Shown piece by piece: positions 1 through 64,000 of a DNA stretch of 64,000 nucleotides (its first letter is position 1; every line of letters begins with the position of its first letter). The DNA lies in contig CM102287.1 in the NCBI GenBank assembly GCA_046563655.1, positions 4,526,001 to 4,590,000 of the forward strand. Reading direction: 5' to 3'. Position numbers and translations under genes: made by a program. The notes under the pieces were generated by a model that worked only from the letters and a program-made list of their open reading frames with translations, was not told the origin of the DNA and did not search any database. The DNA comes from Yuukianura sp. NJ FZ-2021 (Eukaryota).

Positions 1-3000
1 AGGCCATGCTTGTAGATACATACCCCTTACAATCATCTTGTTATTACATTGTGAATAATACATTACAGAATGTATTTTACGAATAATTTTCTCCTCAAAA
101 TGAAATCTGTGTTATCAATTCAAAATTTGGTGCAGTGCGGAGTACGGTGGCTTGGTTTTCGTAAAATAAGAATCGTAGCGCAAGGTCTTATGGAGAATCG
201 GCACAATTTGTCAGTCTAGAAGGTTGGATTACGCTTTGCGGATTCTAAATTTCTCCTTCATCAAAAGAATTAGCCAAGATTTTTCTCCTTTCACTCTTCT
301 CTTATCTCATTCTACACACACGATTTTGTAAATTTAAGTTATTTCGATAAATTAGTTACCAAATGTCATTTTCAGTGTCAAGGTTATTTGAATCGGTGTA
401 AAAACTTTGGTCAAGGGAAAATGTCAAAGCGGGAGATGGTTTTTCTTTTACTGTAGTGAAAATGTTAACCTATGGTTAGGGTTCATTTTCATTTTTGAGC
501 ATTTGGACTTAAGTTCTCCATTCCTTTCCGTGTGTGTGTTTCCATAATTGGTAGGTATGGCTGGAGGGCGGAGGAATTGTGGATGTACTTTCCCTACTTT
601 GTTTCCATCTCGAGCAGAAGTTAATTGGGAGAAAGTTGATAAGAATCGGAGGATTAAGAGGCCACTTTGGAGGCTCTTAACGGCCATTCCCAACTCCAAT
701 TTCCGTGGGTGGGCGAAACGGATGTCCACGGACTCCCTGGACCTAAGTCCAACCTTCGTCCACCCCAACAACGTCAAGAGTCATTTGTCATGACAACACA
801 AGGCCCACCGGACGTGGCTCGGACATGCCAATGGCTCCACCGGTCACGTGGAACGGCGTGACATGGCTCATCTGCTTTCTCGTCCAAAGTCAATTTCAAT
901 CCATTGAAACCTTGTCATCAATCTTCCAAGGCGAAAGCTATTTGGAATCTTCTAGGAAGAAAGTTCAAGTGCAACGCTGTAATACTATGACTATTAGTGG
1001 ATCCCTTCCGGAAAAGCCTCTCAACAGGTAGCTTTCTCCAATCAATGGAAAACGGCACTTGAAATTCCACACAGGAAGTCAATTTTGAATCAATTACTTT
1101 CCAAATTCCAATCACTGCAAAGGTTTCTCAAAATTTTGTTTCAAAATTTTGAACAGAACTTTCTTTTTTTAGAAAGCGAATCATGCTTTAGCATGCAAAG
1201 ATGCTTGCTTGTTTTGAAATTTCGTAAAAACCTTTTTCGAAAAGTTTAAATCCAAAAATCTAATTTCGAAAGTAAACTCTCACATGACGTCAGTTTCCAA
1301 ATTTCGAAATTTCCAAACTTTCACTTAAAGTTAAAACGTAACTTTCTCCAAATTGAAAATTAACGACGCACGTCAGGATATGACCTCGGCCCAGCAGTTT
1401 TGACCTTGAAATTTGGGCGTTTTTTTGAAGTTGTATTTTTTCGTTTTTTTTTTCTTCAGAGTTAAGTTTAGGTGTAGGAGGAAATTGAGTAATAAATTCG
1501 GAATGAGTGTTCCAAGGTGTCTCCTTGGTCTCCTTAAACCTAGTTTACTCTGGTACAATTTAATTGGGTTAAGTGTGTCCAGTCCAAAAGAGTTATGGAC
1601 GTGTGGCGGGAAGATTTGAAACATTTGAATTGACAGGGCCAATCACTCTTTGTGCTTTCTCCCGCCCCCGGTAAAAAATAGTTCTACGGAGGCTATTTTC
1701 AGATCACTTTCTCCGCTTTTCGGATCCCATCAGCCATTCTTAGTATCCACTCACTTTCATAGGCAGGAAATTTCAGACATTATAAACAACAGGTAGGCAA
1801 TGGCCATAGTTCAGTCACTGTAGTTGAGGATATCCTCAAATTCCAAGTCCTCATGTATTCATCGGAACTCGTGTATTCAATACAAGTACTCACGGACTAA
1901 AACTTACCAACGACATGCTAGCTGGCGTATTTAGAATTTCCAAAACTGACTTTGAAAAAATTGGAATTTAATACCAAGGATTTTTGATTTGAGGATATCG
2001 TCTCACTCCAATTGCTGATTAAAATTATTAGTTTGGAAATAAACTGAGGATATCCTGAAATCAGAATTCCTCAATACAAGTTTTTATTTTATTTTATTGT
2101 TTTACTTGAATTATAATTAAAACAACTAAGTAATTTGAAGTTTACTGTCAATGTCAAACTCGGTTGATTTGAGGACATCCTCAAAATTTCCTTCGAGCCA
2201 TAATAATGAAAGGGTTGAAGAAGTGCACTTTCACCTGGAGGAAGTTTTGATGCGTCGAAAAATCTACTTTTAACTTTTTGTAAAAGAAAGCAAGACTAGC
2301 AGATTCACTTTCTCTTTTGAAAGGAAACACCCAGAAGCTAAAATCTTCCTCCTTTAATTTTCCTGAGCTTAATTAAGAAAAGACGATTAATCCCCATCAA
2401 TTTAAGGATACTGTTCAAAACAACGTGCAAAGTATAAGTTACCTGGATAAAATGAAACTAACTGCGTACGAACCAGAATCCATTGTTTTCTTCCTAAAGA
2501 GAAACAGCTACCCACAGCATGAGGTCACAAGAACAAAAGGTCACTTGGATGGTTTCCATAAACTACTAAACTTTTCCTCCCAGGAGGGAGAAAGTTGGGA
2601 GATTATGAGCAATAAATTGAGATTTAAATTAGACGTGTGTAAATTAAGGATAATAAAACCTTTAGAGCTTCACTGTTTGCAATTGTGAACGCGGGAGTGG
2701 TCCATAAACGGGTATTACACGGGTACACCTTGCTTCAAGGCAAAAGTGAGAAATTACAATGAGTTTTTAGCCCTCACGTTATCCATATGTCCTAAATAAG
2801 AAGCCAATTAAGTCTCCGTTTTAGGTTATTACTAGGCTAGCACTAAATATAACCTAACCGTTAGGTTAACCTAACCTCAATCCTGTATGAAAGAACAAAG
2901 GACTTACGTTCGTAGGCGGCGAAATGAAAATTGAAATTAAGAAGAAACCGTAAAATTCTAAACAATCTAAATCTAAACTGTTGAAAAGCTTTCAGCATTA

Positions 3001-3792
3001 GTTAGTACATTATACATGTATTTTGCTTACTAACGAAAGTTTCGTAAAGCTTCGTAAGTTCTAATTAAAAGTAAAACTTGTGAAAAAAGTGAAAACAGAT
3101 CTTGAGCCGTTTAGGACGGGCGCCCGGCCAGACAGACATATCAAACCATGAAGTACCTTCCGTTACTTAAAAAAACTTTTTAAAAAACTAAGAAAAACAA
3201 CTTACTTTTACTAACTTATTTACTTATTATGTTTACACAGTTTTCCATTTGATAATAACAAATTCCCACATTAGAGAAATTAAAATTCACAACTGTCGCA
3301 TAGAATTTGAAGCATTTTGAAAGAAGAAAGCCACTTGAAAACCTGTTTTCCTGAAAAGTTGTGGGATTGATGTGTCAAACTAACAACATGAGGAGACTAA
3401 CGTTGCAATTTGCAAAACACTTTCAAAACAACATCACGTACTTGACCAATTGTGGAGAATCGAGAAATGAATGAAAAATAGACTCCTTGGTTCATAATCG
3501 TTCAACTTCCATGAAAAATTCATAGATTCAGGAGTCCACTTGAGGACAAATTGAAAAATAACAATGAAAAACTTTTTAATTTACTTGAGGCTAAAGTGAA
3601 AGGTGAAAGGTTTTTTCTTGGAAAAGAAATTACGAATACATACGAATAAAAAGAAAAGTTGTAACTTTTTTTTTTTTACCAAATTCAAATAAGTTTATTT
3701 GAATGGATTTCCTTACATGAAGTCTTAAAAGTAAAGGAAAGTATTTGTAAAATAGGTCTCCACCCACACTTTCTCCAACTTCCGAAACAGCT

Positions 3793-4694
3793 TTAGTGCT
3801 GCTTTTTCCTGAACGAACAGCCTAGAACGACAAAACAAAGTACGTTAGCATTAATTTAGCATCAGGGAGAGTGTAATACGCCAGTAAGACGTCATAAGCC
3901 TGTCGACAAAAAAACGTTTTAGCGTACCTTCTGTTAATCTCGCTCGTCCTCCGGTGGGCTGGCAGAGCACAGTCGAACATCCAGCACAAATAACAACGGA
4001 TTGGGCATGGCTAAACACTGTTGTGATCTTGTAGCAACCTTAGAAACAATCCAATCAATTATTTACGTTCTGACGTATCACTCAATCACATGCATTGTCC
4101 TAAGCCGATTCTTACCAGGGCATTTGACATCCATAAAGTAGGAATTAGGCTCCTGCACCAACCGCTTTAATTTGTGCTTCCTCTTCTCCTCCTCGGCTGA
4201 GGGATGTAGCAAGTCCTTAGCAAGCTAAAAAACAAAAACAAAAAGTTAATCGCACGATCAATTAATCAATCATTACGCTAACTCAGAATTAAGTCAATTA
4301 TTTAACTAAAAAATCATGTTTCATCTATGCATGAAATGACCAAAACAATTCAACACATTATTCTAAATGGTACTCCCAAAAGAAAAAAAACAGAACATTA
4401 ACCGTTATCTCTTGATCTCATTTCGTCTAAGAAAAAATCGACTGGTGTAATTCAATTGAAAGGTCAAACTAAGAACTCTGGAAAACGAATCAATTACGTT
4501 AGCCAACTTTACACAAATGAGTCATGCAATCTACTAACAATGAAAACCGGCATATGGGGTCTAATGCGCCATTGCACTATATAGCAGCTATACAAGAAAT
4601 GGGAATGACCCCGACATGACCCAAATTTCGGTCTGTTTGATCCCGTTAACTTAACCTACGTACAATACTATAACTACAGATTACTTACGGGCAT
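3793..4694 (-). CDS. RpS27: 40S ribosomal protein S27 (4 coding exons; absent from the ORF track)
   Basis: Spliced by hand: MP (4694-4689) | [37 protein letters not shown] | [37 protein letters not shown] | CSFRKKQH* (TAA 3795-3793). All introns are GT-AG and the C4 zinc finger of eS27 is present. Confidence 0.97.
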
Positions 4695-4788
4695 GATTAA
4701 TGATTAACGGCCTTTGAATTACTGGATTTCCAATTAATTGATGGAGCAGGGAGCACGGTACACGTTGAGACGGTGTAGCGAGCGTGTT

Positions 4789-4800
4789 GGAAAAGGGAAG
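4789..4800 (-). promoter_or_regulatory. Polypyrimidine initiator / 5'TOP tract of RpS27
   Basis: Minus strand reads CTTCCCTTTTCC about 95 nt upstream of the RpS27 ATG, typical of ribosomal protein gene start sites. Confidence 0.6.
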
Positions 4801-5152
4801 TTTCTCTACTTTGCCGTCGATCTCGTGTCGTCTTCTTTTTTTCGATCGCAACGCCTCTGCCGCGAGACGGCAAAACTAAGGCAAAAAATATGCAAATTTT
4901 ATAGCTGTCGTAGCCGCACTCGTGTATTTTTGAATTAAATTAAATTCAAGTGTTACATAATATGATAGGCAGTTAATGAGTGTTAAGTAAATTTGTGTTT
5001 TGAAAAGTTAAAATTTATGTAGAACGGTAAGAAAGAATACATGCAAATAGAGTTAAAAAGTTAATGATTTTGTAAATTTTTTACAAGTAAAAGCTCTACC
5101 ACATGTATCTTGTTTACCGGCAAAACATATACCATGTGACGTAAAATCAAAA

Positions 5153-5162
5153 GGCGCGAAAA
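5153..5162. promoter_or_regulatory. E2F-type site in the RpS27/HAT1 divergent promoter
   Basis: GGCGCGAAAA (reverse complement TTTTCGCGCC) upstream of the S-phase gene HAT1. Confidence 0.45.
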
Positions 5163-5535
5163 TTAGTCAGGCGCCAATTTAACTGTCTGTTTTTTTTATT
5201 TCCCGTCCCGTCTGCCGTCCCCCCGTTATGTGTTATCGTCTTAATTTGAATTTCTTAAAACGCTTTGTTTTGGATTTCGATTTCGATTGATTGAAGTTAA
5301 TTAATTTCTTCTGCGTCTGTACATTAACGTTCTTAAGTTTTTCGTGTTTTTACCAAGGTGAAGGGTGAACTGAAGGTCAACTGGTAATCAAACCTTTCCT
5401 TTACAGTGACGAATTAAATTGTATCGTCAAACGGCATTGAACTGATAAAGCGACAGGACACTAACTTTCGGGGTTAACGGCAAAAGGTCACTTGAATTGG
5501 TTTTCTTCTTGGCATTCGGGAATAATAAGAACAAT

Positions 5536-7446
5536 ATGGAAGGTAAAAGATGACATGAAAATACTACTACTAATTGTTTTGTTCATTCACTGCACTGTGA
5601 TTATTGGCTATTGTGGTTTATAACGTTGATCTCTGTGTTATTTACGCAGTTTCATCTTCAGCTATGGTTAAATTAACAAATATGGCTCAGAAAGTTGGTT
5701 TGGAGAGCTTCGTCGCTGATGGAAATGATGCAGTTACATTCAAATTGAGTAAGTCACTTTATCATTTGTGAAACAGCCCTGTATAAACCAATAAACTGAA
5801 AACTCACTCTTTTTAGTTCGCACAATCAGTGACTTGAAGAACGAAGACATTGAGTTTCACCCAGTGATGTGCCATCAGATATTTGGGGACGGGTGAGTGA
5901 ACATGAGAAATCTTTGCAATACTTTGGTTGACTGAAGTAACGTTTCGAAATGTTTTAGAGAGACTGTATTCGGGTACGAAAACTTGGAGATTCAGGTCTA
6001 CTTTGCCGCATCGACCTTGAAACCTTACATTGGCTTGAATTACTCTCGAAAAGTCAACGCAGCACTGTTTGATGGTGTTGAAGTAAGGTGTTTTCTTGTT
6101 CTCAATTCATTTTTTCAAGTTGCTGGACACAGTTGACTTCGAAATCTTCATTTTTAGGCTGATGACATCATTCGACAGCTACAGAACGCCATTCCGGGGA
6201 ACTTTACATCAAATCTAAACGAATTTTCGGCTCATATCGAAAACGAAGCTCCAGCATTCCATCCTCTTGGAGAACTCGTCCACTCCTTCCAGAAATCCTG
6301 GACTGATCGAAACCCTGACCAGAAATCTCCACCCAAAGGAATTTCCAAACCAAAGACTTATGAAATCTATGTCTGTGACGGATCTACTCCGAAGTTCCTG
6401 GAATACCATCAGAGAATGGAGTCTTTCATCCTATGGTTCATCGATGCTGCTTCTCTGCTTGATGCGTCTGATACACGATGGAAGTTTCATATTTTGTAAG
6501 CTTTGATTTCATTTCTGTCCTCAACGAAATCCTAAAACCTTCTGAAACCAAGACAATTTTTATAGGTTTGAAAAGTACAAAACTTCAGAAGGGAATCAAG
6601 CTTACGCTTTTGTTGGCTACGCTTCCATTTACGAGTTCTACCACTATCCAGATAAAATTCGTCCTAGAATTGCTCAGATGCTAATTTTGCCACCATTTCA
6701 AAAACAAGGCTTGGCAGTTGAGCTTCTATCGACCATTTACAATCGATATCGCAAGGATCCCCAAGCCATTGAAATAACCGGTAAGTTAACCTTTTCCGAA
6801 TTCGGTTTATCGGTTTTTCATCAAATTCCTTTTTACAACTTTTTTTTTTTCAAAATTCCAGTTGAAGATCCATCAGATGACTTTGAAGTACTGCGAGATT
6901 TCGTAGATGCCCGTGATTGCCTGGCTCTGCCGTCTTTTGCTCCAGAAAACCTCAAAAATGGATTTTCTAAAGAGATGGACACGGAGGCAAAAGAGAAGCT
7001 GAAAATGACAAAAGTAACTTCAGAAACGTGATTCACAAGACAATCAGCGATTACTTAATATCGCTTTAATACGTTTTTGTTCGTTTTCAGCGACAAGTAA
7101 AGAGGATCTACGAAATCTTACTACTCCGCAGTATCAATGTGAACAACGACGCTGAATTCGACAAGTTTAGGACCACCGTCAAGGAGCGCTTGAATATTCC
7201 ATACAATGTGAGCTGTTCTTTTCCACTCTAGTAAGAACTAAGAAGTTGACATTTTTTGCTTATTTTACGCAGAAACAAAACTCGGACATCAAGCGAATGA
7301 TGCGTCGGAACTACAACTCGTCAGAGCTACAGAAAGTTGTCCAAGTGGATGAAACTACGCGTCATACCGAACTGGAGTCGGACTTCCAGAACCTACTGAG
7401 CCACTACAAAACGATTCTGCGACGTCTCAGTACCTACGGTCACTAA
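5536..7446 (+). CDS. HAT1: Histone acetyltransferase type B catalytic subunit (multi-exon)
   Basis: Spliced peptides FHPVMCHQIFGD-GETVFGYENL, YHYPDKIRPRIAQMLILPPFQKQGLA (GNAT acetyl-CoA motif) and EITVEDPSDDFEVLRDFVD match the HAT1 family. The start may instead be the ATG in exon 2. Confidence 0.93.
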
Positions 7447-7849
7447 AAAGAGAGCAGAGCATTGACGAGTCGTCAGAAAACTTCCAACTCTGACGAATCC
7501 GGTTCGTTTACCGAAGTCGTGAAACAGGTTTTTAAGTTCTACCGGTACCGGTTGTGAGGTCTTCACTTTTCTTCTCTCTTTTTGTCACTAACTTCTCTGC
7601 CTAACACTAAACAATTAATTACTTAAAATTACCCTAATTAATGAACTTTTTTCTTCGTCCTGCTTGCGCAGGTTAAAATGTCAAAACGTAGTTTACTTTT
7701 CTCGGTCCGAATTGACACATTTCCAAAAATAAATTAACTTTTCTATTAGTACAACTACAATAGTGGTCATTTTTGGAAGAACTGGAAACACTGTGGTCAG
7801 ATATAAACGAAGTAAGTTTAAACAGTTAATAGTTAATCTCCATTAATAA

Positions 7850-9723
7850 TTAAATTAACCATTCAAAGATTTTTGTGATCTCTTCTGTCGTTTCTTTCAG
7901 GCCGACTCCCGTTAGATTCGTGAGCACAGCTACCGAGATGCCCTTGACCTTTGCTTGACCTTCGCCTGAACTGGAAGAATTGCAATCAGTTTCATCAGGA
8001 GTGAATCGAACGTGTTTTGGAAACGTTATCTGGAGCATCGCTGAGCCTCCGATGGCCGCTCCACCGTGTTGTACTGTCATCATATCTCGAGAGTGACAAA
8101 AGAGACACTTTGTCATTGGTTCTGCGGAACGAAATCCTTGAGCATAGAGGTCGTCTCTTCCGTCTACGGCTGTCCGCGGGTCACCTCTCCACATGGCTTC
8201 AACGGTCGAACTTTTCAAGTAGCCTTTTGATCCGGAAGTATCCGAGGAAGTTTCGATGCTGTTCTGGACAGGAATGTGCTGGTTCTGGTAGGACGCAAGG
8301 ACAATGTTTCCGAATTGAGCGATGTCGCCAACAGTCGACACGAATCCACCACCGGCCCATTTGTAACTGTTGTCAACGTATGGAGAATTCTGGATTCTTC
8401 CGGACTTCTTATCCAAACTGTAAGGACTATTTTAGAAGAAAAAAAAACGTTCGTTATGATTTTTTGAAATTATTTTTTCGTTATAACGTATTGATATACG
8501 TTTTGAAAATTTTTAAATTTTGATATTCCAGTTGACGTACGCTGCTCTGTTGTAAATGAGTGGTTCCGGTTCGTCGAGGAATGTGTTCTTAAGGCCCCAT
8601 GTTTGGAAGACTTGTTTGGCATATTTTTCAAAAGGCTTTCCAGCTATCTTTTCTACAACAGCGGAGACCAGCGTATAACCATGCGTGGTGTAGTGGTACT
8701 TCGAACCTAAACGTTTTTTAGACGTTTAGTAATATTCAAAACGTTTTTAGAAAAAATGTGTAAGAAATCGTAATTGTTTGTTTTGTACCAGGTTCATGAA
8801 GAAGAGCGTCGTTCTGGAAGAGTTCAAGCGATTTCTCGACAGAAGCGAACCGATCTTTGAGAAAATACTCCTTCAAATTCATTTCGTCAATGACAGCATC
8901 CGGTCCACCCTTGGCCTGGGCATCCAGCTCTTCTTTTTTTGAATAGTGACGAATTCCAGAGAGATGGCTCAACAGATGACGAGTCGTAATGGTAACCTGT
9001 AGACAAAGATTACAATTAACCCATGATGTTGACAGTTTTTGCAGAATATTCGCAAGTATACCTCTTTTCCGTCCACTTCCTTCTTTGGGAAGTTTGGAAC
9101 ATACGTTTGGACCGGCAAGTCAATGTCAACTTTTCCATCCTCCATGAACTTCGCCAGCATTGCCATGGTCATGGACTTGCTTATGCTGCCAATCCGCACA
9201 ACCGTGTCAGCCTCCATCTTGACCTCGTTTTCCAAATTGGCATAACCAAAACCTTGCGTCCAGCATGGCTTGCCGTTGACAGTGACTGCTACAGATAGCC
9301 CTGGAAGACCGTACCTGGCTTTGACTCGTTCGCAAACACGTTGTGCCTTCTTTATCGATTCCAGTAGGTGTTTGGACGATACTTCGTCAAAACGTTTCCG
9401 TGACGTTTCGAAGTCTGTTGCAACGTTGTCAACATTTTCTGTAATGTTTAGTATTTTTTGGTCGTTCGTGGCCATCCTAGTCTCCAGTGATGCGAAGGCT
9501 TCATTGCGCTTAAGCGACAGTGCGTAACTGGCAATCGCTGCTCCAACTAATCCTCCAGCTCCAGCAGAAGCAAGATACGCAAGGCTAGAACCCAAGTTGA
9601 AGTACTTTTTCTAAAATAGTGTAAAGCAAGGCAACAATTAATCGATTCATTTGGTAAAAGTAAGTTTTCATTTTGTTTCACTTTTCAGTTGAATTTTTGA
9701 TAAGCTTTGCTTACCGAAGCCAT
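7850..9723 (-). CDS. LACTB: Serine beta-lactamase-like protein LACTB (multi-exon)
   Basis: PGLSVAVTVNGK..W.QGFGYANLEN, RIGSISKS (SxxK), LMSHLSGIRHY, YTTHGY, YKWAGGGFVSTVGD and HGGAAIGG. First exon MAS at 9723-9715. Confidence 0.92.
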
Positions 9724-10682
9724 ATCGAATTTGATTTATCCAGAAGCTGAATGGTAAAAGCGTTGGTTAAAAATTGGAACCAAGGATGTTTTCGTTTTCA
9801 TTCACCGAATGTTGCGGAGGGTCAGGTTAACGTTAAAATTCATTTAGCCAATCTTCTACGTGACTTTAACGCCCTAAATCACATCATGCGTGATATATCC
9901 AACTTCCAAATCCAGACTTTTGCAAAGTACCAGTAGTAGCAGTACCTGATACGACATGAAAGATAAAATTGACGAGAGTATTTGCACATTTTATCAGTAA
10001 AAATAATAAAACAAACTGACTTGCTTAAATTCTAAATCTATTCTAAATTGTTCCAACACTACGAAATCTTTATGTGATGTATAGTTATACTATTAACAAA
10101 CAGCAAATTACAAATCTTACCTCAAATGATAAAGTTTATGGATCGTAAAATTGTAAGTGTGACCTTGACCTTGACCCTGGGTGTGCCAGCCCATTAGGAC
10201 CTACAGTTTCCGAAATGGTTATGAAATCAGCCTTTGCAAAGAACTTTTTCTGATTAATTTAGTCTATGTTTGATTTATATAATTACCTATGCAAATAGAA
10301 ACATATTGAAAGAAGGCTTCCCTCGGAGATCAGCTGAGAGCTCACACTTTTGACGATTATACTTGCACAAAATTCCAACGAATATTCAAAACCTGTACAT
10401 TATTACATCATATTCAATTTTAACTCGTACATTTTAGTTTAATCACTTTGGAAAACTTTATATTTTTCGCACAACCTTGCGAAATCCGTGCTTTTTGCTC
10501 TCAAGTGGAAATTCCACAGTGATTGAATTGAATTGGAGCTTAAAACGGGGTTTCTCCTCATTGCAAAATTCATCATTTCATTCTTAATTGAGCTGGCGAG
10601 GAGGGCAGTTGCAGCAGTAGGTGGCTGGATAAGTCAAAATTACGCGTCGATTAATCAATTGGCTTACTTTGGAACTGAAAAA

Positions 10683-11359
10683 ATGAGGAACTCGTTACCG
10701 TACTTCACAAAGGGAGTAGTCGTCAAGGGTTTTGGCCGTGGGTCAAAGAGCCTGGGTACTCCGACAGCAAATTTGGACCAAAGTGTCATCAATCAATTAC
10801 CAAGTGACCTAGGAACTGGAGTTTACTTTGGATGGGCACAGGTCAACAACCGACCGGTTTATCCAATGGTCGCCTCTCTTGGATGGAATCCCTACTTCGC
10901 TAACAAGACCGAATCCTTGGTATGAGATATCTAAGAACAAATATTTTTTGAATTTGAAGTAATTGATTAATTGAAGCCAGTTTTATCAACACAGGAAACG
11001 TACATTATGCATGAATTCTCGGAGGATTTCTATGGAGCAGAACTGAAGATCTGTTTGGCCGGGTATCTTCGGGACGAGCAGGATTTTCAATCCCTTAGTA
11101 AGTATTAATCTGATTCTGCACACAACTTGAAGTAATTGATCTGAAAGTTAATTAATTGCATGAATTATATTGTTTTGCAGATGATCTCAAAATGGCAATT
11201 CAAAAAGACATTGATGATGCTCGGAAAAATCTTCTCCGACCAGAGTTCCAGCTACTGGCTCAGGATTCCTTCTTCTCGAATCTCGCACTAGAACAGAATC
11301 TCAAAGAAAAAAATGTTTCCGTGTCGCCATCGTCGGACACCGTTTCTACAAAGTCTTGA
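10683..11359 (+). CDS. RFK: Riboflavin kinase (3 exons)
   Basis: VVKGFGRGSKSLGTPTANL, GVYFGWA, MVASLGWNPYF and ETYIMHEFSEDFYGAELK..GYLRDEQDF. Confidence 0.95.
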
Positions 11360-11799
11360 CCCTTCATTCTTCAAAAATCAATTCCACATCTGAGAGATCT
11401 TGAACATAGTCACTAGTTTTTTCACACGAAGAAGAGACGTCGACAAATCGTCTAAGTTCGCACCATGTTTTCACAGAAATCGTCCATTTGCAGAATCTTG
11501 TCGCCTCATTGTGTCCTCCCTTTCCATTGCTCCGCCCACTTCAGATTTTGGAATTTTAAATTCGCATTATTTTTTCAATTTCAAATCAACTTTCTTGTGT
11601 AGTACTGAAAATCAGTTAGTCGAAGTTTCAAAGGAAAAAAAGAGTCAAAACTAGGCAGAAACGCTGCTGCTGCTGTGAGTAATCAATCGAACAATAAATT
11701 TTGAACACAAGTCAATTTATTGAATTAAATTCATACCTCGTTATAGTTTGAAACTAATGGAGCAGGGAATGCGAGGTCAGAGGTCACGCTGGATCGATG

Positions 11800-12949
11800 T
11801 TAAGTTGACTTTTTCTTCTTCTTCTTGTCCTTACTATGCTTCTTTCTTGGAGGAGCAGGGCGTGGGCGGAGATGACGTGGACCTGGATTGTCAGTAAAGA
11901 CGGGGGCAATAATTTCTGGAAGTTGTGCTGCCAGGACTTTGTCTTCTGGAAAAATTATTTCAGCAGGGAATTTCCAGTGGTCTCTTACAGGAGTGAGACG
12001 TTGTTCTTTCTTAGTTGCCCAGTGATGAATCCGACATCGCACGGGAACCGTTTCAGTTTTGTTGATCTGCGAGATAGAGAAACTACTAGGGTAATCGGCA
12101 AGCTTAAAAACATGAATTGAATTAGGAATTCAAATTAGCCTTACAGTGACGGTGATAATGAACTCTTTGTTTTCCAGTTCCAAGTCTGGACCATTAATTT
12201 CTTCTTTGGGCATGGTGAAAGCGTAATCTGGAACCTCCACTTGAGCTTTCCGGAAAGCAGAACGTATATGCCAACGTTCAAGTGTCCACGGCTGTTCTGC
12301 GTTCATGCTGATGTTTAGAACAAACTTCTGCAGAAGTTTGACGGTCTGTAAAAGAAATGTCAACATTTCGGTAACTTGTAACTTTTTAGTTGTTGAAAGT
12401 TACTTGGCAGGGTTTGACTTTACCGTGGCCGCATAAAGCGAACTGAACGAGTCTTCCTTCCTTACTGTTCCGGCAGCTTCGACATTTTCTGGAGTAGCAT
12501 AAACCGCCGATTGAGTCATGATCAAGAACCGTGCCATTTTGGCTTTCACGGTGACGAGGTCTCCGGCCATTCCAACATCTAAACACAAAACGTAGTCTGA
12601 TTTCGCTAAGAACGGAGTATTTTATTGTATTATAAATGTTACCCTCGACGTATTTTTTGAGGAGGATTGACATCTGAATGGCTTTTGGTTGGTTGTCTTC
12701 GAGAGTTTCGTAAACAAAATGTCGTTTCCTCAAAGAAGGTAACCGCCTGGCGGAAGAGAGGGGAGTGTCATTGACTCGCTTGACTACATACGTCGTCTAA
12801 AATAAACAACAAACTTTGATTTTCAGTACAATGTCAATCCTCAAAAGATACAATATCCACTTCTTCTGTCAAATCTTGCTTACCCGAAATGGTTGAAAAA
12901 ATTCAACATTTTGCACAAATGGTTTCCATAATCGTGACCACAACGTCAT
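11800..12949 (-). CDS. mRpL9: Mitochondrial ribosomal protein L9 (bL9m), multi-exon
   Basis: MTLWSRLWKPFVQNVEFFQPFR (presequence-like) | TTYVVKR...RKRHFVYE; ILLKKYVEDVGMAGDLVTVK...AVYATPEN (L9 N-domain); MNAEQPWTLERWHIRSAFRK; VRCRIHHW. Confidence 0.88.
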
Positions 12950-13784
12950 ATTCATTTGTAAAAATTTTAATTAGGACTGTAAAAAATTGACAAAAGAAAG
13001 CAAACCAATGCGAGAACGCCTTTGAAAGCCGTGCTCCCGGTCGGTTGATCCTTCCTCGTCCACCTTTCCACTCGCTAATTGAAGTAACTTCGTCTTCACC
13101 AGCCTCAATCAAACTATACTTCGATTAAAAACTAATTAAAATTTCCATATTTAATTAACAATACTATTAATTAATTAACTAAAAAAACTAAAGACAAACA
13201 CCAACTTTTTTTTTTTACACTTTTTTTTGACTTTGTACTGTGTACGTAAAAAAACAAATTGAAATTGGTCAAATATTTAATTTGCGCGCCGAAACAATAT
13301 TTCTGTTTACGTGTCTCAACTTGCCCCTAATTGGCGAAGGATTGTGGCTGACAATAGCAATTTATTGTTCTCCGATAGAATGTTTAAAATAGGCAACCAA
13401 TTTAAACAAAAATTTAATTAAATCTGGTCTATTATAACAAAATTGTTAACTGAACTAAAAACCCATTAGCCTTTTGTTGAATAATTCGCCTTTCGCTTTT
13501 AAATTTGCCCACGTCTGGCTGTGGTACAAAATACATGTGAGTGTGCCTGTGTGCCGTACCCGCGCCCGCTAAACAAAGGATCAACGGACAACAAAACATT
13601 GCATTTTTTCACGAAGTTAAAGTTAATTGTTTGTTTGTTAGTTGATCAATTTGCAAATTGGGGAGACAACAATTACTTTGGTACAGGAGACTCATCAAAA
13701 GGTAAGCCAATTGTTTCAATTACTTTAATTAACTAAGACTGAGAGACTGACAAAGAAGTTAGGGTAAAAAGTAATATGCATAAA

Positions 13785-15842
13785 CTAAGAAGTTCCATTT
13801 CTACTTGAATTCCTTGATACCGGAAGTACTGGTGGTATCGTTGGAGATGTTTTGTAACGGCCTTTCCTTGTTTTCGCCTCTATGATTTGCTGAGATCGAT
13901 TTTTAATTGAACTTCGGCTCACGGCTTCGTCATCGCTTGATTCGCTTCGTCTACCGAGCATTTTTGCATCCAATCCACTGGCACTTCCCATATCTCTGTC
14001 TGCTGACGGTCGAATTCTTCTGGATGATGACCTCGGACCAGGCGAAAGCCCACGACTACGGTCAATCCCTCTGGAACTTGTGATAGAACTTCTTCTGGAA
14101 GATGGAATTCCAAGCAAACCAGCAGTGAACGTATGGTCGACGTCCAGTAAACCTAGTTCTGATGACCCGTAACTGAACGTAGGTAAGATCGAATCGCTTT
14201 CGGGTGACAGTACTGGGCTACTCGGAAAAATGAATACATTCTCATTGTCTTTTTCTTCTTCCAGAAGAATGGATTCCATTTTGTCGAACAACGTCTTCAG
14301 AACTGTATTGACTCGTTCTCCTGTTGACATTTCCTGGCCAACTTCTTGTTCTGGAATGACGATGTGATAGCGAGAACATAATCGGCTCAACTTCTTCATC
14401 GCTTCACTGAAAACGTCAACCAGATTCGCGATTCTCTGTTCGGATTCATTTTTCTTCGCCTCTGTCACAGCAATCTTATCTTTGAGCTCAGCAATCTGAG
14501 CGTCCAGCATGTCTCGTTTAATTCCGCCACTGAACTGGAGTTGTGTCAACTTATCCTCTAGAAATCGTCTTCGTAATTTCTCTTTTCGAATTTTCGATTT
14601 GAGATCTGCCTCAATCTTTTCAAGTTCAAGAGCTCGAGCTCTCTGTTCTTCAAATCGAATTACAATCACGGCAGGATCTGATTCGCCAGTCATTTCTGCC
14701 AGTTTTTCATATACTTCAAGAACTGAGTGTTCCGTCTTCACTTCTTCCAATCCAACGACACTTCCAAAAAAGTAGAGTCCGTCGGCCAATGACGAGTCAC
14801 GATGTGACAAATGGAACTTTGGATAACTCAACATGCTTCCAATGTCTTCCATTTGTCCTCGTGTACGCTGCAGTTCTAACCGAGCTTCCATTAATTTCTC
14901 GTCTCGTTGTTCCGATTCTTTCAACATTTGGTCCTCCACCTAAAAATAACGTTATCACTGTGATCAAATGCAGGAACGTTTTGGTTTTCGATGGAAAAAC
15001 GTTCCCCGATGGATGTTTGTGATTTACCTCGGTTAGTTTCGTTATTGCTGCTTGACGAGCCGTCAGAGCTTTGGCCAAAGTTTGGTGCAGCTTCGTTTCC
15101 TCCTTTTGCTGTGCCAAAATTGTAATTTCCATGGATTTAATTGAGTTTCCTTTAGCATAATTTTCAGATTTCAGCGTTTCTAACATCGTTTTATACTTTG
15201 CTTGAATATTTTCAGCTTCTGTGATTCTCATCTCCATGTGGGCGGTATTGTTCTCTGCTTCACGAAGATCTCGCAACCTTGAAATTTAACAAAAATTAGG
15301 TCAATTTTCAACTTAGATTTTCTAAAATCTGGATTTCGAAGTATTTACATTGGTTGGACGTTTTTATTTGAACCGTAGAGGACTTTTTCCAGACGTTTTT
15401 CTTCTTTGGAAAGTTTCGTCAGTTGTCGTTTCTTCTCCAGTTTTTCGTAGTTTGCCAAATTGACTTTGTTTTTGGCATCTCCAATCATACATTCCAGTAG
15501 TTCGTGGCTCTCTGCAAAAGATTTGCCACGAAAAATATTTGCTTTTTTGTCCTTGTCTTCTTCTGTACCCCAACTGGCCTGGACGACACTGAAAAAATCT
15601 CCAGTTGATGCTCTTGCTACTTCTACCTCCTTTTTCTTAGCTGCGATTAGCTTCCGAAGTTCACCGATTTTGATTTCATTGTTTTTCAGTTCTTCTTCAT
15701 TTGTTTCGTAGTTGGCTCTACGTTCTCCTTCTACTAACTTAATTTGTCTTTTCACGTTGGCAATTTCAACGTAAATGGCTCGATGTGCGTCACTTCCGTA
15801 GATATTCTCTAAAGATCTTGATCTCTGTTTAGTCGCCGCCAT
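13785..15842 (-). CDS. CCDC151/ODAD3-like coiled-coil protein (outer dynein arm docking complex), 3 exons
   Basis: IANVKRQIKLVEGERRANYE...IGELRK and LREAENNTAHMEMRITEAENIQAKYKTMLETLKSE resemble CCDC151 N-terminal coils (recognised from memory). Long heptad regions and a Ser/Arg-rich tail follow. Confidence 0.65.
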
Positions 15843-16094
15843 TTTTATGCTGTGCAATTACAAAATCCAAACATCAACCACTTCGCAACGCTACTAAAAA
15901 GACAATCTGTGACTTAAGTTCTTCTTTAGATTGATTGATCAAACTTGTGTGATCAATACATCTCAGTTTGAGTTTGTAAGTGATGCAGAGATGCAACACG
16001 CAAGCTCTACAAAGGAAAATACTAAATCTAAGAATTTCATTTCCAAAATTGTTTTTTTCAATAATGTTATGTTTTATGTTACAGATATTGAGAA

Positions 16095-19000
16095 ATGGGT
16101 GGATTTTCACTGGGCAAACGCTCAGTGACCTCAACCACTTCGAACAGAGATAAAAGAACTAAACGAGATACTGGCGGAAGCACACGCAGTAGTCGAACTA
16201 ACAACACTAGCCGAGTTTCATCCACGCGTGGTTCGCGCGGACAGAAACGGAAGAGTAGTGGAATCGGTGGAGAAGAGGAGGAAGAGGACATCAGACCTTC
16301 ACAACGTCACGTTCTTTATGAAGATGACGAAGAAGACGAACTTCTTGGACTGTACAAGGAAGCCGGCGGAACAATTGTCGGAGACAACATTTGGATTCCG
16401 CCAAAGTAAGATACACTTAACCCAGAACAGAAAAATTAAGATTTGATTAATTGATTAATTGGTAATTTCAGAGCCGAACAAAAGGAACACGAACTCAAAG
16501 GCGAGAGACTTATCATTGAGAAAATCGTTTGCGAGAACTTCAAGAGTTACGGAGGAATCAAGGAAATGGGACCATTTCACAAGAGTTTCTCGGCAATCGT
16601 AGGACCAAACGGTAAGTTTTTCAAAAAGTTGAAAAATTCCCACAATGTTGAACTTTTACATGATATTTTGATGTTTTGATTCGGAAATCTTGATTTGGTT
16701 TTAGGAAATGGTAAAAGTAACATCATCGATGCCTTGCTGTTCGTCTTTGGTTACCGGTCAACGAAGATCCGATGCAAGAAAATGTCACTGCTAATTCACA
16801 AGTCCGAACTTCTGCCAAACATAAGCAGTACAACCGTAACTGTTCACTTTGTCAAGATCCTGGACGAAGGAGACGAAAATAGTGTTGCGATTGTTCCGGA
16901 TTCGAGAATCACAGTCATGCGCAGTGTAGACAAGCACAACGTTTCCGTCTACAAGCTCGATGGAAAACCTGTTCAGTTTCATGAAGTTGCTGAATTTCTC
17001 AAGAACAATGGCGTAGACATCATCCACAACCGATTTCTGATTCTACAAGGAGAAGTCGAATCCATTTCTCAGTTGCCGCCAAAACGCAGAAATCAGCATG
17101 AAAGTGGACTTTTGGAGTTTTTGGAAGAAGTGATCGGAACAAAACGATACATGAAGTGTCTTCATCAACTGGAAGAAGCCATTGATAAACTCAATTTCAA
17201 TCGAGAAGCTAAACTTTTTTCGGTGGATCTCGTCGAAAAGGAACTTATGGCCTTGAAAGAACCTGTTTCTAAAGCGAAAGAATATTTGAGAGAACAGAAT
17301 GCTGTTACACGATCAAAACATCAACTGCAACAACTTCAAATTCAAGAAATCAAAACTGAACTAGGCGATTTGGAAAAACAGAAGAAAGAAGCTGAAGATA
17401 AAATTGCAGAAACTGATAAAGCTTTGGCAGAACTCAAAGATGGAAATTCTGAGCGAGAAAAAGAGTTTTTAGAAAAAGAGAAGCGAGTGAAGACGCTGGA
17501 ACAGGATGGACATCGATTCCAGAAAATCATTACTTCAACGGAAGCCAAATTCACAAAAGTGAAAGAGCAAATTCAAAATGACAACAATCGAAGGAAGGCA
17601 GTCAAGAAGGAAATCACGGTGAAGGAGAAGGAATTAGAAGTTCTGGAAGAAGTTCCAACAAAATCTGAAAAGGAAATCAAGATCCTTGGCAAACGAAGAG
17701 ATGATCTGGATGCAGAAATCGGAAAAGAAGAGGAGATTGTGAAGAAAGAGATGGTCAAAATTGAAGCCGAAGTTGAAAAGTATTCAGCCGAGAGCAAAGT
17801 GCTCACGAAGGCTTTCGTAGAAGCAAAAGCCGGAAGAGATGCGGCTAAAAAGAAAAGTGAAGCACTGGAATCCGAGTTGAAAGTTGCAAAAGAGCGGAGT
17901 GAGGGAGAAGAAAGGAAATTGGAGACGCTGAAACAGGAACTGGAAGACCTCAAGAACAAAATCAAAGAAAATGAAAGAAGCGCTCGATCGTCGCTTGGAA
18001 ACAAAGTTGCTGCACTGGAAAAGGAGCTGCAAGAGAAGAAAGTTGAGAGAGACGCTGTTCATCATGAAGAAAGAGTTGTGGAGCTGGAATATGAACGAGC
18101 TCGAGCTGCTTATGCTGATGCTCGTCAAATGTTCCAAGATTCGCAAACGGATGATGCAATTTACAAAGCGTTTTTTGATGAGAAAGCAAAAGGGAGACTC
18201 GGTGGTAAGCATTTTTCAAAAAAAAGTTTGTTCCAATTTGGAAAGAAACCAAAAAGGTATCGTACCTGGGTTATGAAGTCCTGATTTTTGATTATTTTTT
18301 TAGGAGTTTATGGGCGGCTGCGTGATTTGGCAACGATTGATGAAAAGTACAACGTTGCAGCGACCGTGAGCACTGGAATGTGGGATCACTGGGTTGTCGA
18401 CAGCGAAGTGACTGGAGAAGAAGCGATCAACTTTCTACGTCAAAGGAATTTGCCATTTCAGAACTTCCAGTGTCTGAGCAAGTTGCAGCGATATCTCCAG
18501 ACTGCGAGACAACCGTTCAAGGCTCCACCGAATTCGCACAGGATCTTTGACCTCATCAAGGTCAACAAACCGGAAGTGACCTCTGCCTTCTACAAAGCCC
18601 TTGGCAATACTCTGGTTGCTGACAACATCGATATTGGGTCAGACATTGCTTATGCTCCACAAAATCGAAGCAAAGTTGCTACACTCGCTGGAGAAATTAT
18701 TGATCCTTCAGGTAAATTCAAAAATTCGCCAATTCTTAATTTTTCACAAAATTCAAAAAACTTGTTTCGAGATTTTCAGAATCTTAAAGTTCAATTTTTC
18801 TTTGTAGGTGCCATGACTGGAGGCGGTCGTCAAAAAATTATTGGAAAAATGAACGGACGGATGGCAGCTCGTCTGGAGCGGTCAATGTCAGAACGTGAAT
18901 ATCAAGACATCAAGGAGACGCTGGACGTTGCTCAAAAGAAGTACAACGATCTCTTTACCAAGCGCCAAGCACTGGACAATGAAATTCAGTCACTTGGACT

Positions 19001-21544
19001 CAAGTTTCGTGATGCTCAAGAGAAAGTCAACTCTTCCAAGACTGATCCAGAAGCAATGAAGAGGCGAATCGTTCTAAAAGAGAAACAAGTTGCAGATCAG
19101 GCCGAAAAAGTCAAAACTTCCAAATTGGATCCAAAATACTTGAAGACCAAGGAAACCGAACTGGCTGCTCTCGTTCAAGAATTTGAAGATGCAATGGAAC
19201 CTTGCACTGCAGCAGAAGCTGCCGCCAAAAAAGTTGAATCCAAACTTAAACTTTTGAGAGGAGAAAAAACGAAGGAAATCAGAAAGAAGTTGGATTTCAG
19301 TTTGGAACAGCGTAAGAAAGTTATTGAAGATTTCGATCGACATACCATTGCTCTCCGGAATTACGATGCAAATCATGAAAAATTGGTGGCGGCAATTGAA
19401 AATTTAAAAAATGAAAAAACACGGTTGGAAACGGAGATGCTTGAATTGGAAGAAAAGAGGAAGGAGTTGACTGACAAAGGAATTGAAGTGGCTAATGAAA
19501 TGGAAGCGATCAAGACAGAATTGGAGGCGGGGAAAAAGGAACTTCAGGTTTTGAAAAAAGCAATGAGTGAAGTCAACAAAAAGCGCGGAGAGCTTGAGAG
19601 TCGTCGGAGTGTTGAAGCGATTGAGTTGGGAAATGCTACTGGAAGATTTAAAGCGATCGCTGGAAAAGTGGATTCGATCAAGCGGAAAATGGGAGATTTG
19701 AAACTTGAAGACATTCCGAACGAAGATGTGGAGCCACTGAAGGAATTGACGGAGCAGGATTTTGAAAATTTAAATGCACAAGATCTGGAGGAATTCATCG
19801 CAAAAACGACTCAAGAGCTGAAGAAGATGAATCCAAATCTGTTGATTTTGGAGCAGTATAAAAATAAAGTAAGATTTTGAAGAATTTATTGAATTTTTAT
19901 ACTTTTTTGAAATATTTTTGAGTTTTTGACTTTTTTTTTGTAAATAGGTGGATGAGTTTCTAAGAAAAGTTTCTGTGCTGGACGAAATCACTTTGGCAAG
20001 AGATACGCATCGTAACGTTTACGTGTCTACGTTGCTTCAGCGTTTGACTGAATTCATGAATGGATTTGCCATAATTTCGCTCAAGTTGAAAGAAATGTTT
20101 CGTATGATTTCAATGGGAGGAGACGCAGAGTTGGATCTTGTGGACTCTACAGATCCATATTCACTGGGAATCAATTTTTGGTAAGTTTTTTGAAAAACTG
20201 AGAAAAAAGTTGAATTTTGGTTTTATTTGTCTTTAATTTTGATTGTGTTTTTACAAAAGTGTTCGCCCTGCCGGAAAATCCTGGAAGAACATTTCGCATC
20301 TTTCTGGAGGAGAAAAAACTTTGTCTTCACTTGCTCTCATTTTCGCTCTTCATCATTTCAAACCTAGTCCATTTTACGTCATGGACGAAATTGATGCTGC
20401 CTTGGATTTCAAAAATGTGTCAATCATTGCAAATTACATAAAGGTAAAGCTAGAATTTAAAAATTTTAAGAATCTTGAGTTTTTGAAAACCTGTTTTAAT
20501 TTGTAGGATCGAACAAAGTTTACTCAGTTTGTGATCGTTTCTCTGCGTGCCAATATGTTTGAATTGGCTGACAGCATGATCGGCATTGTGAAAGTAAACA
20601 ACATTTCATTTCCAACGCATCTTGGAGTTAGTAAGCTCCTGTCTCAACTTCGCGAAAAGTTTTTGGAAGCTGGTCGAACTTTTCCACTTGAGAATGAGTA
20701 CATGGCCAACAACCGATGTCACCGTCAACAGGAACTTGTGAAGCTTGTTGAGTCGAAGAAGAAAAAAGAAGCGGAGGATAATCTGTTCAATGCCAATTAC
20801 TCAATCATCAATGAGGAAGAAGACGATTTACTGCCGAATCTTAGCCAAGATTTGCAACAAGGTACTGGTGATAAGCCAGAGGCCGGAGAAAAGTCGATTG
20901 TTGAAGTTCCTGGAGCTGCTGAATCTGGTACTGTAGCGTTTCCAAATTTTTAGCACAAACTTGTCAAAATATTTTTGAAAACAAAATGCTTGGTTGATTT
21001 TTTAGGTGAGACTGTTCAGAAGGACGGAGGAAGAAAACGAGTAAAACTGAGTCCAGAAGCAGACAAAGACGAAAAGAATAAGACTGCTGCTGAAGAAATT
21101 TTTCTGGAGCCCAGGAACTTGTCAAAAATTTTGGAAGAAGAGGAGGAGGAAGAAGAAACTGTCGCTGAAAAGTCGAAAAATAAAACTGAACTGGAGGAGG
21201 AAGAACCTGTCGCTGAAAAGTCGAAAAATAAAACAGAACTGGAGGAGGAGGCTGAAACAGGAAATACCGTGGTAGAAAAGTCGAAAAATACGACACAAAT
21301 ACATATCAGCGTTGAAAATATCAAACAAAGTAACAGTCCAGCGCATGCTCAACTTCAAAATTCCATGGAAGAAGAAGAAACGGAAGTTACTCCAGCCAGT
21401 GAAGATGAACATGAAGATGCCAATGATGAACAAGCTACGCCTGAAGAACCAATGGAAATGGACGAATCGTCAATCCCATTGGACGATAAGTCAGTGGTAG
21501 CCGAGACGTCGGAGGAGTATGAATCTGCAAGTGAAGACTTATAA
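16095..21544 (+). CDS. SMC4: Structural maintenance of chromosomes protein 4-like (condensin), multi-exon
   Basis: [39 protein letters not shown] (Walker A), [12 protein letters not shown] (Q-loop), hinge GVYGRL...[26 protein letters not shown] (signature) and [18 protein letters not shown] (Walker B/D-loop). The last exon, 21006-21544, joins in frame from the donor after 20927. Confidence 0.95.
21137..21290 (+). repeat. Coding 48-bp repeat ([15 protein letters not shown]), about 3 copies, in the SMC4 tail
   Basis: CTGTCGCTGAAAAGTCGAAAAATAAAAC occurs at 21159 and 21207, with a third degenerate copy near 21270. Confidence 0.85.
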
Positions 21545-21918
21545 GCTGATTAGTCTGCTTCCTTTCTACTACAAAACTTTTTAGCATGCTATACATTCCT
21601 ATTTGCTATTTTTGTCACAATAAGTCTTAGCTTACTTTGTAATTCTAATTAGTGAGTTTTCACACCCTAAGTGCTTGTACAACAAATTAAAAGTGTCCCA
21701 CGGTCAGTTGGGTCGTTTGCATAATTCGCAATTCTGTTTCTCACTTTTTGTGTTCTGATCTTGAGAATTTGTTTTTTGTGCGAAATCATCTTCAACACAG
21801 GTGAGAAGTCGCTTGTTGCGTCTCGTTCCAAGTACTTTGGAAGGTCACTGGGATGAGGTGTCTAAACTTTTTTGTCTTTGTTTCAGTTGACTTTTGCTGG
21901 TGGTGGACAGTGGTCAAG

Positions 21919-24900
21919 ATGAGAACGACTCTTCTGGACAACATTGTTGTCCACTTATACCTGTTTCTGCTGCTAATTGCTACAAGTGTCAAGCCCCAAA
22001 TAACTTTTACGGACAGAGAAGTAAGTTTTTGAGACAAAAAAAAAACATTTTCAAGATTTACATACTTTTCTTCCAATTTTCTCAAAAGTTTGCAAAAATC
22101 TGGCTTTCTTTTACCTGTGCGAATTTGCTAATTTGCGATTTTTCACTTTCAGGGTGGAAGCCGCTCTGTGAACAACAACGCTGGGAATAACCGTAACATT
22201 ATTTTTGATGAAGCCCCACCAGTAGACGCCCCACCATGTCGTACGCCTGATCAGGTATGACTTGAAATTATACACATTTTTGCGAAATTCAGAATTTTTG
22301 AAAATTTTGAATTATTCTTAAAATCCATGCACATTGCACAATTTTGAACTCTGCAATTAGTAATCTGACCTTGTTAGGAGGATTATTCGAGATTCAGTTC
22401 GACTTGCAATTTTTTTCTGTTCACTTCTGAGTTCTGATGACATTTTCGAAATTTTGAAAATCAAATTTTTTCAAATCAAGCTACTTTGCAAATTTTGAGT
22501 GTCGAGTGGCACACGTTGAGCAGCGCATCATGACTTTTGTATTCTTGGAATTTGGAATGATGAATATTTTTAAAGCAATTGGAATTTCCTATTAATCCCA
22601 TTGTTATTATTTAACATCGTCATTGTTAACGCATTGTTGTGCACCTTGATGACGAAGAAGGTGGAGTTGATAAGATGACGACTTGGAAAAGAAATGCAGA
22701 TTTTCACACGTCAAAATTTGCAATTTGTGAAAAGTCATTCAATGTCCTTGAGTTGTTGAAATTCGCAACGTGTAAATCCGGCTGCCTTACCAAGAATTCT
22801 TGTTTTGTGCCTAGCGTCCCGGAACCTGCAAATCTCTGGCGGAGTGTGCAATTTTCTTTGCAGAAATTCCAACGCTCCTCGAAACGCCATGCTCCACTGG
22901 AAACGGGCAGGAGGGAGTGTGTTGTCCTGCGAGGGCATCCGTCAAGTCACCGCGACCAGGCGTCAGTTCCAGCGGTGTGCTGACTCCGCCCCCTCCCCCG
23001 AGGGTGGAAATCCCCAAGGTCACGAGGGAACAGCTACTCGTTGTGGTGGATAACAGCATTAGAGCATTTACCAGGAGACAGCAGTCTGCAAACAAGATTC
23101 TCTTTGAAGAAAACGTAAGAATTTAAAAATTTGACATTTTTGAAAAGTTATTTTTCCAAAATTTTGAAACTTTCAAAATTGTTCCTTTCTGAATTCTAGA
23201 TTCAAGTACCCAAAGGAAGTCCGTCAGCGTCACATCAGCGATTTTTTACTTCCACAAACGACATTTTGGATGAAGGGAACAAAGCTCAGCTGAACATTGA
23301 AGCTTCTACGACGCTTGTCAACGAGTGAGTAGAAATTTTGAAAAAAAATTTGAAAATGCAGTTTTTCAGTTTCGAAAACTCGCCAACTTTTTCATTTTTT
23401 GCAACTTTACAGCCTCAAATTGTCCAAACTTCAAGGAACTTTTGCTCTCCCACACATCAGTGCCAGAAACACGCTGATTGCCAACACTTGCCCTCCAGTG
23501 GCAACATGTCGCCCTGGATTTCCGTATCGAACCATAGACGGATCCTGCAATAACGTCCAGAATCCAGATTGGGGAAAAGCCGGAACAGCGTTTCAGCGAA
23601 TTCTGGCTCCAAAGTATGCTGACGGTGTTAGCAGTCCAAGGACGCTGGACACACGGGGTAGACCACTTCCATCAGCTCGTGCCATCAGTTCGTTTTTCAT
23701 TCCAGACGAAAACAGGCCGTATAATAACATCACTCTGATGCTGATGCAGTGGTAAGACTTCAATTTAAAAACTGAACATGCGCATCTCTTGATATGTCAT
23801 TAACCTTTGACCTCTTTCAGGGGTCAATTTCTGGACCATGACCTCACTCATACTCCAATTGTGAAAGGAGCCAATCAGACGAGCATCTCGTGCTGCCAAG
23901 ATGGCCAACTCTTGGGGGCTCAATTTCGACATCCCGATTGCTTTCCAATTGAAATTCCAAGCAACGACCCCTTCTTCAGTCAGCATCGACAGCAGTGCAT
24001 GGATTTCGTTAGGTGAGGTGAAAATTATATATAATAAATCATTAAATATAAATAATTTCAAGTATTTATGTAAATAATATTGATTTGATTTTGACCTTTG
24101 ACCTTAGATCTCTACCATCTCCAAGACGCGAGTGTAACTTTGGTCCGAGAGAGCAAATGTCACAAATTACGTCGTACATTGATGGGTCAAACGTTTACGG
24201 ATCGAGTGAAACCCGTGCGAGGAATTTGCGGGAGTTTCAAGGCGGAAGACTCAAGGCACAACGGAATTCGGACCGTAGAAAACGCGAACTCCTTCCGGCG
24301 AGTCCCAATGAATGTTCGGATTCCGAGCGACGTCGATTCTGTTTCACCGCGGGGGATGTTCGTGTGAATGAGCAGATTGACCTGGCAGTGATGCACACAA
24401 TTTGGTTGAGAGAACACAATCGAATTGCAGCAGAACTTCAAAATTTAAATCCAAACTGGAGTGATGAAATCCTGTTTCAGGAGACACGCAGAATCGTCAT
24501 TGCAGAAATGGAACACATCACTTATAATGAATTTCTGCCGCTTGTGCTTGGACCGGAGTATATGCGAACTTTCAACATGACGCCCATTTCGGTGGGTCAC
24601 ACGACCTTGTATGACCCTGAAGTTGACCCCAGCATTACAAATGCTTTCGCTGCCGCTGCTTTTCGCTTTGGACATTCCCTAGTCCAAGGAGTTATCGAGT
24701 AAGTTCAACAACGTTTGAATTTTATGCTGATTTCGAACAGTGATTTTCATCAACAATTTACAGTTTCACGGTTGTCCCCTCATCTGATGTCGTTGGGTTG
24801 ACTTACTTATGCTTACGAATTATTATACAGTGTGCGCCAGCGAAAAGAGTACACCACAATTTTGTTTCCATAGAGACGAGTTGAAACTTATGTAAACATG

Positions 24901-26671
24901 CGGGGAATGTTTCCTCGAAACTTTAGCTACCCGCTATGTTGGAATTTTGCAAATTGCGTTATTCCGCTGGTTTTCCCTCCATACTTTCGAAATTAAACAA
25001 ATTACAGATTTTTGGGTGTACTCTTTTCCCTGGCGCACACGGTATAAATCAAAATCTGTAATAAAATAATATAAAAATATAATATAAATAAAATGTTAAT
25101 TTACTATTTTCTTTCTTTAGGGGCGTGAATCAGTTTGGAACTATTTCTCAAGCATTTTCGTTGACGCAGACGCAGTTCCAGCCGTTTCCGGTCTACGATC
25201 ACTTTGATTCCTTCGTTCGTGGATTAGCAACACAAGACTGTCAGCGATTCGACAACTTTTTCAGTGATCACGTGAGTTCATTCTTTTTTATGTTGAAAAT
25301 TCGCAGCAATTTGTTCAATTTCACTATTTTTTCAAATTCAATTTTCCAAAATTTCAAAAATTCAGAATTTTTCAATGTTTTCTAGCTTACCAAGCATCTA
25401 TTTCAAGGAAGCTCTCAATTTGGCCTTGACCTTGTAGCACTGAATATTCAACGCGGAAGGTAATTCTTTAACTCATTTGTGATTTTACTAATTTTGCATG
25501 CGTTAATTAACTTTAAAGATTAATTAATTGAATTTGTAGAGATCACGGATTGCCAAGCTACAACGACTGGAGAGAAGTTTGCAGTTTGCCGAGAATTAAC
25601 TCATGGGACGATTTGCGTGACCACTTGACCCCACACGTATGACCTTTCAAATAACATGTTTATTATTATACAAATTTAATGTTTTTATATGTAACTTATT
25701 AATATTATTATATTATTGTAGGCTGCAAGCAGAATTGAGCGTCTGTATCAGTCCGTGGATGACATTGACTTGTACGTGGGAGCTGTTGGAGAGAAGCCGC
25801 TTCAAGACGCAATTCTTGGACCAGTTTTTCTTTGTCTCGTTGGAGATCAGTTTGCTCGTCTTCGACGTGGCGACAGATTCTTCTATGAAGAAAAAACTGC
25901 CAGATTTACCGAAGGTAACGTAAAAAAACTCAAATTTTTTTGAAATTTTTAATGTTAACAAATTGCACAATTGCAGGTCAGCTTGATCAAATTCGAAAAG
26001 TGAGCTTAGCTCGCGTACTTTGTGACAATTCAGATGAAATTACAGTTATCCAGCCCCTTGTAATGCAAAAAGCGTCCGTTCTGTAAGTATCTACAAACAC
26101 GATATACTACAAGCAAACACAAACTTTCCGTTTTCGTCTATTTTTGAAGAAATAATTCACAAACTTTTGTTCGGATTTCAGAAATCGTCGTCTCCCATGT
26201 ACAACCGATGCCATTCCAGCACTTGACATGTCATTTTGGCGCGAATTTCGTCAAGTCCCGTTTCCATCCAATACTGCTTCCCCCAACCGTCAAGTTTTCC
26301 GCCCCCCAACAGCCCCACCCAATCGTCAGCAATTCGTTCCCGCCAATCCGCCTCCGAATCGTCAACAATTCGTTTCCCCAAATCCTCCTCCGAATCGTCA
26401 ACAATTCGTTTCCCCAAATCCTCCGCCGAATCGTCAACAATTCGTTTCACCGAATCAACCTCCGAATCGTCAGCAGTTCGTTTCCCCCAATCCTCCTCCC
26501 CAACAATTCGTTTCGCCCACTGCCTCTACCGGTCGTCAAATTATCCGACCAATCAACATCACGGTTCGTCAGCCAGCCCAAACGTCACCGAATCTAAGTT
26601 TCACAACATTTGTAGATCAATTTCAACAACCGCAACGCCAATTCCAGTCCCAAAGTCGACGCTCTTTTTGA
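21919..26671 (+). CDS. Secreted animal heme peroxidase (peroxinectin/chorion peroxidase-like) with N-terminal clip domain and Pro/Gln/Asn repeat tail
   Basis: Signal peptide [26 protein letters not shown]; clip pattern [43 protein letters not shown] (distal His); [16 protein letters not shown] (proximal His); [23 protein letters not shown]. Confidence 0.93.
24828..25042. mobile_element. 215-bp Tc1/mariner-type MITE in a peroxidase intron
   Basis: 28-bp TIRs CAGTGTGCGCCAGCGAAAAGAGTACACC and (reverse complement) CCGTGTGCGCCAGGGAAAAGAGTACACC with 2 mismatches; TA flanks both sides. Confidence 0.85.
26310..26520 (+). repeat. Coding 36-bp tandem repeat ([12 protein letters not shown], about 5 copies)
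   Basis: CCGAATCGTCAACAATTCGTTTCCCCAAATCCTCC-like units at 36-nt period in the last peroxidase exon. Confidence 0.92.
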
Positions 26672-28107
26672 AACTTTTCAACAAAAGATGACAATGTTCG
26701 ATAGACTGATCCAACAAGAACGTTTGCATCACTAGTGCCCCAAAATCCTACAAAGCAGACATGACGCAAAAATCGCTGAACCCGGAGACGCTTCAGTACT
26801 TTTTATAAAAGAAAAAACGATTTATGACTTTTTTTTTAAATCTCTATCAAATGTGTGAAATCTGTGTCAATAAAAGCCGTTACGAAACTGCCACGTCGCC
26901 AGCCCAAATCCTCCCCCCTCTGCGGACCTCGTCGTGAGCTTTCCATCACAACTCACAACCGCCAATTTTTAAACAGAAATTTTAAACATGAAAGCGTTTT
27001 ATCTGTGAGCGGGCGGGTAACGAAACGTAACTTTGTCAACCAAAATGTTTCCCACCGCAGCAGTGTAACTAAATTTCGAGTGGCGTCGAACCTTACCGTA
27101 GTTCACACGACTTGATCCGTCTGTTTTACTGTCATTTTTTCCTTCCTTGACCTTTGACCTTGTGACTTTTGACTCTACATTTTAACAAGAGCTGAACGAA
27201 CAAACGCCACTTTTAAAAAATCCGCCTGTCCGAACTGCTCTGGTCAAAAGCGAATCTAACTTCTGGATCTTCTGGAAGAAACCACGCGGCTGGAAGCGGC
27301 GTGACTCAGCCGCTGTCACACCTTACATAAGCCAGGAACTTATGCCGAGGTGTGAAAGAGATTAATGAAATCCGTGACTAATTAATTGATGTAGGATGAT
27401 TAATTGGTGTGACTGATGAGTTTGTTCCAGATTGAAAGTCTGAGTGTGACTCTATTTTTCCAGGAGGGGGATACAGAGATGGCTTCTGGAATCTCCAGTG
27501 AGTAGGAAGATCCTTGCACTGAAAAGCCAGTAGCACCTGTACAGGTGCTGAAAGCGATCTAAAAGCCACAGTTTGAGTAGAGAACACAATAGAAACAAGA
27601 TTCAATTCATCTATTTACCTTTGGATCCAATCAACGACCTACTTTACACTTGTCTTCAACAAACCACTCACGTACAAAAACTTACATTTCAAATCCAACT
27701 GGAAGTATTTGCAGCCAATTGATGAACAATTGGTGGAAAATGGTCCAGGAAGAGCCAAAATCATAAAGATAAAGGCTAGAACCGATTTGTTCCAAACGCT
27801 GATTACACAAAAACTTATCATCAAACTTGCAAACTTTTGCAAACTTTGTCTCTTGTTCTAAAAAAATGAATTGGAAAGAATTGAATTCCAAGTGCAATGC
27901 ACTTTGTGAATTTAAACAATTTCTAAAATGAAAACGTGGCCAATGCAGTTTTAAAGAAGAAATTTTGAAAAATGACCAATTCAGTTTTGAATTTGAACAA
28001 TTTGGAAAAAAAAAGAGTGAATTTAATAAAAACAAAGGTTTATGTGCTACGACTAGAGATTTTTTTTTGGGTTTGGACGATGGCGGTAGAGCAGGTCAAC
28101 ATAGGGG

Positions 28108-30127
28108 TCACCCGTAAAATGGAAAAAGGTCAATGACCTTAGGATTTTCTTCGGAGAGGTCAGAGGTCAGCGACTTCAGAATTTTTCTGGAGACAGGTCT
28201 TCGGTTTTATTTAAGTTGGAGTCGACGCTATCCGTTTCAGTATAAGATTTCCGACTTTCACTTGTGTCGGAAGCAACAATCGGTAAATTGGGATCGACGT
28301 CTTCGCGTTTCCGAAAGAATGCAAGAAATCTGGAAGAAATTTTAAGCGTTTTGTTGAGACAGAAAATTTTTGATTTTTGAGAGTTTTGAAAAGATTTACG
28401 TGAAGACGAGAAGCGCTGGAATTGTTACTGCCGCTGAGAATAAAAAGAAGGCTCCTGGAAGCGTGTACAGTGTTGCACTGTAAATGGCATTGTAAATTGG
28501 AGACGCTGGAAGTGGAGCGATTGTGTCCAGCGTTCCTACTACTGAATTGACCTTCCCTGTCTCATGTCTTGGAATGATTTTGGATATCATTGACCTCGAA
28601 GCGATGATCATCGTACCGTTGAGGATGTCCACTAGTGGAGCTGTTCCAAATAAAAAATCAGCGATTATTTTGAAATCAGCGATTAAATATTAACTCTCGA
28701 TAGGTTAGGAGTTTCTAAGTTACCTAAATACATCATCCAGTCTCTGTCAGCGAAGCAGTAAATGAAGCTTGAAGCGATTTGACTGATGGACGACAGTACA
28801 CCGATGATGGCGTCTGAGAGCTTCATGCCTTTAGACAGCAATCCGACACTCGTCACTCCTCCAATAAAAGCAATGATCATTCTATACGTATTGTAGTAGC
28901 CGAAGATCGCAGCGTTCCAGCCCAACTGCGCTCTTGTGAAGTTGTAGATGATACTTTCTTCAGCTAACCACGAAGGAATTGATATTAGTATTAGTTAAGT
29001 TAATTGATTAAGTAAATTAAGTGACTACTAATTGATAGCTTTACCTTGCATTGGCATCATGGTGGACAATAAGGCAATGACCAATAGGAACAGTCGAGCA
29101 CGGTCGCCATTTTTACGTTTTCGGACAAACGCTGCCGCGGAGTCTTTGAGATGTCCCAGGTCAAAAACGTCTTTGAACGCTTCCCATTTCGTTTTGTCTT
29201 TCGTCTTTTCCTTGTCTCGTGTGTCCTGGATTGTAAACATTGCCCAGACAAGGCCAAAGATATCCAGTGCTCCAGCGGCACCGAAGATTGCATAATAGCC
29301 CAGTCCTGCCCGTGACATTTCACCTCCAAGGGCCGACCCAAGAGACTTTCCAAACGTTCTGACAGCAGTGGCCATGCCCATCTTCAGCGTTCGATCTGCA
29401 ATTGAGGTGGTGTCGGCAACGTAACTGTAGATGACCATACTGATGGCTGTTCTGGATCCAGTGAGGGCCACTGGAAGTGACGACAAGAGAACGACAGTCT
29501 CGCAGTTCCAAGATTCAAAATAGGTGGCCATGATCAAGAGGATGTATCGAACGATGTATCCAAAGATGGAGCAGAGGTATGGAATCTTCCGACCGTAAGT
29601 GTCACTGTAAGAAGAATCGTTAGGTAAGTAATTAGTTAATTGTGGCATTAAATTGTATTTTAGATTTGTAGACTCCAGTACCTCCAGGCTCCAAGGAACA
29701 AAACGTAGAGAATCGGAAACGAATTGTCGATAACCGAACTCCAAATCTTTATGTCGGAAACAACTTTCTGAGCAGCCTTTTCCTCATCGGTCCTAAGAAC
29801 AGGAAGTAATCGAGGATTAACATTAGTTCACTTTGTAATCAATTAGTTTCTGGAGGTGGATAAGGTGAGTGACCTCTTGACTTACAACTCTTCACCCCTT
29901 TCCTTGTTAATAAGATCCGTACAGAAGGTTTCATTGTACCCCAAGTTGACATTACAGGCCTTGTACAGCATGAGATTGGACAGAAGAAGGTTACCCATGA
30001 ACGACGCTGTCATGTGGACCAGCAGCGATGGCTCAATCGTAATTAGTCCAGCGATTCGTTTTGTCTTGGACCAAGGTGTCGATTTGGGTCGCGATTCACC
30101 CCCATTTGAGTACTTACTTTCTCCCAT
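28108..30127 (-). CDS. SLC46/proton-coupled folate transporter-like MFS protein, multi-exon
   Basis: ITIEPSLL...LYKACNVNLGYNETFC, YSDTYGRK, YSYVADTT..RTLKMG, RSMISKII...ETGKV and PIYNAIYSATL..LPGAFF, with many hydrophobic helices. The last exon was read by hand to TGA at 28110-28108. Confidence 0.85.
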
Positions 30128-31201
30128 TTAAAAATTCGTTAATTTTTCCTACTGAAAAAGCTCTAAATTTTCACAGTTATCCGGAACCGATAATTTGCCT
30201 TTGGAGTCCAAATAAGTTTGGACAACTAATTTTTTGTTTTTGATTTTTTACAACCGATTAGCGTTGCTGTTATTTTGACTGAAAATTGTTTGAGTCCTGA
30301 CAAATCGCAATCGGGATTTTTCTGGACTACGATTTTCCAGCCACTGTCGATTCCCTCGACAAAGGACAAAGGAAATTCGTAAAAACAAAGTAAAACTCTT
30401 AAATAATTTGTAGTTAATCACAATCAGTGTCTACGTGATACCACAATCACACTAATCAGCGCTAATTCTTATAATTCCAGGTCTGGAGTACTTAATCTCA
30501 CCGCCAGATGCAAGCGTGCAAACTCAAAGCGTCGGGGTCAGGTTTAATGACGGGGTCAAGTTATGCTGAAAGCTGAATCAAGTTAAACATCTCACAATGG
30601 TTTTTTTATACAATGTCTGCTCCTGGACCACCTCGGGCAAGAGTCGTGGACAATACCATAATGCTTCATCATGCCCGCAATTTAAAAAATGTAAGCTAAT
30701 CATGATGAAAGCTAAACATATTCAAGTTGGTAGCGATTTGACCGGTTTAGACGACCAACGTCACTTATTAAGTCAGTTTTTCTAGATTTGGTCCAGTTGA
30801 GGTGACATGAATCCATGTTCAATCCGAATCCAGTCGTCAATCGTCATTGTCGACGCTTCAATTGTCCCGGATGCAAAGCAGGACAGAGGGATGAAACTGG
30901 AAGGTGTAAATCAGCACTAAATGATGATAAAAGCTAATTAATTGACAAGACTTGGACAACGACGATGACAGTGAGGTAAGCAGCTTGCAGTGGCGACAGT
31001 AGCCGGTTTTCATTGCCAGTAATTTCTACGTCGCTGGGACAAGGTATGACAACTACCGTCATTCAGCTACTTTTAAAAGTCAAATCTTGTCATCTGAAAA
31101 TGTCAAACCAGAAGTTCCAGAATAAAAGATTCCTTTTTATTGCAGATTCTATTCGTGGAAGATTTCTGCAACTGATAAATGAACTGAATTCCTGACACGG
31201 C

Positions 31202-31589
31202 TGTAACGTCGCACGCTACGGAAAACACTGAAAAATGGCCTCAGCCACGCCTCTCCTCAGACTCCGTCACTGAGTCTACAGACTCATGCCCAGTGAAACG
31301 ACAATAACCTCTGCAGAACTCCCGTGAACACTGATCAGCGTAAATAAATATATATCATATATTTATTCGCTGATAAATAAAATATATACAAAAATAAACT
31401 GCTCGTGGCAGAAACACCATACTCTAATATGCTCTCTGAGCGTAAACCAAATCCAGACTGAGCTCTAAGCTCACACTACACACTAAACTATACACGACAC
31501 GCTCGCTCTCAAATCTCCCTCCTCTAACTCTCTGCGTCTCACTCTAACCTAAACCCTAAACCCTACGTGGCGGGAACCGGGGCACTTCA
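31202..31589 (-). repeat. 3' LTR
   Basis: TGTAACG...CACTTCA on the + strand; no differences from 34144-34531 seen by eye. Confidence 0.97.
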
Positions 31590-32679
31590 CCTTCCCCTCT
31601 CGAAGGAACGGCACGGCGGGGATAACCTCGTCTGGCGTTCCAAAACTGCCGAGTGAGCCCGGTTGCCTCTGATCTCCTCTTCTCCGGTCGCCATTTCCAG
31701 CGTCACCAGCGTCATCATCATCCTCATCGTCGTCATCATCACCAGCGGAGTCTTCATCATTGCTCCCGTCATCTGAATCGGAGTAGTCCTCGTGGAACCC
31801 GTCATCGTCGTCGGAGTCTTCATCTCTGAATTTTGGCCAACTTTTTGACCTAATCGAAGCCAACGCATTGGCTCCCTTCGAGTTAAACAAGTTCATGGCT
31901 CCACCCTCCTTCACTTTACGGGACAGTGAGACCCACCAGCCATAACTTTGTACTTCATCTGAAACGCTCAAAGCGATTCCTTTCATCAAAACATTTCCTG
32001 TTTTCCTCTGAATCTCGCTCCTAGCCATTCCTACTAGCACAGCGATGGCTTCTTCTTCCTTCATCAGCTCGCCATTTGGAGCTTGAGTAACACTGCGAGC
32101 TAGTACTCGTGTGAGACCTTCCCAGTGCTCTCTATTTTCTTCTTTCTTCTGTTCATCTTCTAGAGCTAGAGTAACGCTGAGAGCTAGTACTCTTGTGAGA
32201 CCTTCCCAGCGCTCTCTGGAGGAACGTCGGATGATTGAGGCCTCGTTTCCGTACGTCTCTCCGAATGTGGATCCCGCAGTCTCCATCATTCTTCTTAAAG
32301 CCAACTTCATGGCTTTCTGCATTAGGATACCAACTTCTTGGCCATCCTCTTCGTTTTTCTTTTTCTGGATCCTCGGAGTGATGAAGGAAAGTACGGCCAG
32401 TGCACGTGACCAGTATCTGCCTTCGGGGGAGTGGTGACCATAATCACAATCTTCATCTTCTGACACTGAACTCCATGAGAACGCGTCCGCTTCCACAGAA
32501 ATCCAGACATCTTGATGTCTAACTCCCCATAACTTAATCTCCGGATCCTCCACCATCACTTCATTTAAGTTGCTACAACGCAACTCCTTCCCACTACTAC
32601 GTCCACAATGAACCACTTCGTCCCTTTTTAAATTTTGATTAGGGTGAATGATGGACGAACTGTCATTCCCCTGCTTCAG
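31549..32679 (-). CDS. ORF2 of the LTR element (-1 frame relative to gag); unknown product
   Basis: Frame is open from the slippery site (LKQGNDSSIIHPNQNLKRDEVVHCGRSS...) to the stop at 31549, 376 aa. No DTG/DSG, YxDD, RNase H or integrase HHCC/DDE motif is recognisable. Confidence 0.65.
   Translation of the reverse strand: MKQGNDSSSIIHPNQNLKRDEVVHCGRSSGKELRCSNLNEVMVEDPEIKLWGVRHQDVWISVEADAFSWSSVSEDEDCDYGHHSPEGRYWSRALAVLSFITPRIQKKKNEEDGQEVGILMQKAMKLALRRMMETAGSTFGETYGNEASIIRRSSRERWEGLTRVLALSVTLALEDEQKKEENREHWEGLTRVLARSVTQAPNGELMKEEEAIAVLVGMARSEIQRKTGNVLMKGIALSVSDEVQSYGWWVSLSRKVKEGGAMNLFNSKGANALASIRSKSWPKFRDEDSDDDDGFHEDYSDSDDGSNDEDSAGDDDDDEDDDDAGDAGNGDRRRGDQRQPGSLGSFGTPDEVIPAVPFLREGKVKCPGSRHVGFRV
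31590..31600 (-). other. Polypurine tract
   Basis: AGAGGGGAAGG immediately 5' of the 3' LTR on the minus strand. Confidence 0.88.
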
Positions 32680-32685
32680 TTTAAA
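32617..32685 (-). promoter_or_regulatory. Programmed -1 ribosomal frameshift signal (slippery heptamer plus pseudoknot)
   Basis: T TTA AAC (32685-32679), 6-nt spacer, stem 1 AGGGGAATGA/TCATTC(A)CCCT, and loop TTCGTCC pairing with GGACGAA 17 nt after stem 1. Confidence 0.8.
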
Positions 32686-33842
32686 TAATTTGAAGCATGT
32701 CCAGCGTCTCCATACTCTCCGTACGCTTCCCCAAAATCATCATCTTCTGGAGCTTCCTCGGAAACTCTCCTTCCGAAAGATCCAAGTGCCCAATCCACTG
32801 GCGTAGGACACTGATACTGTTTATGGCCACGCCCACCACATCTGTAGCAGTAGACGCCATCTGCATGTCTATTCCTGTTCTGACCTCTGTCTGAGTCATG
32901 ACCTTGACTCCTCTTGCCACGTGGAGGCATCTCAATTTCACCTCGCCCTCCACTGTCTTCGATTTCCACTTCTGCTTCTTGACCTTTACAGCACAAGGTC
33001 ACTTCATCCTCATCTTCAACCTCATTGGAGTCAATTTCCTTGACTCCCTGCTCATTTCCCTCTTTTTCATCTGATACTGTTTCCTTTTCAGTATCACTGT
33101 CATCTTTCTCCTCTTCAGTTACCTTCACAATCGGAGGTAATTGATTTTTAATTTTATACATCTCATCCTCAGCACATAAATTAGAGTGTGCCACTCTGCA
33201 CGCTACGAATAATGACTCAACAGTATCGTAACTGTTGGTTCCCAATGCTGTCCGTAGCCTTGGGTATAGAGCAAGCCTTGCTCTCAACACTGAGTCAGCC
33301 TCTGACTCACTCGGATAAATTAATCTTGAACAACGCACCATATCATAAATGAAATGTTCAACTGGTTCAGTTACTTGCTGAACCCTCGTGTGCAAAAGAC
33401 GTGTGCGCTCGGCCACGTCGATCCAATTATCATACCGATTGGTAAATTGGATTTTGAAGTCATCCCAGTCTGTACATGTCAATAGGATATGATCCAGCCA
33501 TGGATGCACATCAGACGGTAACACCGTCTTAATCAAATAGAGATACTGTGTGTCAGCATGTCCTTGAGCAGAAAAATATCTCTCTACCTCCACGAGGTAG
33601 CCTGCTGCTGACATCTTCTTCGTATCAAATTTGGGTGGTGGTAGTTTAGATGAGAGGGACGTGAACTTCACGTTCTTTAATGCATTGATCAACGCCTGAG
33701 TCTGGTCCGCCCCTCCTCCTGGAGACACCGCAGCGACTCCCTCTTCAATTTTTGGAACTAACCTCTGTTCCACGCCGCGCACGGCTTTAGCCACCGCAGT
33801 AGCTACTAATCGATCAATATCCTCTTTTGTATATGTCGTCAT
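32676..33842 (-). CDS. gag: Ty3/gypsy-type Gag (capsid plus CCHC zinc knuckle)
   Basis: PPKFD...YLVEVERYF...W...DWDDFKIQFTNRY...Q...EPVEHFIYDM (retrotransposon capsid pattern) and CYRCGGRGHKQYQCP (CX2CX4HX4C). Confidence 0.92.
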   Translation of the reverse strand: MTTYTKEDIDRLVATAVAKAVRGVEQRLVPKIEEGVAAVSPGGGADQTQALINALKNVKFTSLSSKLPPPKFDTKKMSAAGYLVEVERYFSAQGHADTQYLYLIKTVLPSDVHPWLDHILLTCTDWDDFKIQFTNRYDNWIDVAERTRLLHTRVQQVTEPVEHFIYDMVRCSRLIYPSESEADSVLRARLALYPRLRTALGTNSYDTVESLFVACRVAHSNLCAEDEMYKIKNQLPPIVKVTEEEKDDSDTEKETVSDEKEGNEQGVKEIDSNEVEDEDEVTLCCKGQEAEVEIEDSGGRGEIEMPPRGKRSQGHDSDRGQNRNRHADGVYCYRCGGRGHKQYQCPTPVDWALGSFGRRVSEEAPEDDDFGEAYGEYGDAGHASNYLN

Positions 33843-34131
33843 GGCACTAGCACTGGCAGATGCTTGTACTACTGTAACTGATGAAGGAGAGACACTGGAT
33901 GCGTGTCTACTTCTTAAATTATGACCTTCAATGTCCGGAGAAAGACTTCTGTCTTATGAACTTGAGTGAGCCACCACGGTGGCATAATAATCAATTAGGG
34001 AGCTGTGTGGAACGGCTCCGTTACGTAATGTAGAGAGAAAGTTACCACGGCAACTTTGTAATTTCACAATTTTTTATGTCACTCGACCCATGACCTCTTC
34101 ACTCGAATGTCGTCACTGTAAGCACTCACAA

Positions 34132-34141
34132 ACGGTCGCCA
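34132..34141 (-). other. Primer binding site
   Basis: TGGCGACCGT, 2 nt after the 5' LTR, is complementary to a tRNA 3' end ...ACGGTCGCCA. As recalled, this is the tRNA-Arg type PBS of 412/mdg1-group elements. Confidence 0.8.
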
Positions 34142-34143
34142 TC

Positions 34144-34531
34144 TGTAACGTCGCACGCTACGGAAAACACTGAAAAATGGCCTCAGCCACGCCTCTCCTC
34201 AGACTCCGTCACTGAGTCTACAGACTCATGCCCAGTGAAACGACAATAACCTCTGCAGAACTCCCGTGAACACTGATCAGCGTAAATAAATATATATCAT
34301 ATATTTATTCGCTGATAAATAAAATATATACAAAAATAAACTGCTCGTGGCAGAAACACCATACTCTAATATGCTCTCTGAGCGTAAACCAAATCCAGAC
34401 TGAGCTCTAAGCTCACACTACACACTAAACTATACACGACACGCTCGCTCTCAAATCTCCCTCCTCTAACTCTCTGCGTCTCACTCTAACCTAAACCCTA
34501 AACCCTACGTGGCGGGAACCGGGGCACTTCA
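34144..34531 (-). repeat. 5' LTR
   Basis: Direct repeat of 31202-31589 at offset 2942. Confidence 0.97.
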
Positions 34532-35502
34532 CGGCATGATGACGAAGTACGACACACGACGCTCCAGTGTCATGCCAAAATCAAAACCATGACGTGACGC
34601 AACATCTGAGAGCTGAATAGGCAGTAAATCATGCTACGCAGTCTTTCCATTCCTATGTACGCCGCTCTCAAGTGTCACCTTCGACTTGGCCTAGTTTCGC
34701 TTCTTCCTTGACTTTATTTCGGAAGAAGACTCTAGAACACAAGAAGTTACATTTTGGCCCTAATTACATCCGAGAATGGGGAAGAGTCTGGAGGGGTTGG
34801 CACCTCTTTAAGTGTTATTGTTTTGGCATTGGGAAGGCTGACTGACACAGCAGTGATGAGTGGTAAGTTGCAAGTTTATACTTTAGCAAAAAGAGAATGT
34901 TGATTCATCGTGTCTGCCAAAACTTTGCTCTTCTGTGACTGGCTAGATTTGGGGGATGGTGCGACGTCGACGGCCTTTTGTATGCCAACACTAACGATGA
35001 CTGACTCGTTCGCATCAACCAACACACCAACTCGTGATTATTGGGAAGCTCCCGACTCTAGGGCATCCTGACGTGGACCGCGCCGTGATCAATGACTCAA
35101 GATTATGGCCTGACTGTTTCGCAGAACTACGCCTGTGTAAAAACCTAGTAACGCCACGAGGGATCACCAAAGTGGGATGAGTTTGGCCTGTTGTTTCCAT
35201 TGTTATAACTTTACGCTTCATACAACTACACGATTCAATTCATTCTTTCTTTTAGTTCAACAAAAACCGGCGGCAAGAGCACAAGGAACCCGGCAGACAC
35301 TCAAAGCAGTTCAAAACTTGACAGCAACGAGAGCAAGAATCCTCTTCATCATCAATTTAAAGCCGTCCGAGCAGTGGAATCTTTTATAGACAATTAAGTC
35401 TGGTGCGAAGAGAAGAGTCTTCATCAATCTCAAGAAAAGTTAACACTTTTTTGTGCTAAACTGGAGTCGGAGACGAGTGACCTGTCGTCTAATAGACGAG
35501 AC

Positions 35503-38381
35503 ATGTCAGCAACTTCAGCACTTCTAGAAACTGGACATCCAACGGTACCGCAGACCGAGAAGATTGTCCAGAAGAGACAAATGGAACGCCTGCCTTTTGT
35601 TCTTCTTCTGTCTGGACTCATTGCCCTCGTCTTATCCGTCATCCTTGGCTGGGTCCTTGTCCCCAACTACATTCACAATCAAATCCAACAGGTAACCATG
35701 ACAACTCAAAATTTTATGACTCAAAATTGATAAGTTTTGTAAAATTTACAACTTTGACTTTTGTAAAATTGACGTAGTATTTTGGCTTTTTGTAAAATTG
35801 ACGTCTTTTGACTTTTGTAAACTTGATGACTTTTGGGTTCTGTAAAATTGCACGTTTTTACTTTTGTAAAATTCAAATTGACAACTTTTTACTTTCTGTC
35901 AAATTGACAACTTTTTACTTCCGCCAGGGTCATCATATTGATAACTTTTCACTTGTCATCTCTATTTCAATGCCTCCATCTAGCAACTTTGTCAAAACGT
36001 CAAGCGTCGTCAACTGTCAAAAGTGACACTTCACTTGACATTTCGACACAGTTTTGTTTACTTTTCAAAATTGTGTAATTTTAAACCAATGCAATTAATC
36101 AGGTACTGATTGACGGGTTTACAAATTACAAATTAGCGAAAGTTAATCGAAAGTTGCGAAAAACTGTGATAGCGTCTCTTTTCCCACATTTCTGGAAGGC
36201 AATAACGTTTTTTTTTGTGCGAAATTTTCGCAATAAACTTTCTCTCGAGTTATTTGAATTATTTACGAAATTCTCAAGGGAAGGGCATACTACAGGTAGA
36301 AAAAAGTGGCGTGATCTAATTGTCTGGTGATGCCTTACGTCACATCAGTTTATATCCGCAATTTGCTGAGTTTGGATTTACCAAAAACGATTGCAAAAAA
36401 ATAACAACCGTAATTACTGTAATTAAATATGCATTTTTCCCATTTGAAACGTGTTTTACAGCAAGTGCGACTCGAAAATGGAACTACGACGTACAGCAAG
36501 TGGAAGGACATTACCGTTCCCATCTTCATTTCAATACGACTCTTCAATGTTACGAATGCCGACGACGTTGCAGCTCAAGGTCACAAACCAGTTCTGGCAG
36601 AGCGCGGACCCTATGTTTACCAGTAAGCAAATCATCACGGATCTGCTCATGCGCAATAACTTGAAGTCATAATCAATTGGAATTTACCACTTAAATTAAC
36701 AATTAAGTGTCAATTAAACTTTTAATTTTAGGCAGAAACGCGTCAAGACTGATATTGAGTTTGACCTTGATCAGGACACGGTCAGTTCTAGGCAGTTTGT
36801 GACATATCACTTCCGACCTGACATGTCCAATGGAACCGAAGATGACATGATCACTACCCTCAACTTGCCAATTCTGGTGAATTTTTGAAAAATTTTGAAA
36901 AATTTTTGAAAAAACGTTTTTAACTTTTTCGAATTTGAAACAGGGAATTGGGAAGATGGCGCAGAAGGCAAACCATTTCGTCAAGGTCATGCTGAACATG
37001 TATGCTGGAAGGTACGCTGAGACGCCATTTGTGACGAAGAAAGTTGGCGAAATTCTGTTTGACGGCTACTACGTTCCGATGATTGACAACCTTCAGAATG
37101 TGACCAGGAAGGCTATATTGCCCAACAGCACTTTTGGGTATTACTATGGCGTAAGTTCTGCGTGTGAACAACTAAACAACAACAAGTCAATTAAAGTTAA
37201 TTGAAAAGGGGAGGAGCTTAAATGAAAACTTGAATTTGCAGAAGAATGGAACCGATGACGGAGTGTATGAAATTCGAGCAGGAAAGAAGGAACCGTCAAG
37301 ATTTGGGGAAATTGTGTCATGGAATGGAAAGTCCGACTTGAATTGGTGGGGAACTTCAGGGGGCGGAGACTATTGCAACAAGATCAATGGGTCGGACGGA
37401 TCCATTTTTCCGGCATTTGTGAAAAAAGACCGAGTTGTTCGGATTTTCAGTTCCGACTTGTGCCGATCTCTGTACTTGACCTATGAAGATGAAAGTGAGG
37501 TCAAAGGGATTCCTGGGCTGAGATTTGCTGTTCCGAAGAGCATGTTGGCCGATCCGGTAACGAATCAGGACAATCGCTGTTTTTGTACAACTCCGGATCC
37601 AGTTGAGAATTGTCCGAAAGCAGGAGTAATTATGCTATCGGCATGTCGCAATGGTAATTTGCACTCCTGACATGAATCACGCTGATCTTGTAACCTTGTA
37701 TATTCTACTTTTATTTAACCAAACCTAATCTTTGACCTTTGGCATATTGACCTTTGACCTTTTTTAAAATTTCTTTGTGCTTTAGGTGCTCCAATTGTTG
37801 CTTCCACTCCACATTTCTTGGGTAAGTTTTTACTTACAGAAAAAATGCAACTTTTTTGAGAATTTTAGTTTATGAATTTTTTTTTCGATTCGCTTTTTCA
37901 GTTTTTAATTTTGATTTTCAATTGCAGACGGGGATGAAATGTACCTGAACCAATCCGTTGGTCTCTCACCGGACAGAACTCTTCACGAAACGTTTCTGAA
38001 TCTCGAACCGGTACAAATTTTAAAACTCAAAAACCGGTTTTTAGAATTTTTAAACATGAAATTCAATTGCTGTTTTTTTAGAACACGGGTCTAGTTCTGG
38101 AAGGACGAAAACGAATTCAGATCAATGTAGACACATCAGGATCCCACGGGTTGGACATTCTGAAGAATCTTCCGAATCAGCTTTTTCCTATTTTCTGGGT
38201 AGAAGAATCAGCGACTGTCACTGACGAAACAGTGGAAGCACTGGAATCAAAACTCCTATTTTCAATCAATGCGCTGAATATTGGAAAATGGGTATTCGTC
38301 ATCTTCAGTTGTTTCCTCACCATCCTTGGAGTAACAATCTTCTGTCTCAGAACTCGAAGAAAGCAGCGACTTTACCTATAA
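35503..38381 (+). CDS. Scavenger receptor class B / CD36 family protein, multi-exon
   Basis: N- and C-terminal TM helices; RLFNVTNADDV...KPVLAERGPYVY, KKVGEILFDGY, CNKINGSDGSIFP, FSSDLCRSL, NRCFC, GAPIVASTPHF and FPIFWVEE. Confidence 0.95.
35735..35925. repeat. Degenerate AT-rich minisatellite (TTTTGTAAAATTGAC-like units) in CD36 intron 1
   Basis: About 7 imperfect copies at roughly 25-30-nt spacing. Confidence 0.6.
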
Positions 38382-38563
38382 ATTAGCCAATTGTAGAACT
38401 CAATTTGTAATTAATGTAATTCAGAGTAATTAGTAACTCAATTAGTTTGTAATTATTTATTGAATTTTTGTATCCTCAAAGTCCCGTTTAATTTAACCCG
38501 TGTCAAATTCAAACTGTTGACGGTTGTGTTTCCTATTTATGAACTTTTGTGATAAAACGTCCG

Positions 38564-38686
38564 TTTAGGAAGTGAGCTCCACCGTGAGAAAGTATTTAGC
38601 CCCACCAATGTGGGAAAGTATTTCGGCCCCACCTTTACCAAAAGTATTTGAAACGGGAAATTCCACGGTGGGGCTCAAGTTCTAAA
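38564..38686. mobile_element. Small MITE-like inverted-repeat element
   Basis: TTTAGGAAGTGAGCTCCACCGTG ... CACGGTGGGGCTCAAGTTCTAAA form imperfect 23-bp inverted ends; AAAGTATTT occurs three times inside. No clear TSD. Confidence 0.5.
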
Positions 38687-41600
38687 GGAACAAAAACCAT
38701 TAAATTATTTCCTAGTTTTAATACTGTAGAGTCCGGTGAATCTCAAATGTTATTACACTAAAGTTATAATTGTTAACTGAAACTATTTAATTAAGTATAT
38801 TTAGTTAAGGTATATAATATACATAATTATAATATATTAATATAAAATTATAAATTAAGTTATATTTCGAACATTTTTATACAATTTAGTTAAGTTTTCT
38901 GGAAGTTAGGCACTCACAATTTAAAATGTTACCAAGATTATGAATCGAATCAAATAAAACTGTGAACATGAGTTGAGCAAGGGGTCAGTGACCTCTCTTT
39001 TCGGGAGCTGTTGGACCGTGACCTTTGACCTTTCGGGGTCAACTTAGCCTTACCTCGTGGTAGTAGATTGATGGCTACGCACTTTTGTGTGAAAGTGCGT
39101 TGCTGTAGTGAGTCCTCTTTCGGATTAGGGAGAAAGCGGGTATTAGGGGTCGTGGGTTCTTGTTGGCTATCGATTTTCGAGGTGCTCCTCCTGCCTTTAG
39201 CTTTCTCCTGACCAGCCATCGACAGACACGCGAATTAACACAGACATGGACCCACCACCGTCATCACTCCTCAAGTCACCCACCCAGTCATTCCAGGAAC
39301 CACGGTGCAGCTCAGGCTATGTTCACTCATCCGCCGGGTCACGGTCAGAGGTCAACCCGGGTAAGTTTGGACAATTCTACACTAAATCTCTCCAGAATTT
39401 TAAAATCTAAGGACTTTTCACCCGGGTATCCAACAGAATCTTAGAAAAGCAAATCTAAGCTAAAAACTAGCATTTGAGAGAGTGAGGTACAAAGGTCATT
39501 GACATTCAATCCTATTTGTTGATGTTAAAGTTAGTTTACTTGCTTAACTAAAGTTAGCTTACTTTTGACTATGTAAAAATGAGTTACTTAAAAAAAAAAG
39601 TAAAGAAACATTTTTTGTTGCATAATAAGGACGCCGTGGAGTTTGTAAATCTGGAAAACACAAGTTAAAATACTGATTTGTTGTGTTTTTTGTTGACCGG
39701 CGGCTATGTATGCATTGTTTTTCGAATTGTTCGACTTTTGACAAGTTTTGAATTTTTAAGCGTGAGGGAGGTCACAGGTCAACTTTTTTTTTCAATATTG
39801 CGTGAAATGTAATGTACATCATGCATTTTACATGATTTCGAACCCCTTCGGTTTCATGTTATGTTTCATGTTATTGATTCCATTTTCAGGTTGGGGGAGG
39901 ACGGAATCGGTGAATTTGTGACGCTTTTAACTCAACAAACTTCCTGTTTCCACTCACCTGTTTCCTACTTCCTTCCGAAAGTGAAAGGGACCATGGGCCC
40001 TTGAAACACAAGATTCAAGCGAGAGACACGAAGCCCTTAAGGTTAGGTTGCATGATCCTCCCTAACCAGGGATTCAGGTGAGTAAGTTTGATTATTATGT
40101 GAAGTGACTCTTTGTAAAAAGTTGCAGGGAGGGGGACTTCCATTGTTTTGCACGAAGGGGACTTAAGGGCCAACGGACAACCGACAGAAACATCAACTGA
40201 ACCAACCGAATAAACTACCGTCTGTCAATCTACTCGTCACAGGCAAACGGACTGCATCAGCATCAGCTTCAACGGAGGAAACGTTTGAACAAAATTGAAC
40301 TTTTCAAAATTTTGAAACAGTAGTATTTCGAAACTGCATTTTCTGAAATTTTGAACTTTGTTTAGGAAACGACGCTACAGCATTGGAAGTAGAATGTCAA
40401 GGAGCGTTAACTGGAGATTGAAGGAAATCGTGACTTTTGGAAGACTATTGATTTTGTTGTTTGGTTTTTAGCCACAAAACAAGAGATCATTGGTCTTTCT
40501 CCAGTCTTTCCTTAAACACCTTCATTCAACAGGCAACAACAACAACAGAATTGGGAAATTGCACCAATTGACACAATTTGGAAATTACGTTTCGTAATTT
40601 CCCGATTTTTCTAAAATTGGCTTTGCTGAGGTCACCAGTGCACCGGAGTGCAAGCGATGAGCTAAGTGCGTGCGGTATTTCTGGAAAATCCGGGAAATTA
40701 TTTCAAGCATTTCATCAGAATTTCTCAGCTTTCCAGCAAAATTTCCCACTTTTGGATATCCGCAAATTTCCGGCATACACAAACATGCCGATTTTTTTCA
40801 AATTGCAATTGGAATTGAAATTTCCATGTTTCTTTTGTTGCAAATATCTAAATCGCATTCCTGGAATTTCTGGAATCTCCAATAATTATTGATCAATTTT
40901 TATCTCTCTCTTGCGCACATGGTTTTCCACACTAAAGTATCAACTTTAGTTTGATTTCATTGAAATATTGACAGGTGCTATTGTCTACGTTTGCAATTTT
41001 TTGCAAAACAGTTTGCAGAAATGGTTTGATGTTTTTGGAATAATCCTGTTCCTGTTTCGTTTGTATTTTTGAGCATGACGATCATGAGTTCTCGTAACCG
41101 ATAAGTTCCCGGATATTTGAGGAGGTGTGGGATGAATATTTTTGGATCTACTACAAGCGAAACCCAAACAATAGTGATCCCGCCTAAGCTATCATCGCTG
41201 GCAAATTTTTTGCACAAAAAATTATGTGCAAAAAATCTTCGCTTTTCATAACCCAAACAATTCAAGTTTCTCATCTTCACACCTGCCAAGAATTGCACAA
41301 AACACTTATCTGAATTTTATGTTTTCTTAGTAGCTAGTAGCTATTGGTTTGTACACAGTTCCAAATCGTTGGTATTGTCAGATGTAAATTATTAATTCAA
41401 ACTGCATTAATAAATTATTTTGAATGAATGTGATCTGTTGATCTGTATTAAAATTTAAACTTATTTTAAATTTCGATTTTTTTTAGATTGCTTTTATTTT
41501 TAATTTAATGTTTTATTGTATTTTATTGTAATGTAATCGATTTTTTTTCGAAAATTTTATTAAAAAGCACGACATCAGTCATTCCCTTCATGTTCACCTA

Positions 41601-42724
41601 AATATGTTATGTTATGTTATTATTAATATACCTAACCACTTTACACAATTTTACATCTCCTCACCTACTATTGTGAATTGTGTAACTTTTTTCTGCGTGA
41701 CCTTTGACCTCAAGGCAACGTAATGTGGACGTGGGAATCCGGAATTTCCAAAAGAGCAGTTTTGACAGTTCTGAAACAGGCGAAATAATGGAAATGTGAG
41801 GTCATGGTGTCTGTCTTGTTGTCTGGGTGTCACGCGTCCGTTTTGAATGAATCTCATACTGTACAGCGTTTCACAATGCTGGAAGAGAGGTCAGAGGTCA
41901 CGTTTCATTTGGTCCACCACGTGCTTCTGAGTCAGGAAGTCAAAACTTGACCTCCTCATCTTATGACTTAATCTTTTCCAAAAAAAATTGTTGTAAAAAA
42001 CGAACAAGGAAAGTCAAGTGACATGACAGGAGGAAAATGATTTTGCAAAGAGTGATCCTGATTGCACTAGGGAACAAACGTCAGACTAAACAAGATGAAT
42101 GAAGAGTGTCGTGCCTCTCATGTCATCGTGTCGTCATGGTCCGAATGTAACAAATTTCTAAAAACTAAGATTAACATTAACATCCTAGTTAAGTGTAAAG
42201 TTCACCTAGGTGTGCATTAGCTTATGTGTCGGATGTTGTTAACACCTCTTAAGTGGTTTCCGTCTCACTGAATTTAAACTCAAAACAAGCTTAACCTTTT
42301 GAAACTGACGCAAACCGACGTAACTTTAGTCATCGTTTTCACCTGAGACGTGTACTAATCCCCTGGATTAGATTGGACATAATGTATGGACGAAATTTTG
42401 CATTGTGCAAAAATTTGCAAACTTTGGACTTACTACTAAATTTGGAGTTTGCAAATATTTCGAGTTGCGTGATTTAATCCCAGAGGTGTGAAAATCGTCG
42501 GAGTGACGATTAGCAATTGTCAATTGGCAAATTTTTGAGCAGGTGATCTGAGTGTTTAGTCATCGCAAGAGTTGGAGTGGGTGAAATGCGAATTCGCAAG
42601 TTGCGAATTCCGGAGAGATAGGATATGTTAGCATAAGCATAGTGTGATGATCGAAATTGGGTTAGCTGATTCGTTTTAGCATAACGTTGAAGTGTGGATG
42701 AACTAATCTTGCGGAAAGTTCGAT

Positions 42725-42763
42725 TATAAAAGGCACGTTCCTGGCTGGATTCTGGCCACAGTT
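42725..42763 (+). promoter_or_regulatory. TATA box plus Inr-like element of the spaetzle-like gene
   Basis: TATAAAAG at 42725 and ACAGTT about 33 nt downstream; the ATG lies about 170 nt further on. Confidence 0.6.
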
Positions 42764-42927
42764 CAAAAAGTTAAACAACGCGAGACAAAACAGTTTGGAA
42801 AGTTTGCAAACATTTTTTACAAATTGCAAATTGCATAATAACGTGTTTCTTGCTCTCTGTTGCCAATTGTGCCAAATTCAAAGCCAAGAATTCAAAAGTC
42901 TGAAAAAACAACAGTTTTAACATAGAA

Positions 42928-44056
42928 ATGGAGGTGAAAAATATTTCGCGGAGGAGTAGTGCCTTGACCTCTTTTCAGCTTCACTTTTCAAATGCAGCTC
43001 TACTAGTTCTACTTTTGTTGGTAACTATTTTTTCTTTCAAAATTTTGAAATTTTTCAAATTTTGAAAACCTCTACCTTCACATTCCGCACTTTTCGTCTA
43101 CTTTCTAAATCGTTTCTTATCGAAGATCTTTTAATTTTTCTAACTTTTAGAAAAATTTTACGAAAAGTTTAGTTTAACTTTCACTTTCACTAAATCCGCA
43201 GTTTTTAATTTAATCAAGGACAATTTCAATCTTTGAAGAAACTTAAACGAAGAAGCTAACGCAAATTGTTAAAGTTTTTCAAAATTAAAAAAAATTTTTT
43301 TTTCGGTTTTTAGATCATTGTGCCAGATTTTGGAAAAAGTACTCCACTGTTCGACGTGTACCGTGTGGAGCGTGAACCAGATGCAATTCCACTTCAGTAC
43401 TTGAGGTAAGGAACTTCTAACTTCCGGAATTTAAGTAGTATGTCAAGGACACTTTAGCTAAAATTCACACTCAAAGTGTGAAGTAATTGAAATTCCAAAG
43501 ATAACATATTAACTAATTGCTAATTAACTTTTTTAATACAGCAATCCACTTGATGTTGAGTTTCCCGGTAATCAAGTCATCGATGACACAAATGCTGGGG
43601 AAGTTTGGTCTTCCATTCAAAAACGTACTCGACAACCTGCTGCAGGAAACACAAATGTACCGATTTCATGCTGTCCCACCGTCATTGACGTAATCCAGCC
43701 ACTCCATGGCAAAAATCGAGCAGGTCAGTTCATAACCTTAAAAAAAGTCAAAGGTCAAAGGTCATATAGTTAAATACCAAGAATGTACTAACTTTAACTT
43801 TCATTTTTCAGGTGAACTTGTTGAACTCTACAGTTCAGAATCAGTGCGACAGCGATTCTACGAAAACTCTTGTGCTCCGAACATTGCCGAAGCGCCGTGT
43901 CGTTTCTTGGATAGAAGGCACACTGCGCAGTCGCGGTGTGTCCAGCAGTACTCTTACACTTATGCTATGGTCAGGGACTTGGACAGTGTCGTTTCTCAAT
44001 GGAAGTTGGACTACATTCAAGTACGCAGTGGCTGTTCCTGTCAGATTTCACAGTGA
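42928..44056 (+). CDS. Secreted spaetzle/neurotrophin-like cystine-knot protein (4 exons)
   Basis: Hydrophobic ALLVLLLLIIV, basic site KRTR, then SCCPTV..P..GKNRAGELVELY...QRFYENSC..PCRFLD..SRCVQQYSYTYAMV..WKLDYIQVRSGCSC. Confidence 0.8.
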
Positions 44057-45482
44057 CTTAATTTCAATGTCAACCGTGACCTGGGGTCAAGGTCACCTCG
44101 AAGTGCCATTCCACAATGTGTTATACCTCTTCTGCCTTAACTTGTTTAAATCTCGTTGTGCCAATTTAGTTTTACTTTTGTACTTTTTAGTTTTAGTTTT
44201 TTTGATCTGCAAGTACCTTGACTGACGCTGGTCGTCTGCTCTTGTCTTTAAAATGTAAAAAAAAGTATTATTTACTTATTTATTTTTTATCATTTTATTT
44301 AATTATTTTTTATGTTGTGCTAACCATTGCCAAAATAAACAAAACTGCAAATAAGAATTGCATCATTATCTGTAATATGATTCGTTCCTTGACTTTCCTT
44401 AAGTTAACCTTCTCTCCTTGACTTTAACTTGACCCCACGTAACCTTTACCTTTGTCAAGAAAACGATTGGAAATTCACATGCCACTGGAGGAGCAAAGTC
44501 CACAACTTATCTCCAGTAAAATTTAGAAAAGTTTAGAAAAACGAAAAAGGTCAAACGAGGTCACGGATGACGTAGGTCAACATCCAAAGCATAAGACAAA
44601 CTGACGTAAATTCTGGTTTACTCTAAAAAACTTGATAAACATTTCGTTGTCATAAGGTCAACAGACGCGTTTACTAACTTCTACGAAAGTACAATTGCAA
44701 AGGCGCCAAATTTCAAAACTGATGTGTCAGTACGGTCATTCAAAAAGTTACGTCCACTTTCTGTACTATACTGGGCGTCTAAAATTTGACAATGAAATAA
44801 ACACGGAGATTAATGAAAATAACATTATGTGCGTGATTACTGATTAAATACAAAAACTTAAATATTTATATCTAAATGTACATGCATATTGGGCTATTTA
44901 ACATTCGATTTAGTTTAAGTAAATATAACTAATAAGTGAAAGATTAAAGTTAAATGTTTATAATTTGTTTTTGTTTTGTCCAGAACTGTACTTGACTTGC
45001 GAAATTTAGATTTTTGTGTGTTGGTGCAACCTGCCGTTTTCTCTTTCCCCCTCTTTCCCCACCCTCAGCAGAAGAGGAAGTCGATTGACGACAGATGGGT
45101 TTAATTAATCTATTTAACTGAGGTGTTAATTGATTCATTCTTTGGTTCGGACCTTACAGGTAAGTTCAAAAACAATTCTACACGTATAGCTAATGCCGTG
45201 TTTGGTTGTGATCGTAGTAAAAACCGTAGTTTGCGTAATATCGATAAGCCGGCCTTTCTCTTCCTGGGATAAAAAAATTTCTAATCTGCTGATCCAATTA
45301 CTACGTTTGTTTGACGTCAACGAATTACGTCCGTCTAGTCTAGGGGCTTTGCTTTAAGTTGTTGTGGTAGTACTAATCGATGATCTCATTCGTGCAATAA
45401 TGTTAGAGATCACATGAGACATTAAGGTTTAGGACGTAGTTTTTAATCGAAGGTCACTCGTTGATTTGTTTACAGTTCCAAA

Positions 45483-46387
45483 ATGGCTGACCTTGAAGAT
45501 TTCTTTGCCAAACGAGATAAGAAGAAGAAGAAGACACCAAAGGGATTTGAGGCAGACGATGTCGCCAAAATTCTGGAGAAGAAGCGAGCGGACATGAGCA
45601 AAAGCTCTTATCAGCCTCCGCCTGCTGAAAGTACTGATCCTGTCAGTGAATATAAGGTGAGTATTGAGCATGAGCAACACTTACTTGAAACAATTAGCAT
45701 TTCAAATAATGAATTTTTCATTGAGGAATTGAAACTTTGGTTTTTATCATTATAGGCCCAAGAAGTTGACGATGAGTGGCGTGAAGCCGTGGAATATCAA
45801 CCAGATTTTACTGGGCTAAAAATTCAAGACCTTGTAGAACCGAATAGTGAAGATGAAGAAAATGAAGCCAACGCTGAGGCTGAAGCACAAAAGGAAGGTC
45901 CTTGGAACCGTGGCCGTGCCGCGGCTGTTGCAGAAACAGTTGTCACACCCTTTCCAGCTTCCACTCCCACGGGAGAAACGAAACCGCAAGAAGTAACCGC
46001 TGCTGCAACTGGAGACGAACCGGACAAAGGGCCAGAGACTGTCAAACCCGAGGAACCAGCAGCTCCAGCTCCTGCTCCTGGAAAATTCGTGCCACCCCAT
46101 TTACGAAATAAATTGGCCGCCACTGCTGCTTCAGGATCCGGTGGTGCTGGTATGGAATCATAAACTAAAAATTCAAGTACATCAACAGCTTAAAATCCTA
46201 TTCAATTGTACATGCTTTGTTTATTTCAGCCCCTGCGCCACCTAAACCCACCACCTTGGCGGGAGACTCTGGTGGGAAATACGTGCCTATTCATATGCGT
46301 CAAACAACCTCCTCTACTGCTTATCGACCAAAGAAAGCTGCACCAAATATAGACGAACAGAACTTTCCAAGTCTAGGTCAGTGTTGA
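45483..46387 (+). CDS. CDV3: CDV3 homolog (3 exons)
   Basis: MADLEDFFAKRDKKKKK, DDEWRE..DFTGLKIQDL, EGPW, GKFVPPHLR and KKAAPNIDEQNFPSLG. Confidence 0.85.
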
Positions 46388-46703
46388 GCGGACTGCATTT
46401 AGGAACCCACAATTCACCACGCCCTCATCATCACAAATTCCTCTTGGACACCGGCAATTCAGCCATCTTGAAGCTGTTACGTTTCATAATCATTTTTTCA
46501 ATTCAATCCTGCGGAAACTAGAATTTTATGGAGATATATGATCAACTCCGTGTTCCACCTTTAGTATTTACGTTGTCGAAAACTAAGAAATAAAGGTCCC
46601 AACAAAATCTTAACGCTTATTATTTATCGAAGACTTCACTGCACTTATAATTGAATGCAAACTCCTAATTTGTAGTTTAAGTGTTACGGAGTGTTTAGAC
46701 TTT

Positions 46704-47385
46704 CTAGTCTTCCCCAGCAGGCATCGCATCCTCCAGCTTTCGGATAAATCGGACTCGGATTTCTGTAACGTTGTCCCCTTTGAGTGTATCCTGCTGAATC
46801 CAGGACTGGACTTCCATCTGAACCATTTCACATGCTCCACGGATTACCCCTGGAAGAATATTGGCGTACTTAAGATTTGCACATGAGTCTGGCAGTTCCA
46901 CAAATTCTGCAAATGGAGTAGCGTCGAACATCAGAGAGAATTCGTCTGCTCCACCACTCCAGTTGCCAATGGTTGGATTCAGTCCGAGATACATTTTGAA
47001 GGCTTGCTAAAGGTAAAAATTACTGCCGTTACGATTTACTTTCATTACAATGTTTAGTAATCGTAATTAAGGATAGTACTTGAATTTTGTCTGATGTATC
47101 TCGCATGTCTCCGCATCTTGGAAAATTCGTTCGGGCTAAGAAGTCTTCGATCAGCCTGATTCCAATGTTGTAGCCCATTCTGTCCAGGTTCTTGTTAACG
47201 TCATCTGAACTTTCGTAGTCTTTGACGAGTTGTGATACCAAAGCTCCATAGGTCAACGTAAACAGTTCTGAATTCTACACATAAAAGGAAAAAATCAAAA
47301 CTAAGATCAATTTGATTAACCAAAAAAACCGTTTAGAGCTTACCACTTTCTTTGGATCAGCGATTCTTGTTGTTTGCCGAGACAT
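46704..47385 (-). CDS. TRAPPC3: Trafficking protein particle complex subunit 3 (Bet3)
   Basis: MSRQTTRIADPKKV | NSELFTLTYGALVSQL..MGYNIGIRLIEDFLAR | AFKMYLG...FAEFVELP...GVIRGACEMVQ...LEDAMPAGED*. Confidence 0.97.
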
Positions 47386-48842
47386 GTCTGGGACTCGAAT
47401 TAATCTTGTAATAAGCAATTAAATTGCTAATTTACCTAACGCTACTTTGTTTACATTAGATAAACATAACGGTTACTTCATTCATTCAAATCACAAATTG
47501 AAAAATTCAAATGTGAAATCAAAACGTCAAACAAAACACCTGCTAAAATATCTCAAACACTTTTGAATTTGGCGCCGGAATTTATGAACCGAATTTTAAG
47601 GGAGGAAAAATGCGAAGCCAGAAAAAAGAAAAAAAAAGTTGAGTGGAGTTCTCTCTTTGATAAAAAAAAAAACAAAAAGATAGCATGCCAAAGCTTTAAT
47701 TTGAGTTTAAAACTTCGCCAGTTTATATTTACCACAACCGTATTTTTTTACTTTTTATTAGTTAAATTAATTAATAGCTAATAATGTGTAATAATACAGG
47801 CTTTCTAAACTAAACTCTAAATGAAACGTATATAATGTTTTTTATTCGTCTGGTATTTTTGTCTGGAATCTTAAATATTTAATATTTTTCTAACAGTAGT
47901 GATATGTAAGTTGGGCTAAATATATTGTATTAAAAAAACGTTTCCCTCCAGACTTTTCAACTTTGACGTAAAAGTTTTTTGAGTTCATGACCTCAAGCAG
48001 TGAAAAACGTGGAAAATGGTCGGTGTTCAGTTTCTCAAAAGAGCTTCAAGTATTACTGTGTTGTGTAGTGCAGTGCTACTGTTCATTTTGAATTTTTGGT
48101 TGTGCTAACTTTATAAAAATTCAGTTGCCGTTGAAGTTCTGCCGGGTGGAGTTTACGAACTTAATTTCTCCACCCTCCGCCTTCGGGCGCCTCCGGTATT
48201 TTCAGACAGCCGCGTAACAACGAGAAATCCAGAAGAACCAGTGAGAACTTTTGTGGACAAGTCATTGAAATTCACAGTGAAAAAGTCAAGGTCACACGCG
48301 AAATAACTGCGTCCTGCGTCCATTTAACTTGTTTCTACTACTGCGTTCCCAATTAATGGAAATCGAACAGTCTATTTCTAGTCTACAGTCGATAATTGAT
48401 ACGCTGACAAACTAGGAATCCAGAAAGGCTGACAGACACATCCACACACATCGCCCGCCGATCAACCAATGGACTGGAATTGGGAAACGGACTTGTCAAC
48501 AGTACTGGATATGAACAGATCATCGTACTATCATACATTGGGTAAGCTGCGTCATATTGTTTAGTTGTACATGTGTCATGGACTCGCTGGGCTGAGGGGG
48601 TTGAGAAGTTTGAAGAATAAGATGACTAAAGAAATGGTTTGGTTTTGGACTAGGTTCAACGATTCAAATTCATCATCATCAGGATTAGGCTGATCAGTTA
48701 AAGCCAAATACTGCTTGGATCGGATCTACTGTTCACATTATTCATCACAGCTCCGACTCGGAGCCCGTACGGTTTCCTACACTTGGTGTTGCAGTGCTTT
48801 GTGTTTCTGGCGGTTACACTAAAACGTTGAGACAACGTTGCG

Positions 48843-51652
<2,810 letters not shown>

Positions 51653-52625
51653 TCACACTGAAACGAGAGAAATCTATCCAAGTAGGAACCATGTCTGACA
51701 GATATATAGCAAAGATTTAGGATTTTGAGTTAATTAGTAATTAAGAAATCTATAGTTAACTGTTGTTAGTTTAAGCAAATTCACCTCACACTTGTAGATT
51801 TGATGCCCTAAATATCCAAAGCACTTTACACATTTAATTCGTACCTGATGTGATAGTTTTGAAGTTTTTAGATCTTCAAAGTGAAGATGAGACTAACTAC
51901 TGACTCCTCAGAAAATTACAGGATATACAGGGCAAAGGGATTTTTTATGTTACCGTAAAGTCTAACCTTAAGTTACAGGTTAATTAAGTTATTTAATTTA
52001 ATTTAAAACTGATTAGTTTCTTATTAAGTTTGGGTTGTTAGTTTTGACGAATTCAAATAACTTAGTTTCTTTGAATTTCTTGAGCTCTTTTCTTAGTTTT
52101 TGAACAAACTTACAGAATCGAGAAAATAGTTCATTTTTGGTTGGTTTAATTAAGAAAACTCTTCGAATTGTTAGTTCTAGATTAACATTTATGTTTAGTT
52201 GGACTAAAATGTTGATACTCTTGGAGCATCATGTTCTAAAAGCAACTAAACCTTCTATGCCAATGCGCTTGGTGTTAGAAAATTTATAAGATGGTAATTG
52301 TGGAAACAAGAGATCAACTGCTGGAAGATGAAAACGTTCGAATGCGAAGACGGTGATCTGTGTTGTCTGCTTTTACCCACTTTTACCATGACACATACGA
52401 AGGCATCCACACCAATTCCAATGAGCCATAAAGATGTTATAAAAAATATTTATGCAAAGTAATAAATTCAGAATTCTTGACAACCGAAAACTAATTTGAT
52501 ACCAAACAGTTACTTTGATTGGTTTCTAGAGAAAATCTGGGAGAAGATTTTTTCCAAGAAATCGGTCAAAGTCTTCTGTGTTGTTTGTTGCGTTTTTCAG
52601 ATTTTGAGTTGGATTATAGATGACC

Positions 52626-52681
52626 GCAAGCAATTTCTGGTGTGATTTTGGAAAGACTGCAAGCAATTTCTGGTGTGATTT
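52626..52681 (+). repeat. Short direct duplication GCAAGCAATTTCTGGTGTGATTT (2 copies) upstream of the TRPM ATG
   Basis: 23-nt unit at 52626 and 52659. Confidence 0.8.
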
Positions 52682-52686
52682 CTGAA

Positions 52687-55600
52687 ATGTCGACTTCAGC
52701 GGACATACGGGTGAGTAAAATCCAAAATACGAAAACCTCTTTAAATATTTGCTATTTGAATGTATACTAACGGAATTGTTTTAACTTTTCAGCTTCCGCC
52801 GAAGTGGATTGAGCTGAACATACACAAGAGGGAGTGTATCGTTTTTATTCCTTCGAGTGACGATGGAGTGGACGTCGTATGCCAATGTGGAAAACCCAAA
52901 AGCGACCATCCTTCAGTCCAAGGGCAGCATTACAGGGCTTCTGACCCCTGGATCCCTTCGGCTCATACAAAACTCATGCCAACTGATGCTTATGGAACAA
53001 TCATCTTTGAAGGAGAGCATCACCCTAACAAATCACACGTAAGAACCGCCACTTAAACGAAATAGGTAACTTAAATTACTTAAAAAGTGACCAAAACTAA
53101 AACAGCTAAAGAGCAAAAACTTTGTTTCAGTTTGTTCGACTGTCGCATGACACGAGTCCGGACCTTGTGATGCAGTTGATGACATTGGTCTGGGGACTAC
53201 CGATGCCCAAGCTCCTTATTACCGTCAGAGGCTCAAATACGAACTTTGACCTGTCAGCAAGGCTAGGTCGAATACTACAAGTTGGACTCATCAAAGCTGC
53301 AATGACAACAGGAGGTAAGCACGCAACATTTCTAACTCAGGCATTTTTAAGTGAAGTTCAGTACAAAATGTTTGAATTTGTTTCTTTTCTTGTGTTTCTA
53401 GCTTGGATAATCACGAATGGACTCAACAGAGGTACGAATAGCATACGATCTGCGTTCGGAGAAGCTTCTGTTTGAAGAATTGATTTTTCAAGATTTTGTA
53501 ATTTTCAGGTGTTGCAAAACATGTTGGAAACGCTCTAGGAAATCAGCGAGCTTTAGGATTCAAACGTGGACGAATTGTGAGCATTGGGATATGTCCTTTT
53601 GGAATTGTCCAGAATCGAGAAGTTCTTATTGGCCACAACAAAGACAGAAGTTACAATCCATTGGAAATGTCTTCGTCGAAGTACATCATTCTAAATCCTA
53701 AACATTCCAACTTCCTGCTAGTTGACAACGGAACGGTGGGTAAACTTGGCGGAGAATCAGTTTTTAGAAAACGATTTGAGAAGTGCATCGCAAGTTATCC
53801 GACAAGTCCAAGTGTGTGTTTGAACAATTTCATAACTAAATCATGAAAGTTATTTTAAATTTTCAGAAGTTTAAAAAACTCTTTATTTTGTAGATAGAGG
53901 CTGCAATTGTCCCATGGTTTGTCTTGTGATTGGCGGAAGCTTCAATACGCTTCGGAACATCACTGACTACTTGTACGACGATCCTCCAGTACCTGTGGTT
54001 TTATTTTTTGGAACAGGAGTGACTACGGATCTGATAGCGACAATTTTGAAGAAACTTTCTGCAGGCGAAGGTCGACTGGAGACAATTTGGGAAGAGATTT
54101 GCGAGCTGATGACCAAGTGCTACGGAATCAACAAAGCTCAATGCGATGCTCTGTTCGAAGAAATTTCAAAAATTATCAGTCGCAAAAATTTGGTAAGTTC
54201 TGCATATCATCCATCAACTTACATATTTTCAACAAATCGTGTTTTCCTAATTTTTACTTTCTTTTTGCAGATTACAGTTTTTAATCCTAATGTACCTGAC
54301 GCTGAAAGTTTCGACACTGCCCTCCTCGCATCACTGTTTCGATCTCAACACTGGACACCGCTTGAGCAGCTTAGTCTGACATTGGTGTGGGACAGAGTTG
54401 ACATTGCTACCCACGAAGTGTTTGTTTATGGACGGGATTGGTCCAGAGGTTAGTTCGAACATTGCAAACAAAATTCTATTGTTGATTGAACTAATTAATG
54501 TTTCTCAATCTAGAAACTCTGGAGCATGCCATGATGGAAGCGCTGTCTTCCAACAGACTCGACTTTGTTGAGCTCCTCATCGAACATGGACTCAACATGC
54601 AGCTATTTCTTACTCCTAAACGTCTCGAAGAGCTCTACAGCCTTGTAAGTCCTCCAAGTTTCACGAGAGAAGCAGTGGTGCAACTTTATTTTGTCTTTTC
54701 AGGACAGAGCCAACTCCATTGTAATGAGAACTCTGCTGTTTGAACTAGCGAAGCTGCACACGACTAAAAGACGTGTGAAGAGTGGCGGAAATACAATGTT
54801 TGACAAGACTTTGACACTTCATGACATTGGATTTGCAATGAGTCACATGATGGGACACGTCTACAAGTCTCGATACAGTAACTTCAAAAAACGAAAACGA
54901 GGATCGGCCGAAGAAGACACTCCGGCAGAAACTGCTAAAGCTGTAATGGATTACTATTTTACTCAGCCTTTTGACGACCTTTTTGTAAGTGAATCGCAGT
55001 ATTAGAACAGTTCAAAAAAAATTTCAAGCACACTGTTCAAGCAATTCTTTGAATACAGATTTGGGCGATATTGACCAAACGTCATCGTACTTCAGTTCTC
55101 CTTTGGAAGCATGGGGTTGGAGCATTAGCCAAAGCCCTCGTTGCTGTTCGTTTGAACAAATACCTTGTGGAGGAGTTCAAATCCGCTGAGAAAACCGCAA
55201 CAAATTTAGCAGGTATTGCTTTAAATCAAATTAAAATTGTACCAATTGCGTTTAGATTTTGCTTGATTTGAATATTTTTAGCTGAGTTTCAAGCATGCGC
55301 GGATGAATGGGAAGAATTGAGTTACACTTTACTGGATACTTGTTTCAAAGTCGATTGTACAATGACTCGTCAACTGTTGACAATGGAACTTGAGCACTGG
55401 AGCAAGGAAACGTGTCTCACGCTTGCAGTTTTAGCCAATCACCGGATGCTTCTCGGACATCCTTGCTGCCAAATTCTACTAGCCGACTTGTGGATGGGTG
55501 CCCTTCATCACCAACATACAACGACATTCAAGGTAACCTTTCAACCCTTACTAAACTCAACTTGTAAAGTATTTAAAAGTTGTGCTTGACGTTATAGGTA

Positions 55601-58276
55601 CTCGCAGGACTTTTCTTCCCTCCACTTGCTCTCTGGTCAGATTTTAAGACTCGTGAAGAACTGAAATTGCTGCCACATCAAGGCAACAAAGAAGGAATGC
55701 TAGGATCCAGTGCAGACGACCAAGCCCTTCTAGATGACGCTTCTCTTCAAACATTTTCAAAATCCAAAGCTTCCATCCCATCCTCTATGTATCTGCAACG
55801 AATACCTACGGAGGGAGGCGAAGCCGAAATTCCTAGACCAGAATGGAATCCACTGACCAGTGGTAGAAACGCTGAAAAGACTAAGCGTCACCAGCCTGCT
55901 CAACATCATTTCCACCATCAAGGAACGTATGGACAACCCGAAACGCTTTTCAGGCGACCACAAGGCCACTCAAACCCGCCTCCAGTTCTCATAGTTCCTG
56001 CCGCTAATGAAAAAGATGCCGGACATCGTGTCACAATCATTGAAGACATTGTAAGTCACTTAACAAAATTAACTAAGTATGCGTAACACTAAATACTACG
56101 AACTGTAATTAGATTTCATTATGATTCCAGACCTCATCTTCAGAATCTTCAGAAGATGACAATTATCGAACTGAAAAACACAAAAAGCGAAAACGGGTCA
56201 AACAGCTAACGCAAGGTGTGAACGACCCCCGGTTTGGGGGTTCCTACGTAACAACACAGCAAGAGTTGAGTGCATTTCGAAAAATATACGAATTCCAACA
56301 AGCTCCGATGGTCAATTTCTACAGACACACGGTAATCTTACCGAACTTTAATTTAGGATTTAATTAAACTAATTCAGTACTTATTCGGTTTTTCATTTAT
56401 TACAGATTGGCTACTTGATCTTCCTCTCGTGCCTTTGTTATGTCATTCTCGTTCCGCAAAATGAAAAGAAGATGGGATACTCGGAAATGTACGCCGTCGC
56501 GTACCTTGTCACTTTAGGTAAAGGTTTTGCAGCGTCTAAAACTATCCCACGCTTTTTTCGGTTTCTGATTTTTGAATTTTTGACTGATTTTGTTCATTTG
56601 TTCCAGGTTGTGACACTGTGCGGGAATTCGTTTGCGTGGATGGCTTCGGTTTCTCCCAAAAATGGAATCAATTCCAGACAAAGAATTGGTCGCTCTCCGA
56701 TTTTTTAGTTGTTCTCGTCACATTGACAGGAACGGTTTGTCGAATTTATCCCACCAAAGAGAGAGGATTCTTTGAATATGGAATGTTCATTTACAAAGTG
56801 TGCAGCATTTACTGGAATCTTCGTCTTTACAAATATCTGTCCAACCATCGATGGGTTGGTCCGAAGCTCGTCATGATCACTCGAATGCTGCAACATATGG
56901 TAAGATTTTTAAATCAAGAAAATCAGTCACGTACTTGCTAACGTTCCTAATCGGACATAACCTTCTTCCTAATCGTAACATAAATTTTTTTGTGTTTCCT
57001 CCTGACAGATTTACTTTGCAATGATTCTACTCGTTGTGATGATTGCCTTTGGAGTTTCTCGAGAAGCAATTCGTTTTCCTCACACTAATCCAACATGGAG
57101 GCGACTCACTGAAGCATTTCTGGAGCCGTAAGGATATATTTTTCATCACGGTTGCTTGTTATCGACATTTTTGATTGAAGAAATCGTTCCTTTTCGAAGG
57201 TACATCATGTTCTATGGAGAAATCGATGTCGGTAAGGCTAAGAATAATGTTAAATTTTCACTTTGGTGAATGTGTAAACTTGTTCTTTGAATTTTCCAGA
57301 CGCGTTGAGTCCGCAGTGTGGTGACCCTGAGCTGGATCAGCACGAATGTCCTGTGGGCTACTGGATAATACCAATTACATGGGCAATGTGATACACTTTA
57401 AGGCTTTTTCCAACAAAATCAACAGCGAGCACTTGTAAATGTTATTGTCTTTCGTAGATACATGATGGTGGCCAACATTCTAATTGTAAACGTCTTGATT
57501 GCTGTGTTCAATGGGATATATGCTGAGGTTGATGGGATTTCCCTTGAGGTTTGCGGAAAACTTCGAAAATATCAACTCAGCATAGCAAATCTGAACAAAA
57601 CTGAATTCCTTTTCTTTCTTTTTTAGCTATGGATGTTTCAGCGATTCACTTTTGTCATGGAGTTTCAGAGCAAACCTATCCTGGCTCCGCCGTTCATCGT
57701 CATTTGTCACTTGTACTACATTTTCAAATTCATCTACTTCAAGTGTCGCGGATGTGTCTGCGACGAGGAGCTGGAAGAAGAGGGCCTGGACATTGATCAG
57801 GATGGGAGGAAAGTTTACATTGGTGGAAACGACAGAAGCCTAAAAACCTTTCCGACGCCCACCGAAGCAACTCGGGTAATTTAGTCGCTAATTCTCAAAG
57901 TTTATTATCTACAGCTCCGTTTTATGTTTTTTGTAAACATTTTCAGGCATTTGACTTCGAAGAAGACAATTTAGAAGGCATTGTACCGTCTCAAGTGGAT
58001 TATTCTAGAAAAACTCAACTTTTGGGTGACCAGGAACCTACTGCACGACATGTCGGTGGGAAGGCTGACTATTCAGGTCACATGGCGTCAGTGGAAACCG
58101 TGGAAAACAGACATGTAACGGAGCTGAACCAGAAATTTGCTGACATGTCGGCCGAACTTGACAATGTCAAGGCGAAATTAGATCTAATAATTGGCTATTT
58201 GGCTGAAGATGAGCTGCCGACTGTAGTAACAACTGTGAGGGAACCTCCAGCTACAGGTCATACTCATTCGATGTAG
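52687..58276 (+). CDS. TRPM-family cation channel, about 20 exons
   Basis: [134 protein letters not shown] (TRP box) and [11 protein letters not shown]. Confidence 0.93.
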
Positions 58277-58730
58277 AAAAATGCAGTTTTTCCTTCGTTA
58301 TAAGAATCAGAAGGCTACGATTAGTAGAATAGAATTTAATGCAGTTAATACATGATTTAATTTGAGCTTGAGGGAATCTTTTTCCTCTTTTTTTTGCAAC
58401 AAAAAAGAAGTTTGGTTTTCGGTAAGTTTGTTTAGAGCTGAAAAATAAAATTCAATTCAGAAATAAGCTCCATGCCAGATTACAAATTTTATGATTTGGA
58501 GGTGGCAAGTTTGTGGAAAATACTAGCGCTAGAGAGTTTTAAATTTTAATTGGCGTTGAACATTAGCAAAAAAATATCAATTTTTCTAACATTTTTTTTA
58601 ATTTAAGAATTCTGTTTCTTTTCAATGTAAGCAATGAAAAGATTATGCCTGGGAAGCACTCCGTTCCTAAGATATGAATTTGCAAAGCTTTTTTTTTGAA
58701 TTTTGGAACATTTTATATAGAGATTAGAGC

Positions 58731-61326
58731 GATTTGAAGCATTTGCAAATTTTATGCATACTTTTTGCACCGATAGAATACATCTTCTGCAATTTGAGAC
58801 ACGGAGATGCCGGAAGTACTGCTAAAAAATAGTGATGGTTAAAGAAAGAAATTCAGCTTCATTTGCGTTAATTTGAAAAATTTGCAGCGTCTCGAATTGG
58901 CAAAAATGCCTCGTCTTTAAGCGTGTTTGAATAGGGCAGAGATTCTGTGTGCAAGTGGGATTTTGTGAGATTTGAGATAGGGGAATATACGGAGCAAAAA
59001 GGGCTTCCCCCCTCGTCCTTTGTTGTGCCGCCGAGGCGAGTGCCGGGAAAAAAATAAAAATTGAGAGTGGCAGGGAAACTTTTGGAGCCGTACGATCCCC
59101 TTGCAGCTCCGGACACTTTTCAGAAGACTCCTCAACTTCACCATGCTAAATCTCTCTCAGAAAATTAAAAAAAAACTTAAAACTTTGAAATTTCATATCT
59201 GCAAAACGAAATGTGCTAGAGAGCTAATCTCTTCGCGAATAAATTCGCAAAAATGGGCAGAATTTTGCAAGGTGAAAGTTTTGCAACTTTTGCAAAAAAC
59301 TCCAAAACTTTAAAAATTCATATCTCGTGAATGGAATGCATCAGAGAGCTAATCTCTTTGCGAATAAATTCAGGAAAATGTGCAGAATTTTGCAAAGAAG
59401 AGAATAACGCTGGGAGGCAATCTGTTCGTAAGATATGAATTTGCAAAGTTTTTTTGAATTTTGGAATATTTTGTATGGAGATAGTTTGAATGGATGAAAA
59501 AGTTGAGGGATTAATCCATTCAAAAATCCTCACTTTTCGACTCAACTTTTTCACTACCAACTACCAACACACTCATTTTTGGCAGTTTTTAACTTGGAAA
59601 AATTTCCACTTTGCAGCAATTTCTGTGGCTCCAGCGCTCGGATCTAGTCATACGACATCGTCCTAAACAATTTGATGCCAAAATTTTAAAAAATAAAAAA
59701 CAAGAAGTTAGGAAAAAAAACACAGCATCAAAATTTTGACAGCTTGAGGGTGCTTTTTAGAATTTTTTAAAAATTCTACACATTTTTCTGAATTCAGGCG
59801 CGTAGAGCTTAATTCTCTATCTCTTTCCGTTAAAAAGTTATGAATTTTTAAAGTTTTTTGAATTTTGAAATTAAGTTTGAATGGACGAAAAAGTTGAGGG
59901 ATTAGCCCATTCAAAAGTCATCACTTTCCGACTCAACTTTTTCACCCCCTGCAAACACTCATTTTTAGTGGTTTTTCACATCGAAAAATTTCCACTTTGC
60001 AGCGATTTCTGTGGCTCCAGCGCTCGGATCTAGTCATACGACATCGTCCTAAACAATTTGATGTCAAAATTTTGAAAAATAAAAAACAAGAAGTTAGGAA
60101 AAAAAAACACAGCATCAAAATTTTGACAGCTTGAGGGTGCTTTTTAGAATTTTTTAAAAATTCTACACATTTTTCTGAATTCAGGCGCGTAGAGCTTAAT
60201 TCTCTATCTCTTTCCGTTAAAAAGTTATGAATTTTTAAATTTTTTGAATTTTGAAATTAAGTTTGAATGGACGAAAAAGTTGAGGGATTAGCCCATTCAA
60301 AAGTCATCACTTCTCGACTCAACTTTTTCAGTCTGAAGGTGGACTGATGTTGTGCTGATGCTGTGCTGATGTTGTACTGATGGAAGAAATGAATAAAAAA
60401 AAAAGTGGCTCTGCTTCTCAAGCAGAAGCAGTTTTCCGTTTTTAGAAGTTTCTAAAAATTTCAACTTTGTTGCAATTTCTGTGGCCCTTTCGTCCGGTTC
60501 ACGTTGCAAGACAACATTTCGCATAATTTGGTGCAAAAATTTTGCAAAAAACGCACCATCAAAATTTTGATGAAATTTGAAAAAAATGCAAAGACTATAG
60601 GCTTTGCATTTTTTCAAAAATCACCCAAAAACTTTATGTTCCGATTTGACTGTTTTAAAATTTTTAAAAATACTTCATGTCACTCTGAATTTAGACGCGA
60701 AGAGATGAACTCTATAATGCATTCCATTCACGAGATATGAATTTTCGAAGTTTTGGAGTTTTTGCAAAAGTTGCAAAATTTACATTTTGCAAAATTCTGC
60801 ACATTTTTCTGAACTTATTCGCGAAGAGATTAGCTCTCTAACGCATTTCGTTTTACAGATATGAAATTTCAAAGTTTTTAAATTTTTAAATTTTCTGAGA
60901 GAGATTTTGCATGGTGAAGTTGAGGAGTCTTCTGAAAAGTGTCCGGAGCTGCAAGGGGATCGTACGGCTCCAAAAGTTTCCCTGCCACTCTCAATTTTTA
61001 TTTTTTTCCCCGGGACTCCTCTCGGCGGCACAACAAAGGACGAGGGGGGAAGCCCTTTTTGCTCCGTATATTCCCCTATCTCAAATCTCACAAAATCCCA
61101 CTTCCACACAGAATCTCTGCCCTATTCAAACACGCTTAAAGACGCAGCATTTTTGCCAATTCGAGACGCTGCAAATTTTTCAAATTAACGCAAATCAAAC
61201 TGAATTTCTTTATTGAAGTTCCCATCACTATTTCTTCGCAGTACTTCCGGCATCTCCGTGTCTGAAATTGCAGAAGATGTATAATATTCTATCGGTGCAA
61301 AAAGTGTGCATAAAACGTTTCAAATC
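58731..61326. mobile_element. Foldback-like non-coding element: about 650-bp inverted arms around a tandemly repeated spacer
   Basis: 58731-~59400 is the imperfect reverse complement of ~60680-61326, shown also by mirror ORFs 58868-59116(-) and 60907-61188(+). No transposase or clear TSD; the ends are approximate. Confidence 0.8.
59485..60330. repeat. About 386-bp tandem repeat (about 2.2 copies)
   Basis: AATTTCCACTTTGCAGC...GGATCTAGTCATACGACATCGTCC occurs at 59601 and 59987, near-identical over about 340 bp. Confidence 0.92.
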
Positions 61327-61557
61327 AAATTGAAAGTTAAGGATAAAGCAGTTCAAGATGATTTATTCATTTTTGACAGAGAATGTTATGGAGAACCTTC
61401 CAATTAAGTTCAAGTGTCTGAAACTTGATAATACTACGGTAAGTGTCAAACAGAAATCTTCACACCTGTAATAGTTTTTGAGAGCTAACGTTTAAAGGCA
61501 GTTTTAAGCAAAGCATCAATTCTACTGCTGTTGCTTCCTGTACAATCTTCACTTCAA

Positions 61558-64000
61558 CTAATTCTGGAACAGCTGACGAGTAAAGTCGACATAGTCCAGT
61601 GCTCCAGGCGTAGGATGCCCCGTCTTTGGATCGACGTATGGTTTCATCCTCGAAACACAGTAGTCCGCCATTTCCTTTGTCAAATTCTGAAATCCAGATA
61701 CAAATGAAATGAACCATTTTGTAACCTTATTTTCCCACAATTTTTAGCGTAGCAAAAAAGAAAGCTTTAGCTTACGGCGTAAAGTTCTTCCTTGGTGACA
61801 TAAGGACGATCGCCGGAAGTAATTGCACGGAACGCGTTTTCGATTTCCTCGGAACTCTGAACATTTTCGGTCTCCTTACTGATCATAAAGGCCATGTACT
61901 CCTGTAAGGAAACATGTCCGTCCCGGTTCGGATCCACGGAATCTGAAGCAAAATGTTAACGGTTACTTTAGTAATTGGCGATCAATATGGCTTAATCTAA
62001 AGTTAAATTAAATATTGAAGAATAGCTTACCAAGAATGGCTTCAAATTCTGGATCAGGCTAAAAACGACAAGAGAAGTTAAAGTACAGTTTACCCAAGTT
62101 GTTTTAAAAGTTTTCACTTACTTGTCCCTCCTCCACCATCGGTAAATCATAACCCAGTGCACGAAGACAAGATTTGAATTCTTGTTGGTTCAAACGTCCA
62201 GATTTATCCTTGTCGAAGTGCCTAAACACAGATAAAACAAACATTCCATTTATACAAATCTCGTCAAACCACATGTTTCCATTGGCTGTAGGATAACTTA
62301 CTTGAACATCATCGAGAACTCCTTCAATGCATCTTCAGACACACCGGATTGGTTGCGAGCTTGAATCTGTTGCTCCAAATTGTGCTGCATACGCATTCCC
62401 AATTGGTCCAGCTGATCCCAAGCCTAGACATGCCAATACAGAACCATTGTTTTCGTGTTTTCGCAATACAGGTTAAAGTAATTCTAATGTTGTAACCGCA
62501 ATGTTACCTGCGCCAAACCAACAGTAGAGTGCTCAGTATAACGGTTATCCAGAATCAGATGTTCCTCCAAAATGGCTCCCAAGTCTTCAATCTTCTTCAG
62601 ATCCGAACGACGAGCTCGAACCTCAGCAGCCTTACGCTATTATTCAAGCAATAAAGTAATGAAAGCTACGAAGTTATTGAATTCTGTATTTGTAACTTTG
62701 CAATTTGACTTACTTTCGTTGCTTCCAACTGTTGTTCCAAAGTTCCAGAGCCTTCCATCATAGAAGACCTGCAATCCAAGAGATGTTCATAACTGATCGA
62801 TGCTCACAACTTGCGCAAGAGGCTAAAAAAAATGCAATTCTTTTACCTGGTCTCCGTCAACCATTGGTGGAATGCGTTTGCAATTCGAGCAAAGTCCTTC
62901 CTCAACTTGTCATTCTCCTCTTGTCGCTGGAGTTCCTTAGTCAAGTCCACATCGCGTTCCCGGATGATCTTTTGCAGATTCTTCCAAGTATCTTCCAGAG
63001 CTTCCATTGTAAACCAAGTGTAAGGATTGGGTCCCACGTTGAATGACTTGATTTGCTTATCCAAGGCTCCGAGAGCTTGAAAGTCCGATTCCGCCGTTGT
63101 CAATGAAGATTGGAATTGGGCATGGGCCTCACGGAGCGCTCTGGAAATTTAAACCGGAATTAAACTCAGTGAAGTATATTTTCTAACCTAGATCAGTACA
63201 GCATAGTATTATTCTTACCTTATTTCTTCAATTGAATTACAACGAACGGGATCTGTCAAGTCCTCTTCAGCATTTTCAAACCAAGAGTTGAATGCACTCG
63301 CCTTCTTGGCAAATGTCAAATACAATTCCTCAATTTGCCTAAACTGATCTTGCATGTGAAGTAGGCGAGCTTTACGTGCTTCGGAGGAAGCAAGCAAGTC
63401 GTTCCAGCGTTTTGACACGTCCTCATATCGCTTCTGAATTTGTTGACTTTGGAAGTGCTGAGACGAAGTCAGCTGATCCTTCAAATTGCGAATGTTGGTG
63501 ATTCCCTCTTGTTCAAAAGCGGCCAATCCAGCGTCGAAAGTATCCTGCTTTGTCAACAGTGTTTGTACAGTTGACAAGTCACGTCCAAATTCTTCACTTC
63601 GGACATGTGCCTCTTTGTCTGCGATCCAAGACTCTACGACATCAGCCTTCCACATGAATTGAAGGTAAGCAGAGTTATCCAAAAGCCCAACTTTCCTCTT
63701 CTGTGCCAACTGAGCCAAGTTTTCAATCTTTGATTGAAGTTGTTTGCAGCGCTGTGAAATGGCTTCGCTGTTATGATTCTCTTGACTTATCAATTCATTT
63801 CCAGCTTGGGTAATTTCTTGACAGTTTTCACGGTGCACGAGAAGATCAGTTTCAAAGGCGTCGTGCTTCTTGAGTAGACCCTGAAATTATTCAAAAGTCA
63901 GTTCAACTTCCCAAGTTTTGTTTCAAATCAAATAAAAACCTGCAACTCACCTGAACAGCAGCCATCGAATCTCCCAAATCGTCCACAACAAGTAGTTGCT
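61558..64000 (-). CDS. alpha-Spec: Alpha-spectrin, 3' portion (gene extends beyond the window)
   Basis: Spectrin repeats [35 protein letters not shown] and [34 protein letters not shown] hands [27 protein letters not shown]-terminus [14 protein letters not shown]. Confidence 0.98.

Follow-up and report, generated by a model that had tools for sequence, protein, structure and literature searches.

How could an LTR element that holds gag and a second long open reading frame, with pol absent, have moved in an animal genome, and what does it make in the place of Pol? The question is raised by an element of 3,330 bp on the minus strand at positions 31202-34531 of the window, by which we mean the whole 64,000-nucleotide (64-kb) stretch of DNA that was analysed. 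We favour, with a probability of roughly 0.6, the reading that the element is an LTR retrotransposon of an animal genome, non-autonomous, recent and polymorphic, which makes Gag and a Gag-ORF2 fusion and is served by a helper in trans. All features given below lie on the minus strand, except the target-site duplication, which is unstranded.

The insertion and its empty site

The ends of the element are direct repeats of 388 bp with TG...CA termini, the 3' LTR (in element sense) at 31202-31589 and the 5' LTR at 34144-34531, which are identical at 388 of 388 positions. The 3' LTR contains an A/T-rich TATA-like tract and AATAAA, as seen in its twin copy. The element is flanked by a 4-bp target-site duplication, CGGC, whose left copy (31198-31201) and right copy (34532-34535) match base for base, in agreement with the empty-site joint described below. 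A PBS-like sequence starting with TGG (TGGCGACCG...) occupies 34129-34141, reading from 34141 downward, 2 nt past the 5' LTR. The matching tRNA may be an Arg tRNA; no tRNA genes were found in the 64-kb window. At the other end of the internal region, a polypurine tract of 12 purines (31590-31601) adjoins the 3' LTR and is traversed by ORF2. Identical LTRs, a perfect duplication, a primer-binding site and a polypurine tract had all been proposed in a first-pass annotation of this DNA, and all four stand. The internal region measures 2.55 kb, of which two long ORFs take up about 2.3 kb, and the sole Rfam match over 30800-35000 is a sub-threshold lncRNA in the LTR (E 0.52).

Independent proof of the insertion comes from contigs of three public runs of one sample (X1, X2 and X3), which join position 31198 directly to 34533. 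The joint omits 3334 bases, that is, the element and one CGGC, and agrees base for base with the sequence predicted for the site before insertion; both flanks of the empty site are covered by a single 16.5-kb contig in X3. The insertion is thus polymorphic. With identical LTRs and an empty-site allele, the element is recently inserted, mobile and still polymorphic, and the recent retrotransposition that had been put forward earlier is upheld. Since the insertion is polymorphic, the family may be active to this day and accessible experimentally.

The numbers of contigs that align to the stretch at 80-100% likeness are 205 for X1, 292 for X2, 69 for X3 and 53 for X4, a run from a second study whose contigs include pieces of LTR, gag and ORF2. 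The family looks small: across most of ORF2, contig depth sums to only about 1-2.5 times the flank depth, where depth does not equal copy number, and the earlier suggestion of an active satellite family is not borne out in the sense of a thriving one.

Gag and the junction with ORF2

The gag frame (32676-33839) runs uninterrupted from an ATG at 33839 to a TGA at 32678-32676, giving 387 codons plus the stop. The intact frame and the zinc knuckle first described for it hold, whereas the length of 388 amino acids does not. The CCHC knuckle (C-X2-C-X4-H-X4-C, Pfam PF00098) is formed by residues 330-345 (32805-32852). Against Pfam, Gag matches zf-CCHC at E 0.0023 and Retrotrans_gag at E 0.25, both short of the curated cut-offs. 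In Atlas, the clusters closest to it are Retrotrans_gag/Ty3_capsid (0.92-0.94), and the Arc capsid chain 7r1z is matched at E 0.62, each of these signals being weak singly. Together, Pfam, Atlas and the Arc chain give weak but concordant indications of a capsid protein. The single-sequence AlphaFold2 model (pLDDT 42) is uninformative and finds no Foldseek match in PDB at E <= 0.001. Word-index searches at near or longer lengths returned no relatives of Gag, and viral contigs returned no match.

The last codons of gag carry a canonical -1 frameshift signal. Our frame-aware scan of gag found two heptamers, of which T_TTA_AAC (32679-32685) is the one at the gag/ORF2 overlap; it has the X_XXY_YYZ form, lies in the zero frame directly ahead of the gag stop, and ORF2 is in the -1 frame relative to gag. 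Downstream of it, after a spacer of 6-7 nt that falls within the 5-9 nt at which a stable structure is looked for, an H-type pseudoknot is predicted at 32617-32672. Stem 1 comprises 9-10 bp with one bulge (32672/32671-32641/32642), and in stem 2 a loop heptamer (32653-32659) pairs with 32617-32623, 18 nt past stem 1. The pseudoknot score, a crude energy sum of the two stems that includes no pseudoknot penalty, is -25.1, a value reached by none of 500 shuffles (mean -1.0, minimum -20.1). Stem 2 is present in the centroid fold of the junction, and the pseudoknot-free minimum-energy fold is no better than that of shuffles (z 0.16).

Diverged relatives bear on the same structure. Their alignment ends at 32642; beyond it the 7-nt distal arm is retained, again at a distance of 18 nt, while the 18-nt loop differs and agreement at the 23 other positions shown is limited to 8 (manual count). 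Metagenome contigs contain no match to the 23-nt junction pattern. The frameshift into a second protein that had been claimed for this element is strengthened by the heptamer and the pseudoknot-like fold, although a Gag-Pol ancestor could simply have passed the signal on.

ORF2 in the place of pol

From the slip site, ORF2 (31549-32685) adds 376 codons to Gag, which confirms the length previously given for a second frame open where pol is expected; stop to stop, the frame has 395 codons (31549-32736) and its first Met is codon 61. It passes through the polypurine tract and ends 41 nt into the 3' LTR. The product is predicted to be helical in its middle part, and has an in-frame duplication of 28 residues and a long acidic tail. 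The duplication corresponds to two 84-nt (28-codon) copies at 32053-32217 that are 83% alike, and the tail is encoded by an imperfect 33-nt tandem repeat at 31746-31824 (TRF period 33, 2.4 copies). Over two cores within ORF2, at about 31900-31936 and about 32214-32284, contig depth is 10-25 times that of the flanks, and two short patches of ORF2 are common to a far more abundant repeat.

No protease, RT, RNase H or integrase family was matched by ORF2 in Pfam, nor was any matched by the 43 other-frame pieces of at least 35 codons from the whole element, whose only three hits are at chance level (E 0.026-0.083), in keeping with the original description of a frame that lacks these motifs. Because a pol domain is found in no frame, the element, as judged from its coding capacity, cannot be autonomous, and the proposal of non-autonomy is sustained. 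An env-like nature of ORF2 was also considered and rejected, as inspection of the translation by eye revealed neither a signal peptide nor a hydrophobic span of 20 residues. More generally, none of the Pfam, word-index, HMMER, Atlas, PDB or other-frame searches identified ORF2 as a remnant of pol or env.

Searches for relatives of any other kind were equally negative. A full HMMER scan of 1.84 billion protein representatives, a word-index search at near lengths, Pfam as a whole and metagenome contigs yielded nothing for ORF2, and BLASTP against Gag and against itself gave no meaningful similarity. The best match among PDB sequences (E 0.32) falls on the acidic tail and is no relative. In Atlas no relative is found either; ORF2 has a recognition value of 1357 there, whereas 91 of 100 known proteins reach 2300. 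The single-sequence AlphaFold2 model has a pLDDT of 39 and is uninformative, with no Foldseek match in PDB at E <= 0.001. By these searches, which include the family and fold comparisons recommended at the outset, ORF2 is an orphan.

The alternative that survives best takes ORF2 to be a passenger or relic in a pol-less derivative: a filler still open by chance, preceded by a frameshift signal left over from the Gag-Pol ancestor, so that the fusion would be produced to no purpose and mobilisation would depend on gag and the cis signals alone. On this view, the youth of the master copy and a purine-rich strand would explain why the frame is open. We regard this as a serious, though doubtful, account. 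Composition alone does yield long frames, the longest in 2000 dinucleotide-preserving shuffles having a mean of 126 and a maximum of 311 codons; however, the fully open internal stretch of 382 codons in ORF2 exceeds the longest frame in all 2000. Coding-like composition and periodicity also speak against filler, first-position G being 0.41 in ORF2 and 0.40 in gag, with the gag-like three-base excess present in five of six ORF2 sub-windows, as does the start of the open frame exactly at the conserved slip site.

Variation among sister copies cuts both ways. The tandem length variants within ORF2 (+33, +33 and +84 nt) are all multiples of three and keep the frame; they include one extra 33-nt unit in a sister contig (joint 31768>31736) and an additional 84-nt unit in another contig (joint 32162>32079). 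Among the 14 differences listed for ORF2, no stop is created. On the other hand, some contigs have single-base insertions at 32267 and 32268 that would break the frame there, and 12 of the 14 differences are non-synonymous. In a tool-chosen sample of 33 of more than 700 differences, ORF2 has 2 synonymous and 12 non-synonymous changes (3 of 14 at third positions), close to the synonymous share of 21% expected from random change, whereas gag is enriched for synonymous changes (8 against 11, with 10 of 19 at third positions). As the split in ORF2 is near the neutral expectation, no purifying selection on it is visible in these sequences. The passenger account is further favoured by the orphan status of ORF2, its low Atlas recognition and poor fold model, and the patches in common with an abundant repeat suggest a patchwork origin.

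A second alternative is that ORF2 is a lineage-specific host gene transduced in the place of pol. The architecture fits, as gag is retained and pol is replaced by an insert in the same sense with coding-like composition, and there is a precedent in maize Bs1, an LTR retrotransposon cited for having transduced sequences of host genes (PMC7264820). Such an origin predicts homology to a cellular gene, but neither the protein libraries nor the 64-kb window, where ORF2 has no paralog, supplied one, and we consider transduction improbable. Still less probable is an accessory gene expressed alone, either from the internal ATG (codon 61, counted stop to stop) or from a spliced RNA: the ATG is early in the frame, and accessory ORFs are known in LTR elements (PMC7264820), but the slip site and pseudoknot fall precisely on the gag/ORF2 overlap. 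That the LTR pair or the open frame arose by chance or misassembly has nothing found in its favour and can be set aside, given an empty site that is identical in every base to the sequence predicted before insertion, the LTRs with their duplication, PBS and PPT, and pieces of the family in two studies.

Under the preferred reading of a helper-dependent element that makes Gag and Gag-ORF2, its RNA would be translated mainly into Gag, and a minority of ribosomes would shift -1 at the slip site to yield a fusion of about 763 amino acids, at exactly the position that Gag-Pol would have in relatives. The element would obtain reverse transcription and integration in trans, from an autonomous relative able to recognise its LTR ends and PBS. 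ORF2 would most likely enter particles via its Gag part, where it may serve as cargo, in helper recruitment or in interference.

A function of ORF2, and with it the idea of a satellite capsid, is something that we infer. In the full form of this idea, ORF2 would be a functional, family-specific protein that enters virus-like particles as part of a minority Gag-ORF2 fusion, in the slot of Gag-Pol, and the element would be a satellite that encodes a capsid and relies on an autonomous gypsy-like helper; a conserved frameshift signal would dose a non-enzymatic cargo, which might, for instance, capture helper Pol, compete with the helper or act on the host. We hold this to be unlikely, although, if true, it would be without precedent in animals. 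The usual view of non-autonomous LTR elements is of pared-down RNAs that depend on a helper for everything, whereas this one retains a capsid gene and the means of -1 frameshift dosing, the enzymatic cargo having been exchanged for an orphan protein. If borne out, it would provide a natural retroelement capsid that carries a non-Pol passenger, with a bearing on the repurposing of Gag-derived capsids such as Arc and PEG10, on satellites that exploit or interfere with their helpers, and on the origin of new proteins inside mobile elements. Should ORF2 prove to be neutral filler, what remains is a defective derivative of the ordinary kind, if a tidy one.

Comparison with known elements

The TR-GAG elements of plants are similar to the present element in being short, helper-dependent LTR elements with a PBS, a PPT and a gag ORF but without pol. 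In TR-GAG, gag is by definition the sole coding capacity. Here gag is followed by a further ORF of 376 codons, accessed through a -1 signal, and the genome is that of an animal. The non-autonomous LTR literature found by word search, as far as its retrieved text goes, places TR-GAG in plants only, and likewise contains no animal element with gag and a frameshift ORF of unknown kind.

Non-coding, non-autonomous LTR elements of animals share the LTRs, PBS, PPT, non-pol interior and mobilisation in trans. Mouse ETn, for example, is mobilised with the helper MusD. LARD and TRIM elements have no coding sequence between their LTRs, and the same is stated for 38 non-autonomous LTR families of Culex (PMC3286476). 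All of these lack coding capacity, in contrast to the intact gag and long second ORF found here.

Bs1 and the Gag-onc retroviruses resemble the element in that pol is replaced in the sense of gag, and in being defective, helper-dependent and productive of a Gag fusion. In Bs1, as in the acutely transforming Gag-onc retroviruses, captured cellular sequence is read as an in-frame Gag fusion. Their inserts are recognisably host genes, while ORF2 has no relatives in protein libraries, and their fusions are in frame, while here a programmed -1 shift would be required.

In its mode of expression the element resembles Ty3/gypsy Gag-Pol and PEG10: Gag has a CCHC knuckle, the slippery heptamer terminates gag, a structure follows downstream and, as we propose for this element, a minority trans-frame product is made. 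PEG10, unlike the element here, is immobile and lacks LTRs. The trans-frame parts of Ty3/gypsy elements and PEG10 contain at least a protease, whereas PR, RT, RNase H and IN are all unmatched here. Retention of -1 frameshifting by retrotransposon-derived genes is itself documented (PMC11299033). The PR-RT-RH-IN order and the grouping RT of the Metaviridae occur in no frame of the element, and because pol domains are absent from all frames, membership of Ty3/gypsy can be inferred only from gag and the style of frameshifting; a Ty3/gypsy-like ancestor is probable on this evidence.

What we have, then, is a pol-less element with an LTR and gag layout of known type. New here are its polymorphism, an orphan ORF2 that exceeds shuffles in open length and has coding-like periodicity, the placing of ORF2 in the -1 frame, and a frameshift signal whose distal arm is kept in a relative.

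Structure and polymorphism of the insertion

The window consists of animal DNA with long exons, and the Pfam families found across it include animal haem peroxidase, CD36, spectrin, MBT/SLED, the TRPM SLOG domain and SMC. Beside the peroxidase gene, three overlapping open frames of 149–171 codons (26148–26691, plus strand) lie over a Pro/Asn-rich repeat of ~30 nt, and one of them (26156–26671) has no Pfam match. The element occupies 3,330 bp of the minus strand (31202–34531), and lies between two exons recognized with Pfam, one of an MFS transporter on the same strand (29028–29783, minus) and one of the CD36 family on the opposite strand (37176–37670, plus). Its 5' LTR (34144–34531) and 3' LTR (31202–31589), each TG...CA, are the same at 388 of 388 bases. 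The target-site duplication CGGC is read from the sequence at both ends, a putative primer-binding site starting with TGG runs from 34141 downward, two bases in from the 5' LTR, and a PPT of 12 purines (31590–31601) adjoins the 3' LTR. No further copy of the element is present in the 64-kb window. Each LTR also carries two units of the plant-type, telomere-like CCTAAAC (~31548–31565, where they contain the ORF2 stop, and ~34490–34507), which is probably due to chance.

Four public sequencing runs match parts of the window, three (X1–X3) from one sample and the fourth (X4) from another study; at ≥80% likeness, 205, 292, 69 and 53 of their contigs, respectively, align to 30600–35100. Contigs of X1, X2 and X3 contain an empty-site joint, 31198>34533, in which 3334 bases are skipped, corresponding to the element plus one CGGC; the X3 contig, 16.5 kb long, reaches into the sequence on either side. 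Filled and pre-insertion alleles thus exist side by side, and together with the identical LTRs this shows recent, genuine transposition. The insertion is thus polymorphic, and the first-pass annotation, which had deduced recent retrotransposition from the identical LTRs, is supported on this point. X4 holds diverged pieces of LTR, gag and ORF2 (~92–97% alike) and an identical right-flank piece, and the family is therefore not confined to one data set. In the left flank (30637–30833), the runs with the empty site show several allelic differences, and an X3 contig from this flank has 18 differences and 16 gap letters over 598 bases relative to the window, which suggests that filled and empty alleles may sit on diverged haplotypes.

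Gag and the −1 frameshift signal

The gag frame extends from an ATG at 33839 to a TGA at 32678–32676 (minus strand). It is open throughout and encodes C-X2-C-X4-H-X4-C, as the first-pass annotation had it, at a length of 387 codons rather than the 388 residues then given. The evidence on its family appears concordant, each item being weak singly: Pfam returns zf-CCHC (E 0.0023) and Retrotrans_gag (E 0.25), both short of the Pfam cut-offs; the closest ESM-Atlas clusters bear Retrotrans_gag or Ty3_capsid (0.92–0.94; recognition value 3069); and residues 78–209 align with an Arc capsid chain at E 0.62. Just upstream of the frame, in the leader (33946–33953), 85 other letters replace six bases in relatives, in contigs of all four runs.

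ORF2, the second long frame, is shifted by −1 with respect to gag. A slippery heptamer, T_TTA_AAC (32685–32679), stands in the correct register, made up of the final two gag sense codons and the base before them, with the gag TGA directly after it. A tandem slip here would join the 387-residue Gag to 376 codons of ORF2, giving ~763 residues, close to the ~764 originally proposed for a fusion. Beginning 6–7 bases past the heptamer is a predicted stem of 9–10 bp with one bulge (32672/32671 to 32641/32642), and seven bases of its 11-nt loop (32653–32659) are exactly complementary to 32617–32623, 18 nt beyond the stem, a layout that is predicted to be that of an H-type pseudoknot. Its score of −25.1, a sum of stem-1 and loop-to-downstream duplex energies that omits a pseudoknot penalty and has meaning only against shuffles, was reached by 0 of 500 dinucleotide shuffles (mean −1.0, minimum −20.1). 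The pseudoknot-free fold of the junction is ordinary (z 0.16), with stem 2 as its centroid. Three contigs of X2 and two of X3 match the window from the end of gag to 32642 and then diverge; over the next 30 letters the 7-nt distal arm is intact in the same register, while the other positions agree at 8 of 23. The frameshift signal has therefore been kept in relatives whose downstream sequence is different. Our analysis shows a candidate −1 signal that is conserved, well placed and leads into a long, coding-like frame, which sharpens the earlier proposal of a frameshift into ORF2.

ORF2 as an orphan frame and its sister copies

From stop to stop, ORF2 spans 395 codons (32736 to the stop at 31549–31551, minus strand), reading through the PPT and ending 41 nt within the 3' LTR. 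Its internal stretch is open for 382 codons, against a longest frame averaging 126 (maximum 311) in 2000 dinucleotide-preserving shuffles. Like coding DNA, the frame shows a three-base periodicity, with G at codon positions 1/2/3 at frequencies of 0.41/0.24/0.26 (0.40/0.18/0.25 in gag); the first-position excess is present in five of six sub-windows.

ORF2 resembles no known protein in the collections searched. Neither ORF2 nor 43 other-frame pieces of at least 35 codons from the whole element match a Pfam family of protease, RT, RNase H or integrase. A word-index protein search gave zero matches for ORF2, HMMER against 1,835,955,588 representatives none at E ≤0.001, the ESM-Atlas no relative (recognition value 1357, within the range of shuffled sequences) and the PDB sequences no genuine match; comparison with the 64-kb window and with Gag revealed no paralog or likeness. 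A structure model from the single sequence is of low quality (pLDDT 39); it predicts helices at about residues 104–295 and finds no PDB match at E ≤0.001 with Foldseek. By direct reading, a basic start is followed by a helical middle, which contains an in-frame tandem duplication of 28 residues (84 nt, copies 83% alike), and by an acidic tail of ~60 residues that rests on a 33-nt repeat. An env identity was considered and rejected, the translation having no long hydrophobic span and so being unlike env.

Among relatives, we analysed the 33 best-supported of >700 differences in the two ORFs, a small and non-random sample, in which constraint is apparent on gag but not on ORF2. The 19 gag differences are 8 synonymous and 11 non-synonymous (10 at third positions), the 14 in ORF2 are 2 and 12 (3 at third positions), and neither ORF acquires a stop; ~21–22% synonymous would be expected of random change in either. 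Whether sister copies keep the frame, which the first-pass annotation named as a check, receives a divided answer. All three tandem length variants are multiples of three (+33 at 31768>31736, +33 at 31934>31902, +84 at 32162>32079), and a 1,142-nt X3 contig spanning 31572–32669, with 59 differences, two gaps and a +33 unit, is otherwise unchanged in net length; both count in favour of the frame, as does the lack of stops. Single-base insertions at 32267 and 32268 in some high-depth contigs and several skips of 79–122 bases count against it. The 12 non-synonymous changes in ORF2 lend weight to the main rival explanation, in which an inherited signal leads into ORF2 as young filler or a remnant in decay; we regard this explanation as rather unlikely.

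Over most of ORF2, summed contig depth is ~1–2.5 times that of the flanks (227–424 versus roughly 110–233 in X1), which suggests that ORF2-bearing copies are few, although depth is not a copy number. In both organisms, two short cores (~31900–31936 and ~32214–32284) have a depth 10–25 times that of the flanks and are bordered by loose ends on each side, and at 32223 and 32232 all covering contigs differ from the window; these cores are common to some much more abundant repeat.

Proposed mechanism and known systems

The element has all of its cis-acting sequences and an uninterrupted gag but no pol, and would be copied and integrated by the proteins of an autonomous relative, as an LTR retroelement without RT and integrase needs. 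A heptamer and pseudoknot at the end of gag yield a minority trans-frame fusion; the element may make Gag and a minority Gag–ORF2 fusion, which its Gag part would bring into particles, a reading to which we assign a probability of about 0.6. Within this reading, that ORF2 is a selected, functional cargo of a capsid-building satellite is rather improbable. The observation in the first-pass annotation is thus confirmed, and sharpened by strand, empty site, slip site and pseudoknot, while its interpretation is partly supported.

A word search of the literature found no animal element with gag and an unknown frameshift ORF, which does not prove absence. Ty3/gypsy and PEG10 likewise combine Gag with a −1 frameshift, but their shifted frame includes at least protease, whereas ORF2 has no protease match. 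Acutely transforming retroviruses carry inserts recognisable as host genes. They and Bs1, whose insert is described as recognisable host genes (PMC7264820), share with the element a foreign sequence in place of pol that is read with gag; a transduction of this Bs1 or Gag-onc type as the origin of ORF2 is nevertheless improbable, ORF2 having no relative in the protein collections searched or in the 64-kb window. Plant TR-GAG elements also keep gag and lose pol, and the literature located under that name concerns plants; in contrast to the element here, they are not known to have a second ORF. Animal non-autonomous LTR elements, such as 38 Culex families, similarly retain LTR, PBS and PPT and are mobilised in trans; these families lack coding sequence (PMC3286476), whereas the present element has both gag and ORF2.
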